A DNA stretch of 48,252 nucleotides, the filler included, from Stramenopiles sp. TOSAG23-2 (lineage: Eukaryota): assembly GCA_900128395.1 (NCBI GenBank). It is 2 parts of 2 records of this genome, joined end to end, with 100 filler letters (N's around TTAATTAATTAA, not from the genome) between each part and the next. Parts side by side here need not be neighbours in the genome. Positions count along the whole stretch, not along the records: positions 24,203 to 48,252 come from LT649471.1; 1 more part is not named here. The stretch is one strand, 5' to 3'. The position numbers and the translations under genes were made by a program. The notes beneath the pieces were generated by a model. The model ran no database searches. It worked only from the letters and a program-made list of their open reading frames with translations, and was not told the origin of the DNA. Every line of letters begins with the position of its first letter. Position 1 is the first letter of the stretch. Shown in pieces: positions 1-48,252 of this stretch.

Positions 1-43
1 CACATACACACACGAGACACACATGAGACACATACGTAATATT

Positions 44-3031
44 TTACGGATGATTGTGTCCATGATCGTGTGTACATGTTGTTGAATTGCAATCGTCATC
101 TTTATTGATTGGCCAATCTGCATTTTCTTCAGCAAATGGATCCTTTAAACAGCACCATGCATCTTTGCTACCATCTTTAAACTCTTCATCAGTTAATACA
201 CATTTATTTAGAGTAGCTTCAATTTTTGGTATATCCATTTTTTGACCAATGAAAACCAACTCCTGTTGGCGATCACCGAACTTTTCATCCCAAAGAGGAG
301 CAATTGCTTCCTTCAAACCTTCAGGCCAGTCCTCTTCAGAGATCTTTGCCCACCATACTGGACCTGGAATGAGCGATGTTGTCTGTCCTGCAAGCGCAAA
401 AACAGCTTGAATATCGTATTGCGTCGCCAACCATGCAAAACCTTTCGCTCGCAACAACGTATCAAATGGTGCTTCTTTTCTACACATCATATCAAATGCC
501 TTTTGTAACCTTTCAGGATGCATTGGTCTTCTTGATCGAAATGTAAAGGAATGAATTCCATATTCAATTGTTTCTGGAACATGTTCTCCAATGCGGGCTT
601 CTTTCAGCCATTCGTCGTGTTTCTCTGCTTCTATCATAGAAAATCGCTTGGTACCTAGAATTTTAGTTGGGTCTACCACACCATGTGTTGATTCAATTAT
701 TTCAGCATCTGGATTAAATTTCCGCAATAACATTTTCACTGTACCCTTTTCTTTTTCATCAATAAGATCGCATTTATTTAATATAATTATATTCGCAAAT
801 TCCACTTGATCACATAATAAATGTGCAATCGTTCGTTGATCCTCCGGATCAGCATGCCACCCTCTGTTTCTCAATGATTCCAACGTTTGGAGCTCACGCA
901 TGAATGAAGCCCCATCTACTACAGTTACTAATGTATCCAGAGCAGCAACATCTGATAATGCAACTCCAGTATCATCTTTGAAAGTAAATGTTTCTGCAAC
1001 TGGCAATGGTTCAGAAATGCCACTACTTTCAATGATTAAATAATCAAAACGCTGTTCCGCAGCAAGTGTAGCAACTTCATTTAGCAAATCTTCTCTAAGC
1101 GTGCAACATATGCAACCGTTAGATAATTCAATCATACGTTCTTCTGTTTGCTTTAAAGAGCCTCCATTTTGCAACAGTGCAGCATCGACATTTACAGCAC
1201 CCATATCATTCACAATTAATGCAACGCGTAATCCTTGTCGATTTTGCAATACATGTGTCAACAAAGTAGTTTTACCAGCGCCAAGAAAACCAGAAAGTAC
1301 TGTTACAGGTAACATTTTATGTTCTTCTAACTTTCCATTCTTTGGTTGATTTCGTATTTTCCGTACTAATGCTAACATATCTTTTTTATTTATTTTTGTA
1401 GTGGTGGTGGTTGTGGTGGTGGTGGTGGTGCTAGTAGTTGTTGCCGAAATTGATAACGATGTATCATTCATGCCATCCTTGCCATTTTCAATAAATTCCA
1501 TTGGCATTGCTTCATCAAGTGTACCAGCACTCTCTTGACCAAATACACCGCCCCATTTAATTGGTAGGGCATTTGCAATTGCAGCGCCTTTTAAAGCATA
1601 TGCCATTGTTTGCAAGGCTATGATGGTACCTTGGTCATTTCCCAAAGCAGTGATTGCACGAGGAAGAGTATACCAATCATATATATCATCTTCATCTTCC
1701 ATATCTGCCTCTTCAAGTGGTCCATCAGGTGGAGGGTGAACAGCATAAAGTGCATACAATGTTACAATGATTGGCTTTCCAGATGGCAAATATATATTTA
1801 CTGGTACAATATTTGTCATTGGTATAACTTCCGTTTTACCGTCAATCTCGCAAAATTGGCTAACGCTACGAATGGCACAATCAAATGCTGACTCATTATC
1901 ATTGCAAGCTACAGATGGTATACGCAGTCCTTTCCATTTTTTTTTCAGTGATCTACAGAGAACACAACGATTTCCACGAAGAATCAAACCACCTATTTCT
2001 CGTGCACAGTCATCAATATTAATTTTCATTGCACTGTCATTATCACTAGTTGCTCCTCCTTTTTCCTCTTCTTCCTTTTCTAGCATTTGCAACTTTGATG
2101 TTACATCAATACTTATTTGTTTTCCCATTTTTGTATTCGGATCCAATATAATTTGTACTTCTGAGAAAAATATCATTTGTCCTAACTCATCGTATTTTTC
2201 CATATCATACTCTGGTACTACTATAATATCAGTTTTCTTCATGTCAGCATCTTTATTCTTCATTTCAACATCTTTTTTTTTATTATTTGCAACATTATCT
2301 TGCGGTATATCAATTTGAAAAATTGTTGGAATCAATAATTTATTATTTTCGATATTAAAATGACATGTCGAATTTCCAATTGGGCAATAATGTCGTAAAA
2401 TAGAATCACGTCGATTTTGTTCTTTACCATTTGAATATACTACGTCTAAACGAACATCTTTTAATTTTGATGCATATTGGTTGTTTAATTGATTACTAAT
2501 AAACTTTGAGGATAATTTTGGATGCAACATAATCAATCGTTTGATATTTTCTGAAGCAAATGCCCGAGATGCAACTGGGCTCAAAAGCTTTATTGCGAAT
2601 TGGCAACATACGCCACGTGCAACAATAGTAGCATTTCGAAGATGGAGTCGCTCTAAAAAGCGAACTATAGGTTTTTCCATCCGTTTTCCAAATTGTTGTA
2701 AAAGTGCTTCTTCGTTGGCAATGTCACGATCTAACTCATCTTTTTCGCGCAAGATTAATAAATCTGCAATGTCAATAACAAGAATAGTTGAAAATTCTTC
2801 AACTTTATCACTTTTTGTAAATAATATTTCTTGTGTCACACCCATTAAATTTTTCATAGGGTTACTACTTTTATCGGTTGCATGGCTTTGATGTTCCAAA
2901 ATGACCATGGCATCATATAAATAATCATTTTCTGGTGGTTTGTACGGGGAATATCCTTTGGTAGCAGCCCATGCCCGTACACATTGCCAATCTTGTTTTT
3001 CCTCTGATGATATCCGTGCTTTTCTTGACAT
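44..3031 (-). CDS. COG0523/CobW-family (G3E) P-loop GTPase metallochaperone with long N-terminal extension containing a degenerate Nudix-like domain
   Basis: 995-aa ORF. C-terminal half has LPVTVLSGFLGAGKTT (Walker A), GCICC (CxCC metal motif), IIESSG, LNKCD, CobW_C-like LRAKGF...QELVFIG and a His-rich tail (HDHGHNHP). Middle segment GGLILRGNRCVLCRS...RIPS...ESAFDCAIRSVSQFCEID resembles a Nudix fold. Confidence 0.9.
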   Translation of the reverse strand: MSRKARISSEEKQDWQCVRAWAATKGYSPYKPPENDYLYDAMVILEHQSHATDKSSNPMKNLMGVTQEILFTKSDKVEEFSTILVIDIADLLILREKDELDRDIANEEALLQQFGKRMEKPIVRFLERLHLRNATIVARGVCCQFAIKLLSPVASRAFASENIKRLIMLHPKLSSKFISNQLNNQYASKLKDVRLDVVYSNGKEQNRRDSILRHYCPIGNSTCHFNIENNKLLIPTIFQIDIPQDNVANNKKKDVEMKNKDADMKKTDIIVVPEYDMEKYDELGQMIFFSEVQIILDPNTKMGKQISIDVTSKLQMLEKEEEEKGGATSDNDSAMKINIDDCAREIGGLILRGNRCVLCRSLKKKWKGLRIPSVACNDNESAFDCAIRSVSQFCEIDGKTEVIPMTNIVPVNIYLPSGKPIIVTLYALYAVHPPPDGPLEEADMEDEDDIYDWYTLPRAITALGNDQGTIIALQTMAYALKGAAIANALPIKWGGVFGQESAGTLDEAMPMEFIENGKDGMNDTSLSISATTTSTTTTTTTTTTTKINKKDMLALVRKIRNQPKNGKLEEHKMLPVTVLSGFLGAGKTTLLTHVLQNRQGLRVALIVNDMGAVNVDAALLQNGGSLKQTEERMIELSNGCICCTLREDLLNEVATLAAEQRFDYLIIESSGISEPLPVAETFTFKDDTGVALSDVAALDTLVTVVDGASFMRELQTLESLRNRGWHADPEDQRTIAHLLCDQVEFANIIILNKCDLIDEKEKGTVKMLLRKFNPDAEIIESTHGVVDPTKILGTKRFSMIEAEKHDEWLKEARIGEHVPETIEYGIHSFTFRSRRPMHPERLQKAFDMMCRKEAPFDTLLRAKGFAWLATQYDIQAVFALAGQTTSLIPGPVWWAKISEEDWPEGLKEAIAPLWDEKFGDRQQELVFIGQKMDIPKIEATLNKCVLTDEEFKDGSKDAWCCLKDPFAEENADWPINKDDDCNSTTCTHDHGHNHP

Positions 3032-3479
3032 ATTGTTTTTGCTGTTGTCTTTTACTGCTGTAGTTGTAAATTATATATATGCAAGAATTGTATCTATTTA
3101 CTAATATGATATAGTATACATATATATTTGTAAGAATTAATATTAATACTAGTACTATATATGTACATATACCATTTACTCATACATCGAACTGTATTTG
3201 TACGTGGTATATTATAAACAAATAAATTGTGCATGATGATATAATATTTAGTAGTGTATCAAAGTAGAAGAGACGCGTAAATACAACAGTACCGACCGTC
3301 TAATATTAATAGTCAGTAATAGTGCCAGTTGCCAGTCGTTAATAATCCAAAAAAATATTGGATTTTCGCTATCAATTTAAGTACAAAAAAATTCTATAAA
3401 AAAGTGTAGTCTAAAAAATACACCTCCTGATCTCCTGATGATAAAATACCTACCCAGGTAATGAAGAAGAAATAAATTA

Positions 3480-3771
3480 CAAATAGTTTGCGATCAACAT
3501 GGCCCACTTGGAAAAACACGACGCCCACTCCCCCCCCCCCCCCCCCCACCAAAAATACCTTGAAAACGTGAAAAAAAGTGAAAAAACAACAAAATCTGCA
3601 ATTTTCTTAGTAATCTATTATATGTACATATTGCAGATTTTCATAAAAATTGCAGATTTTGTTGTTTTTTTCACTTTTTTCACGTTTTCAAGGTATTTTT
3701 GGCGGGGGGGGGGGAGAGGGGAGAGAGCGTCGTGTTTTTCCAAGTGGGCCATGTTGATCGCAAACTATTTG
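3480..3771. mobile_element. Putative MITE/foldback element with ~125-bp terminal inverted repeats and TA flanks
   Basis: TA|CAAATAGTTTGCGATCAACATGGCCC... at 3478-3480 and ...GGGCCATGTTGATCGCAAACTATTTG|TA at 3771-3773. The arms are reverse complements around a ~40-bp spacer and differ in the C/G-rich tract. Confidence 0.55.
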
Positions 3772-3990
3772 TAGTACAGTTGCATTATAGTACTGTATTC
3801 TATTAATACATACTTTTCTATTATTTGTTGTTTTTTTCACTTTTTTCACGTTTTCAAGGTATTTTTGGCGGGGGGGGGGGAGAGGGGAGAGAGCGTCGTG
3901 TTTTTCCAAGTGGGCCATGTTGATCGCAAACTATTTGTAGTACAGTTGCATTATAGTACTGTATTCTATTAATACATACTTTTCTATTAT
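3658..3990. repeat. Tandem duplication, ~166-bp unit (right arm of the palindrome plus flank)
   Basis: 3658-3823 recurs at 3824-3990, differing in poly-G length. Confidence 0.9.
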
Positions 3991-4199
3991 ATATTTCAGA
4001 AAAGGATCACATGCTCAATAAATATCCAGTTTGGTTGTTTGTAAATGTGTTCATGGTGATGGAGTTGTGAAAAGAACCTCAAAATAGTGGGGTTCCAATA
4101 AGTATAGATTTAGTATACCATAAATATATATTTGATAGGCCGATCTTGACAGATCTTTTGATAATACATAAACTTTTTGTTGCAAGTGCTGTATCTATG

Positions 4200-4874
4200 C
4201 TAATTATTATTATAGACACAGCACTAATTCAAAAAAACTTCATAGGGACCATTTTCACGACAATATCAATTAACAAAAAATCTCCATACTTAAGTTTTAA
4301 GTACTCTAACAAAAATATGTAAATTAGACTACGAAATTTATACTACATTTCTATAACACCTCAAACACAAATATTTTTGCCAATTTTATTTTCATTTTTA
4401 AAAGTTCCGCCAAATAGGGTACAAAAATTGAGAAATTTAATGAGATATATAAAATTTGCATTATGTCTTCAAACATCATTTTCAACATTTTGAAGTCATA
4501 TAAACTACCACATCCATTCTTTATATATATAACTTATATCTCTAAACTCCAACCAAAATAAATATTACATTTACATGAAACGCTAGACCCAAAGTGAATT
4601 TTCACTAAAAAATGTACATTTTTGGACACTTTTATTAAGGTTTTACAGGCCTATTCTATAGTAAGGGTACTTTGACATGCAATTGAAACGTCGTTAGTAA
4701 AGTATGTTCCTGACACTCAGTTGTCATCAACTTACTCTTAGGTTTGGCTCGATACATGTATAAATGAGAATCGAACCTACTTTTGTAATAATATTTTGAT
4801 TGATGTGAGATATATTGTATCAACTATACCCCATTTTGCAATGTATTTGAACATGCTTGAAAAAGGCCTAGAAT
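4200..4874. repeat. Dispersed repeat family, copy 1 (inverted, diverged homologue of 24203-24870)
   Basis: The reverse complement of ...CATGCTTGAAAAAGGCCTAGAAT (4852-4874) matches ATTCTAGGCCTTTTTCAAGCATG at 24203. Collinear similarity continues back to ATAGACACAGCACTA near 4212. Confidence 0.9.
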
Positions 4875-4976
4875 TCCAGATCGATTTTCATTCACAACAA
4901 TTTTAACAGGAGCTAGAAATCTTCATTTTGAACATGCAACATAAAAAATTTTTATAAAATCTCGTAGTTTCTATTT

Positions 4977-5220
4977 CATAGGTGATATATTTAACTTTTC
5001 TCCGAGAGTTTACATGTATAATTATGTTTTTAAACAAAAGTGCTGCAATTTTTTTTTAAATCACACGTTAGCATGGAGTTAGTATTAGAGCACTTTTCCA
5101 TAGGTGATATATTTAACTTTTCTCCGAGAGTTTACATGTATAATTATGTTTTTAAACAAAAGTGCTGCAATTTTTTTTTAAATCACACGTTAGCATGGAG
5201 TTAGTATTAGAGCACTTTTC
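4977..5220. repeat. Tandem duplication, 122-bp unit x2
   Basis: CATAGGTGATATATTTAAC...GAGCACTTTTC at 4977-5098 and 5099-5220, apparently identical. Confidence 0.9.
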
Positions 5221-5350
5221 CATGTAAATGGTGAAAATCATGAAAGGTTGAAAACTTTCATTAAAATAATTAATATTAGACTTTGAAACGTTGTATATCC
5301 GTTATTTATTACGTATACAATCTCTGTAGGTTGTGGTCTGGGGAGCTTAG

Positions 5351-5602
5351 AAGTAGAACCATGCTTACTAAAAATATCGTGCATTTTGATCATTTACGTT
5401 AGGGTTAGAGATGCTAGCACTACTCAGCATTGCGGGGTCATACCCGTACATAACGGGACCTCTCACTCTATTTTTCAAGTAGAACCATGCTTACTAAAAA
5501 TATCGTGCATTTTGATCATTTACGTTAGGGTTAGAGATGCTAGCACTGCTCAGCATTACGGGGTCATACCCGTACATGACGGGACCTCTCACTCTATTTT
5601 TC
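5351..5602. repeat. Tandem duplication, 126-bp unit x2, containing GTTAGGGTTAG
   Basis: AAGTAGAACCATGC... at 5351 and 5477, with three substitutions between copies. Confidence 0.9.
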
Positions 5603-5867
5603 AGCACCAACATACACTCATACGAATGCCATTTCTACACTTTCCTATTATATACAAAGCTGAAACCAATACCTAAAAGTCGTATACTGATCACCTAAAC
5701 AATCCCCGACCGTTCCCCTGTCCATACATCACATATAAGTCGAGCTTGACATCGATATGTAATTTTCAAGATCGGGTTAGTTTAGGGTTAGAGACCAAAA
5801 AATCACCAAAATATTGAAAAATTATCACAAATATCATCAAAATACAATATGTCGATTTTTTCTATCT

Positions 5868-6130
5868 AAATCTTCTACGAATGAATTCGTTTTAAGACAC
5901 ATCTCTTAACATACCCCTAAAGGAAAGAAGTACATGAATATTTTGATCTAATTATGTTTTAAATGAAACTGACAAGGTAAAGAAATTTTTTCAAAATGAA
6001 AATCTTCTACAAATTAATTCATTATAAGACACATCTCTCAACACTTGTCTAAAGGAAAGAAGTACATGAATATTTTGATCTAATTATGTTTTAAATGAAA
6101 CTGACAAGGTAACGAAATTTTTTCAAAATG
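5868..6130. repeat. Tandem duplication, ~132-bp unit x2
   Basis: AAATCTTCTAC...AAGACACATCTC...TAAAGGAAAGAAGTACATG at 5868 and 6000, with several substitutions. Confidence 0.85.
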
Positions 6131-6325
6131 ATGTATTTTTTTGAAATTAGTATGGACATAGGCTGGACTAAAAATGCAAAGTTTGAAAATTACAAAAGGT
6201 AGTTTTTTACATATACAGATACATAACTTTAGCAAAATAAGTATCCACGATCAATTTTGATATACTTGGTAATGAACATACAAGGTATATCAATATTATT
6301 GTATCAATTTCATATTTAAATAACC

Positions 6326-7000
6326 GTTAAAAGTTGAAAAAAACGCGTAACCCTATAGCTGTAACACTACTTGATAGGTGCTTTTCGCATGTAGTGTCAG
6401 CTCTGTCTTACACAATGTAGTACAAAAATACTATACTGAATTATTGATAGGTTTCAATATTCCAAAAACGATATTTACAATTTATGTAAAAAAGTGAATT
6501 TCCATCTAAAATATGATATTTTGTATGATTTCATGTTAAAAGTTGAAAAAAACGCGTAACCCTATAGCTGTAACACTACTTGATAGGTGCTTTTCGCATG
6601 TAGTGTCAGCTCTGTCTTACACAATGTAGTACAAAAATACTATACTGAATTATTGATAGGTTTCAATATTCCAAAAACGATATTTACAATTTATGTAAAA
6701 AATGACATTTCCATCTAAAATATGATATTTTGTATGATTTCATATTAATGGTATTTATATCCAGCCTATGTCCATACTAATTTGAAAAAAACGCGTAACC
6801 CTATAGCTGTAACACTACTTGATAGGTGCTTTTCACTTGTAGTGTCGGCTCTGTCTAACACAATTTAGTACAAAAATAGTGATTGTTTTTTTGATAGGTT
6901 TCAATATTCCAAAAACGATATTTACAATTTATGTAAAAAATGACATTTCCATCCTAAAATATGATATTTTGTATAATTTTAAATTAATGGTATTTATATC
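6326..7000. repeat. Tandem array, ~210-240-bp unit x3, containing CGCGTAACCCTATAGC
   Basis: TTGAAAAAAACGCGTAACCCTATAGCTGTAACACTACTTGATAGGTGC at about 6334, 6543 and 6782. The third copy is more diverged. Confidence 0.9.
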
Positions 7001-7112
7001 TAATTTTAAGAAGATGATGAAATTGTTAAAATGTCGATGTAATTTTTACATGTTTTTTGTGTTTTTAAAAATGGATATTTTTTTAATTTAATGATTTCTA
7101 TGAATTTTATAC

Positions 7113-7401
7113 TTTGTTTTCGTCATTTCTGTAAATTAATAATTTATTTAAGTACAAATTTTAATGTAAAAATTCGATACCAGAAATTCTGCTATCCCTA
7201 ATTTCTGAAAACAAGAAATGTCAAAATTATTTTGCCAATTGATAGGAAAAATAGTATTTTGTTTTCGTCATTTCTGTAAATTAATAATTTATTTAAGTAC
7301 AAATTTTAATGTATAAATTTGATGCCTGAAATTCTGCTATCCCTAATTTCTGAAAACGTGAAATGTCAAAATTATTTTGCCAATTGATAGGAAAAATAGT
7401 A
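7113..7401. repeat. Tandem duplication, 145-bp unit x2
   Basis: TTTGTTTTCGTCATTTCTG...GATAGGAAAAATAGTA at 7113 and 7258, with a few differences. Confidence 0.85.
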
Positions 7402-7760
7402 TACTAATGGAGCCTAAGTTTAAAAAGGTATTTTCAATGTTTTTCCTTTGTTTTCTTGTAATGAAATGAAAAATCCAACATCAAAACAATGAATTATAAG
7501 AATTTAGGTTGAAAATGATGATTTTAATGAAATTTGAGGGAAAATATGCGAGTTGTAATGGTATGTAGTGCTATGAGGAAAAAGGAAAAGAAAACTGAAG
7601 TAGAAACTATAAAAAAAAAAAAAGGAGGTGTTGTTGTCATCTTTGAGCAACATATATTACTTACTAATCTCACGAGTAATATAAATATATATGTAGAGGG
7701 ATGAAAATGAAATATTAGAAAACAACTGTTAATACGATACAAACAAATAAGCTACAATAA

Positions 7761-8375
7761 ATGATGGCAAGAATAACAAGTATGAAATATATTACGTTTT
7801 TGTTTTTGTGCACGCTAGTTTTATTTAGCAAGTATGTCGTAATGGGATTAAAGCACGATGCAAAAAGTATTAGTAAAAATAGCAATGTTGTCAGTATCAA
7901 TAGTAATAATAAAAATAATAATAACAATAAAAATAAACGGACTCCTTGGATGGAACATGCTCAAGCTTATCCTGAATTGAAGCCAAGTGATGCAATTTTG
8001 CCGGGGGATGTTGCGGCTGCAGGGGATCCTGAACAGAAATATGATAATCCACTAAAGCCACCACCGTGGATGATGTTAAAAGGAATGGAACCTCCAGGAT
8101 TGCCAGAAACTCCTCCTCCACCACCACCAGAGCAACCTGCTCCATTAGCTACACCTGATTTTAGTTCGTGGGGAGGTGCTGGTTGGAATGGATATATGCC
8201 AAAAACATTAAATAACGGAGGTAGTCTTAACCCGAGTGTGCATTTGCTAGCACAAGGTCCCCAACAGCGTTATCGCATTGGCGTAACACCAACCAGTACA
8301 TTAAACTCTTATTATGGTTCTTTAATAGAAATGAGTAATAGAAGGAAGAAAAATAGGTTATTACGTGGCAATTAA
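7761..8375 (+). CDS. Putative secreted or membrane-anchored Pro-rich protein of unknown function
   Basis: 204-aa ORF with a hydrophobic N-terminus (YITFLFLCTLVLF), a poly-Asn tract and a Pro-rich core. It is more GC-rich than its flanks. Confidence 0.7.
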   Translation: MMARITSMKYITFLFLCTLVLFSKYVVMGLKHDAKSISKNSNVVSINSNNKNNNNNKNKRTPWMEHAQAYPELKPSDAILPGDVAAAGDPEQKYDNPLKPPPWMMLKGMEPPGLPETPPPPPPEQPAPLATPDFSSWGGAGWNGYMPKTLNNGGSLNPSVHLLAQGPQQRYRIGVTPTSTLNSYYGSLIEMSNRRKKNRLLRGN

Positions 8376-8582
8376 ATTATTATTATTTTATCATCAACGT
8401 AAGAAGAAAATATAAGCTATTGTGTCGTCGATACTTTTTTGTTTTGCTTTAAATTTTTGTAAAAATTTTTTATACATTTTATAACGTTAAAATATTAATT
8501 ATAACAAATACAAGCTTAATTATTTCATGTGCGTGTGTATAATACACGCACAAATAGCTTTTAACCCCACTTCTCTGTGTAT

Positions 8583-9497
8583 TTATTTATCAGCAGTTGC
8601 TAGATTCATCCAATAAATTTTTTCTTTCCCAAGTTGTTCAATATTCTGTTCCATAGTAGCAATTTTCTTTAAATATAAATTCTTTTCCGCTTGTAAATTT
8701 CCAATCATTGCTTTAAATTTTTTCTCACTTTTCGTCGAATCTAAAATCAACTTTTCCATTGTAGTATGCAAATGATATGCCTTTGCTTTAATTAAAGATT
8801 TTTTCATCAGTGCTACTTCCTCTTCTGCTTTTGCAGCACGTTCTTGCGCCGATGCCATTGCAAGACGATTGCTTTCACGCATGCGATCTAATGCCATTTC
8901 TACGTCACCAACACCTAAAAGTGAAGTATCATTACTACTTCTTAAAATATCTATTTGCTTCTTCAAAAATACTTCTCGTTCATAAGCTCGTTCCAACGCT
9001 CTGGCGGATGCTTTTCTTTCTTTGACTAAAGTTTGACGTAATACAGTTATTTGATGATCTCGTGGATCTGCCAATGTCATTGATGGATTAGGTGCTGGCG
9101 GTGGTTGTCTTGTTGGCGTTGCCTTGTTGGTATAATTATTATTATTATTATTATTATTATTGTTACTGTTATTGTTGTTATTATTTTCGATAGTATTTCC
9201 TTGATAACTAAACGACGTTGATTGTTGTGTGGATTCATTCTTTCTTGGTGACACGTATCCCAACGAAGCAGCCATTTTTGCATTTTGCGCACGCATGCTT
9301 TGAATGCTCTGATTATAATTAACATGATTGTGGCCATATGCCTTATTTAATATTCTTTGTTGTTCCTCTTCAACAGCATTTAAAGTTAATGGGACAATAT
9401 TATTATCGGCTTCTTTTGACATTGGATTGTTCTCACTTTGATGAAGTGCAACAAGACTATCAAATCTTGACATGAAACTTTTTTCAATATCACTCAT
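8583..9497 (-). CDS. Coiled-coil protein of unknown function
   Basis: The ORF track gives 8583-9539. The first ATG (MSDIEKS) is at 9497. Heptad-like C-terminal half and a poly-Asn tract. Confidence 0.75.
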   Translation of the reverse strand: MSDIEKSFMSRFDSLVALHQSENNPMSKEADNNIVPLTLNAVEEEQQRILNKAYGHNHVNYNQSIQSMRAQNAKMAASLGYVSPRKNESTQQSTSFSYQGNTIENNNNNNSNNNNNNNNNNYTNKATPTRQPPPAPNPSMTLADPRDHQITVLRQTLVKERKASARALERAYEREVFLKKQIDILRSSNDTSLLGVGDVEMALDRMRESNRLAMASAQERAAKAEEEVALMKKSLIKAKAYHLHTTMEKLILDSTKSEKKFKAMIGNLQAEKNLYLKKIATMEQNIEQLGKEKIYWMNLATADK

Positions 9498-10019
9498 TTT
9501 GTATACGCGTGTGTATATATAAAGTATGGGCTGATTCAATATTGTGATTATCTTTTATTTGTAATTGTTCTATTGTATGATTGTAACATTTGTCTTTACA
9601 ATAAATTTATTTTGTAACAACTAGTTGTATAAATATTTCTACTACTACTTCATAATTCTAGAATAATAATAAAAAAAAATAATATAGTCCGCCGCTGGTC
9701 TGCGAAAGAAGAAACAAAAAAACTAAGTACCAATATTTATATTCTAAGCTATTACATAGACAGAAGACATACTACTACCAGCTAGCACTATATATATAGT
9801 ATTATTATTTTATTACGAAAAAAACTATTATTAAATTCATCATACCACTGCTGGACTGGTGGTACAAGTACTATATAATACTATAATATACACTCTGCAT
9901 CAAAACTGCAACTATATGATCTTGACTACTATTATTGGTAATATTACTTCTGCCCCCATAATTATAACTAGGACTACCTGACAACTAAAGTCCAAAATCG
10001 TGGTCTGGTACCTTTTAGA

Positions 10020-11252
10020 ATGTGTATAATAATCGAATGGTTGCTGCGCTGCTTTTGCGATCGCTTTTGTTGCCAAGAAAAGAATAATAATGCTGAAGAT
10101 AATAGTTGCTGCGGAAAAATATGTAAATTTATTGAAGATTCCTCTTTGAGAGTCCATCTCCTGATTGTTGGGGTGGTTTACAGTTTACTATTTATATGGA
10201 CTACCGTCTGCTTACCAATAATTTTTGGATCTAACATGATGTATGATGAGGTCGGGACAAATTTTATTTTCTTTTTCCTTTTCTGGATACCCAATTCTTT
10301 TGCATTGTTCCTGGTAATGGGGTTGTGGAAGAAGTTGGCTGTGGAAGAAGTTGGCATTTTCAAGTTGCTTGAAGAATTTAGCGAAAAATTCCCTGATACG
10401 GTATTTCATGGTTTGAGTTCATATAATTTATTGCTGATGTTCCTTCCTTGGACCATGTACCTTTTAATTGTGTACGACAAAGATCTCGTTGAGAGGTTGG
10501 CAGGAACAATCAAAGTGGAAGATGCACGGGCAATCGCAGAAGCTAACAAATTTGTCGAACCATTCTTCGTCTTCAAGAATGGATATATTGACGAGGAGCC
10601 CGATGCATGCTATCAAAATATGTATTACAAAGCAGAACCTGGCTGTCGATGGTTTTGCGATTATCCATCCTATGATCGCATCTGCCCAATTGTGCCCTCG
10701 GAGCAGGCGAACATAACATGTGAAGATATTGTGGGTTGGTATGGATACAACTTTTACAATGGCTCGATATCGACGTTTGGTTATCGTTATTCACCTAATT
10801 GTGATGATGGATTTTGCGTTTCTGGTGAAATAATACATCATTCTTTGCCAACGCTAAAGGAAGAAAAAGGAGAACACACACACAAATCTATATATCATGA
10901 TTGTAATACTATGTCGGAATTGCTGCTGTACAAATCTTTAGCTAAGAGGTTTATAGACGAAACGCCAATGAAATTTATTTCTCGATGTTTGTGGTTTGCT
11001 TTCAATTTCCTGTTTGTTGTTGTCGGCAGCTATTTCCTTTGGTGTAAAAAGGTGGAATGGAAACCCGCTGATGTGTCAGTGGCAGAGGTGATTGCGGAAG
11101 TAGAAATCCCTGACCGTGCCGATACTGACCGTAACATAAATATATCAGTGGCAGAGGTGGTTGCAGAAGAAGCAGAATGTCCTGACTGTGACATAAATAA
11201 TATATCAGTGGCAGCGGCGATAAATAATATAAAGCTAAAAAGCACAATCTAA
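10020..11252 (+). CDS. Multi-pass membrane protein with a Cys-rich loop, unknown function
   Basis: 410-aa ORF with about four hydrophobic segments, Cys clusters and repeated C-terminal (I/V)SVAEV(I/V)AE motifs. Confidence 0.75.
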   Translation: MCIIIEWLLRCFCDRFCCQEKNNNAEDNSCCGKICKFIEDSSLRVHLLIVGVVYSLLFIWTTVCLPIIFGSNMMYDEVGTNFIFFFLFWIPNSFALFLVMGLWKKLAVEEVGIFKLLEEFSEKFPDTVFHGLSSYNLLLMFLPWTMYLLIVYDKDLVERLAGTIKVEDARAIAEANKFVEPFFVFKNGYIDEEPDACYQNMYYKAEPGCRWFCDYPSYDRICPIVPSEQANITCEDIVGWYGYNFYNGSISTFGYRYSPNCDDGFCVSGEIIHHSLPTLKEEKGEHTHKSIYHDCNTMSELLLYKSLAKRFIDETPMKFISRCLWFAFNFLFVVVGSYFLWCKKVEWKPADVSVAEVIAEVEIPDRADTDRNINISVAEVVAEEAECPDCDINNISVAAAINNIKLKSTI

Positions 11253-11699
11253 ATCTACTTCTTTCTTTTTGATTTACAGAATTGATTGATTATGTATTAT
11301 ATAAATGTATATAAACAAATATTTGAATATTAAATAAATAAAAAATATTTATATAAATAAATATTAATAAAATAAATCGAGTTTATCTATAAATTATTAT
11401 CTTTTTTTACAGCGCTTAAATTAAGTGTGGTACTGTAAGTGTACTATTCCTCGTTACCAGGTAATGATGGATGCGATGTGGTGGATAAAAAAGAAAAAGA
11501 AACCGCGAATAAGACTATGTAATTTTATACTTGTAAGAATATATAGAATACTATATACTAAAATTAACATCTAAGAGAAAAAGGAATAGAACAAATTATT
11601 CATTTGTTTGTGTAAAAGTAAAAGCAATTGTTAGCAATAGAAAAAGAAGTGTACATTTTGGCACGTAATCAATATAACGACGGTTTCAAAATAAGCAAG

Positions 11700-11993
11700 A
11701 TGGCGTCTGGTAAGCGTCAAGATAGACCATCGATAATAAAAGAATGCGTTAATGAATCATTGATGGAAGGAGTGATGACTGCCATGAAAGCAGGAGCAAT
11801 TGCTTCATCAGTCGTATTGTTAGCGCACCATTTTCATAAAGGATTCAGAACAAATGTAGGAGTTAGTGGTAAAGTAGCGACGGTTATGATGCCTTTATTT
11901 GGAAGTTTTATCTTAACGACTGAACATTCTGTAAGTGCATGTAGGCGGAGACAGCAAGAGTTTGAACGATCTATGAGAAAATTGAAGGGATGA
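11700..11993 (+). CDS. Small two-helix membrane protein, ENOD93/Rcf2-N-terminal-like (putative mitochondrial)
   Basis: ATG at 11700 (MASGKRQ). The pattern EGVMTAMKAG...LAHHFHKGFRTNVGVSGKVA...F..TTEHSV resembles ENOD93/HIG1-associated proteins (recognised by eye only). Confidence 0.55.
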   Translation: MASGKRQDRPSIIKECVNESLMEGVMTAMKAGAIASSVVLLAHHFHKGFRTNVGVSGKVATVMMPLFGSFILTTEHSVSACRRRQQEFERSMRKLKG

Positions 11994-12094
11994 TGTATAT
12001 ATATATATATATACTCGTATATATATATTCACGAGGTGTACTCATATAAATATTATACAATTATATAAAAATAAAAAATAAATCAAACTTATAT

Positions 12095-14887
12095 TTACGA
12101 TAATAAAGATACACTATCAAAAAATGAAATTTGATTTGATTCTGATGATAAAGATTTATGTGTTATCGTAGACGATTCAATAACGTTAAACTGATTCAAA
12201 AACATATTATATCTTGCTACCATCGAGCTACTTGTTACAAAAGTATTTTCATTGGCAATTAATAAATAATTGCCATCATTAATATTATTAGTACCATCAT
12301 TAAATAAAATTTCATCATACATACAAGAAATAAAAATAAATCTTTTCTCAAGTCCTTTTACATTAACAACCGATTTATTATCAGGAATCCAAATATATTT
12401 ACTACCAAAACAGTCATCGGCATCGCCTTTTTCCCTACCTTTCGTATGATTTGTACCACTGCTGCTGCTGCTACTGCTACTACTACTGCTATTATTTTTA
12501 TTAATACCACTCATGAAAGATGGAATTATTATATCAATTGGTACCATCGATAAGTTAGTGATAGAAATATAACCAATCTTGCCACAGCATAACATTTCCA
12601 ATTTAGTAGTATCATTTAATATCCTCGAGTAAATTCGAGGTTGTTCCACGTTTGCATTAAATATATTACCTTGATGGGAAGTAATTCCACATTGTATTGT
12701 TTTAAATAACATATCACGAAATTTATTTTGAAAGGAACGTGAATCTCCTTCGGATAATATAATTTGTCTAGCAGATATTGGATTTGCACTTAATATTTTC
12801 CAGATGTAATCAATTTGTACACTACGATTATATCGTAAAAAATATATACGATATGTAGCATTGGTATCATCTAAAATTAATTCCACATGATCTTGATTTG
12901 TAATAGATGTATTGCTTTTGACGACAAGAACTTCTTCCTGTGTGTTTTTCGATCCATTACCATTACTAGGAACATGTTTTGTAATAACTATTGTTACATC
13001 ATTTTTAGAATTGTAAGAATAATCTTTTCTACCACGTGTATTTGGTAAAAACAAACATATTTGAGTCCATGTAACTTGATGAACCCTCATTTCAACAACA
13101 TTCGAATCAATAAAATTCATTCCTCTAGTATTATGCATATTTTGGATTTTAGAAGATTTAAAGGTTACGTTATACCAATTTTTATGTGCTTTAACAACAT
13201 CAACATTTGTAAAACGCCTCATAAAATCAGTATATGTAATCCAGAATGTGCCATCATTCTTATCAGTCATCTTCAAAATTTTTTTTAATGAATTTGTCCA
13301 CACGTCAGAACCGGATGAAAATGCCCCATGCCATTCTTTCTTCCCCCATGGATTCCTTATACGAAGTACTCTTAATGTACCTTCTAATGATAAATGGACA
13401 TTTTGACTGTCTTTTAATTTTTGTTTATCATAACAATTCCCATTACTATGAAATTGATTAGTAACACTTGCACTTGTATTTCCAGCAGCAGATGTTGAAC
13501 TTTTTTTCTTTGAAGAAGAAAAGAACTCTTTAATGGATTGTTGTCTACCAAGCTTCACATCTTTAATTTCTTTTACTTCCAATATAGAATATGCATGTAA
13601 ACCAACGATACCTTCACCAGTTGTTAACGTGCCGGCTCCCATTGGAAAATTACAGCTTGCATATGACAATAATTTACCCCATGCAATATCTGAATCAAAA
13701 TGTTCGTCATTTAAACTTAATACTTCAGTTGGACAACCAGTTAATACACTGAATGCTTCCACTATTTCGCCACCTGAAATTGCCATATAATTGCTACATG
13801 CTTTTGCATATGCTTTTTCCAAAAAAGCAAGCCATAATGAATTTCCTCTTCCAGGCTTTGCAAACGCTAAATTTGATTTTGGTAATTTACGATATGATGA
13901 TGATGACGATGTAGAAGAAGACGAGGATGACGTACTACTGTTATTTCCGTTTGCTTTTTTATCATTATTTACACGTATGGGTAAAAAATTATCAATTGAA
14001 ATTGCTTCCCATTCACCATGTAAGCATAAATTAATTACAAGTTTCCCATCTTTTGGTATGCACATATTACGTTTAATATTATTATTATCATTGTTGTTGT
14101 TATTATTATTATTATCGGAAAGATACGTAGTATTGTTTAAATGATATGAAAATATTTGTTGCATTAAATCAGATCGTTCAGCAACAACTGCTGCTGCTGA
14201 AATGAACCAACAATCCCCAATTTTACCTTGTAATATGTCATTTGGAGCAAATAGTTTTTCATTTAATAAATGAGTTTGTGCAAGTTTATATTCAGGTGAA
14301 GAAAAGCGTTTCCAAGAGAGATCTTTCGCTTGTTTCGTATGTGGTTCACCGTTACACCATTGAAAAAATTTACAACGAAATTTGGCTGGTTTATTACAAC
14401 AATAAAAATATTTACCTTTGTTTTGTGTTTCTTTACGAACACGCTTTGCAGTAGCATGTTTACCACAATAACATTTCGGAGCTTCATCGCTATTATTATT
14501 ACTTTTTTTTTTCATACCAGAGCGTCCATCAATACTTCGTGAATTAGCTTGAAAATTGATGTCTACAAATAATTGATTTTTTGTATTTTGTTTTTCTACA
14601 TTTATATTGTCCGAAAGTTTTCCTTTTATCATGGAAACAGACGATGATATGATCCAGTTGTTCGTAGTATTATGAATGATTGTATTTGAATTATTTTCAT
14701 GATCACTATTACGTTTCTTGACTATTTCAGTTGTTGACGTTATTAATTTTCTTTTTTTATTTACAATGTGATTATTATTATTGTTATTGTTGTTCGTTGG
14801 GCGATGATGACCATTATTTACATGGTTTTGATTGGCATCATTGTTATCATTGTGGTTTGGGCTAGTCAAATCAATAATTCCACTCAT
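12095..14887 (-). CDS. Calpain-family (CysPc) cysteine protease with N-terminal GRF zinc finger
   Basis: Intact triad QGKIGDCW, HAYS, RNPWG, plus LEKAYAK and DGTFW. zf-GRF CYCG...NKGKYFYCC...CKFFQW. Likely start MSGIIDLT at 14887 (the ORF extends to 14938). Confidence 0.92.
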   Translation of the reverse strand: MSGIIDLTSPNHNDNNDANQNHVNNGHHRPTNNNNNNNNHIVNKKRKLITSTTEIVKKRNSDHENNSNTIIHNTTNNWIISSSVSMIKGKLSDNINVEKQNTKNQLFVDINFQANSRSIDGRSGMKKKSNNNSDEAPKCYCGKHATAKRVRKETQNKGKYFYCCNKPAKFRCKFFQWCNGEPHTKQAKDLSWKRFSSPEYKLAQTHLLNEKLFAPNDILQGKIGDCWFISAAAVVAERSDLMQQIFSYHLNNTTYLSDNNNNNNNNDNNNIKRNMCIPKDGKLVINLCLHGEWEAISIDNFLPIRVNNDKKANGNNSSTSSSSSSTSSSSSYRKLPKSNLAFAKPGRGNSLWLAFLEKAYAKACSNYMAISGGEIVEAFSVLTGCPTEVLSLNDEHFDSDIAWGKLLSYASCNFPMGAGTLTTGEGIVGLHAYSILEVKEIKDVKLGRQQSIKEFFSSSKKKSSTSAAGNTSASVTNQFHSNGNCYDKQKLKDSQNVHLSLEGTLRVLRIRNPWGKKEWHGAFSSGSDVWTNSLKKILKMTDKNDGTFWITYTDFMRRFTNVDVVKAHKNWYNVTFKSSKIQNMHNTRGMNFIDSNVVEMRVHQVTWTQICLFLPNTRGRKDYSYNSKNDVTIVITKHVPSNGNGSKNTQEEVLVVKSNTSITNQDHVELILDDTNATYRIYFLRYNRSVQIDYIWKILSANPISARQIILSEGDSRSFQNKFRDMLFKTIQCGITSHQGNIFNANVEQPRIYSRILNDTTKLEMLCCGKIGYISITNLSMVPIDIIIPSFMSGINKNNSSSSSSSSSSSGTNHTKGREKGDADDCFGSKYIWIPDNKSVVNVKGLEKRFIFISCMYDEILFNDGTNNINDGNYLLIANENTFVTSSSMVARYNMFLNQFNVIESSTITHKSLSSESNQISFFDSVSLLS

Positions 14888-15049
14888 TTTGCATTTAATC
14901 GTTTTGATGTTTTTTTTTTTTTCATCTATATAGTACACATACGAAGCACATCTATCTCTCTGAAAAATGTTTTACTAGATAGATATTTTTGAATTACATC
15001 ATGCAATTCTATTTGGAACAACAACTAACCAAAAAGGTTAACCCAAAAA

Positions 15050-15190
15050 ACTTTTAAGTATAAATTCTCATCTACATCATTTGATAGGGAAAATCGATAA
15101 ATTCTTTTTATCTATTTTCAATCTTCCATTTTCCATTTAATAACTTTTAAGTATAATTTCTCATCTACATCATTTGATAGGGGAAATCGA
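15050..15190. repeat. ~50-bp direct repeat in a divergent intergenic region
   Basis: ACTTTTAAGTATAA.TTCTCATCTACATCATTTGATAGGG.AAATCGA at about 15050 and 15143. Confidence 0.8.
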
Positions 15191-15580
15191 ATCTGGGCTC
15201 TTTTTTTAGTTGCCGTGTTGCGTCAATCAAGCCCAGCAAGCCTGGCAAGGCACCAACATGAAGGAGCAAGAAGCCCGGCGGCGGCTAGAACCAATCAAAA
15301 GTGAAATATCTTTTGCTTTTTGTGGTGTACACATTCGCACATCTCACAGGTATAGAGCTACCATCATCACACCACCCTTTATTGTACTTATAGAATCTAT
15401 ATTACAATATATATATGTAAATGTAAGATTATTCTGTGGATACATACATTTATACATATATTTATCATATAATAACAACAACATAAAAAATTATATTAGT
15501 TATATATATATTAATTAGGAATAACTTGATATTTTGTAACAGCAACAAATTATAATATTAATTGACGACATCAATATATC

Positions 15581-16678
15581 ATGATGATGATGATGAAATT
15601 TATGTTCATATTTTTATTATGTTTTTTTATACATACGCAAACATCAAATGCAAATGTTGCATCCGTAGATGCTACACAGATGAATATGCCATATAATCCA
15701 CTTGTGGAACTAAGAAAGCAATATGTACCACCAGAAATTGCAATATTTGATTGGGTACGTTCCCACGGTGGTATTGTCGATGGTGTAGCGATATTTTCAC
15801 CAAAAAATAAACCAAGAGGTTTATATACGACAAAGCAATTTAAAAACGGTACAATGTTATTGTCAATACCAAACGAAGTGATGATACACAGAGGATTTGT
15901 TCTCAATGAGAAAAAAAATCCAGCATTTGTATCATATTACAGAGGACATAGCATTGATGGTAAAAATTACTTCATCGGACATGGTTTGCAAGCAATTAAA
16001 GATATGGATGCTGGTGAAGAAATATTTGATAACTACAGTCCACTAAGCGAAACTCACTTATGTACAATCAATATTCTTATAACATTTGGTTTTCTTGAGC
16101 CGGAACGTGGATACGATTGTTACGAGTTTACAGTAAATGCGACATTCGACGGAGAGTCAAAATTTGTTGCTGAAAAAATAGCATTATTTAACGCATTTGG
16201 TATACCAAGAACTTTATCGGTTACATTGCGTGGCTCGACATTGGATTCAATGCGCGAACGATTTCCAGAAGATTATTTAATATTTATGCGAATTATGTCA
16301 ATTTCCAATATTAATCAGTATAAGACTGGTATGATTGTAGCAAATGGAATTAAAGCTGGTACACATTCACGGAAAACAGTTTGGTCCCTCGATAACGAGC
16401 ATAATACGCTACGAAGTTTAAAAAAGCAAGCGAGTAACATACAGCTACATAATTTTGAAACGACTGTTGAGGAAGATTTGCAAATCTTGCAATTGTTGGA
16501 TAGTAAATTAAATGATAGTAGCATTACAAGTTACAAAACATTAGAATCTTATCGACAACAAAAACTAATTGTCGGATTAAGGCGCCGTGAGCATGAAGTA
16601 GTATCTACATTGATTGATTTTGCAGATGAAAAATGGATGAATTTATTAAATGCTAAAATATTAAACTCAGACATTTAA
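15581..16678 (+). CDS. Rubisco-LSMT-like SET-domain protein with signal peptide, SET core apparently shortened
   Basis: FDWVRSHGG...RGLYTTK...LLSIP (SET-N), AIKDMDAGEEIFDNY...LITFGF (SET-C) and FETTVEEDLQIL (substrate-binding domain). No NH motif seen. Confidence 0.75.
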   Translation: MMMMMKFMFIFLLCFFIHTQTSNANVASVDATQMNMPYNPLVELRKQYVPPEIAIFDWVRSHGGIVDGVAIFSPKNKPRGLYTTKQFKNGTMLLSIPNEVMIHRGFVLNEKKNPAFVSYYRGHSIDGKNYFIGHGLQAIKDMDAGEEIFDNYSPLSETHLCTINILITFGFLEPERGYDCYEFTVNATFDGESKFVAEKIALFNAFGIPRTLSVTLRGSTLDSMRERFPEDYLIFMRIMSISNINQYKTGMIVANGIKAGTHSRKTVWSLDNEHNTLRSLKKQASNIQLHNFETTVEEDLQILQLLDSKLNDSSITSYKTLESYRQQKLIVGLRRREHEVVSTLIDFADEKWMNLLNAKILNSDI

Positions 16679-16750
16679 AAATGCTATCTCAGCAGTTTCA
16701 ATGTCTCGTAAAAATGTTGTAGGAAATCATGTACACGTTATATATTACGA

Positions 16751-16754
16751 AGAG

Positions 16755-16793
<39 letters not shown>
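16751..16793. repeat. (GA)n microsatellite
   Basis: Direct reading. Confidence 0.95.
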
Positions 16794-16798
<5 letters not shown>

Positions 16799-16985
16799 AT
16801 CAAAGTGTGTTGCTAATTTTTATTTTAGTACCTAGTGCGTTCAATGAAAGAACTGAACACAATTTTTTTTACACAACAACACGAAAATGTAAAAACATAT
16901 TTATTTTAATATTTTTTTTTAATATATTTTTATCATAATTACTGCTGAGAGTAATACGAACCCTTCAGTGTATTCAAAAATCTCC

Positions 16986-18323
16986 TCAATCATGGATCAA
17001 AGGTGACAAAATATCTTTCGTTAAATCTATATAATAATACTCTCCATTTACACCATAATCTTTATATTTTTCACCAGAATCTTTACGTTTCTCATTTGGA
17101 ATAGCTCTTTCAATGTTTGTCCCTTCGTGCCATTCATTAAATGATGTAATGGATATAAATCTTTTCGTATTACGCTTTGCATTACCTAATGCTTCTTTAT
17201 AATAATCGCCATTACGTCGCTCACGCGTATTCTGCCTATTCCAAGGACGTACTGGTACATCTTCATATCCAGGACCGACAGATGGAATATAAATTAAATG
17301 ATTTTGATCTGCAAAATTTCTCATTGAATGGAAATTCTGAAATGAGCTACCATATGTCATCCCATTTACCGCAAAATATGTATAAAATCCATCCCAATGT
17401 CCATTTTTAATATTTGTCTGATGTGTAGATTCTACAAGTAACCCAATCATGATACAATCATATTTAGTGCCACGAATAGTATTTTTTGATGTTTTTTTTA
17501 AAATCTTAGACCAGGCATTTGGACGAATTAAATACGAATCATAAATATACATCATTGGCAAACGGCTTTTCTCTTCCCGATAAAATGCAGGGTGTTCACC
17601 ATACGTATTGATAATATATTTCAAATCCTCTTTCACGCTTTTAGGCGACCGTTTTTTATATGGCTCAATATGAAATGTTATCTTTAACCCATATTGTGCC
17701 GCTTTATTTAATAATAACGGAATCAATTCATCTGAAGCCCTTCCTTCATTATCATGTTGATTTGGTGGATACCAGCTAACTACAAGTACACCGGCACCTG
17801 CGCGTTGTATTTGCTTCATATGATCTTCTACTACACTTGGATTATGGCTACTATAAAACCCCAGACTTGGATAATATATACTGCCAACATCGTTATTTTC
17901 TGGAACGTGCCTTTCTTGGGAGAAACGTTTGGCAGTTCGTTTGTTCCAATGTGCTAAACGAGGATGATTCCAATGCAGCCATCTATTATCGTATGTAGGA
18001 TTTCCGTACCAACCGTAGTAGAATATATGAATATCATATGAGCAGTTTAACATTATTTTACAATTTGGAAAATTAGGTGGGGAAGACGTTTGTGGAGAAG
18101 TTGCTTTTAAATTAATTGAAGACGAAAGATGATCATTGCCATCATTATTTACAAAATGATTTTTTTTATCCTTTATTATTTGTTGACTCTTTATTGTTTT
18201 TTGTAATTGTACTATTTTATGCGCATTTGTTGGGGTCAACTTATTCATTACGTATCTAGTAATCAATAACCATACCATTAAGATACTTGCAACAATGATG
18301 GTGACTTTATTATTACATTTCAT
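16986..18323 (-). CDS. MANEA: Glycoprotein endo-alpha-1,2-mannosidase (GH99), type II membrane protein
   Basis: FYYGWYGNP, HWNH, FHIEPY, DGFYTYFA, IPSVGPGY and ITSFNEWHEGT motifs, plus an N-terminal TM anchor. Confidence 0.92.
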   Translation of the reverse strand: MKCNNKVTIIVASILMVWLLITRYVMNKLTPTNAHKIVQLQKTIKSQQIIKDKKNHFVNNDGNDHLSSSINLKATSPQTSSPPNFPNCKIMLNCSYDIHIFYYGWYGNPTYDNRWLHWNHPRLAHWNKRTAKRFSQERHVPENNDVGSIYYPSLGFYSSHNPSVVEDHMKQIQRAGAGVLVVSWYPPNQHDNEGRASDELIPLLLNKAAQYGLKITFHIEPYKKRSPKSVKEDLKYIINTYGEHPAFYREEKSRLPMMYIYDSYLIRPNAWSKILKKTSKNTIRGTKYDCIMIGLLVESTHQTNIKNGHWDGFYTYFAVNGMTYGSSFQNFHSMRNFADQNHLIYIPSVGPGYEDVPVRPWNRQNTRERRNGDYYKEALGNAKRNTKRFISITSFNEWHEGTNIERAIPNEKRKDSGEKYKDYGVNGEYYYIDLTKDILSPLIHD

Positions 18324-18740
18324 GATGATGATGATGATGATGATTATGAAAGAAGGGATAATATATATGTAGACGTATATATATTCCTTTTTGAAATTGA
18401 AAAAAACATTTGCTATGTTTTTATATAATAATTTTTATTCTTCTTTATCTCGTGGCATCCGTGCGTCGTTTTTTTGCTTTTGTGTACTTTGTATTCTGGT
18501 ATTTATGCAGACTTCCTTAAAAAATGCACAGAGCACCAGACTTTTTTTTTTTATTACAGTATACTACAGCTACAGGTATAGTTGCTATAGTCTATAGTAG
18601 TAGTATAATATTTTAATTTTTAATACTGCCAGTGACAAAATATTGAAATTACAATAGTATAAACACCACGTGGTAGTGTGGCTTTATTATTAGATAGGGA
18701 AAATGTATTATGGTGTCCAGAGAAGTGTGTGCCTTTCCAG

Positions 18741-18835
18741 CTGCTGGTTTGCCAGTTTGCCAGTTTTAGTTTTTGCTGGTTTGCTGGTTTGCCCTGTGGT
18801 TTGCTGGTTTGCTGGTTTGCTGGTTTGCCAGTTTG
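18741..18835. repeat. Degenerate 8-bp tandem repeat (CTGGTTTG/CCAGTTTG) in a divergent promoter region
   Basis: About ten imperfect units between the head-to-head MANEA and methyltransferase genes. Confidence 0.85.
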
Positions 18836-19098
18836 CCCTGATTTGCAACAACCTAAACCCTTTCTGCTTTCTGGCTTTCTTCTACTTCTTCTTCAACTTT
18901 TCACAACTTTTTTTTTTTCTTCAAAAAAAAAAAGAGTTGCAACAGCAGTTTGATTTTTTTAAATAATTATAAATAATAAATCGAAGCAATGATACTGTAG
19001 GAAACAAGTGATTTAATTTATTTCAAAGAGATTGTATTATATTATTCATTATACCCATATATGTATATATACATTTTACCATTTACCATTTTACAACA

Positions 19099-20556
19099 AT
19101 GAACAAATACGGTGGCATAACTCATTATGTGAGACACAAATTATGGCTTTGTTTGGGTTATATAATTCTCATCATCAATATTATGATATTTAACGCAAAT
19201 CATAATAGACACATTTTTTGTCAAGCAACAGGAGATGGTGATAATTATTGTAAAGAAGGAAATATAAATGACAGAGACTGTAAAGACAAAAAAACAGTCG
19301 AGATAGATTTCCAAAGTCCTGGCAGAGACAAAACATATTATCATAAAAACATACGATTAATGTTAAGTGAAAGTATATTTGGTTTGTTAAACAGTAATAC
19401 TGCCTTTTGTTTTACACTGTATAATCAAAATAATAAACAAAGTTTTGACAAATGTGTATATAAAAAAGAAGAAATTGCAGAATTTATATATCCAAAGCAT
19501 ATTACAGTTAGAGGCCTTGGAGAAGGAACCATAGATTTGGCAGCTTGGATGAAAGATAAAAATACAGAATTACCAATTGAATCAACATGGGTTTCATATT
19601 CTTTTTATGTAACATTTGAGTGTATAAAGAATTTTGATTCTGTCCCATCATTTTTTTTGGAAATGGAACAAGTCGACTTGCAATCAGTTATATTAACTAA
19701 TGCACCATTGTGTTATGATTTTTTGAAACACAAAATTAAAAACAGTCGGAACAATACAAATAGAAGGCTTGATACTGTTGATAATAATTACAATAACGAT
19801 ATCACCTTTCGGAATAAGGATAATGACAATCAGAACAATAACAAAATCAAAGAGGATAATTTATCTGAAAAATTATTGCGAAATTATCTAGATGTAAAAA
19901 GTGGCTCTAGAGGTGTGTTTGGAGTTCCATTTTATGAGCAATCTTTTGGACATGGGGATAGAATATATTTAGATTTCATACTTGCTAGTAAACCTAATTA
20001 TAAATCGATTGTTGAGTTTGGAACATTTAAAGGTTTAACAAGTTTGTACCTTGGCATGTCCGCTAGACTACGTAGCAGAGCTAAAAACTTTCAAACTTTT
20101 GATATCGTCGATTTACGACAACCACATATAATATCTTCCTGGTTAGGTAATATGAATTTCAATCTTGCTGATTTAGAAAAAGTACCATTAAATACAGATG
20201 TTGTCAAGTCAATTATAAATACAGATTTTTTATTTGTAGATGGTGGAAACAAACATGTCGAGGCGGTCCTCTATGCAGGCCTTCTAAAAGTTGGTTCAGG
20301 TATATTTATTCATGATTATCAATATGATAATGAAAATTTCGATTCACCAAGCGAACGGTTTCCAGAATTAGAAGAAATGGGATTTACTCCATTTTATGAC
20401 GATGCTGCAATGCTCTTTAATTCATGCGGTCGCTTTTGGATACGAGAGAAGCAGCTACAGACTTTTGATTTAAGAATATGGTTGACGAATCTCGGATGCG
20501 TTTCAGTCACACATTGTGATGTTTCAAAGACTTGGAAAGGCCATTTTGGTCTGTAA
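19099..20556 (+). CDS. Secretory-pathway protein with C-terminal class I SAM-dependent methyltransferase (Methyltransf_24-like)
   Basis: N-terminal TM/signal segment, and IVEFGTFKGLTS, TFDI, DFLFVDGG and IFIHDY motifs. Confidence 0.8.
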   Translation: MNKYGGITHYVRHKLWLCLGYIILIINIMIFNANHNRHIFCQATGDGDNYCKEGNINDRDCKDKKTVEIDFQSPGRDKTYYHKNIRLMLSESIFGLLNSNTAFCFTLYNQNNKQSFDKCVYKKEEIAEFIYPKHITVRGLGEGTIDLAAWMKDKNTELPIESTWVSYSFYVTFECIKNFDSVPSFFLEMEQVDLQSVILTNAPLCYDFLKHKIKNSRNNTNRRLDTVDNNYNNDITFRNKDNDNQNNNKIKEDNLSEKLLRNYLDVKSGSRGVFGVPFYEQSFGHGDRIYLDFILASKPNYKSIVEFGTFKGLTSLYLGMSARLRSRAKNFQTFDIVDLRQPHIISSWLGNMNFNLADLEKVPLNTDVVKSIINTDFLFVDGGNKHVEAVLYAGLLKVGSGIFIHDYQYDNENFDSPSERFPELEEMGFTPFYDDAAMLFNSCGRFWIREKQLQTFDLRIWLTNLGCVSVTHCDVSKTWKGHFGL

Positions 20557-20803
20557 AACATTAAAAAAAAGGGAGTGAGATTTTGTGTTATTTTAATTCC
20601 ATTGAAAATTCTCTTTGGAGTATCGACACACTATGATATCATATCATAGTGTGATAGATAGATATTAATTTATATTATAACTCAGTTACCGCATTCCTGG
20701 CATTCTTTTAGAGAGTAGAAATTATTAAATGAGTGAGTTAAAAAACTACGAGAGCGTAAATTATGCATAAAATTTAAACTGCAAAATGTTGTTTTTCAAA
20801 ATA

Positions 20804-23710
20804 TTATAAATTATTCACTTTCTTTTGTAATATATTGTTTCTCTTTGTAAGGCTCTTAATCATGTCTCTATAGCCAAGCTCATGTTCAGCGTGAAATTCT
20901 TCATTAGTTTTAATAGTATTTCCTAAAAAGTAAGGCTTTGTAGCCAAAAAAACTACAAGTATGATCAAAAGTCTTACATCTATTATGTATCTAGTGATTA
21001 ACGATACGAAACTGAAATCACCATTATTTAGCGTTATAATTGGAGATAATCCATTGTAATATTCTTTAAATGGACCTTGGGACCATAGACAAGCACACAA
21101 GACTAAAACTTTATTATCAGGATGTTTCACATCATTTAAAAAGGTCAAAGGCATCAGTTTAAAGGCATCAATATATCTATATGAGTCACTTGTTGGATAT
21201 GGATTAATAAATAATATGGTTTCTGTCGAATTTATTGGATCCTTCTCCCACTCGATTGCTTTTAGTGGTGAGGAGAGCGCTTCTGCTAAAGTACTAGCAT
21301 TAGCTGGAAGAAGTTTTGTATGTTGATTTAAAAGTAAGTAACATTCATCCACTTCATAGTTATCATCTTTATATCGTTGTAGTTCATAGTCATCATGTTC
21401 TTTAAATTCTACTATACCGTAATTATCATATGTCGTATTTTTTGGTAACGACCTTGCTTGCAATTCACATTGTTTTGGAAATGTAGAATATGTTAACAAA
21501 AACGTACAATAGAAAACGTTGATAATGGATGACATCAAAAAGAACTTTAAGAAAAAGCTCAAGCTACCACCACCTCCACCACCACCTTTTGGCTTTGTAT
21601 TGCTCCAAAACATTACATTTTTCTCTGATTTAAAATTAATATAAAGTGTGATAAACATAATTACCCCAGCTAATGGATATAACGGCAACGAAATCAAGCA
21701 AATCTGGGTGTAATATAACAGTCCAATCATCTTCAGTTCAATATTAAAAGCCGTCTTTTTCATCGCTTTCTTATTTTTTTTACCCATCACCCAAGCAATT
21801 GCTGGAAACAATACTAGAAAAATTTTATGCATGACAAATTCTGTAACCATGATGTTAAAAATGCTATTACCAGCCATATCCATACGGCTGTTATAAACAG
21901 TTGGGTCAAACTTTTTTGCAAACGATTGACGTAAATGTCGCCATTTTAAATTTGGAAATAATTCAGTCCTGGATTGAAGAAAAAATGGATTTGATAAAAG
22001 CATATAAGATACTAACTGAATGACATTATTTATAGTTTTAGAAATAAAGATTCTAAAAACAATTTGTTCTACTTCATCCATTTTGTTATCCCACGCCTCC
22101 GTTTCCACTAATTTAATAATAATTTTTGGAATAATTGTATTTATCACAGATACAACGATAGGGACAACAGTGATTGGGATACTAGCTTGTTGTGCATCAG
22201 TAATTGTCAACTGACTGAATACTAAATCAGTGAAATACGCTTCATAAAATATTAATTGAAAAATACCATAGATCGCCAAACTTTGAAGAGCAAGATAGAT
22301 GGTAATCAAAAGCGCGCGTTTTGAATATAATTTTGCTTTGTCCTTGAAGCTACGGTTTTTTATAGTTTCAGCAATTTTTTCACTGATTAACATACCCGTG
22401 AACTGTTCAGCATTTCCCATCATCAAATCATTCATATCGTCCTCATCATGGAGGGTATGATCAAAACAATTCAATGATACAGTTGCGAACCGTTTTGCAT
22501 TTCCTTGCAAAGCATTTATCACTTTTGCTTTTCGGTCTTCAACAATCCATTTGTTTAAAGATATAAAAACAAGAACTATGTTTAACAATAGCAAAACAAG
22601 ACTATAATATAATGGCATATCACCCTGATAAAAACTGGAATAATAAAAAAGTTTTGCATACCAGGTACTGTCTGCAAAAACGTTTCCCGCTTCTAATTTC
22701 AATACAATTTGATAAACAATTAATGCTAAATATACTATCATAATGCTTATACTTGACTTAGTAATCCATTGATTAAAACGATAGTATGAAGCAACGGAAG
22801 AGCCAAATCTAGCTTCAACTTGGTCGACGTCTTTTTTTAAAGGATCATATTTAGTCATTATTTTTTTCACCCTATATCTGATTCTTTGTATAATATTCAT
22901 TTCTCCTTCTTGAGCATTATATAAAGCATCGTCATCGCCATCATCCCCACCTGCTTGAAGTAATTTTTTCCGCTCTTTCTCACGTCTCGCACGTTCTTCA
23001 TCCTCCTTAGCAGAGACGTCATTTACGTTAATTTTAGCTGCGAACATACCACCACCACCGGTAGCTGCCGAGTGATTGGCCGTATGCAAGTCATCTTGCG
23101 CTTGTGTCAATTGTTCGTTAAGTTTGTTATTTTTTTGCAGTTGCTTACGGTACATTTCACGTAACTTGTTCATGGTTTCTTCATATTCTTTGTTTTTTTT
23201 CATAGTTTTCAGTAATTTTCTATGAACCTGATCATCTGAAGCTAACGCTTGTGGCTTAACTAATGGCTTGCCATCCTTTGCAAATGATATGCCACTCATA
23301 TGCCCAACGCTATCTTTTTTCTCATCTCCATCATCATCATCATCTATTACGTATAAATCTGTACCACCTGAACCTTGGCGTCGTGCTGAGTGTTTTTTGG
23401 GCGCTCTATGACTATCAAGCCTTTCAATAGGATTATCCTCACCGCTAGCCCATTGCATTTGTTTATCTATAACTTTATCTAAATTCAACAGTTCACGCCT
23501 GTTTCCAGTAAACTCACTCTCTGTGACATTCTTGTCGCTTGCTTCAGTTTCATCCCATTGAAATTGAGATGCTACCCTATTTGAGTGCCCTTCCTCAATT
23601 TCCCACTGAAGGTTATGAGACTCATGGTGTTGAGAATCTTCACCAAAATTACTACCACTAGGTGCAACTTTACGAGAAGCCCCAAATAAGGACTTTCCGC
23701 CACCAAACAT
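20804..23710 (-). CDS. Transmembrane channel-like (TMC) family protein
   Basis: VEARFGSSVASYYRFNQW (TMC pre-TM1 signature), many TM segments, LVETEAW and FNIE...LLY...PL motifs, and an N-terminal coiled coil. Confidence 0.8.
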   Translation of the reverse strand: MFGGGKSLFGASRKVAPSGSNFGEDSQHHESHNLQWEIEEGHSNRVASQFQWDETEASDKNVTESEFTGNRRELLNLDKVIDKQMQWASGEDNPIERLDSHRAPKKHSARRQGSGGTDLYVIDDDDDGDEKKDSVGHMSGISFAKDGKPLVKPQALASDDQVHRKLLKTMKKNKEYEETMNKLREMYRKQLQKNNKLNEQLTQAQDDLHTANHSAATGGGGMFAAKINVNDVSAKEDEERARREKERKKLLQAGGDDGDDDALYNAQEGEMNIIQRIRYRVKKIMTKYDPLKKDVDQVEARFGSSVASYYRFNQWITKSSISIMIVYLALIVYQIVLKLEAGNVFADSTWYAKLFYYSSFYQGDMPLYYSLVLLLLNIVLVFISLNKWIVEDRKAKVINALQGNAKRFATVSLNCFDHTLHDEDDMNDLMMGNAEQFTGMLISEKIAETIKNRSFKDKAKLYSKRALLITIYLALQSLAIYGIFQLIFYEAYFTDLVFSQLTITDAQQASIPITVVPIVVSVINTIIPKIIIKLVETEAWDNKMDEVEQIVFRIFISKTINNVIQLVSYMLLSNPFFLQSRTELFPNLKWRHLRQSFAKKFDPTVYNSRMDMAGNSIFNIMVTEFVMHKIFLVLFPAIAWVMGKKNKKAMKKTAFNIELKMIGLLYYTQICLISLPLYPLAGVIMFITLYINFKSEKNVMFWSNTKPKGGGGGGGSLSFFLKFFLMSSIINVFYCTFLLTYSTFPKQCELQARSLPKNTTYDNYGIVEFKEHDDYELQRYKDDNYEVDECYLLLNQHTKLLPANASTLAEALSSPLKAIEWEKDPINSTETILFINPYPTSDSYRYIDAFKLMPLTFLNDVKHPDNKVLVLCACLWSQGPFKEYYNGLSPIITLNNGDFSFVSLITRYIIDVRLLIILVVFLATKPYFLGNTIKTNEEFHAEHELGYRDMIKSLTKRNNILQKKVNNL

Positions 23711-24102
23711 TTTTTTTGGTGTTTAATGTAGATAGAAATGCGTTCTACTTCGCAATGTTGTTTTGTTTGTTGTAAGTATGTTACGATGTATATAGTATAT
23801 TAAACTGAATAAATATATAATTTCTGTCAGTTTTTTTTTTTAGTCTTACACATAATAATATGATGTGCATTGTGTGTATTTATGATAATGATCATACTGG
23901 CAAAATCTTAAAATTGATATATTATAATAAGAATAGCATTGTATATTTATTAATACAAATAACTGAAATCGTTGTTTGTTGTTGAAAAAAAAAAGGCTGT
24001 GAAAATTTCTTTCAATCCATATAAAACCTTTAAAAGGTGTAGATTCCCAGAGATGCCACCGTTCACGTACGTTCAGTGAACGTCCAAAAGGCCAAAATGC
24101 AA

Positions 24103-24202
24103 NNNNNNNNNNNNNNNNNNNNNNNNNNNNNNNNNNNNNNNNNNNNTTAATTAATTAANNNNNNNNNNNNNNNNNNNNNNNNNNNNNNNNNNNNNNNNNN
24201 NN
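24103..24202. other. Artificial contig/scaffold linker
   Basis: 44 N + TTAATTAATTAA (stop codons in all six frames) + 44 N. Confidence 0.97.
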
Positions 24203-24870
24203 ATTCTAGGCCTTTTTCAAGCATGTTCTAATGCATTGCAAAATGGGGTATAATTGATACAATATATCTCAAGTCAGTCAAAATATTAGTACAAAAGTAG
24301 GCTCAATTCTCATTTGCAGATGTATAGTGCCAAACCTAAGAGTAAGTTGATGACAACTGAGTGTCAGGAAGATACTTTACTAACGACGTTTCAATTGCAT
24401 GTTTAAGTACCCTTACTATGGAATAGGCTTGTAAAACCTTAATAAAAGTGTCAAAAAATATGCAATTTTTAATGAAATTTCACTTTGGCGTTTCATGTAA
24501 ATGTAATATTTATTTTGGTTGGAGTTTAGAGATACAAGTTATATATATAAAGTAAGGATTTGAAAGTTTATATCACCTCAAAATGTTGAGAATGATGTTG
24601 TGAGACATAATGCAAATTTTATATATCTGATGAAATTTCTCAATTTTCGTACCCATTTTGGCGGAACTTTTAAAAATGAAAATAAAATTGGCAAAAATAT
24701 TCGTGTTTGAGGTTTTATAGAATTGTAGTATAAATTTTGTAGTCTAAGAGGTATTTTTTTGATAATTCACTTAAAACTTAATTAGAGGGATTTTTTATCA
24801 ATTGAACTAGAATTGATACACTTTCTGTTTTAGGAATTTGTACTAGTGCTGTGTCTATGGTAAATTAGTA
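24203..24870. repeat. Dispersed repeat family, copy 2 (truncated by contig start)
   Basis: Inverted, diverged homologue of 4200-4874. Confidence 0.9.
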
Positions 24871-25098
24871 TGACAGTAGGCCTTACAGAAGTTTTTATAG
24901 CGTGATTATTTTCACCACCTATCTAGATTGTACTAATTTGTATACTAGTACTAGTTTGTAAATTGAGAGACAACATTTTTTTGAATTATGCAACTTATCA
25001 ATATTTTAGGCAAATACTCTTCTTTTTAAAACCAAATATCTGATGAATTATCAATATTTAAAATTTTTTATTGTCTTTTGCCCCCCATCAAATTCTTT

Positions 25099-27828
25099 TT
25101 AAAATTTTACTTTCTTCACAATTTTTTTAACTTTTTTATGTTGCTTCAAATGTTCTTTCATTATTTTACGAACGCGATGAGGATCTTCTGGTAAATACGT
25201 AACTAACTCGTTCAAAACACGACGATCAACTTTTTTACCACTTGAATATGTCAACGTTTTTTTCTCAATTGCATCGCGTAGTTGATACACATCTCGTTCA
25301 TTAATATATACACCTCTGCGACTCATATTTTTCATCACTTTTAATGCTTCCTTATATTTTTTATGACGAAGGAACGATCGTAATATTGTGCCCTGTAATA
25401 TAGTACTCGATACACCAACACCTCTTTTCACACTATCTTCATATATTTCCTTTGCCATTTGAAAACGATTTGAACGACTGTACATTTCAATTAACAATTT
25501 ATATGTTTTAGGATTAGGTTCAACATTGTATTTAGATTCAAACATTTCAAATAATTCTCTAGCTCGTGTTAAGCGATAGGTTGATGTATACATACGTAAC
25601 AATTTATTTAAATGATGAATGTTTGGTTGGATTTCATATGCATCCAACATTTTATCAAAACAGTTTAGTGCACTTTCAATAACGCTTTCTTCATTAAAAT
25701 TACTCCGTAATACTTGTACATCCGTTGTTGTTGTTACCAGTTCCTTCAAACCAATTGATTCAATATGTTGATCTTGTGGAGATGTAATAGAATCTTTCAT
25801 ATAATCCATTATGTTTTCTTCCCAGTCTTCCTCTTTGTATGTACCATCAAATTCTGCTTCCGCTCTGGCAGCATCGGCGGCATATTTTATCATAACCGTT
25901 GTTTTCGGATCTTCCATAAAATCATCATCTTCATTGTCATATTCTTCATCATGGAATTTAGAAAAGCTATCATCATCATCATCATCATCATGGATCTCAT
26001 CATCATCATTGTTATCTACTATCAGGTTATCCTTGTCATCAATTAAAAATACATTTTCTGTGTCATCTGCTATATTTATGAAAGATTTTTCTTCTTCGTC
26101 CCGTTCCTCCATCGATTTGTCGCTATTATTATTATTATTATTATTACTACTACTATTACCTACATTACTATCATCTAATAAATTAGTAATAAGGCTATCA
26201 CTGTCATTATTAGTACCCGCACCTAAAAAATCATGCTCGCCCCCATCATCGCCATTTACGCCAAATGGATTTCCCCAAAATTCATTAAGTTTTTCAACGG
26301 CATCATCTTCTCGTTTTGGAAACATACTCAAACGCAAGAAATTCCAATCTAATTTTGGCGCAGCTAATGTTTTATTTTGACGGATTCGTTTCAATCGATT
26401 AATTTCAAATTTCACTCGTTTACGTTCTTTTCGTGGCACAATAATACTATTGTAATGAGTTTCAAATAGTAATTCAAACATTTTACTATATTCTTGTATG
26501 GAAACTTCAATAAATGAATGACTATCTAAAATACTCATCAATCGATATGCACTTTGTAACTCACCACAGCGACTGTATGCAATCATTAACGCTTTAAATG
26601 TTTTAAAATTTGGAAAAAATCCATTTAAATTATTAAAATGATCGACGAAACATTTTTCTGTTAAATATAATATATGATTCGTGGTTCGACGGTCACCCCA
26701 TGTTTGATGAGCAGGAGACAATTGTACTTTAGCACACGCCATTAATTTTATATTGGCCATTTTCATTGTCATTTCATATCCTTCACTTTGGGCTTCAGAT
26801 AAATAACTTAAAACACCTTCGTAATTATCTCGTAACAATTCATATTGCATCAATGCTTCATACATTGGCAATGTTGGTAGCGTCCCGCTACGAAACATTT
26901 CGCGATATATACCAATTGCATGTTCGTATAACATTTTTTGCAACTTTGGATCTTCATTTCTATAACTGGCATATGTTGCGTAGCCTTCCACTAATTTAGC
27001 ATATAAATAATTTTTATCATGCATAATACGCCTATGTTTTCTTTCATTCTCATTTCTTAAATATTTTTCTTCTAAAAATATCAATTCATCCAAACGGTCA
27101 TAAACTTTTGGGGCAACGTATTCATCCATTGCCCTTAAATATTCAATGGAATTAGGATCGATCTTAAACATAACTTCATCTATTTCTAAATAGACTTCTT
27201 GGGTTTTTGGCGTACATGTTGCTAATGTATATCCATATTGTGTTTTATTTTTCCACTCTCTGTTTTTTAATAATATATCGTATAATTTAGACATTTGATT
27301 TTGCTGCGATGATAAAAGATCATTATCAGCAGTAAAATGTGAAAGCATATCAGCTTCATCCCCTTCAATTGCTAATCGTTGCTCGTAATTTTGTGGCAAA
27401 TACCGCTGTTGTTCTTGTATATAATTAGTATTATTGTTGTTTTTATTACTTTTTTTCGGTTGTTTAAATAACTTATTTTTCATCTTTTGTTGTTTAACCA
27501 TTTGATAATGAGCACGTTTTTCAGCTCGAGTTTTCCCATACTTTCCCTTCGCACCACGACGTGGCTCATTATTTAATTTATTGCGCCACATTTCTTGCTT
27601 ATTTTGTACTTGTTTCGATGTTTTTCTGGATTGTTTATGTCTTTTAAATGTTGAAAAGTGTTTATTATTATTATGAAATATTAACATATTTTTATTATGA
27701 CTTATCTTATTATTGTAATTTGCATTAATAGCATGTGTAAATTTTATATTATTATTTGTATTTTTCATCCACAACAAGGTATCCCTTGCCGTTGCCGTTC
27801 TTATTTTCCATATATTTTTCAACAACAT
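25099..27828 (-). CDS. Pentatricopeptide-repeat (PPR) protein, probably mitochondrial
   Basis: PPR-like motifs (PTLPMYEALM, PNFKTFKALMIAYSRCG, PNIHHLNKLLRMY, PNPKTYKLLIEMYSR), a basic presequence-like N-terminus and a long acidic insert. Confidence 0.85.
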   Translation of the reverse strand: MLLKNIWKIRTATARDTLLWMKNTNNNIKFTHAINANYNNKISHNKNMLIFHNNNKHFSTFKRHKQSRKTSKQVQNKQEMWRNKLNNEPRRGAKGKYGKTRAEKRAHYQMVKQQKMKNKLFKQPKKSNKNNNNTNYIQEQQRYLPQNYEQRLAIEGDEADMLSHFTADNDLLSSQQNQMSKLYDILLKNREWKNKTQYGYTLATCTPKTQEVYLEIDEVMFKIDPNSIEYLRAMDEYVAPKVYDRLDELIFLEEKYLRNENERKHRRIMHDKNYLYAKLVEGYATYASYRNEDPKLQKMLYEHAIGIYREMFRSGTLPTLPMYEALMQYELLRDNYEGVLSYLSEAQSEGYEMTMKMANIKLMACAKVQLSPAHQTWGDRRTTNHILYLTEKCFVDHFNNLNGFFPNFKTFKALMIAYSRCGELQSAYRLMSILDSHSFIEVSIQEYSKMFELLFETHYNSIIVPRKERKRVKFEINRLKRIRQNKTLAAPKLDWNFLRLSMFPKREDDAVEKLNEFWGNPFGVNGDDGGEHDFLGAGTNNDSDSLITNLLDDSNVGNSSSNNNNNNNSDKSMEERDEEEKSFINIADDTENVFLIDDKDNLIVDNNDDDEIHDDDDDDDSFSKFHDEEYDNEDDDFMEDPKTTVMIKYAADAARAEAEFDGTYKEEDWEENIMDYMKDSITSPQDQHIESIGLKELVTTTTDVQVLRSNFNEESVIESALNCFDKMLDAYEIQPNIHHLNKLLRMYTSTYRLTRARELFEMFESKYNVEPNPKTYKLLIEMYSRSNRFQMAKEIYEDSVKRGVGVSSTILQGTILRSFLRHKKYKEALKVMKNMSRRGVYINERDVYQLRDAIEKKTLTYSSGKKVDRRVLNELVTYLPEDPHRVRKIMKEHLKQHKKVKKIVKKVKF

Positions 27829-27852
27829 GATTGCACAATGAGATAATCTTGG

Positions 27853-27883
<31 letters not shown>

Positions 27884-28327
27884 TACTCGCTAGTATATTT
27901 TCTTCCATCTTTCATCTCGTCTGCTACTAATAAATTATTTATTTGTTGTATATAAAGCTTTTATGATCATTTTATGTGGTGAGATGTATGTGCATCAAAT
28001 GATAGAAGAATTCGCAAAAAGTTACAAACGCCGTGGAAGGCGAGGACCCCTGCCCCAAGAAGAAAGGGGTTTGTAGCAGTGTTGGGATTGGATGAAAATT
28101 TAAGGGTGGAAATGTCGTTAAAGTGGTATGGGAAAATAGTGGATTGGTGAATTATATTAGTATGTATATAGCATTTGTGTTCGACCTTAATTAGAAGAAG
28201 AGGATTGAGAGTGAGTAATGAAAAATTATTTTAAAATAAAAGTAATACTGGTTTCATTTATAGTGGAGTAATAAAAAATAATTTAAAAAAACGAAATGGT
28301 TTATTTAATAATAAAAGGTATCCTGTT

Positions 28328-29656
28328 TTATTTATATATATCCATCCCTTTCACTTGTTGATACCCGTTTGATCCAGATCTTTTGTATTGTTGTATAGCA
28401 TTTAATTGTGATTTCATATTATCACTTAGTTGATTATTACGTATAGTCAATGATCTTAAAGTATTGTTCGTTTTTAATCCATCAATAATATTTTGTATTC
28501 CACCATCATCAGTAATATTATTATTACTTAGGTTCAATAGTCTTAATGTATTGTTTGTTTTTAATATTTCACCAATACTTTGTACGTCAGTAATATTATT
28601 TTTAGATAGGCCCAATGTCGTTAATGCTTTGTTTGTTTTTAATGCTTCACCAATACTTTGTACATCAGTAATATTATTGTTATGTAGGTTTAATGTCGTT
28701 AATGTTTTGTTTGTTTTTAATCCTTCACCAATACTTTGTACATCAGTAATATTATTGTTATGTAGTTCCAATGTCGTGAGTGTATTGTTTGTTTTTAATC
28801 CTTCGCCAATACTTTGTATATGAGTTATATTATTATTATATAGGATCAATGACGTTAATGTATTGTTTGTTTTTAACGTGAGTGTATTGTTTGTTTTTAA
28901 TCCTTCGCCAATACTTTGTATATGAGTTATATTATTATTATATAGGATCAATGACGTTAATGTATTGTTTGTTTTTAATCCTTCGCCAATACTTCGTACA
29001 TCAGTAATATTATTATTTTCAAGGGACAAGTACGTTAACGTGTTGTTTGTTTTTAATCCTTCAGCAATACGTTGTACGTCAGTAATATTATTATTAGATA
29101 GGCCCAATGTCGTTAATGTTTTGTTTGTTTTTAATGCTTCACCAATACTTTGTACATCAGTAATATTATTGTTATGTAGTCCCAATGTTGTTAATGTATT
29201 GTTTGTTTTTAATGCTTCACCAATACGTTGTACATCAGTAATATTATTACTATGTAGGGACAAGTACGTTAATGTATTATTTGTTTTTAACAATTCACCA
29301 ATATGTTGTACGTCAGTAATATTATTATTGTATAGGTCCAAGGATGTTAATGTATTGGTAGCTTTCAATGCTTCGCCTATATTTTGTAAATCTTCGTCAC
29401 GGATGTTCTTCTCAGGTAAATCTACGCCACGTGCATCAAAGTTTGTGTCATATTTTCTTTGTAATACAACTTTAAAATAATACCAACGCAAGGGATGGTA
29501 TTCAAGAAATTTTTTACATGTTTTCGCAAACATATTTATCATTGCAAGTGTATCATCGTTGAAATATGCAATGAGACCTGGTTTTGTAGAAGTACCAATA
29601 CATATTTGTAATATACCAGGTAAGTCTTCAAAATGTCGAGTAAGTAACGATGACAT
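28328..29656 (-). CDS. F-box-like domain + RI-like leucine-rich repeat protein (about 12 x 26-aa repeats)
   Basis: Repeat LKTNxTLxxLxLxxNNITDVQxIGEx. N-terminal FEDLPGILQIC...IAYFNDD...INMFAKTCKKFL. Confidence 0.9.
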   Translation of the reverse strand: MSSLLTRHFEDLPGILQICIGTSTKPGLIAYFNDDTLAMINMFAKTCKKFLEYHPLRWYYFKVVLQRKYDTNFDARGVDLPEKNIRDEDLQNIGEALKATNTLTSLDLYNNNITDVQHIGELLKTNNTLTYLSLHSNNITDVQRIGEALKTNNTLTTLGLHNNNITDVQSIGEALKTNKTLTTLGLSNNNITDVQRIAEGLKTNNTLTYLSLENNNITDVRSIGEGLKTNNTLTSLILYNNNITHIQSIGEGLKTNNTLTLKTNNTLTSLILYNNNITHIQSIGEGLKTNNTLTTLELHNNNITDVQSIGEGLKTNKTLTTLNLHNNNITDVQSIGEALKTNKALTTLGLSKNNITDVQSIGEILKTNNTLRLLNLSNNNITDDGGIQNIIDGLKTNNTLRSLTIRNNQLSDNMKSQLNAIQQYKRSGSNGYQQVKGMDIYK

Positions 29657-30130
29657 TGTATATTAATATATGTATATGTATATATATATATATCGATATA
29701 TATGATTATCTCTTTTCTCTTAGCTTTTCGGTTGTTTTATTTAATTTCTTCCGTTGTTTTGCAGTATCATGGTGGTGTTGTTATATGTATCCTATGTATA
29801 GGTTTGTTATGGCCCAATGGAAATTTAAGGCCGGAAATGTTGTTTTTAGATTATTGGGGAAATAGTCGATATAAATAAGGAAGTGTAAAAGTGAGAATTG
29901 GTGAAGGCGTTGGAGCGCATTTGTGATTATTCTAGATAGTAGAAAGGGATGGAGGGTGAAAGTAAATTTTCCTTAATTGGATGGAAGAGGTTAAAATAAG
30001 GTCAAAGTTGCCGTTTGGGGGTGGTATTTTGTTAAAATAGGTTGCAGGTCAGTATATATAAAGTAAAAAATAAGATAAAAAATAAGATATAAAAACAGAG
30101 AGAATGTTTTTAAAAGTATAGTTAATTTTT

Positions 30131-30391
30131 TTAGTGATACACACGCTCCCAAGAATCCGCCCATTGAACCATTTCATCCAACGACCACCATTGAATGTCA
30201 TCGTCGTATACCACGTCCCGGGAGAAACCGGTCCCCATCGGATATCTCGGGATCAGCGGACACAGCAAGAACTTCGTGACGTAATTTGTTCGACTAATTC
30301 TATCGATTGCATAGATGTCAACATTTGTACCATTTCTGGCCAAGATCACGTTGTTTATTTTTAAGTTAGATAATAAAGTTTTTGTATCCAT
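30131..30391 (-). CDS. Small orphan protein (~86 aa)
   Basis: ATG at 30391 (MDTKTLL). GC-richer than its flanks, globular-looking composition, preceded by an AT-rich leader like neighbouring genes. Confidence 0.5.
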   Translation of the reverse strand: MDTKTLLSNLKINNVILARNGTNVDIYAIDRISRTNYVTKFLLCPLIPRYPMGTGFSRDVVYDDDIQWWSLDEMVQWADSWERVYH

Positions 30392-30850
30392 TTTTGGAGT
30401 CACGTATATGTATGTGTATTGATGTAGATGTATATTTATTTATATATATTTTTCGTTGTAATATATTTATATATATTTTATTATTTGGATACTTTTATTC
30501 TGTATAATACTTTGTTCTATACTTTTGTTGTATCTATTTTGTTTTGAAAGGCTGGGTATTTTTTGCAGTATATATCACTATAGTTTTTTAATATAGTTTG
30601 TTTTGAAAAAAAGGCTGTAGTCTGTATTATACTGGTGGTGGTCCAGGCGGTGCCGTTTAGTCGCACTTGAAGGAGGAACGACTAAACTGCTAAATGGACT
30701 GCGTGGTATAGCATGTAGGTAGGGATTTAGTAGTGTAGGGAGTGGTTAATATGGCTAGTATATTGGTGTATTATCTATTATCTAAATGGCTGCATTGAAA
30801 TCAAGAAGTATGCGATTACAGCAAGTGAGGTAAGATTAAACGAATCTGTT

Positions 30851-32437
30851 TTGAATTGTTATAATTATGAAGAATTCAACAACAACGTATTGGTACCGAT
30901 GACGCAGGATGAGTACGGGCAGTTGAGTCGGATGTTTGGGGCACCGTTTCGGTCCGTAGATGCCAGTGTAAGTGGTTACATGGTGAATATGCACATGGAG
31001 CAAGCCAGGCTTGTGCATAATGTAGCAGAATCGTCGTTTGAGTGGAACTTTTTTTATGCGATGGTTCATCATTGGTTTGGGTTAAGTCATCCTGTGGGAA
31101 AAGAGCGGTATACGTATGGATTCATGCGTCTAGTGCATCGAGGCGTGAAAAATTTTGTTACCCGTGAGTATAAGAGAGGATACGATTGCGGTTTTCATGG
31201 AAGAGGTTGTGCGATTAAAGGTGTGGGGACAGTAGGATTTGACGTCGATGAAGGGAACTGGTGTAATTGGTTCTGTTGCAAGGCGTTAAAATTTCTGGCC
31301 CGGAAAGATGGTCAAACGTTGTTTCAAAAGTTTGGTCGATTCATAGAAGGTAAGCAGCTGACCCGGAAGGACGCTTATTTGCAGATATTACCAAAATACG
31401 AAGGCGGCCAAGTAGTGGCGGGGCCTTGGTTAACAGGAAAAGAAAGCGGGTCTGGATTTGATGAAAATGTGGATAAATTGCGAGTAATGTTCGCCGAACA
31501 TCCGCGGTTCCCGAAGGTATGGAATGCAAGGCAAAATGTGTTGTTTGAAAGGATGAAGAGGGATTTGACGTCGGTCGGCGTATACCTTGTTGTTGCGACG
31601 GACATGAAGGTGGAAGTATGGTCATGGCCAGTGTATTGGAATGCGGAGAAAAAAAGTGGCGAACCACAGGCGAAAAAACAGAAATCAGAATCAGGAACGA
31701 TTGGAACGATTGAAGTGAGGAAATGCATGTGTTACTCGTTCAATTCATGGGTAGATTTGTGGGCGGAGGTGAAAGAAGGCTTGTGCCTTAACATCCGGAA
31801 GAAACATTTCTTACGTGGAAACAACGTAGAGGTGGTGCAATTAACAACGAATAATGTGGGCAATGTGGTTGCTATGAGTGAAACCGTTGTAGGTCATGAG
31901 ACACGGGGACATAGTTATGTGTTGCAAATCGTCAATCGGGATTTGGACAATGCTATGGAAAGGAAAGTGGAGGGATATATTGACGCTGAAACCATGGCGA
32001 ATTTGTATGGGGGCGAAGCATGCGAATGTGAACAGGCTGTGGAGCGATGTGCCTGTGTCTTGAAATGGGAGGCTAAGCGAGAAAAGTTACTCGCACCGGC
32101 GCGCCGGCGATCGCAGTTGAGAAGAGAGGAGAACAAAAAGAAGAAAAAGGCGGGTAAAAAGACGGAGAACACCAGCAACGTTCCCGGTGATAGAAATGCC
32201 GAAGGTGCAAAGTTCAATGCAGGAGAGGGTGAAACATCGGGTGATATAAATGCCGACAGTGCGGATGAAAAGTCCAATGCAGTAGAGGGTAAAACATCGC
32301 TTGTTACGTCTGATCGTGAATATGCATCCAGTGAGTCTGGTAATTTCGATTTCATGCTTGCGAATGATGAAGCAGTGTTGGGATCGGATGACAATGAAAC
32401 GCTGGAAATGTCGCTAAAAGGGAGTGACAGTGAGTAA
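30851..32437 (+). CDS. Orphan protein (~510-528 aa) with Cys/His clusters, basic NLS-like tract and acidic tail
   Basis: Long ORF with visibly higher GC and different codon use (GCG, CGG, ACG). The start is uncertain: TTG at 30851, first ATG at 30899, or a possible short upstream exon from 30786. Confidence 0.8.
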   Translation: MNCYNYEEFNNNVLVPMTQDEYGQLSRMFGAPFRSVDASVSGYMVNMHMEQARLVHNVAESSFEWNFFYAMVHHWFGLSHPVGKERYTYGFMRLVHRGVKNFVTREYKRGYDCGFHGRGCAIKGVGTVGFDVDEGNWCNWFCCKALKFLARKDGQTLFQKFGRFIEGKQLTRKDAYLQILPKYEGGQVVAGPWLTGKESGSGFDENVDKLRVMFAEHPRFPKVWNARQNVLFERMKRDLTSVGVYLVVATDMKVEVWSWPVYWNAEKKSGEPQAKKQKSESGTIGTIEVRKCMCYSFNSWVDLWAEVKEGLCLNIRKKHFLRGNNVEVVQLTTNNVGNVVAMSETVVGHETRGHSYVLQIVNRDLDNAMERKVEGYIDAETMANLYGGEACECEQAVERCACVLKWEAKREKLLAPARRRSQLRREENKKKKKAGKKTENTSNVPGDRNAEGAKFNAGEGETSGDINADSADEKSNAVEGKTSLVTSDREYASSESGNFDFMLANDEAVLGSDDNETLEMSLKGSDSE

Positions 32438-32693
32438 AATATACGTAATATACAGATAGAGAATTCAAATATTAATATAAAACCATAAGACTTTCAGGAG
32501 AAGCTTCTCGTGCATCATATCTTAAAACGTGCAACAAATAATGTTGTCATAGGATTTGCAGTTATAGTATCCATATTTTTAACATTTAATTTCATTTGTT
32601 GTTCTTTTTTCCTCAGTTTCATTTGTTAATTGTTTATCGTGCTCTGCTATTTTTTCATATATTTCATATACGTACGCTTTACTTTACGTGCGC

Positions 32694-33926
32694 CTATCCC
32701 CTTGTCCCTCCAGCCTTTTTTATTGTTTTAAAAAGTATTTGCTGGATCGGGCTAGTGTTATAATATGCCAAGTCCAGGGGTGTGCGGCCCCACTTGTCTT
32801 TCTTATTAATGCTATCCACAGACATATGAGCTAATAACAACTCAATCAACTCAGTAGTCGTTTTTTTATTTTGTGCAGCTATATGCAAAGGGGTGAATCC
32901 AGCAACACCGGTTGTATTAGGATCAGCTTCACATTGTTCAATCAAATATTGAAGTATAGGAAAATGTTGTTTCAGTGCAGCTGCCATTAAAGGCGTACAT
33001 TCGTATTTACCACAGACAGATGTACCTAGTTGACTTTCGTATTGTGTTATATTTGCATCTGCAATCAATAATTTTACATCGTCCAAACGGCCAAGTTGAC
33101 ATGCACATACTAATGGCGTACCACGTGGACATTCTGCATAATATTTCTTTTCTAAGGTAGATGCATCCGGATACATGATTTCGACTATGTATTTTGCTAA
33201 GTTGAAATGTTTATTCTTTACAGCTATTTGCAAAGGTTTTCCTATTTTACCAAAACTATCGTAACCGGATCGACTGACAGTGGTCTTTGCACCATTGTAG
33301 TTTGCAACCAATAGTTTCACATCCTCAAGACGTCCGTATTCACATGCACATACTATTGGCGTACCCAGTGGAAATTCCTTTTTGTAATTTCGCACTAACT
33401 CTGTTTCATCAGCATATGCAATATCTACCAAATAGTGAAGTATCTGTTGATGTTTGCTCTCTGCAGCCGCCATTAAAATCCCACCAGGTCGATTTACGTA
33501 TTCTTTCAATGTCATCCCATCCCCAAGCCATGTAGTGGCTGGGCGTTGCCTAACGGGAGGTAGAGGACCGGCGGAATTTGTTGAAAGTTTTGATAAACTG
33601 CGAGTAATGTTCGATAAAACAATGCAATAATATGATTTATATATTGTTGCTGTGGTAAGAAATCGTTTAGTGGTGCAGGCAAACATATTCACTAACGAAC
33701 GAACATCATTACGAAGATATGGTATGATTGTTTTGACGCAGATATCATCAATACCAGGCAAGGTTGAAAAATCATAAGTGGATTGTGGGTGTCCAGTATG
33801 TAATTTCGTTATCTCAAATTTTGCCATGGCGGCCAGGCGTTGCAATGCATTGCGCTTGGACTCCTTATCTTTACCAGCAGTAGATAAAACGTCATTCATT
33901 CTTTCCATAAATTCAGTATTATTCAT
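32694..33926 (-). CDS. F-box-like domain + ankyrin-repeat protein
   Basis: Ankyrin motifs GTPIVCACEYGRLEDVKLLV, GTPLVCACQLGRLDDVKLLI, TPLMAAA, GFTPLHIAA, GRTPLDLA. N-terminal FSTLPGIDDIC...IPYLRND...VNMFACTTKRFL. Confidence 0.9.
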   Translation of the reverse strand: MNNTEFMERMNDVLSTAGKDKESKRNALQRLAAMAKFEITKLHTGHPQSTYDFSTLPGIDDICVKTIIPYLRNDVRSLVNMFACTTKRFLTTATIYKSYYCIVLSNITRSLSKLSTNSAGPLPPVRQRPATTWLGDGMTLKEYVNRPGGILMAAAESKHQQILHYLVDIAYADETELVRNYKKEFPLGTPIVCACEYGRLEDVKLLVANYNGAKTTVSRSGYDSFGKIGKPLQIAVKNKHFNLAKYIVEIMYPDASTLEKKYYAECPRGTPLVCACQLGRLDDVKLLIADANITQYESQLGTSVCGKYECTPLMAAALKQHFPILQYLIEQCEADPNTTGVAGFTPLHIAAQNKKTTTELIELLLAHMSVDSINKKDKWGRTPLDLAYYNTSPIQQILFKTIKKAGGTRG

Positions 33927-33985
33927 TTTTATTATTAATTATATATGTTATACATTAATTTTTTTGCCTTTTTAATATTTTGATT

Positions 33986-34200
33986 GTATATATACGACGC
34001 ACGTATGTATGTTCTATTTGATATATCTAAAATGATAATACTAATTGTGTGATATGATGTAACACGTATTTTTGAATATATCTAGTAGTAAGCGTTCTGG
34101 CTTGTTACTATTTTGATCGTATATATACGACGCATGTATCTATGTTTTATTTGGTATATGTGAAATGATAATAATAATATTGTATAATATGATTCAATAT
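33986..34200. repeat. Diverged ~80-bp direct repeat upstream of the ankyrin gene
   Basis: GTATATATACGACGCA.GTAT.TATGTT.TATTTG.TATAT.T.AAATGATAATA at about 33986 and 34119. Confidence 0.8.
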
Positions 34201-36200
34201 GTTACGTATAATAACAAAAACAATATATAACTTGATATCGTGGTTTTGTTATATTATATGTAGCCGGTGGTGTTGGTGGTAAAGTTTGTGATTGTCGCAT
34301 TGTACTATAATACATATGTGTAATATATTGTAGTATTATTTATTATATTATTATTTTTTATTTATTATATTTATTTATTATTATTGCTATTATTATAGGT
34401 CTAATAGTACCAGCCAGGCCAGAGGTATTGTTGTTACTAGTATTGAAATTAGTATTATTTGTTTTTTTGTTTGTTGGCTATTATTAGTGAAATTAGTATG
34501 CCTGGTATGCTGGTATGAGACGAGGACTTTGCTCTAGAAGGAGTCGTCTGGAAATCGGACGCATCGATTAAAGTAGCTACAATACTGTATGTTGTACCTA
34601 GGTCAATAGGCAGGAGGTGTCTACCTTTTTTTTTTAAGTGACTTATTTTGAGTGGTAACAGAATTATGGGTTGTTTTCCTACTTGAATACAACGGAATAC
34701 AAAATATATAGGGAAGAAATTGGAAATTGTACAATCTGTAATATAACAGGCATCAAAAAGAAATTATTTTATGCATATGGACCAAAAACATAACCATTAT
34801 AAATGTTGCCTTAAGTGCGGGAACAGAGTTTATAAAATCATAAAATATATTTAACCTTAATTACGGGACGATCCACCATCCACAATCTAAATCTAAATTT
34901 AAATCTAAATCCATGGATATTTTAAGAAGTCAGGTGCATATAGGTAAAATGGCAACATTTGGAGTACGCCGTATATTATACTAACGTGATGTGTATCGGA
35001 TTTCGTACAAAACCTCTCTGTTAGCCATGTAATGTCATAAGTATGACAAATTGGAGGCTGTATACTTGTTTTTAGGTGGTGTTTTGATTGTACATGTATG
35101 TGTGTATGCACGATAGTAAGGTATGGGACTGGCAGGTAATGTAAGTGGAACAGGAGTATATAAGTTGTACGTTATTTAATATATTCATAATTATTACGTC
35201 TTCTGACAAAGGTTCAATGTGCATTGTATCGAACGATTGTTTGGCAGGTTTCTATACTTCTTACAATACCGTCACTGTCCAATGTACATGGTATAAAACT
35301 CCTCTTTGCAGTTTTGTTGCAAATCCAATTGTGACGACTAAACTTGTCTTTCATAATTCACGAAACGGCCTACGATGCTATGTATATGGTACAACAGTCG
35401 GCTTTTTATTTTAGTCCCAATACCAATTTTGCAACTAAAATTGCCGATAAGAAAATTACGCCACCTTTTTGCAAAAAAAAATGGCCACCTTTTTGATAAA
35501 AAAAAGGGACAATCGTTTACGCCTACACAGGTACTCAGTGAGGCAAAACCCTACTTAACAACATTTTGATAGGAAAAAAGACTAGTAAGTAAAGTTCATT
35601 AATCTTTACCTACCCTTTGATGTGTACACAGTTCCCCTTATAATAAAATAGACAATTATACGATAAAACAGTATACAATTTTCGTATTCTTATGACATAA
35701 TTCGTTTTTTATCCCAATACCTTATTTTAACATATATTTTTTTATTTCCTTTACTAACTTCTTTTATTAAAACCCCTACACATCAGGGCAGGGAATTATT
35801 ATATATATTATAACAGGTGCACAGCAGGCGGCCCAAAACCAACAGGAAGAGATTTTAATTGCATTTTTTACATTTTCTTCGATGAGCCTTTTTTTTGCGA
35901 ATAACATTTTAATTTGTTTCTAATGATATTCCCATATTAAATATGTAGAAATCTGCCTCAGCAAATCTAAATCAATTTCCACCACGTAAAATTGTGTGTG
36001 CGAATATATATATTGCACTATTGGATACATCGAATAAAAATAGAAAGTATAATAGAGGACGATGAATCATTGTATGAAAGGAACAATTTCATATTCCGCT
36101 TTATATAATCTATCTGATTTATTTAAATACCACTTCGACCCCCCGCGCATTCAACATATTATTTGTATACAAATTAAAATAACAACAAATAAGAATAAAG

Positions 36201-39200
36201 ATGGATGCATTGTTTGATGTATTTAATACGGATGTGATAGAGGAGGATGATCAAAAAAAGAATGATAATGTTAAAATACTTGAAAATGATGATAATAATA
36301 ATAATAATATTACTGGTAAGAAACGAGATAATAATAACAACAACAAGAATAACGATGATGAAAATTCAACAATTGTAATGTCAAAAAAACAAAAAGTAAA
36401 TAATGATGATGATGAAGACAGTAATAAGAATGAAACATCTGCACTTAATGCTGATTCACCACGTCCAATGCCGACTATTGTTACTTTAACTAATAATGAT
36501 GAAGCACCAAGACCTGATAAAAAAACTTGTCGACATGAAGTTGCATTACCAGTTTCTTATACGGTCGACCAAGTAAAAGGACGACCAGATCCTAAAGCAA
36601 AACGTGCTAAGGAATACCCATTCGTACTAGACCCGTTTCAATCAAAAGCTGTTGATGCATTAGAGCGTGGACAATCCGTTCTAGTATCTGCACACACTAG
36701 TGCTGGTAAAACAGTAGTTGCTGAATATGCCATAGCAATATCTTTACGAGATAAACAACGTGTTATTTATACATCTCCTATTAAAGCATTAAGTAATCAG
36801 AAATATCGTGATTTAGCAGATGAGTTTGAAGATGTTGGTTTAATGACTGGAGATACGACTATTAATCCAAATGCAAGTTGCTTAGTGATGACAACTGAAA
36901 TTTTACGAAGCATGATATATCGTGGATCAGAAGTTGTTCGAGAAGTTGCATGGGTTATCTACGATGAGGTACATTATATGCGTGATAAAGAACGTGGTGT
37001 TGTCTGGGAGGAAAGTATAGTTTTATTACCAGATAAAGTACGTTTTGTCTTTCTTTCTGCCACTATACCAAATGCCAGAGAATTCGCACAATGGGTTAGT
37101 AAAGTTCATCAACATCCATGTCATGTTGTTTATACGGATTATAGACCAACTCCATTGCAACACTACATGTTCCCATTAGGTGGTGAAGGAGTATTTTTAG
37201 TTGTAGATGAAAAAGGTCAATTTCGTGATGATAATTTTTCGAAAGCAATGCATGCATTAGGTGGTAGCGAGGAAGAAGATATTGAACGTAAATTAGGATT
37301 GCATGGTGGAAATGCAAAGGGTAATAATAAGAAGAGTAAAAAAGATGGTAAAAAAGGAAAAGGCAATGTAGCTGCAGATTTAGTACGTATTGTTGAAATG
37401 GTCATGAAAAGAAATTATGATCCAGTTATTTGTTTTAGTTTTAGCAAACGAGATTGTGAAGCATATGCCAATTCCTTAATGCGTAAAAATTTTGATTTCA
37501 ACGATTCAGAAACAAAAGGTGCAATTACACAAATATTTAAAGCTGCCGTTGAAAATTTATCAGAGGAAGATCAAAAATTGCCACAAGTGGAAAAAATGTT
37601 ACCATTATTAAAGCGCGGTATCGGTATACACCATGGTGGACTGGTACCATTAATCAAAGAAGTTGTTGAATTGTTATTTCAAGAACGTTTGTTGAAATGT
37701 CTATTTGCGACTGAAACATTTGCCATGGGAATTAATATGCCTTCGAAAACTGTTTTATTTAGTAATACTAGAAAATGGGATGGAAAAGAATTTCGCTTCA
37801 TACGTCCTGGGGAGTATATACAAATGTCTGGCCGTGCTGGAAGGCGTGGTATTGATGATCGCGGTATTGTTATACAAATGCTTGATGAAAAGTTAGAACC
37901 AGAGGATGCTAAAAACATATTGCAAGGTGGTGCAGATCCATTAGAAAGTTCATTTCATTTAGGTTACAATATGTTGTTAAATATGTTGCGAGTTGAGGAG
38001 ATCGACATCGAATTTTTAGTTAAAATGTCGTTGAAGCAACATCAAAATGAAATCAGACGCCCTGGATTAGAGGATGAGTTGAAACAACTAGTTATAAAAC
38101 GAGATGAAATCAATATAGATCTTGAAACTATTGTTGGTACATACTTTACTATCCAACAACGTTACAAAGAACATTGTGAAAAAATCGCTAGTATAATTTC
38201 ACATCCAAAATATTGCGTACCATTTTTACAACCTGGACGTTTGGTTTACATTCGTAGCAACAACAGCCAAATTAAGGAGGGATGGGCTGTTTTAATACGA
38301 CATAAACATGTGCAAACATCAACAATTAATAGTGCACGTGATGAACGAGAACGACATTTAATAGAAGTTGTACAGAGAATCAGTATTATAAAATCCAAAC
38401 ATGAGGATAATAATGATGGCGATGATGATGATAATAATAATAATAATAATAATGTCAACAAATCTGATGGAAAAGTTAAATTTTTTGAAGTTAATTTATC
38501 AAACTTACGCCAAATTAGCACTTTACGTTTGTATGTAGGTAATAATTATAAGAAAGAACAAAGTCGTGTAGCATTGTGGGAGACCGTTGATGAAGTCTTT
38601 CGTCGTTTCGAGAAAAGCAATTTAGAATATAATTTACCATTGTTGAATGCAATTGAAGATATGAAAATACCAGATAGTCAAGGTGAATTCAATACAATAT
38701 TGAAAAGTAAACGGGCAGATAGTAAATTGTTACGGGAACATGTATTACACGATCGTGAGGATAAAGATGCACTTTTGAAAAAATATGAAAAAAAATATAC
38801 AATTATAAAAAAAATTAAATCGCAAGAAGATGACATTAAAGGCACACATAGTATTGAAGAAATGCAGGAAAAAATAAAATGTATGAAAACTGTGTTACGA
38901 ACATTAGGTTTAATCGATAAAACGAAAGATGTTGTACAATTAAAAGGACGCGTAGCAAGTGCTATTAGTACGAGTTGCAATGAATTGTTGGTTACTGAAT
39001 TAATTTTTACCAATGTTTTCAAAGGTATGAATGCTGGACAAATTGCAGCTTTATTATCATGTTTTATATACGAAGAGAAATCAAATCTAGAAAAACAGGA
39101 GGAACATATACGTAAAGAATTGGAGCAACCATTTCGTTTATTAAAAGATAGCGCAAAACGTGTTGCAGATGCAATGAACGAAGCCAATGCATTGGAAGAT

Positions 39201-39476
39201 ATGACTGTTCAGGAGTTTGTTGATCAGTACAATCCAGGATTAATGGAAATTGTATATGAATGGGTAAATGGGAAAAAGTTTTATGAGATATGTAAACTCG
39301 ATCGTAAAATATACGAAGGTACAATTATTCGTTGCATGCGCCGTTTGGAAGAATTAATTAATGAATTACAAAAAGCAACTGCAGTTGTTGGTGATGATGT
39401 TTTGAAAGAAAAATTTGAACAATGCAGTAGCAAAATTAAACGTGATATTATATTTGCTGCAAGTTTGTATTTGTAA
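36201..39476 (+). CDS. MTR4: Ski2-like exosome RNA helicase MTR4 (DOB1/SKIV2L2)
   Basis: AHTSAGKT, SPIKALSNQKYR, DEVH, LSAT, QMSGRAGRRG, an arch insertion and C-terminal IKRDIIFAASLYL. Confidence 0.95.
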   Translation: MDALFDVFNTDVIEEDDQKKNDNVKILENDDNNNNNITGKKRDNNNNNKNNDDENSTIVMSKKQKVNNDDDEDSNKNETSALNADSPRPMPTIVTLTNNDEAPRPDKKTCRHEVALPVSYTVDQVKGRPDPKAKRAKEYPFVLDPFQSKAVDALERGQSVLVSAHTSAGKTVVAEYAIAISLRDKQRVIYTSPIKALSNQKYRDLADEFEDVGLMTGDTTINPNASCLVMTTEILRSMIYRGSEVVREVAWVIYDEVHYMRDKERGVVWEESIVLLPDKVRFVFLSATIPNAREFAQWVSKVHQHPCHVVYTDYRPTPLQHYMFPLGGEGVFLVVDEKGQFRDDNFSKAMHALGGSEEEDIERKLGLHGGNAKGNNKKSKKDGKKGKGNVAADLVRIVEMVMKRNYDPVICFSFSKRDCEAYANSLMRKNFDFNDSETKGAITQIFKAAVENLSEEDQKLPQVEKMLPLLKRGIGIHHGGLVPLIKEVVELLFQERLLKCLFATETFAMGINMPSKTVLFSNTRKWDGKEFRFIRPGEYIQMSGRAGRRGIDDRGIVIQMLDEKLEPEDAKNILQGGADPLESSFHLGYNMLLNMLRVEEIDIEFLVKMSLKQHQNEIRRPGLEDELKQLVIKRDEINIDLETIVGTYFTIQQRYKEHCEKIASIISHPKYCVPFLQPGRLVYIRSNNSQIKEGWAVLIRHKHVQTSTINSARDERERHLIEVVQRISIIKSKHEDNNDGDDDDNNNNNNNVNKSDGKVKFFEVNLSNLRQISTLRLYVGNNYKKEQSRVALWETVDEVFRRFEKSNLEYNLPLLNAIEDMKIPDSQGEFNTILKSKRADSKLLREHVLHDREDKDALLKKYEKKYTIIKKIKSQEDDIKGTHSIEEMQEKIKCMKTVLRTLGLIDKTKDVVQLKGRVASAISTSCNELLVTELIFTNVFKGMNAGQIAALLSCFIYEEKSNLEKQEEHIRKELEQPFRLLKDSAKRVADAMNEANALEDMTVQEFVDQYNPGLMEIVYEWVNGKKFYEICKLDRKIYEGTIIRCMRRLEELINELQKATAVVGDDVLKEKFEQCSSKIKRDIIFAASLYL

Positions 39477-39685
39477 AAAGTACGTATTAATACGAGAAGT
39501 GTAGAGAAAGAGTAAAAAAATTAAGGGTTGTGTGTAGACGACTGCTGTATAGTAATTTGTGTATTATGGATGATTGTAAATGCTTTTTTATTTTTTTTTA
39601 CGAAATAAATAAAATAATATATTTTTTACGTTTTCCTACATGTAAATATTATAGGGTGTACAACACACTTTTCTATCTCAATTTT

Positions 39686-41896
39686 TTACAACTCTCTGGA
39701 ATTTTTAAAAATATCCACTCTTTGAACAGTATCACCCCATAAATCTTCTATTAATTCAGCGATATCCTCCTCATATATCGATTCATTGTTTATGAAATTA
39801 CAATTTAAAACTAATGTAAGCATGCCATATCCAATAGGACAAATACGATAATCTTCATTCCAAGACACGATTTTACTATCAATATCAGACGATGATCGTA
39901 TATTCAACGCAAGCTTCGCTAATGCATCTACATGTAATGGTTCATATGGTTTAATTTCAAATAATACATTATGGTTTTCTTTTGATGCATTAACAATATC
40001 AATATCGTAATTATCATCGTTCATAGTATTATCTTCATGATCCACATCAGGAGCAGCATTCTCTGTTTGTTTGATTTCTTTTTCTGTATCTTCCGTAAGA
40101 ATAATCCTATTTATTTTTTCATTAATTTCATTTACAAGTAAAGATTCTTCACCACAACAAACAATGTATTGCATGCGTGCTTTTTCAAACATTTCCTTTG
40201 CTTTCCGTAATTTATCCTCGTCACTTAAATGTTTAACTTCTTCTTGGTAAATGTTATTACTACCTTCATTATCATTGTCATTCGTTATGTCACGTAATGA
40301 TAATAAAAGCGCATCACCATATTTTTCAAATGTTCCCCCTTTTTGCAAATTATATTTTGGAAATATAATAGAACTTAATTCACTCCAACGATACGGATTA
40401 TCACAAGTTTTCCATTCATTGATAGCATCTAACCTACTTTCTTCTGTTTCAGATTTACAACGATTACATTGACATGTGAAAAATTTAAATTTTCTCAATG
40501 ATTCCGTACGAATTTTTGTAGGTTGATCCAGCAAATTACTGTAAGAGAAACAACATTCTGTCCCAGGTTTTATCGTATCAAGTGCACGGAATACCATAAC
40601 ATGTTTTCTACTATTATTCCTAGTATTATCTTGTTCAAAATTGTGAGCAATATTTTCATTACATGAATGATTAAACATTGATGCTAAACCAGGAAACAGT
40701 CCACAGCCATATTTTCCCAATGCAAACCCATTAATATTTATAGCGAAAAACATGTTTCGTAAAAATATTGGATCAATCATATTCTGGCTATTGGTACTAT
40801 TACTAGTATCAATGATATCGCTATTACCCAAAACTAGATTGTATATCCAATCCCCCATTTCCGTAGATGCTTTGTAATATTCTGGTTGTTCCTTTTGATG
40901 GTCATTAATATGAAATTCTAATTCCTTTAGTTTTTTTAATTCCTCTTTCTTCGTCTCATCCATGCTTAGAAGTGCCACGCGTAAAACAATTAATGCTTTA
41001 AAAGGATCAATTTTATTTTCATAATCCTTTAAACATTTTTCATATAATGGTTTTATATATTGACATTCTTGATTGTGTTTTCTTGTATTTTGTTTTTTAC
41101 ACTCGGCAGAACAATATTTAATATTACATGTAACACATTGTAAATACAAATTTTGTATTTGATTGCTTTGTTTGATAATTTCTTTTCCACAATGAAAACA
41201 TGCTTTTGTACCTGCAAAATCATATGTTGCAATAACGCATGGTTCTACTTCTAAAAGAATATCCCCAGGTTCTAAATTTTCTTGTCCATTCCAAGTGACA
41301 TATCTACCACCACCATTAACAGTAGTATTACTATTAATTAAAATATCTTCACGTTTTGCATGGTTCTTTCTCTTATTATTACGATTGTCATTATCATCAT
41401 TTTTCTTTAAATCTGTTTGAAAATTTTGATTTATAGCATCTTGACTTTTTTTAAGACCATATAAACCATCTGACCAACGCAATGCTTCAATTAACATCCA
41501 TTTATCACGTGGAACAATACATAAATTAGTTTGATCTTGTAGTGGTTTTGTAATATCTCGACGTAATAATGTCATAATCTTTGTAGTATCTTTTGTAACC
41601 ATTCTTTTTAAAAATGGTTGCCAACCTCGTACATTTTCCAAGACTTCGAATGGGTTAGATTGGAAGTTTGATAAATTGATACTGTTTAATAAAGGATGTT
41701 GTTTAAACTTTTCATGTATAACTTTAAAATTTGACGATGTTGAAAATTGTGTTGGGAAAATATCAGTATCATTCATAACATTATATTGAAAGTTATTATC
41801 ATCATTTTTGCATGTAAAACTTTCATATATTTTACGATGATACATATGATAAAACATATGAGCATCTGCGGCCCAATCTGAATGTGTTGATTCCAT
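39686..41896 (-). CDS. SET-MYND (SMYD-like) lysine methyltransferase with C-terminal EF1B GEF-like domain
   Basis: GGRYV...PGDILLEVEP, MYND CFHC...CVTC...YCSAEC...H..EC, MFNHSC, GTECCFSY and post-SET FTCQCNRC. C-terminal VLFEIKPYE...W...PIGYGM..L...VQRVDI. Confidence 0.88.
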   Translation of the reverse strand: MESTHSDWAADAHMFYHMYHRKIYESFTCKNDDNNFQYNVMNDTDIFPTQFSTSSNFKVIHEKFKQHPLLNSINLSNFQSNPFEVLENVRGWQPFLKRMVTKDTTKIMTLLRRDITKPLQDQTNLCIVPRDKWMLIEALRWSDGLYGLKKSQDAINQNFQTDLKKNDDNDNRNNKRKNHAKREDILINSNTTVNGGGRYVTWNGQENLEPGDILLEVEPCVIATYDFAGTKACFHCGKEIIKQSNQIQNLYLQCVTCNIKYCSAECKKQNTRKHNQECQYIKPLYEKCLKDYENKIDPFKALIVLRVALLSMDETKKEELKKLKELEFHINDHQKEQPEYYKASTEMGDWIYNLVLGNSDIIDTSNSTNSQNMIDPIFLRNMFFAININGFALGKYGCGLFPGLASMFNHSCNENIAHNFEQDNTRNNSRKHVMVFRALDTIKPGTECCFSYSNLLDQPTKIRTESLRKFKFFTCQCNRCKSETEESRLDAINEWKTCDNPYRWSELSSIIFPKYNLQKGGTFEKYGDALLLSLRDITNDNDNEGSNNIYQEEVKHLSDEDKLRKAKEMFEKARMQYIVCCGEESLLVNEINEKINRIILTEDTEKEIKQTENAAPDVDHEDNTMNDDNYDIDIVNASKENHNVLFEIKPYEPLHVDALAKLALNIRSSSDIDSKIVSWNEDYRICPIGYGMLTLVLNCNFINNESIYEEDIAELIEDLWGDTVQRVDIFKNSREL

Positions 41897-42191
41897 GTTC
41901 TTTACCTTTAATTAAATAAATTATTTGATTTAACGTTGTACATATATATATATATATTATATATATGACTAGAATGATATTTCTTTCGGTTGGTACAATG
42001 TAATGCAGTCTATATAAACTTTTGCAATAAAAAAGCGCACAAAAGGCACCAAGCTGGCAAGGTGTTTTTGTGGTTTGTGGATGGTTGCATGGATGCGAGG
42101 CCGCGACAGTTGGCAGTTGGCAAAATCTGGGCAAATTTATTATATAAATAAATAAAACAGTATAAAAATTATAATTATAATTATACTTAGT

Positions 42192-43002
42192 TATAGCTCA
42201 CCTTGGAAATGAAGCTATGCGTTTTATAGCTATCCTCAACTTATTTGGTTGTTGATATATTATTAATCGTTATATATGTGTATGTAATGTATGTCTACAT
42301 ATCTACATGCATATACGCCATATATGTCATTCATGTGTTATTAGTTATTTTATTAATACGTCATACATTCTCCTGTATTATTAGTTTTATTATTTAAACA
42401 CGATGGATGTATAGGCGTGGAATAGCACTGCTTTTGGTACTATTTATGTTTTTAATTATTTGAATTTCTTGATTTTTTAATGTGGTTTTTGGCGCTAAGG
42501 CTATATTGATTTTGTTCTTATTTTTATTTTGTTTGTGCGGCGTTCTGTGAATTTATTATTGGTATTAATATTTATATTCCCTTTAGTATTGGGTGGGAGG
42601 AAAGATAAAAGGTATATTGAATCTATAGCTCACCTTGGAAATGAAGCTATGCGTTTTATAGCTATCCTCAACTTATTTGGTTGTTGATATATTATTAATC
42701 GTTATATATGTGTATGTAATGTATGTCTACATATCTACATGCATATACGCCATATATGTCATTCATGTGTTATTAGTTATTTTATTAATACGTCATACAT
42801 TCTCCTGTATTATTAGTTTTATTATTTAAACACGATGGATGTATAGGCGTGGAATAGCACTGCTTTTGGTACTATTTATGTTTTTAATTATTTGAATTTC
42901 TTGATTTTTTAATGTGGTTTTTGGCGCTAAGGCTATATTGATTTTGTTCTTATTTTTATTTTGTTTGTGCGGCGTTCTGTGAATTTATTATTGGTATTAA
43001 TA
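42192..43002. repeat. Two apparently identical 379-bp direct repeats separated by 53 bp
   Basis: TATAGCTCACCTTGG...TTGGTATTAATA at 42192-42570 and 42624-43002. Confidence 0.92.
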
Positions 43003-43129
43003 CAATCTGGCACAATGGCACAATCCTGGCAATCCAAAGGGTAAGACGGATGAAACTCTAGTATAATAGTGTCTTATCGATTAAATAAAATTATAATCAT
43101 TTTTGATATAATATATCCACATATATAAA

Positions 43130-44176
43130 ATGAATATTGTAATAATATTATTAATAACATTGCAGTATTTAATAATTGCAAAAGCATCATATCCAAATTG
43201 CATGCCAGGTAGTACATGTTTCAAATTAAAACCATACGAAAATACTAATTGGCTATTTGACTGCGCGGCAATAAATACCACAAAAGAAGTAAAAGGAAAT
43301 ATCTTATTTTTGCATGGCAATGATGGCCCGAGGTCAAAAGGGATGTGGTCCATGATGATGCAAGCTTTTGCTGACAAAGGATACAACACACTAGCATTTG
43401 ACCAGCGTGGCTTTTCACCTGAGGCATCCCCATATCTCCAAAGCGAATACAACTACGACAAATTGGCAGATGATATATTTGCAATAGCCGATATATACTT
43501 TGGTGTCTCTAGCAAGTTTCATCTTGTAGCTCATGATCAAGGTGCAAGACTTGGCTGGCATGCTATTGCACTTGGCACTGCACGTAAACGATATCTATCA
43601 TACACGCCACTTTCTGAAGCACACTCTGATGCATTTTCCGATGCGTTGTATGGACCAAACACTGATCGGGCACAACAAACAGCTTTTATGTACCTTTGGT
43701 CATTTACATTACCAGGGAATAGTACCTTAGCATATCAAAGTAACATTTGGAAAGTGGTATGCAAAGCTTTTAATCATTATGCAACTCCAGCGTTATGCCA
43801 ACCATCAATTTGGTGGTACAGTGGTGCCGTTGAATCTGGCAATTTAGCAATGCAACCATTTTCAACTTGGGGTCAGATTGGTAAGCAAATTGGTATACCA
43901 GAAGATTATATCAAGAATCACACAACGTACTCTCTGGAAGGACATCCACAAACAAAAAAAGTAGGAAATGTGACTGAATTTCCAGTCATGTATGTATGTG
44001 GCATAAGTGACTATGCTGACAAATGTAATAATATGTTTCGTGATGAGACTGCAAAATATATCAAAGATTTTCATTACTATCGTTCAATGAACTGTGGCCA
44101 TGATTTAGTATCAACTGGATGTAAAGATTACCAGACAGTTATTGATAGTATTGTACATTTTGTTGAAAATGTTTGA
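43130..44176 (+). CDS. Secreted alpha/beta hydrolase (epoxide hydrolase/dehalogenase-like, Asp nucleophile)
   Basis: Signal peptide, ILFLHG, FDQRGFS, LVAHDQGA (nucleophile elbow) and CGHD (catalytic His). Confidence 0.85.
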   Translation: MNIVIILLITLQYLIIAKASYPNCMPGSTCFKLKPYENTNWLFDCAAINTTKEVKGNILFLHGNDGPRSKGMWSMMMQAFADKGYNTLAFDQRGFSPEASPYLQSEYNYDKLADDIFAIADIYFGVSSKFHLVAHDQGARLGWHAIALGTARKRYLSYTPLSEAHSDAFSDALYGPNTDRAQQTAFMYLWSFTLPGNSTLAYQSNIWKVVCKAFNHYATPALCQPSIWWYSGAVESGNLAMQPFSTWGQIGKQIGIPEDYIKNHTTYSLEGHPQTKKVGNVTEFPVMYVCGISDYADKCNNMFRDETAKYIKDFHYYRSMNCGHDLVSTGCKDYQTVIDSIVHFVENV

Positions 44177-44407
44177 GAGGGGTAGTTTTTAAATATAGGA
44201 GAGAGAGCGCTCTGTAATTATTCCTTTTTCTTTTTTTTGAAATGGTATGTTTTAGGTAATAAGAGAATCTTTTTTTAAATACGAACATAAAAAATATGAT
44301 ACGACGTATATAATAAAATATAATATAATAATCGGTAATTTATACATGATATGATACCGACGATAATTTTATAATTACGAGAGTCGTATTTTTTTTAATG
44401 TGTTTTA

Positions 44408-45745
44408 TTACTTCACCACTTGCCATATATATCTCTCGATTAATTTTGGTGGGTACGAAACATATCGACCATTCGTTTCATGATCTAATTCATTACTTAA
44501 TTCAACAATTTGAACGCCTTTAAACAATAACGTTCCCTTAAAAATATAACCTTCTGCAATCAATAACTTTGGTAAGAATACTTGCAAAAATTCATCTAAA
44601 TCATCATTTTTTAATATTTTGGAGTAATGATAACCAAAGCTTCGTGTCATCCCACTAGATGAACAAATTGACATATCAAATGGAACAATTTTATTATTGA
44701 TATCAACCAGTTGCAGCGCATGATATTTTATTTTATTTTTACTTAATTTCGTATTGTACAAATCAAAGGAAGAATTTGGCCAATTTAAGCCACTGTGTAT
44801 GCGTACATGTGCAATGAAAAAGGATATTACCATAAATATTGTCAAAGGATGATATAAGAATTCTTCATTATCCCATATCATGTTTGAAAAAATACCTGTA
44901 CTGTCAGAAACATAGCAAAACAACGCCCAATATGTTGGCAACCAAAAATGAACAAAATCAATTTGAAATAAAATTAAACAACCAAGATGAAATGATATAC
45001 CAAATAAAATCAATGCAACACTTATAAAATTTAATAGCGGCGAATAATTCTTAAATAATACCACCGGAAAAAAACATTCAAAAAGCAATACACACGGTTG
45101 TGCAAACGTTCCTATTATTGGATATTCTAAGACTAATTTTTGAATTATATTAGGTTTTTCAATTTGTTGTAATTCTAACATGAATTGTGCAACCAAACGT
45201 CTTAAATTAATACCATTTGCCCATTTTAGTCCTTGTTTACGAATTTTCAGCCATCCAGAGCTTGCATAACATAAACTTAATAACAATATTGATTGCATTA
45301 TCATATTGGATTCGTTTTTATTGAAGCAGAATATAGCTAAAACCCATGGAACAGTATCGGCTTTATTATGAATTAAACCATGCGTCCGTACTCTTGCAAA
45401 ATACAATATTGACACAATAAATAATAAAAAATAAATTATCTGTTGGACATAAATATTCCGTATCCTTTGTAAGATATTTAAACTGATCAACGATAAAATT
45501 GACAGAAATATGGTAAAAACTACTTTTTCCCACATAAATTCGCTTAAGTATGGTACGCGGATGATACCGAAAAATGTTGCATGTTTATTTTGCTCTAATG
45601 GATAATACCAATGGCCAAATTTGGTATTTGTTTTCACATACCTGGCATATCTTTTTAATTTTGAATGTACTAATAATAATGATACTAATAAATTTAAAGC
45701 ATATATTTGTTGAAACGTACCAATAGGCATAACATTATGTTTCAT
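44408..45745 (-). CDS. HTTM / vitamin-K-dependent carboxylase-like polytopic membrane protein
   Basis: Multiple TM segments, YASSGWLK...W.NG, LFECFFP, FHLG..ILF.I.F and WP.S.F..Y motifs. Confidence 0.65.
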   Translation of the reverse strand: MKHNVMPIGTFQQIYALNLLVSLLLVHSKLKRYARYVKTNTKFGHWYYPLEQNKHATFFGIIRVPYLSEFMWEKVVFTIFLSILSLISLNILQRIRNIYVQQIIYFLLFIVSILYFARVRTHGLIHNKADTVPWVLAIFCFNKNESNMIMQSILLLSLCYASSGWLKIRKQGLKWANGINLRRLVAQFMLELQQIEKPNIIQKLVLEYPIIGTFAQPCVLLFECFFPVVLFKNYSPLLNFISVALILFGISFHLGCLILFQIDFVHFWLPTYWALFCYVSDSTGIFSNMIWDNEEFLYHPLTIFMVISFFIAHVRIHSGLNWPNSSFDLYNTKLSKNKIKYHALQLVDINNKIVPFDMSICSSSGMTRSFGYHYSKILKNDDLDEFLQVFLPKLLIAEGYIFKGTLLFKGVQIVELSNELDHETNGRYVSYPPKLIERYIWQVVK

Positions 45746-46341
45746 TGTATTTTAAAGGTATTTAAACAAGATGTTGATGATCGTATTAACTTCTATTTAT
45801 ATTATTGTCTCTATCCGTATATTTTCAATCATCTTCCCAAAAAATCAATTCAACTATATAAATATATATTTTTTTCATCAATCTATATTGATTGCACTAT
45901 ATTTCATGACGGTTATACACATATTAATATACCACCAGCAACCAGCATAGAAAATTTCTCTTTTATTTCCAAGCCTTAGGGTTTAGCACCACACAGCACT
46001 ATACTCTTGATGAAGGCCAAACTCGGCACACCAACTTAAACTAATGCACACAAAGTAAGAAAAATGATTAATACATTGGCACATATACATACACATGTAC
46101 ATATATATATAATTCAAATCAACGAAGAAGATAGTATAATTTGTAATGTATTAAAAGGCAACAATTTTTTTTTTGGATGGAAATATTTTTTGTTGCCGGT
46201 TCATTTCAATTCGATAAGTTTTGACGTCTTATATATGATAGAACACATTTTTAATAAATTTCATTTTTCTTGTTGAAATTTTCTTACGTCATGATTTTTA
46301 AGTTAAAGTCTATTCACATAACACGTTATAATTATTTAAAT

Positions 46342-46713
46342 ATGATAATTTTGCGTTGTTTTGTATTTGCGTTGCTAATTTTTTCCATTAGTAGTACCAA
46401 CATTACAAATCTAACTAATTGTAGTGCAGGTTATTATATAAGTACAAATGCAACGGCAACTAATGACCGTGTATGTAGTAAATGCTTAGCAAATACATTT
46501 TCATCATCAATAAATCAATACCAATGTACTGATTTTACGAATTGTCAATCAGGGGAGTACATTACTACAAATGGAACCGCTTCCAATAATCGAGTATGTA
46601 GTAAATGTTTAGCAAATACTTTTTCATCATCAATAAATCAATACCAATGTACTAATTTTACGAATTGTCAATCAGGGGAGTACATTACTACAAATGGAAC
46701 CGAAACAAATTGA
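46342..46713 (+). CDS. N-terminal fragment of a secreted Cys-rich (TNFR-like/GCC2-GCC3-like) repeat protein
   Basis: Signal peptide from ATG 46342, ~40-aa repeats CxxGxYIxxNxTxxxxRVCSKCLANTFS...YQC. Ends abruptly in the third repeat. Confidence 0.65.
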   Translation: MIILRCFVFALLIFSISSTNITNLTNCSAGYYISTNATATNDRVCSKCLANTFSSSINQYQCTDFTNCQSGEYITTNGTASNNRVCSKCLANTFSSSINQYQCTNFTNCQSGEYITTNGTETN

Positions 46714-47014
46714 AAGAACAAAGCAAAAGTTAGCACTCAGACGTGAGAAAAAAAGACAAATGTTGGCAACGGAAAAAAGAAAACGAGAAAGAAGCCAAGC
46801 TTGGAAAAAGAAAATATTTCTTACTAGAATTATTGGAGATAAGGAAAAGTTTAAAAAGAAAGCTGAGGAAAAATCCCCTTCTTCTGATAATAAGAAGACA
46901 AGCAAAGATAAAGAAGTAGACACCAAGACAATACGAACCGTAGATGATACGAAAAAAGGTGCTTTTAACTTTCGACCAGCAGCGCCACCAAAGCCGCCAC
47001 CACCAAAGGCATAA
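46694..47014 (+). CDS. Lys/Arg-rich, Pro-tailed C-terminal gene fragment
   Basis: 106-aa ORF overlapping the previous ORF in a different frame. It looks like a cytoplasmic tail. Confidence 0.45.
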   Translation: MEPKQIERTKQKLALRREKKRQMLATEKRKRERSQAWKKKIFLTRIIGDKEKFKKKAEEKSPSSDNKKTSKDKEVDTKTIRTVDDTKKGAFNFRPAAPPKPPPPKA

Positions 47015-47156
47015 AATATTTTCTACGAATCGTATATTTTTTATTTTAAATATGATATTTTTATTTAAATATTTCAATTTTATAATAATGTAAAATAAAT
47101 TATGCACATTAATTAAATATAATGTACGTATCATATATAAAATATGATACGTATTA

Positions 47157-48197
47157 TTATTCCTCTGCATAAAAATCTACTAACTTCATCATTCTCCTAC
47201 GCAATTCTTCCAATTCAATTTTTCCCGCTGCGGCTTTCCCATCTTCTTTCCTATTCATATTACGATTATTTATATCATTCATCATTTTTTCTTCCAAATT
47301 TAACACACCATGTTTTGGTAATTGTTCCATTTCCACAGTTGGTAATTGAAACGATGATGGATATTTTTCACTATGATATAACGTATTATCAGTTTCAATA
47401 TAATGTTTCGTTACATTATCAATGCTTAATGGCAATCCAGTATTTGAATTTGGTTCAAAACGTGGTGCATTACTACTACTTATCGCAACACTAATTTTAT
47501 GCCCAGCTGAAAATACATACGAAGTATTCCAAAGGCTAACACCAACTTTGTATATTTCACCAGGTACTATACCTTCTGGTCCAAAACTTTTCCTACTATT
47601 ACGCCATCTCATTCTACGTATACCATCTTGAATTAAAATAGATCGACCATCTGGATAGACATCCATCAATTTAACAGTAAAATCGGTATCATTTGCTTTA
47701 GACGTTGATACGTATAATGTTGCATCCAATGGACCAGTCAATGCGATTGATTTATTTAATGCATCTGTAGTAAATACTAAAACATCTGGGCGATTTAATA
47801 CCTTTGTTTGATCAAGTGGCCCACATGGAATTTCTAAATTATTGCCACCATTTGTTGGAACTGGGGAACTTGGATCGTACGTATACGTAGAATGATCATT
47901 ATCTTTTACACTTTCATATGAATGATCAAATGTTGCACTACCATCGCCATTAAAATATAAATTTTGAATTTTATATTTTGGAAATTCAGGTACTGATGTC
48001 CAATAATTTCCATCATTCGTACCACTATCATAATTACTACCCATTACATAAAATGTAACTTTATCAACCGATTCTGGAACTTTACCTTTTTCTAAATCAC
48101 CTGTAAATAAATTAATTCCTAAAAATATTGGCAGCAATGCACGTCCAGCGATTAAATTATGCGGAAACATCGATGCACCAGCTTGACAATGACCTAA
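47157..48197 (-). CDS. CocE/NonD-family (peptidase S15-like) hydrolase, C-terminal part only
   Basis: YTYDPSSPVPTNGG, GPLDQ...RPDVLVFTT, TGP..ATLYVS...DTDFTVKLMDVYPDG, F.AGH.I...ISSSNAPRFEPNSNTG. The frame extends to PLGHCQ and is cut by a chimeric join near 48198. Confidence 0.88.
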   Translation of the reverse strand, partial: LGHCQAGASMFPHNLIAGRALLPIFLGINLFTGDLEKGKVPESVDKVTFYVMGSNYDSGTNDGNYWTSVPEFPKYKIQNLYFNGDGSATFDHSYESVKDNDHSTYTYDPSSPVPTNGGNNLEIPCGPLDQTKVLNRPDVLVFTTDALNKSIALTGPLDATLYVSTSKANDTDFTVKLMDVYPDGRSILIQDGIRRMRWRNSRKSFGPEGIVPGEIYKVGVSLWNTSYVFSAGHKISVAISSSNAPRFEPNSNTGLPLSIDNVTKHYIETDNTLYHSEKYPSSFQLPTVEMEQLPKHGVLNLEEKMMNDINNRNMNRKEDGKAAAGKIELEELRRRMMKLVDFYAEE

Positions 48198-48252
48198 TGG
48201 AGTGAATTAAGTTCTATTATATTTCCAAAATATAATTTGCAAAAAGGGGGAA

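Follow-up and report, generated by a model that had tools for sequence, protein, structure and literature searches.

Calpains that carry a zf-GRF finger together with the CysPc protease core (Zf_GRF-CysPc) are a published architecture, recorded in Ectocarpus, Emiliania (with an extra Zf_CCHH), Guillardia, Micromonas and Bigelowiella, and accompanied by UBA in chlorophytes (Zhao et al. 2012, PMC3563603; Rawlings 2015, PMC4631099). The group was recovered with BP 79% in the first of these studies. The available portions of both accounts present domain lists, without a PIP-box, an insertion into the core, a VIM/UIM paralogue or a function, and the open-access literature that we searched contained no PIP or repair role and no link to PCNA or DNA-protein crosslinks (DPCs) for these calpains. 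A 2026 review (PMC13413365, available in part) counts a Plasmodium calpain as a family member. We did not accept this assignment: "zinc" and "GRF" are absent from PMC2746569, as far as its available text goes, and the five GRF rows of Zhao supplement 2 do not include Plasmodium. Family membership being unsupported, the nucleolar location of the Plasmodium calpain was not used as evidence.

The closest functional parallels belong to other protease families. According to the available sections of a review of DPC and fork proteases (PMC7782752), SPRTN, Wss1 and GCNA combine a protease with DNA sensing and with PIP, SIM, ubiquitin-binding and p97-binding motifs, while FAM111A is a PIP-box protease that clears protein obstacles at forks; the review covers, among others, the metalloproteases SPRTN and Wss1 along with the serine protease FAM111A, and leaves calpains and cysteine proteases unmentioned. 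Among calpains, CAPN15 bears NZF fingers and cleaves ubiquitinated E-cadherin at the membrane (PMC12805371, available part). The homologous finger is found in NEIL3 and APE2, whose catalytic domain targets DNA, whereas that of the calpain described here targets protein.

A calpain with a zinc finger inside its protease core

The window analyzed, 48,252 nucleotides of the Stramenopiles sp. TOSAG23-2 assembly, encodes on its minus strand (14887..12095) a protein of 930 aa, P0001, in a single unbroken ORF (Table 1). There is no upstream in-frame Met, and the start agrees with those of the orthologues P0003 (MSEVIDLT) and P0004 (MSKVIDLT). Short near-identical pieces of the ORF were found in contigs of four of the four RNA runs (shares of 0.10 to 0.15), a weak indication of expression, as the comparison had no silent control; these runs gave no credible intron joint. 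The neighboring genes (CobW, SET, GH99, anoctamin, PPR, LRR, ankyrin and an Mtr4/Ski2-like helicase) have no apparent functional link to it.

Table 1. Features of the Zf_GRF-CysPc calpain gene, in window coordinates
Feature (residues)	Positions	Strand	Basis or remark
Zf_GRF-CysPc calpain gene (P0001), one ORF	12095..14887	-	930 aa; AF2 model
IIDLT, SIM-like (4-8), in disordered N-terminus	14864..14878	-	Sequence
KKRK, NLS-like basic cluster (44-47)	14747..14758	-	Sequence
First CysPc core element, F-x-D-x-x-F...S-x-D-G-R (107-122)	14522..14569	-	Upstream of finger
zf-GRF (137-179), within protease core	14351..14479	-	Pfam E 3e-9
Catalytic Cys226 (QGKIGDCW)	14210..14212	-	Cys in all parsed group-A and clade-B proteins
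Catalytic His431	13595..13597	-	Invariant in alignment A1
PIP-box QQSIKEFF (449-456), His+18	13520..13543	-	Conservation, shuffles, co-fold
Catalytic Asn512 (RNPW)	13352..13354	-	Invariant in A1; aligns with calpain-1
Calpain-type beta-sandwich (CBSW/domain III), about 566-712	12752..13192	-	VIA-align
C-terminal region (713-930)	12098..12751	-	Atlas lead from orthologue P0015

The original prediction had described a single calpain with an intact Cys-His-Asn triad and with the motifs IIDLT, KKRK, zf-GRF and QQSIKEFF, all of which were recovered when the coordinates were recomputed. P0001 belongs to peptidase family C2 (calpain-1 in PDB, E 4e-22; m-calpain in Foldseek, E 2e-22), and its only Pfam matches are Peptidase_C2 (E 6e-49) and zf-GRF; no SprT or WLM metalloprotease domain was detected. 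The AF2 monomer model has a mean pLDDT of 76 and a pTM of 0.80. Homologues comprise a paralogous clade B (recovered in 58/60 bootstrap replicates) and the remainder, group A, which includes P0001 and was rejected as a clade (monophyletic in 2/60), representing instead a grade; the split between family and outgroup was found in just 36/60. The catalytic Cys is kept in all 108 group-A and all 35 clade-B proteins with a parsable motif (11 and 2 proteins, respectively, were left out because the motif was not parsed). The Ca2+-binding core residues D217, E357, E518 and D545 are present in P0001. At EWxG+7, the position of D309, a Ca2+-binding core residue of calpain-1, P0001 has Ser525. Asp is not one of the top four residues here across group A, versus a share of 97% for clade B and 92% for the outgroup. 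No EF-hand (the penta-EF-hand domain of classical calpains) was matched in P0001 or in the 151 homologues scanned.

The core element that precedes the finger is matched in the alignment by the F-x-D-x-x-F start of calpains without a finger, and it lies upstream of the finger in 88/96 group-A and 20/21 clade-B proteins. As judged from this alignment, the finger interrupts CysPc within its N-terminal part and is not fused ahead of it, an arrangement that is new in this analysis; the earlier description of a zf-GRF/CysPc fusion already known in protists is thus right about the published architecture and wrong about the fusion. P0001 shares the two domains and the lineage with the published proteins (as far as described in their available accounts), and our chytrid members fall beyond the SAR/Hacrobia/Plantae range given there. 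None of the 12 outgroup calpains examined has a zf-GRF.

The finger (Cys139 to Trp177, 14357-14473) matches the NEIL3 GRF structures 7jl5 (E 1.6e-14) and 7omk (E 7.7e-13). The NEIL3 DNA contacts R518, V520 and W547 (PMC9561275, available part) correspond to K148, V150 and W177 in P0001 and are well kept across homologues (K/R 77%, V 91% and W 97%), while the equivalent of R521 is poorly kept (R 9%), so that three of four mapped contact positions are conserved. P0001 has Lys159 where 87% of the family has the GRF Arg, and Lys at this site disrupted short-ssDNA binding in NEIL3 GRF2 (same source). Binding of ssDNA by the P0001 finger would follow from homology, with Lys159 and the R521 position counting against it.

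When the C-terminal half was searched by fold, the CBSW was the sole part recognized and made up most of what the search covered (VIA-align against 1qxp_B, Z 10.3, rmsd 3.4, 124 aligned; against the calpain-7 C2-like 2qfe, Z 10.2, rmsd 3.2, 119 aligned). Residues 713-930 are probably similar to the SOL/calpain-D C-terminus, as read from an Ostreococcus-cluster orthologue, P0015, whose residues 510-823 gave an Atlas lead to the PF26741 CalpD_C cluster (score 0.94). The Pfam scan of P0001 itself matched neither a SOL-homology domain nor RanBP/NZF fingers, the latter being found in 2/151 homologues. The family resembles CAPN15/SOL in its CysPc, the lack of an EF-hand match and, among homologues, ubiquitin-binding N-terminal modules, with the C-terminal lead as a further probable likeness.

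A conserved PIP-box and its predicted partner

The P0001 motif fits the consensus Q-x-x-[ILM]-x-x-[FY]-[FY], its exposure being judged from secondary structure, pLDDT and co-fold only. Since 1.7% of shuffles of the P0001 sequence contain a canonical PIP, a single occurrence is modest evidence, and it is conservation across the family that raises it above chance. Of the 119 group-A homologues, 73 have a PIP in the loop between the catalytic His and Asn, against 0.33 expected from loop shuffles; in 68 of them it stands at His+18, and 44 loops have the canonical form (0.06 expected). A loop PIP was absent from all 37 clade-B and 12 outgroup proteins, and from the three other calpain loops of the TOSAG23-2 genome that parsed. 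Within the motif, Q (78%), F/Y (69%) and F (60%) stand out against variable flanks. Carriers have a median core identity of 47%, are spread over 27 of 49 clusters at 60% and include a diatom (Cylindrotheca), a red alga (Rhodosorus), a green alga (Chloropicon) and a chytrid (Irineochytrium). These patterns indicate that the loop PIP-box is selected rather than a product of chance, in line with the conservation on which the original prediction had made its claim depend. In a few lineages the register moves with indels (His+17 to +21), and 46/119 loops miss even the relaxed pattern, the Ostreococcus cluster (QTKLPEVL), Amorphochlora and Cladosiphon among them. The motif does lie between His and Asn, but not in the low-complexity part to which it had been assigned: it sits at the loop start, in fixed register directly after strand 432-442, where AF2 places a helix at 452-457 (block pLDDT 74), and the disordered low-complexity stretch (466-485, pLDDT <50) comes after it.

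The PCNA co-fold suggested in the original prediction used a stand-in eukaryotic PCNA from a metagenome locus, because no host PCNA turned up when the genome was searched by family and by pattern, the one PCNA recovered being located on a giant-virus-like contig. The pair scored 0.64 versus 0.00 for the best control, with at least 58% of contacts agreeing between runs and a partner pLDDT of at least 69. In the model, P0001 residues 446-459 occupy the PIP pocket (PCNA 40-47, 124-129, 233-234 and 250-256). The mark used is reached by 51/78 solved and 2/108 mismatched pairs (39/65 and 2/126 among eukaryotes), and P0001 may have passed because the predictor had already learned PIP-PCNA complexes of solved structure. 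The docking is thus a modelled one, and conservation and co-fold together make the predicted PCNA targeting well supported.

Recruitment motifs in the family and the paralogous clade

The N-terminal IIDLT, which we take to fit the SIM consensus, has SIM-like counterparts in P0003, P0004, P0005 and P0007. At the N-terminus, a narrow pattern occurs in 17/87 group-A proteins (2.85 expected) and a generic one in 43/87 (27.8 expected), so SIM conservation is only patchy, and SUMO targeting has less behind it than PCNA targeting. NLS-like clusters are found in 52/112 group-A proteins versus 14.8 expected (3/13 versus 1.8 in the outgroup). Ubiquitin-binding Pfam families were matched in 51 of the 151 homologues scanned, many below Pfam's cut-off, and not in P0001. 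Recruitment motifs for ubiquitin, SUMO, p97 and PCNA are thus present when the family is taken as a whole, and P0001 carries only the PIP and the SIM-like motif.

Clade B has a different set. A C-terminal PIP-like motif was found by regular expression in 9/31 proteins versus 1.33 expected, 8 of them in one alignment column, with a weaker result in a profile test (4/31 versus 3/82 in group A), and this clade likely relocated its PIP to the C-terminus. The UIM pattern occurs in 24/37 (0.3 expected) and a VIM pattern within the final 40 residues in 10/31 (0.27 expected; 0/82 in group A), while the SHP box is not enriched (1/119 in group A and 2/37 in clade B). The combination of PIP-like, UIM and p97-binding VIM-like motifs resembles the SPRTN/Wss1 toolkit. 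Together with the NLS-like clusters and ubiquitin-binding modules, these paralogue motifs lend good support to the nuclear genome-maintenance setting originally proposed.

Possible roles of the Zf_GRF calpains

We lean, by a little better than an even chance, toward P0001 being a cysteine protease that docks on PCNA, senses ssDNA and clears forks of protein obstacles. A nuclear calpain would use the PIP in its PC2 subdomain to dock on chromatin-loaded PCNA at the front face, sense ssDNA or fork junctions through the zf-GRF in PC1, be drawn by N-terminal motifs to SUMO- or ubiquitin-marked proteins, and cut obstructions to replication or repair such as DPCs, trapped topoisomerase or PARP and other tightly bound proteins. 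It would work like SPRTN, Wss1 or FAM111A with an unrelated cysteine-protease chemistry. Nuclear location, DNA binding, DNA-dependent activation and substrate class, including DPCs, are what we infer from the domains and motifs. P0001 is at most a functional analogue of SPRTN, Wss1 and GCNA, which are HExxH metalloproteases and not homologous to its papain-like Cys-His-Asn core; unlike them, it has PIP and finger within catalytic-core loops, and group A shows no VIM or SHP enrichment. FAM111A, in turn, belongs to the trypsin-like serine proteases and has no zf-GRF. The TOSAG23-2 genome encodes one strong SprT-like and two WLM (Wss1-like) proteases, which leave no gap to fill, and we rejected the idea that P0001 replaces a missing SPRTN/Wss1.

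The same motif set is common to fork regulators that spare crosslinks, which counts against the crosslink reading. A PCNA-docked regulatory calpain, whose cutting of fork, repair or cell-cycle proteins would be limited and site-specific and would not extend to degrading crosslinked proteins, is rather unlikely in our estimate, yet it fits the PIP, finger and ubiquitin/SUMO evidence equally well. Such limited cutting is typical of modulator proteases, ubiquitin-directed CAPN15 makes a defined cut in E-cadherin (PMC12805371, available part), the family C-terminus resembles CalpD_C, and SprT-like and WLM proteases coexist in the genome. Against it, the VIM-like tail and UIMs of the paralogue match the unfold-and-degrade logic of Wss1/SPRTN (as outlined in the available literature), an indirect argument because group A, P0001 included, lacks the tail.

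It is improbable that the Q-x-x-psi-x-x-F-F element is instead a structural helix on the protease or binds something other than PCNA, the protein being a general SOL-like calpain directed by ubiquitin, with a finger that may bind RNA, as it might in quality control of ribosomes or RNA. The fixed register, a conserved upstream Gly (78%), the helix of the monomer model, the degeneracy of the motif in several lineages and the presence of Smr in two homologues and zf-CCHC in three all agree with this. However, the triad of clade B is intact although the element is missing, and a similar motif occurs there at a different site, which is of low complexity; the invariant-type Gln and the enrichment of TD at positions 5-6 (30/93), a high-affinity PIP pattern (PMC8871960, available part), are PIP hallmarks, and the co-fold model engages exactly the PIP segment. 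We give very little credence to a PIP-degron that times destruction of the calpain by CRL4-Cdt2 in S phase without any recruitment role, since TD and the P0001 Lys at +4 would suit it but positions 5-6 are KE in P0001, a basic +4 occurs in just 17/93, near the rate of adjacent loop positions, and the finger and ubiquitin/p97 modules would be left unexplained.

Extending the PCNA-docked obstacle protease to the whole family is more tentative, and we hold it somewhat short of even: Zf_GRF calpains could be old, widespread cysteine-type DPC proteases convergent on SPRTN/Wss1, with one p97-linked paralogue, found in SAR, red and green algae and chytrid fungi and, by literature, in cryptophytes and haptophytes. 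As the putative ssDNA sensor and PCNA hook lie in the two active-site halves, assembly of the triad may rely in part on DNA and PCNA in place of Ca2+, and the position of both targeting elements in catalytic-core loops makes Ca2+-independent activation of a calpain by DNA/PCNA directly testable. If true, a PCNA-docked calpain would bring a new chemistry to the DPC and fork proteases, and a family that since 2012 has been known from domain lists alone would gain a function. Such an enzyme would also show how replication-blocking proteins are dealt with in algae and protists, with some algae, protists and chytrid fungi using a calpain against them.

A calpain with a GRF zinc finger inside its protease core

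The gene for P0001, the zf-GRF calpain of the window, is a single uninterrupted ORF encoding 930 aa, and the reads matching it derive from marine runs. Pfam detected Peptidase_C2 (E 6e-49) and a GRF zinc finger at residues 137 to 179 (E 3e-9) and no further family, and the catalytic triad (Cys226, His431 and Asn512) matched that of calpains of known structure in the alignment. Calpains were also the best Foldseek matches of an AlphaFold2 model (mean pLDDT 76, pTM 0.80). A fold search placed a calpain-type beta-sandwich (CBSW) domain in the C-terminal half, which may also hold a SOL-type tail according to a lead taken from an orthologue. When coordinates were recomputed, every motif named in the original prediction was found where it had been placed. 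The protein belongs to peptidase family C2; it is a member neither of the SPRTN/Wss1 proteases nor of the classical calpains.

A small gene convergent with that of the calpain (ca. 97 aa) had no Pfam match; of four RNA runs, three gave contigs that cover it. Contig C1264 covers only positions 1 to 24102, and the second half of the window therefore derives from another contig.

Features of the window and their positions
Feature	Position	Strand
P0001 calpain gene	14887..12095	minus
Small gene	11700-11993	plus
First N run	24103-24146	
Second N run	24159-24202	

Ordinary calpains begin their protease core with an F-x-D-x-x-F motif. Among proteins with parsed fingers, this motif precedes the finger in 88 of 96 from group A and 20 of 21 from clade B, and the conserved W-x-R follows the finger; as judged from this alignment, the zf-GRF is inserted inside the protease core. 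The fusion itself (Zf_GRF-CysPc), noted as a known architecture, is indeed described in passages of published work (PMC3563603, PMC4631099, PMC13413365). The DNA-contact residues R518, V520, R521 and W547 given for mouse NEIL3 in part of PMC9561275 map to K148, V150, R151 and W177, with family retention of K/R at 77%, V at 91% and W at 97%, and the R521 equivalent is not conserved across the family. P0001 carries Lys in place of the GRF Arg typical of the family, a substitution described there as disrupting short-ssDNA binding by NEIL3 GRF2. Elsewhere in this genome, a tandem zf-GRF pair appears at two places on contig C638, separated by 22,541 bases and scoring identically, which reflects either a duplication or an assembly repeat.

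Conservation of the loop PIP-box

The homologue set comprised 180 proteins besides the query, and 168 of the resulting 181 yielded a parsable loop between the catalytic His and Asn (13 were left out). In a tree of 154 core sequences aligned without the loop (60 bootstrap replicates on an 87-sequence subsample), the NPH-bearing clade B (37 members, 2 placed by loop sequence) was nested with 58/60 support. Group A (119 proteins, including P0001) is a grade rather than a clade, monophyletic in 2/60, and the family separated from the outgroup of 12 ordinary calpains in only 36/60. The chytrid fungi Irineochytrium and Rhizoclosmatium have zf-GRF calpains (P0069 and P0079, one record misnamed DEK1), so the family reaches opisthokonts.

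Since 1.7% of P0001 shuffles contain a canonical PIP by chance, the decision had to rest on conservation. Comparison of homologues upheld the predicted PIP-box: of the 119 group A proteins, 73 had the relaxed pattern in their loop against 0.33 expected from loop shuffles, 68 of them exactly 18 residues after the catalytic His, and the canonical pattern in 44 against 0.06, these carrier counts being of non-independent events. Carriers share a median core identity of only 47%, fall in 27 of 49 clusters at 60% and include Cylindrotheca closterium, Rhodosorus marinus, Chloropicon primus and the chytrid Irineochytrium annulatum. As evidence on the other side, the remaining 46 of 119 failed the relaxed pattern, among them degenerate forms of the motif in the Ostreococcus cluster, Amorphochlora and Cladosiphon. 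No loop PIP was found in clade B (0/37) or outgroup calpains (0/12), and the three other parsed calpain loops of this genome were short and lacked it. The profile reads G(78%)-x-Q(78%)-x-K-psi-T-D-F/Y-F, within variable flanks and loops of 27 to 161 residues. TD occupies positions 5 and 6 in 30 of 93, a high-affinity pattern according to a passage of PMC8871960. On these comparisons, the loop PIP-box of group A is maintained by selection.

Modeled contact with PCNA

Searches of the assembly recovered no host PCNA. The sole match (contig C2338, L001:1-3366) is flanked by genes for a kinase and for the minor capsid protein P8, and on that account the contig resembles a giant DNA virus, whether as contaminant, infection or insertion. 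The stand-in was therefore a full-length PCNA of eukaryotic type taken from a metagenome locus. Co-folded with P0001 residues 102 to 570, it scored 0.64 versus 0.00 for the best control, with at least 58% of contacts in agreement between runs and partner pLDDT of at least 69; solved pairs passed the mark in 51 of 78 cases and mismatched pairs in 2 of 108 (eukaryotes, 39/65 versus 2/126). Residues 446 to 459 lie on PCNA 40-47, 124-129, 233-234 and 250-256, the canonical PIP pocket. The proposed co-fold thus put the PIP segment in the interface, although with the stand-in and, because PIP-PCNA complexes are textbook structures, as a measure of likeness and accessibility within the whole core, not of binding. 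The Asp equivalent to calpain-1 D309, a core Ca2+ ligand, is lost in group A and retained in clade B and the outgroup. P0001 residues 526 to 531, adjacent to this position, contact PCNA in the model; one might speculate that PCNA or DNA assists activation.

Recruitment modules and the clade B paralogue

Ubiquitin-binding families matched 51 of 151 homologues scanned (UBA_4 in 32, UIM in 11, UBM in 4, CUE in only 2 and NZF in 2), many under the curated cut-off; P0001 had no such match. Smr appeared in two, zf-CCHC in three and EF-hands in none. The nuclease-type Smr domain ends two group A proteins, P0083 and P0101. Motifs were counted with consensuses assumed by us for SIM, NLS, PIP-like, UIM, VIM and VBM. 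The predicted SIM was supported in part: SIM-like motifs were enriched (17/87 in group A against 2.85 expected; 11/27 in clade B against 0.49), but their conservation was patchy, and the generic pattern reached 43/87 against 27.8. NLS-like clusters occurred in 52/112 against 14.8. PMC3563603 (supplement 2 and a table) lists an Emiliania member with an extra Zf_CCHH repair finger.

Clade B proteins (e.g., P0037, P0096 and P0128), where NPH replaces NPW, carry several UIMs, SIM-like motifs and a VIM or VBM-like terminal tail, and mimic Wss1/SPRTN more closely than the window gene does. UIM patterns were found in 24/37 against 0.3 expected, the terminal R-x5-AA-x2-R VIM pattern in 10/31 against 0.27 and a VBM-like one in 3/31 against 0.01; neither tail occurred in group A (0/82). 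A C-terminal PIP-like motif was present in 9/31 against 1.33, eight in one column, and was weaker in the profile test. None of this genome's calpain matches belonged to clade B.

Proposed role

The likeliest mechanism, by a modest preference, is that the calpain would be loaded on PCNA, engage ssDNA or a fork junction beside a SUMO- or ubiquitin-marked protein and then cut that obstacle, as passages of PMC7782752 describe for SPRTN, Wss1 and FAM111A; crosslinks may be among its substrates. Limited regulatory cuts at the fork are possible with distinctly lower probability. It is improbable that the motif is a structural or non-PCNA element of a general ubiquitin-directed calpain, as CAPN15 is described in part of PMC12805371, and a degron for self-destruction is the least credible reading. 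From these weights, some form of nuclear role connected with PCNA is highly probable. The original prediction knew of no description of such a role for calpains; searches of open-access papers gave no link of Zf_GRF calpains to PCNA or crosslink repair, and the loop PIP is genuine and conserved, and appears not to have been described before. This genome also encodes SprT-like and WLM (Wss1-like) proteases, with one strong ORF for the former (806 aa frame) and two for the latter, and the calpain would therefore supplement these enzymes rather than replace them.

Follow-up and report, generated by a model that had tools for sequence, protein, structure and literature searches.

A shared N-terminal module, possibly a divergent F-box, heads an LRR protein and an ankyrin protein in an accessory segment of a marine stramenopile

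We found that an LRR protein and an ankyrin protein encoded in the window (the whole stretch of 48,252 nucleotides of Stramenopiles sp. TOSAG23-2 DNA analysed here) carry the same N-terminal module of about 60 residues, as the original prediction had proposed. The LRR gene (28328..29656, minus strand, an ORF call) encodes 442 aa, made up of the module and about 13 repeats of 26 residues. The ankyrin gene (32694..33926, minus strand, likewise an ORF call) encodes 410 aa arranged as a leader helix, the module, a linker and ankyrin repeats. BLASTP of the two proteins aligned aa 6-65 of the LRR protein (29462..29641, minus strand; the L-type copy) with aa 50-104 of the ankyrin protein (33615..33779, minus strand; the A-type copy), with 23 of 60 positions identical, 33 of 60 positive and an E-value of 1e-8; the one gap in the alignment is the 5-residue insertion of the L-type copy. 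This was the sole significant local match, the other pairwise segments giving E-values of 40 and 60, and the ranges originally given for it (29465-29632 and 33615-33770) match the aligned residues. The likeness ends at a common V-L, again as predicted, and the repeat arrays beyond it are unrelated: in Pfam the LRR protein (P0001) matched LRR_4 (9.2e-26), LRR_6 (1.7e-12) and also LRR_NXF1-5, and the ankyrin protein (P0002) matched ankyrin families only (Ank_2, 1.4e-31). When both modules were searched against the whole window by tblastn, these two copies were the only ones, the next best matches having E-values of 0.45 and 0.062. In the reading that we tentatively prefer, the two proteins are members of one paralogue family in which the module would serve as an unvarying docking head. 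This head would most probably be a cryptic F-box, divergent in sequence and able to bind Skp1. Through it the variable array directly after the module (26-residue LRRs, ankyrin repeats, occasionally both), a putatively fast-evolving array for target recognition, would be tied to a common effector complex, the SCF ubiquitin ligase.

The module is 55-65 residues long and predicted to be helical. Its pattern is F-x-x-L-P-G-I-x-x-I-C, Y-[LF]-x-[ND]-D, N-M-F-A-x-T-x-K-x-F-L and Y-Y-x-x-V-L. The L-P pair was present in 9 of 13 aligned modules; in the K-x-F-L motif, F-L was found in all 14 rows of the module alignment and K in 12 of them. AlphaFold2 modelled three helices, at 16-28, 32-41 and 50-66 (pLDDT 77.6), the module structure models being built on shallow alignments of 14 and 23 rows. 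The 5-residue insertion of the L-type module falls at the first helix of the A-type model, and a conserved helix precedes the module in A-type members and in protein P0050. The spacing from L-P to K-x-F exceeds that of textbook F-boxes by about 6 residues.

Both window genes have close relatives. The LRR array (28430..29455, minus strand) repeats in tandem with a period of 78 nt, or 26 aa, around a core of N-N-N-I-T-D, and has one irregular step of 102 nt which, to judge from the repeats themselves, is a recent partial internal duplication. Paralogues of the LRR protein were found in metagenome contigs L001-L009, with protein identities of 54-93% (best single segment each), and a copy of the ankyrin protein in contig L018 is 97.6% identical. 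Among RNA-library contigs, X17 records 12-16 cover the ankyrin gene and X17 records 5 and 11 the LRR module, which shows their presence in RNA libraries and is not proof of transcription.

Two word-based searches found the module in 22 and 16 database proteins, and an exhaustive HMMER search of 1,835,955,588 proteins yielded 24 representatives with E-values of at most 0.001, of which 20 were at E<=1e-10; its sharing therefore extends far beyond chance. No proteins besides the module family were recovered at E<=0.001 in the HMMER search. A search for related loci with an 8-row module alignment (A2) gave 20 metagenome loci, 10 of them under a single record prefix. All family members come from AT-rich marine eukaryote contigs. 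In IMG/VR viral contigs there were 74 pattern matches and no module relative. Across 185,579 prokaryote species genomes there were 31 pattern matches and one nominal relative (L021), which we rejected as a chance match since its frame is full of stops; a profile search of the archaeal genome that bears it found no PF12937. These searches lend no support to a viral or bacterial origin of the family; a viral element was one of the options in the original prediction. The family is a narrow, lineage-restricted, multi-copy family of repeat proteins of an AT-rich, intron-poor marine protist.

The module stands N-terminal to the repeats in all long ORFs but one, and its partners are LRRs, ankyrin repeats and rare hybrids of the two. 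These partners were counted by regex classes in 67 sequences with at least 40 residues downstream of the module, in which the protein and locus entries are partly redundant. A-type modules were followed by ankyrin motifs in 29 of 37 cases and by LRR motifs in none of the 37. Among the 27 L-type modules, 23 had an LRR-type linker, one further module had LRR motifs only, and two (P0030 and P0053) had an ankyrin-type linker; P0030 has the order module-ankyrin-LRR. The predicted modular, multi-copy character of the family is thus borne out. That it also recombines is backed by the two or three hybrids among the 27 L-type sequences and not by the A-type modules, none of which precedes LRRs. Between the window and L018, dN/dS was about 1.6 for the ankyrin gene (11 non-synonymous and 2 synonymous changes) and about 1.2 for a neighbouring orphan gene described below, the numbers of changes being small and values near 1 being equally expected from relaxed constraint. 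Read together with the apparent duplication in the LRR array, these ratios suggest fast evolution.

The prediction that the module is F-box-like fared less clearly, and its identity as an F-box is not established. Pfam F-box families (PF00646, PF12937 and others) gave no match at E<=10 in any of 18 queries, of which eight were module sequences and ten were other proteins or segments of the family. The two window proteins, searched at full length, had none at E<=1; HMMER filters drop most matches above about 0.1 in such searches. A 14-module profile (A3) run against all PDB chain sequences returned five matches with E-values of 0.16-0.91 (spidroin, saposin), none of them an F-box. The Foldseek check put forward with the prediction gave no F-box structure for either model. 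With the module model there was one match in the PDB (E 6.6), not an F-box, and there were 12 matches in BFVD at E>=2.8, none with an F-box name. The model of the module plus three LRRs gave 488 PDB matches, all at E>0.001; the best 40 of them were internalin (InlB), tropomodulin/leiomodin, TAP/NXF1, NLRP1, Roco and other LRR or axonemal entries, and among these 40 there was no Skp1 or F-box complex title and no FBXL. The textbook F-box motif, searched as a regex, was found in no ORF of at least 100 aa in the window and the 20 loci. A language-model search with aa 22-110 of the ankyrin protein pointed the other way: its top named cluster was 'F-box domain-containing protein', with a score of 0.90, and the ten best family-bearing matches all belonged to the same F-box family or clan. 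By calibration this match is weak, with 115 of 256 features in common where true members of the same family usually have at least 170, and the calibration was not measured on parts of proteins such as the query. The module is also a short domain N-terminal to repeats in which three helices are predicted, if from shallow alignments, and the 26-residue N-N-N-I-T-D repeat is presumably akin to the cysteine-containing LRRs seen in F-box/LRR proteins. Position, predicted helices and repeat length fit an F-box. The module may be a hidden F-box, the language-model lead being the one search result that favours it.

Instead, the module could quite conceivably be a lineage-specific helical domain that is not an F-box, serving as a dimerisation, localisation or other docking head, with a pattern that is convergent or coincidental. 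The sequence-profile and structure searches, which yielded no link to F-boxes, argue for this, as does the isolation in sequence space of a family with 24 representatives at E<=0.001. An F-box has about 40 residues, and the module exceeds this length; it also accommodates inserted residues in the first of its predicted helices, and the helix conserved ahead of it in A-type members and P0050 points in the same direction. Against this stand the best family-bearing language-model matches, which were exclusively F-box clusters, and the position, helix count and LRR or ankyrin partners of the module, which are those of F-box receptors. For a helical domain of 60 residues, of a kind that normally folds on its partner, the tests that came out negative also had little power. 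The cryptic F-box, held tentatively, stays the preferred reading of the docking head.

The two module genes lie in a 7.8-kb accessory segment (28020..35797), which carries the LRR gene, the ankyrin gene and a GC-rich orphan gene and occupies a different genomic position in the closely related contig L018. Blastn blocks of 93-99% identity cover the segment in both contigs, its end points being taken from pairwise alignments, with the L018 junctions at 3820 and 10729, and the genes that flank it in L018 are other ones. In the window it lies between a PPR gene (25099..27828, minus strand) and an MTR4-type helicase gene (36201..39476, plus strand; DSHCT, MTR4 beta-barrel and DEAD domains), both outside the segment; the domain matches agree with the flanks originally named. 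The L018 copy has a PPR gene next to it as well, which is not orthologous to that of the window, and the MTR4-type helicase gene is absent from L018. In both contigs the segment is placed between divergently transcribed genes. The module genes belong to a multi-copy family, and their cluster, which has other flanks in L018, is not fixed in its synteny. One metatranscriptome contig also hints at an empty site, with a candidate joint 27984->35803 that lies 36 and 6 nt from the segment ends defined by L018; this joint is a single RNA-library contig with 25 letters on its short side and was flagged unreliable. The predicted accessory island is thus supported. In L018 some 800 additional bases separate the block ending at window position 35198 from the one starting at 35249, and the LRR gene there is truncated exactly at the repeat array. 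The non-coding part of the segment (33927..35797) has no Rfam match, and no tRNA or Rfam family was found anywhere in the segment. Where stretches of the segment lack contig cover in the four runs compared, as 30812-32415 does in X2, X15 and X17, this does not show that they are absent.

As predicted, two orphan ORFs without a Pfam match lie between the LRR and ankyrin genes. The smaller one (30131..30391, minus strand) has 86 aa and no relatives that we found, and may not be a gene. The larger is the GC-rich orphan gene (30899..32437, plus strand), which encodes 512 aa and is 5'-truncated relative to the 564-aa copy in L018; homology with L018 begins at 30783. Its protein has the conserved motifs D-C..G-x-H, F-C-C and E-V-W-S. 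Relatives of the orphan proteins were found in none of Pfam, PHROGs, Atlas, PDB and IMG/VR, and of 5373 candidates only two were database relatives of the larger one. A homologue of the orphan gene, 28% identical, adjoins another L-type module gene in contig L009, the two genes being divergently oriented. GC3 was 0.476 in the orphan gene and 0.517 in the 86-aa ORF, and a host-like 0.203 in the LRR gene. Outside the segment, 14 of the 15 window genes had values from 0.175 to 0.285. The remaining one, an ORF at 10020-11252 with a GC3 of 0.397, showed no similarity to the orphan protein.

These features raise the question of whether a mobile or viral element (an integrated fragment of giant-virus or Polinton-like origin, or a novel transposon) carries the segment as its cargo, with the orphan gene as the element's own. 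We consider this unlikely. The different flanks in L018, the nearness of the candidate empty site to the segment ends, the placement between divergently transcribed genes in both contigs, the GC3 of the two orphan ORFs and the orphan homologue beside a module gene in L009 would all be in keeping with it. Yet Pfam and PHROGs searches detected no transposase, integrase, polymerase or capsid family in any segment ORF, and IMG/VR held no relatives of the module or the orphan protein. Terminal inverted repeats or a target-site duplication were not evident at 28020 or 35797; a GC-rich inverted motif of 8 nt close to each end was all that the alignments showed. The GC3 of the LRR gene is host-like, and other family members are scattered singly beside ordinary genes, where the similarity in DNA does not extend beyond the coding region. 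Still more doubtful is an assembly artefact, in which contigs wrongly joined across repeated genes gave rise to the different flanks and the 'empty site', and the cluster in truth has a fixed place between the PPR and MTR4 genes. Repeated LRR and ankyrin families do draw many metagenome contigs and many spurious joints, and both the flagged single-contig joint and the cut of the L018 LRR gene at its array could have this cause. However, the blocks of identity between the window and L018 take in unique non-coding DNA (about 1.9 kb) as well as the single-copy orphan gene, they break off abruptly in unique sequence and not within a repeat, and both ends of the joint coincide with independently derived segment ends. 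The boldest proposal, to which we give very little credence, is that the segment would be a new mobile cassette with the orphan protein as its mover and hypervariable adaptors with divergent F-box heads as its cargo, the units being shuffled and relocated much as in self/non-self or anti-parasite systems.

If the module does bind Skp1, as in the preferred reading, it would represent a lineage-specific F-box class missed by current profile libraries, and would give a handle on the diversification of ubiquitin-ligase adaptors in uncultured marine protists. F-box proteins are described as under-detected in protists (PMC9485057). Should the module not be an F-box, it would be a small domain family, narrow in range and not described before. 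The presence or absence and relocation of 7.8 kb, with two module genes and an orphan gene whose codon usage looks foreign, offers a concrete example of accessory-genome dynamics. The source organism is known only from single-cell or metagenome data.

Among known systems, F-box/LRR (FBXL-type) SCF receptors resemble the window LRR protein in having a small helical head followed by 26-residue LRRs with an I-T-D core; the module has three predicted helices, and its nearest language-model clusters are F-boxes. The module differs from them in having no F-box profile match, in its length above about 40 aa and in an L-P pair present in only 9 of 13 modules, and no FBXL structure was among the Foldseek matches listed for the window LRR model. 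In poxviral ankyrin-repeat proteins, the F-box-like domain is C-terminal to the ankyrin array, whereas the window module is N-terminal, and no viral relatives of it were found in IMG/VR or BFVD. These poxviral ankyrin-repeat/F-box (PRANC) adaptors are nevertheless described as combining an ankyrin array with a short ligase-docking domain in a multi-copy, fast-evolving family (PMC9414399), as the family here does or may do. Legionella AnkB-type proteins, according to the cited account, have an N-terminal F-box followed by ankyrin repeats (PMC2790608) and so share the order of the window ankyrin protein, but no sequence relationship was found and the window family is eukaryotic and nuclear. Parachlamydiaceae, with their reported expansion of F-box/BTB plus LRR families (PMC4209131), offer a similar lineage-specific growth of adaptor-like repeat proteins; they are bacterial, and the search of prokaryote genomes detected no homology to the window module. 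The cryptic F-box proteins of Dictyostelium came from a Skp1 interactome (PMC9485057) and are thus backed by Skp1 co-purification, while the window family is known from sequence and models. As described there, protist F-boxes are highly variable and their insertions hamper motif detection; the cryptic ones are N-terminal and recognisable only if insertions between helices are allowed, and in many of them LRR, WD40 or ankyrin domains come next (PMC9485057). Like the window proteins, these are protist proteins with N-terminal heads set ahead of repeat domains.

We found the two minus-strand ORFs as the original prediction had described them, one for the LRR protein P0001 (28328-29656, 442 aa) and one for the ankyrin protein P0002 (32694-33926, 410 aa). 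BLASTP gave one significant local match between them, residues 6-65 of P0001 with residues 50-104 of P0002 (23/60 identical, E 1e-8), confirming the shared N-terminal module, and no other significant match outside it. The repeat arrays that follow were unrelated, as predicted: LRR in P0001 (Pfam LRR_4, 9.2e-26), with a recent partial duplication inside the array, and ankyrin in P0002 (Ank_2, 1.4e-31). P0001 (L-type module) and P0002 (A-type module) carry the only two copies in the window. Between them, where two orphan genes had been expected, lay an 86-aa ORF (30131-30391, minus) and a 512-aa ORF (30899-32437, plus; hereafter the orphan gene), both lacking Pfam families. In the L-type paralogues (P0027-P0042) the module is preceded by an N-terminal leader made up of M-A-S-L-V-T, a T-rich run, R-R-R and an acidic stretch; the window LRR protein is without this leader and has an in-frame gap there (29639-29656).

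A word-based search with the module only retrieved 22 proteins of the ankyrin type, 18 of them with ankyrin Pfam domains, and 16 of the LRR type, 15 with LRR domains and one (P0030) with ankyrin domains. When all 1,835,955,588 representatives were searched with a HMMER profile built from eight modules, only 24 proteins passed E<=0.001, of which 20 reached <=1e-10, and a scan of metagenome contigs added 20 loci. Judged from these searches, the family is small and isolated; it is modular and multi-copy, as had been proposed, with LRR or ankyrin partners. GC was 0.29-0.35 in 19 of the 20 loci (0.39 in the exception, the 1.2-kb L020), and ten share one record prefix. A viral or bacterial origin gained no support: the IMG/VR scan found no relatives, and the one nominal match in the prokaryote species genomes scanned lay in a frame with stop codons. 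Paralogues adjoin ordinary unrelated genes (e.g. a nucleotidyl-transferase and two different WD40 proteins), and their DNA similarity to the window LRR gene ends with the coding region. One short contig carries a tandem pair of A-type module-ankyrin genes (L014:503-1111 and 1411-2406). P0026, thioredoxin-reductase-like over its 285 aa (PF07992 and others), has a fragment of an A-type module at its end; it probably stems from a chimera in a short contig or from read-through in gene calling.

Module type and partner were linked in 67 sequences with at least 40 residues downstream of the module, partner classes being assigned by our own regular expressions. In this set LRRs never followed an A-type module, and an ankyrin-type linker occurred in 2/27 L-type modules, P0030 (order module-ankyrin-LRR) and P0053; P0050 has an L-type module together with the leader helix of the A-type, and matches ankyrin faintly. 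Given these few mixed proteins, domain exchange within the family is real but occasional. The idea of a recombining family holds to that extent, though no A-type module with LRRs was seen.

One metagenome locus carries a single 2900-aa ORF with five ubiquitin domains (L011:2873-11572, plus), four of which end in L-R-L-R-G-G followed by Met. The units between the ubiquitins are unrelated: C2H2 zinc fingers, MORN repeats and one unit that is ankyrin/LRR-like. An A-type module-ankyrin protein closes the series, with its module at aa 2374-2432. After each ubiquitin comes an S/T-run and R-R-R leader, similar to that of the L-type paralogues. The ORF resembles a polyprotein with ubiquitins as spacers, from which ubiquitin-specific proteases would free the parts; a literature search turned up no relevant work on this. 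At about aa 1060-1110, in another unit, a long T-run precedes F-T-L-P-G-G ... I-I-L-S-Y-I-D-D ..., which by eye recalls the module as well as textbook F-boxes and is detected by neither the module HMM nor Pfam.

The window is AT-rich (GC 0.25-0.39 in most 1-kb bins) and densely filled with long uninterrupted ORFs coding eukaryotic proteins (CobW, calpain, GH99, a PPR protein, MTR4, SET, alpha/beta hydrolase; an anoctamin match fell below cut-off). GC3 was 0.175-0.285 in 14/15 genes outside the accessory segment and 0.397 in one further ORF; within the segment it was 0.476 in the orphan gene and 0.517 in the 86-aa ORF. The 0.397 ORF (10020-11252, plus, 410 aa, no Pfam family) is an outlier like the orphan gene, to which it has no similarity.

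The contig L018 matched the window in four blocks, 28020-28649 (99%), 30783-34743 (97.5%), 34810-35198 (97%) and 35249-35811 (93%), and nowhere beyond them. In its flanks lie genes for a guanylate-binding protein and for another PPR protein, which shares no more than generic repeats with the window PPR, and MTR4 is absent, in support of the proposed accessory island. Pairwise alignment placed the segment ends at 28020 and 35797, both in unique sequence. Independently, a 762-nt RNA-library contig runs along 27419-27984 and resumes at 35803, a jump over 7818 bases; its short side has only 25 letters, alone a weak hint. Since the jump coincides with both L018-derived ends, an empty-site haplotype is plausible. 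An assembly artefact could also account for the segment's different position.

In L018 the orphan gene is full (564 aa), and of the LRR gene only a 3' remnant with no start is left; in the window the LRR gene is full, and the beginning of the orphan coding region has been lost, homology starting at 30783, inside the extension of the 564-aa form. The copies differ by internal rearrangement, and the segment is accessory and rearranging. Comparing the two copies, we counted 11 non-synonymous and 2 synonymous changes in the ankyrin gene and about 34 and 8 in the orphan gene; dN/dS near or above 1 is compatible with either diversifying selection or relaxed constraint. Over all searches together the orphan gene had only four relatives. 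One of them, a 28%-identical homologue (L009:653-2179, minus), stands divergently beside an L-type module gene (3049-3114, plus), the same layout as in the window. Non-coding 34822-35222 had very high summed contig depth (447 in X4, one marine metagenome), L018 holds about 800 extra bases at the same spot (35198/35249), and two runs gave a joint 30562->35248 whose sides have 20 letters; a small repeated element may lie here. On the suggestion of mobile or viral cargo, Pfam, PHROGs and IMG/VR gave no transposase, integrase or viral hallmark in the segment, nor were terminal repeats, a tRNA or an Rfam family found there.

The module had been read as F-box-like. Pfam gave no F-box family for eight module sequences or ten more family proteins or segments (E<=10), nor for full-length P0001 and P0002 (E<=1), and a search of PDB chain sequences with a 14-row module profile (E<=10) brought up no F-box protein. 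AlphaFold2 on the 14-row alignment gave three helices (pLDDT 77.6, pTM 0.56) with no convincing structural match: PDB gave one row at E 6.6, and BFVD gave 12 rows with E at least 2.8. For a model of P0001 aa 1-150 (pLDDT 79.3) the structure matches listed were LRR proteins only (E at least 5e-3), among them internalin B, tropomodulin/leiomodin and TAP/NXF1, and none was an F-box/LRR protein. The L-P pair is kept in 9/13 aligned modules only, and the L-type module has a 5-residue insertion at the site of the A-type model's first helix. All this speaks against an F-box; an unrelated lineage-specific head domain is about as likely as one. In favour of an F-box, a language-model search with P0002 aa 22-110 returned F-box clusters (best score 0.90, weak by the tool's own calibration, with 115/256 features in common), the best ten family-bearing matches all falling in the F-box family or clan.

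The negative tests have low power for a 60-residue helical domain, and in protist F-boxes extensive variation and insertions are described in PMC9485057 as making the motif hard to detect. An F-box/Skp1 docking domain is an unproven but reasonable hypothesis, to which we give slightly less than an even chance. It fits the module's place before LRR or ankyrin arrays, its number of predicted helices and LRRs that repeat every 26 residues and have an I-T-D core.

Follow-up and report, generated by a model that had tools for sequence, protein, structure and literature searches.

The window, by which we mean the whole stretch of 48,252 nucleotides from Stramenopiles sp. TOSAG23-2 that was analysed, is a gene-dense piece of nuclear eukaryotic DNA with a GC content of 32%. 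Its genes are mostly unbroken open reading frames, whose products include CobW, calpain, GH99, anoctamin-like, PPR and Mtr4 proteins, along with others of housekeeping type. Public sequencing runs that contain the region come from seawater and marine metagenomes, and a further small run is tagged as a possible source. The features considered here are the following.

28072..28122, plus strand: second short copy of orphan-gene sequence, 51 nt, in the LRR-PPR intergenic spacer
28328..29656, minus strand: LRR gene, with the same N-terminal module as the ankyrin gene; outgroup for the end of the module
30734..32437, plus strand: open frame of the orphan gene, first ATG at 30899
31407..31494, plus strand: segment of the orphan gene homologous to the linker (putative donor side), read in sense, in a region conserved across the orphan family
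31487..31501, no strand: palindrome of 15 nt (7-nt arms, 1-nt centre), the centre being the end of the homology in the putative donor
32368..32418, plus strand: final codons of the orphan gene, the stretch that the 51-nt copy matches
32694..33926, minus strand: ankyrin-repeat gene, 410 aa, an ORF without interruption
32694..33526, minus strand: ankyrin-repeat part, residues 134-410 of the ankyrin protein
33527..33614, minus strand: putative inserted patch, the 29-aa linker, residues 105-133 of the ankyrin protein
33615..33926, minus strand: N-terminal module, residues 1-104 of the ankyrin protein

The product of the ankyrin gene (32694-33926) exceeds the Pfam thresholds for membership of the ankyrin repeats: Ank_2 scores 109.3 bits (cut-off 27.3), and four further Ank models also pass theirs. 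The module in front of these repeats is common to the LRR gene of the window and all of the ankyrin relatives found. A resemblance of the module to the F-box is plausible as a weak lead, given that F-box proteins were its top named clusters in the ESM Atlas (0.88, 0.83 and 0.82, with a lead threshold of 0.9). Pfam F-box families matched none of 21 family members at E <= 5, and a profile of nine N-terminal modules found no PDB chain at E <= 10. One protein record, P0022, joins a bacterial-type pyridine-nucleotide oxidoreductase to 26% of the N-terminal module of the ankyrin family, a fusion that is probably a chimeric contig in its source assembly.

Between the module and the repeats lies a linker that is homologous to part of the orphan gene. 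Positions 33527-33613 align without gaps with 31407-31493, both on the plus strand, at 64 of 87 nucleotides, which reproduces exactly the count of an earlier note on this DNA, and the three peptides quoted there are also correct. The length of 528 aa given for the orphan was not recovered; the protein has 512 aa from the first ATG, 567 aa from stop to stop and 564 aa in a related contig. Identity drops to 16/80 in the left flank and 22/80 in the right flank of the match, so that the ends of the homology are sharp. Base 33614 is A in the window and C in its relatives (the related contig and two metagenomes), which lengthens the homology to 88 nt. A gapped blastn of the window against itself gave 67/88 identities, 58.1 bits and E = 1.4e-8. 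When the 87-mer was shuffled with its dinucleotides preserved and compared with the window, its own region being masked, none of 1000 shuffles reached 58.1 bits (mean 22.9, SD 1.9, maximum 31.9). The significance against composition-matched shuffles on which the homology had been staked thus holds, and the linker is genuinely homologous to a part of the orphan gene, is read on the opposite strand and fills precisely the space from the N-terminal module to the ankyrin part.

The two copies are 74-76% identical, differing at 24-26% of positions, and barely match over the middle 17 nt. They are separated by 2,120 nt (about 2.1 kb) and have the same DNA orientation. Since the orphan and ankyrin genes are on opposite strands, the linker is read antisense relative to the orphan segment. 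Chance similarity, a chimera of assembly or amplification and transfer in the reverse direction, from ankyrin to orphan, are all three refuted: the first by the shuffles, the second and third by the contigs and the family comparisons described below.

The case for a chimera has one point in its favour, in that the last 55 nt of the window (48198-48252) are an exact inverted copy of 40333-40387, 7.8 kb upstream, and have the appearance of a chimeric contig end; some chimeric joins may accordingly be present in the source assembly. However, a chimeric linker would be near 100% identical to its source and not 74%, and the linker is present in independent contigs of two other studies as well as in contig L002. 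The X2 and X3 runs belong to two studies, neither of them that of the possible source run. A DNA contig of X3 (record 30) covers 33393-33730 with five differing letters and spans both linker junctions, and two DNA contigs of X2 (records 22 and 23) each bridge one of them. Contig L002, which came out of a scan of metagenome contigs with a degenerate pattern, matches 30783-34743 at 97.5% identity and has both copies 2.1 kb apart, its two 87-mers being those of the window letter for letter. The view that the arrangement is no assembly artefact is therefore upheld, since both junctions are bridged by independent DNA contigs (X3, X2) and by L002.

Confirmation by RNA, which had been proposed for both junctions, was obtained for one. 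RNA-library contigs are colinear over the 33527 junction in X15 (record 7, 33458-33586) and X16 (record 14, 33369-33565), and the other junction falls outside the RNA cover of these two runs, whose contigs leave out 33587-33654 and hence say nothing about it either way. The orphan gene has almost no RNA cover in the same two runs, which proves nothing. Among the 10 contig joints listed, none skips the linker. The joints near 32998-33496, with short sides of 20-27 letters and 85% likeness, are read as paralogues with a different number of repeats, and none of them joins across the linker.

Two larger differences between the window and L002 lie outside the linker. The window is without 466 nt of L002 (586-1051 of that contig; 30783-30784 in the window) that hold the first 22 codons of the orphan and its upstream region, and the two sides of the junction overlap by 2 nt (TA). 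In the window the orphan may be 5'-truncated, or the join at 30783-30784 may be an assembly fault. Conversely, 2 kb of the window (28650-30655) are missing from L002, at about its position 460, where the two sides overlap by 1 nt; the missing piece holds an 86-aa ORF and the greater part of the LRR gene. Either the strains differ here, or the LRR repeats were collapsed when L002 was assembled.

The orphan gene belongs to a very small family. A word-based search returned two proteins, and a profile search gave 21 matches among 1.84 billion representatives, mostly fragments; several diverged members occur in metagenomes. A word-based search with orphan residues 135-235 against shorter proteins gave no homologue. 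As for function, the orphan matches no Pfam family, its best hit among the PHROGs has E = 0.22, and the ESM Atlas gave no usable match. In viral contigs of IMG/VR, 137 pattern matches to orphan relatives were obtained and none was confirmed. The AF2 model of the protein, with a mean pLDDT of 39.3, is too poor for a fold search. In the acidic tail of the orphan, a 60-nt in-frame stretch (32231-32292) bounded by imperfect 15-nt direct repeats is absent from P0023 and from one X3 contig.

In composition the orphan gene is foreign to the window. Its GC content (30899-32437) is 46.3%, and 47.6% at third codon positions (GC3), compared with 29-39% in 17 other genes measured. The linker likewise has 50.6% GC, the ankyrin gene outside it 38.2%. 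In orphan relatives at 93%, 40% and 28% identity, and also in P0038, a fragment of 64 aa, the homology of the family runs through the segment that matches the linker and on beyond both of its ends. This family-wide continuity, the GC content and the occurrence of the linker in a single derived clade of ankyrin genes together indicate that the segment is native to the orphan family and that transfer ran from orphan to ankyrin. Transfer in the reverse direction would not account for a segment embedded in orphan-family homology and yet confined to one derived ankyrin clade.

A search for ankyrin relatives with residues 1-150 found 22 proteins. The linker is carried by P0001, P0002 and P0003 (97%, 88% and 88% identity to the window protein, respectively), and also by P0047 and P0049, cluster members whose sequences were read. 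In P0004, the relative that comes next, residues 1-104 match residues 1-104 of the window protein at 79/104 positions, and residues 207-280 match its residues 134-207 at 56/74. The two proteins were aligned segment by segment; whole-protein BLASTP picked a shifted repeat register. The 29-aa linker thus stands opposite 102 ankyrin-like residues of P0004 (105-206), and the longer stretch of P0004 is common to P0005-P0008. In the LRR paralogue the N-terminal module continues for a few residues beyond the breakpoint of the ankyrin gene.

A maximum-likelihood tree restricted to shared columns puts the five rows with the linker into one clade of 100/100 support, nested in another 100/100 clade together with the five long-form rows. 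P0004 is sister to the linker clade at 81/70 only, the root being placed at the midpoint. The linker state appears from these comparisons to be derived in the ankyrin family. A survey of related ankyrin genes for presence or absence of the linker, which the earlier note had suggested, therefore finds it in one derived clade alone.

The limits of the nucleotide homology with the orphan fall within one or two bases of the breaks in protein homology with P0004. This coincidence gives strong, independent support to one event, in which about 306 nt were replaced in frame by 88 nt. Comparison with present-day relatives suggests that target sequence was lost at the insertion site, and because the 102 codons are kept by the closest relatives, the event takes the form of a deletion with filler. 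The proposal that the gene is a three-part chimera is consequently right as to the linker between module and ankyrins. It needs amending in that the parts were not merely joined: 102 ankyrin-like codons were replaced by 29.

The linker differs little among the four protein variants seen, despite a divergence of 24-26% between the two copies, so that the event predates the split of those lineages. In the P0047 variant, eight linker residues are absent. When the window is compared with L002, non-synonymous and synonymous differences number 11 and 2 in the ankyrin gene, and 34 and 8 in the orphan gene; on this short scale neither gene has any sign of purifying selection. Both long frames nevertheless remain open in an AT-rich genome. 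AF2 gives a pLDDT of 27-36 over residues 111-140, and since all of 44-173 is below 50, the values for the linker are weak evidence of disorder. The linker is most likely a weakly constrained, tolerant and flexible spacer that separates the N-terminal module from the repeats that are left.

The degree of divergence suggests either that the event is old or that the donor was another member of the orphan family. The plus-strand translation of the linker matches P0038 at 17/27 residues (E 1.8e-5) and P0023, a close relative of the orphan, at 16/28 (E 0.003). Over the 27-28 shared residues, linker, neighbouring orphan and P0038 are about equidistant, with 16/28 between linker and neighbour, 17/27 between linker and P0038, and 16/28 between neighbour and P0038 by hand count. 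At several positions the linker agrees with P0038 and not with the neighbouring orphan, and it therefore looks like an old snapshot of the family and not like a recent copy of today's neighbour.

These data bear on the possibility that the patch came from a different orphan-family paralogue, perhaps a tandem copy since lost from the locus. The divergence of 24-26%, the residues shared with P0038 and not with the neighbour, and the existence of several diverged family members in metagenomes are all in line with such a donor. So is a second orphan-derived piece of 51 nt that lies 4.3 kb upstream and could be a remnant of that copy: 28072-28122 matches 32368-32418 at 43/51 nucleotides in the same orientation, with sharp ends (E 1.4e-8 in the self-search of the window), and is either another patch or what remains of a lost tandem orphan copy. 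On the other hand, with 21 matches among 1.84 billion representatives the family is tiny, which makes it an unlikely coincidence that recipient and family member should lie 2,120 nt apart in the same orientation, and the pattern scan of metagenomes turned up no closer donor. We regard a donor other than the neighbour or its ancestor as unlikely.

The homology, its direction from orphan to ankyrin, the replacement of a longer stretch and its presence in several independent sequences having been demonstrated, we propose that an old in-frame deletion was patched with orphan-family DNA, the neighbour 2.1 kb away being the likeliest donor and the patch being either filler at a break or the product of a template switch. 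We give this reading a probability of about 0.7. An ancestral ankyrin gene would have lost some 102 codons just behind the N-terminal module, namely the tail of the module and ankyrin-like repeats. The gap would then have been closed by a patch of 88 nt. Its template, with the same orientation on the DNA, would have been a gene of the orphan family, most likely the neighbour or the neighbour's ancestor. The pathway may have been repair of a double-strand break with filler DNA, templated or captured, or else a template switch mediated by microhomology while the DNA was replicating. The antisense frame of the patch would by chance have been open, yielding a new 29-aa linker; with an open frame and a patch length that is a multiple of three, the gene could survive.

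Two routes had been put forward earlier for the origin of the linker, template switching and capture of a Helitron or Pack type. The most economical account is templated repair or a template switch; the second route is not supported. Helitron and Pack-MULE elements do shuffle gene fragments, and such elements are marked at their ends by terminal inverted repeats with a target duplication, or by Helitron termini. Repeats are indeed present elsewhere in the window (for example 4266-4874 against 24805-24203). However, the insert is bracketed by neither inverted nor direct repeats, and the homology stops sharply inside a coding frame. A Pfam scan of 20 ORF products found no transposase, Rep-helicase or reverse transcriptase among them. 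The pattern scan of metagenome contigs for the segment's conserved end gave the same two sites in L002 and one further match, with no dispersed copies in the contigs scanned. The further match, L001, was rejected as chance, since it has no frame like that of the orphan and blastn finds in it no similarity to the window. Capture by a transposon is accordingly extremely improbable.

A variant of the proposed event would keep the same deletion and patch, with RNA as the source of the patch: a transcript of the orphan would have been captured at the break, either directly or after reverse transcription. In its favour, the putative donor codes for protein, a patch from RNA could lie in either orientation, and RNA-derived patches are described in human break repair and polymorphisms (PMC5110952; PMC12065846). 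Nevertheless, the segment has no intron junction, poly(A) or other mark of RNA, and no target duplication or poly(A) was found at the flanks of the insert. No reverse transcriptase is encoded among the 20 ORF products scanned. Moreover, with a donor 2.1 kb away in the same DNA orientation, a DNA template in cis is simpler. We therefore consider an RNA intermediate quite improbable.

One end of the homology falls at the exact centre of the palindrome 31487-31501 in the putative donor. This is the only perfect palindrome with arms of at least 7 nt in the 3,193 nt spanning the orphan and ankyrin genes, and one of nine in the whole window with at least two G or C per arm. A stable hairpin at this site is not supported by the folding energy, which is weak (-4.9 kcal/mol, z = -0.81, with 42 of 200 shuffles folding as well), and the positional coincidence alone stands. 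The position of the palindrome is an unexplained coincidence that may mark the end point of copying or the site at which a folded intermediate was opened. A bolder idea is that the compositionally foreign orphan gene seeds fragments repeatedly (88 nt in the ankyrin gene and 51 nt next to the LRR gene) through patching limited by hairpins, a self-primed single strand being opened at the loop and the palindrome fixing one fragment end; this we hold to be very improbable. If true, it would be a source of new coding linkers for a fast-evolving family of F-box-like repeat proteins in a protist.

The deletion patched with orphan-family DNA, which we prefer, resembles several known processes. Deletions joined by templated insertions are described as a footprint of repair, also in natural isolates, in the available part of PMC4032859, and templated or filler insertion in alternative end joining is described there and in the accessible text of PMC2943611. 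With the filler DNA of polymerase-theta-mediated end joining, or synthesis-dependent MMEJ, the present case shares a deletion at the target, a nearby template on the same chromosome, and the lack of target-site duplication and transposon ends. It differs in scale: the inserts described in the part of PMC4032859 at hand are short copies of the flanks with deletions of 50-200 bp, whereas here an insert of 88 nt comes from a template 2.1 kb away and about 306 nt are lost. That the patch is longer and its template more distant than in those flank-derived inserts (PMC4032859) counts against the reading we favour.

Replication-based template switching, the alternative form of the same event, is known as FoSTeS/MMBIR and entails loss at the site of the switch. 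Our case has in common with it a short cis copy from a nearby template and loss at the switch site, and a kilobase distance is plausible for this pathway. It differs in having one switch out and one back, with no larger duplication or triplication.

Patches of DNA at break sites, taken from distant regions of the genome and probably made through RNA, are described in the available portion of PMC5110952. The class 2 templated sequence insertion polymorphisms of that report are likewise patches at a break with no target duplication or poly(A) (PMC5110952). As far as that portion goes, their sources are distant and they are probably RNA-made, in contrast to a patch that matches an adjacent gene and is ancient, fixed and coding. 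In antibody genes, genomic inserts become segments of expressed proteins, as reported in PMC9457163. The likeness is that of a templated genomic insert in an expressed protein. The antibody inserts are somatic and read in sense, whereas the linker is germline-like and evolutionary, is read antisense and replaces repeats in a multigene family.

Taken together, the event at this locus is a single historical event of a known kind, and involves no new system or element. What is unusual is that a patch read on the opposite strand replaced folded repeats and stayed as conserved coding sequence. It offers a clean natural case in which filler from repair or copying, taken from a neighbouring gene, became coding and was kept across several strains or species. 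Such events represent a concrete route to new protein segments and domain spacings in the rapidly evolving repeat proteins of uncultured marine protists. In addition, the linker preserves an old snapshot of an otherwise orphan gene.

Repeats of other kinds occur along the window. The inverted repeat pair mentioned above has a length of 609 nt and an identity of 88.7% (4266-4874 and 24203-24805) and may be a dispersed repeat; its second copy adjoins the N runs 24103-24146 and 24159-24202. The part of the window from 3.4 to 7.4 kb is dense in tandem and palindromic repeats. The PPR and LRR genes both have a long (TA)n tract immediately upstream of the start codon (27837-27885 and 29664-29715), and each tract is preceded by a shared short motif. 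Finally, a tandem duplication of 379 nt with 100% identity is present at 42192-42570 and 42624-43002.
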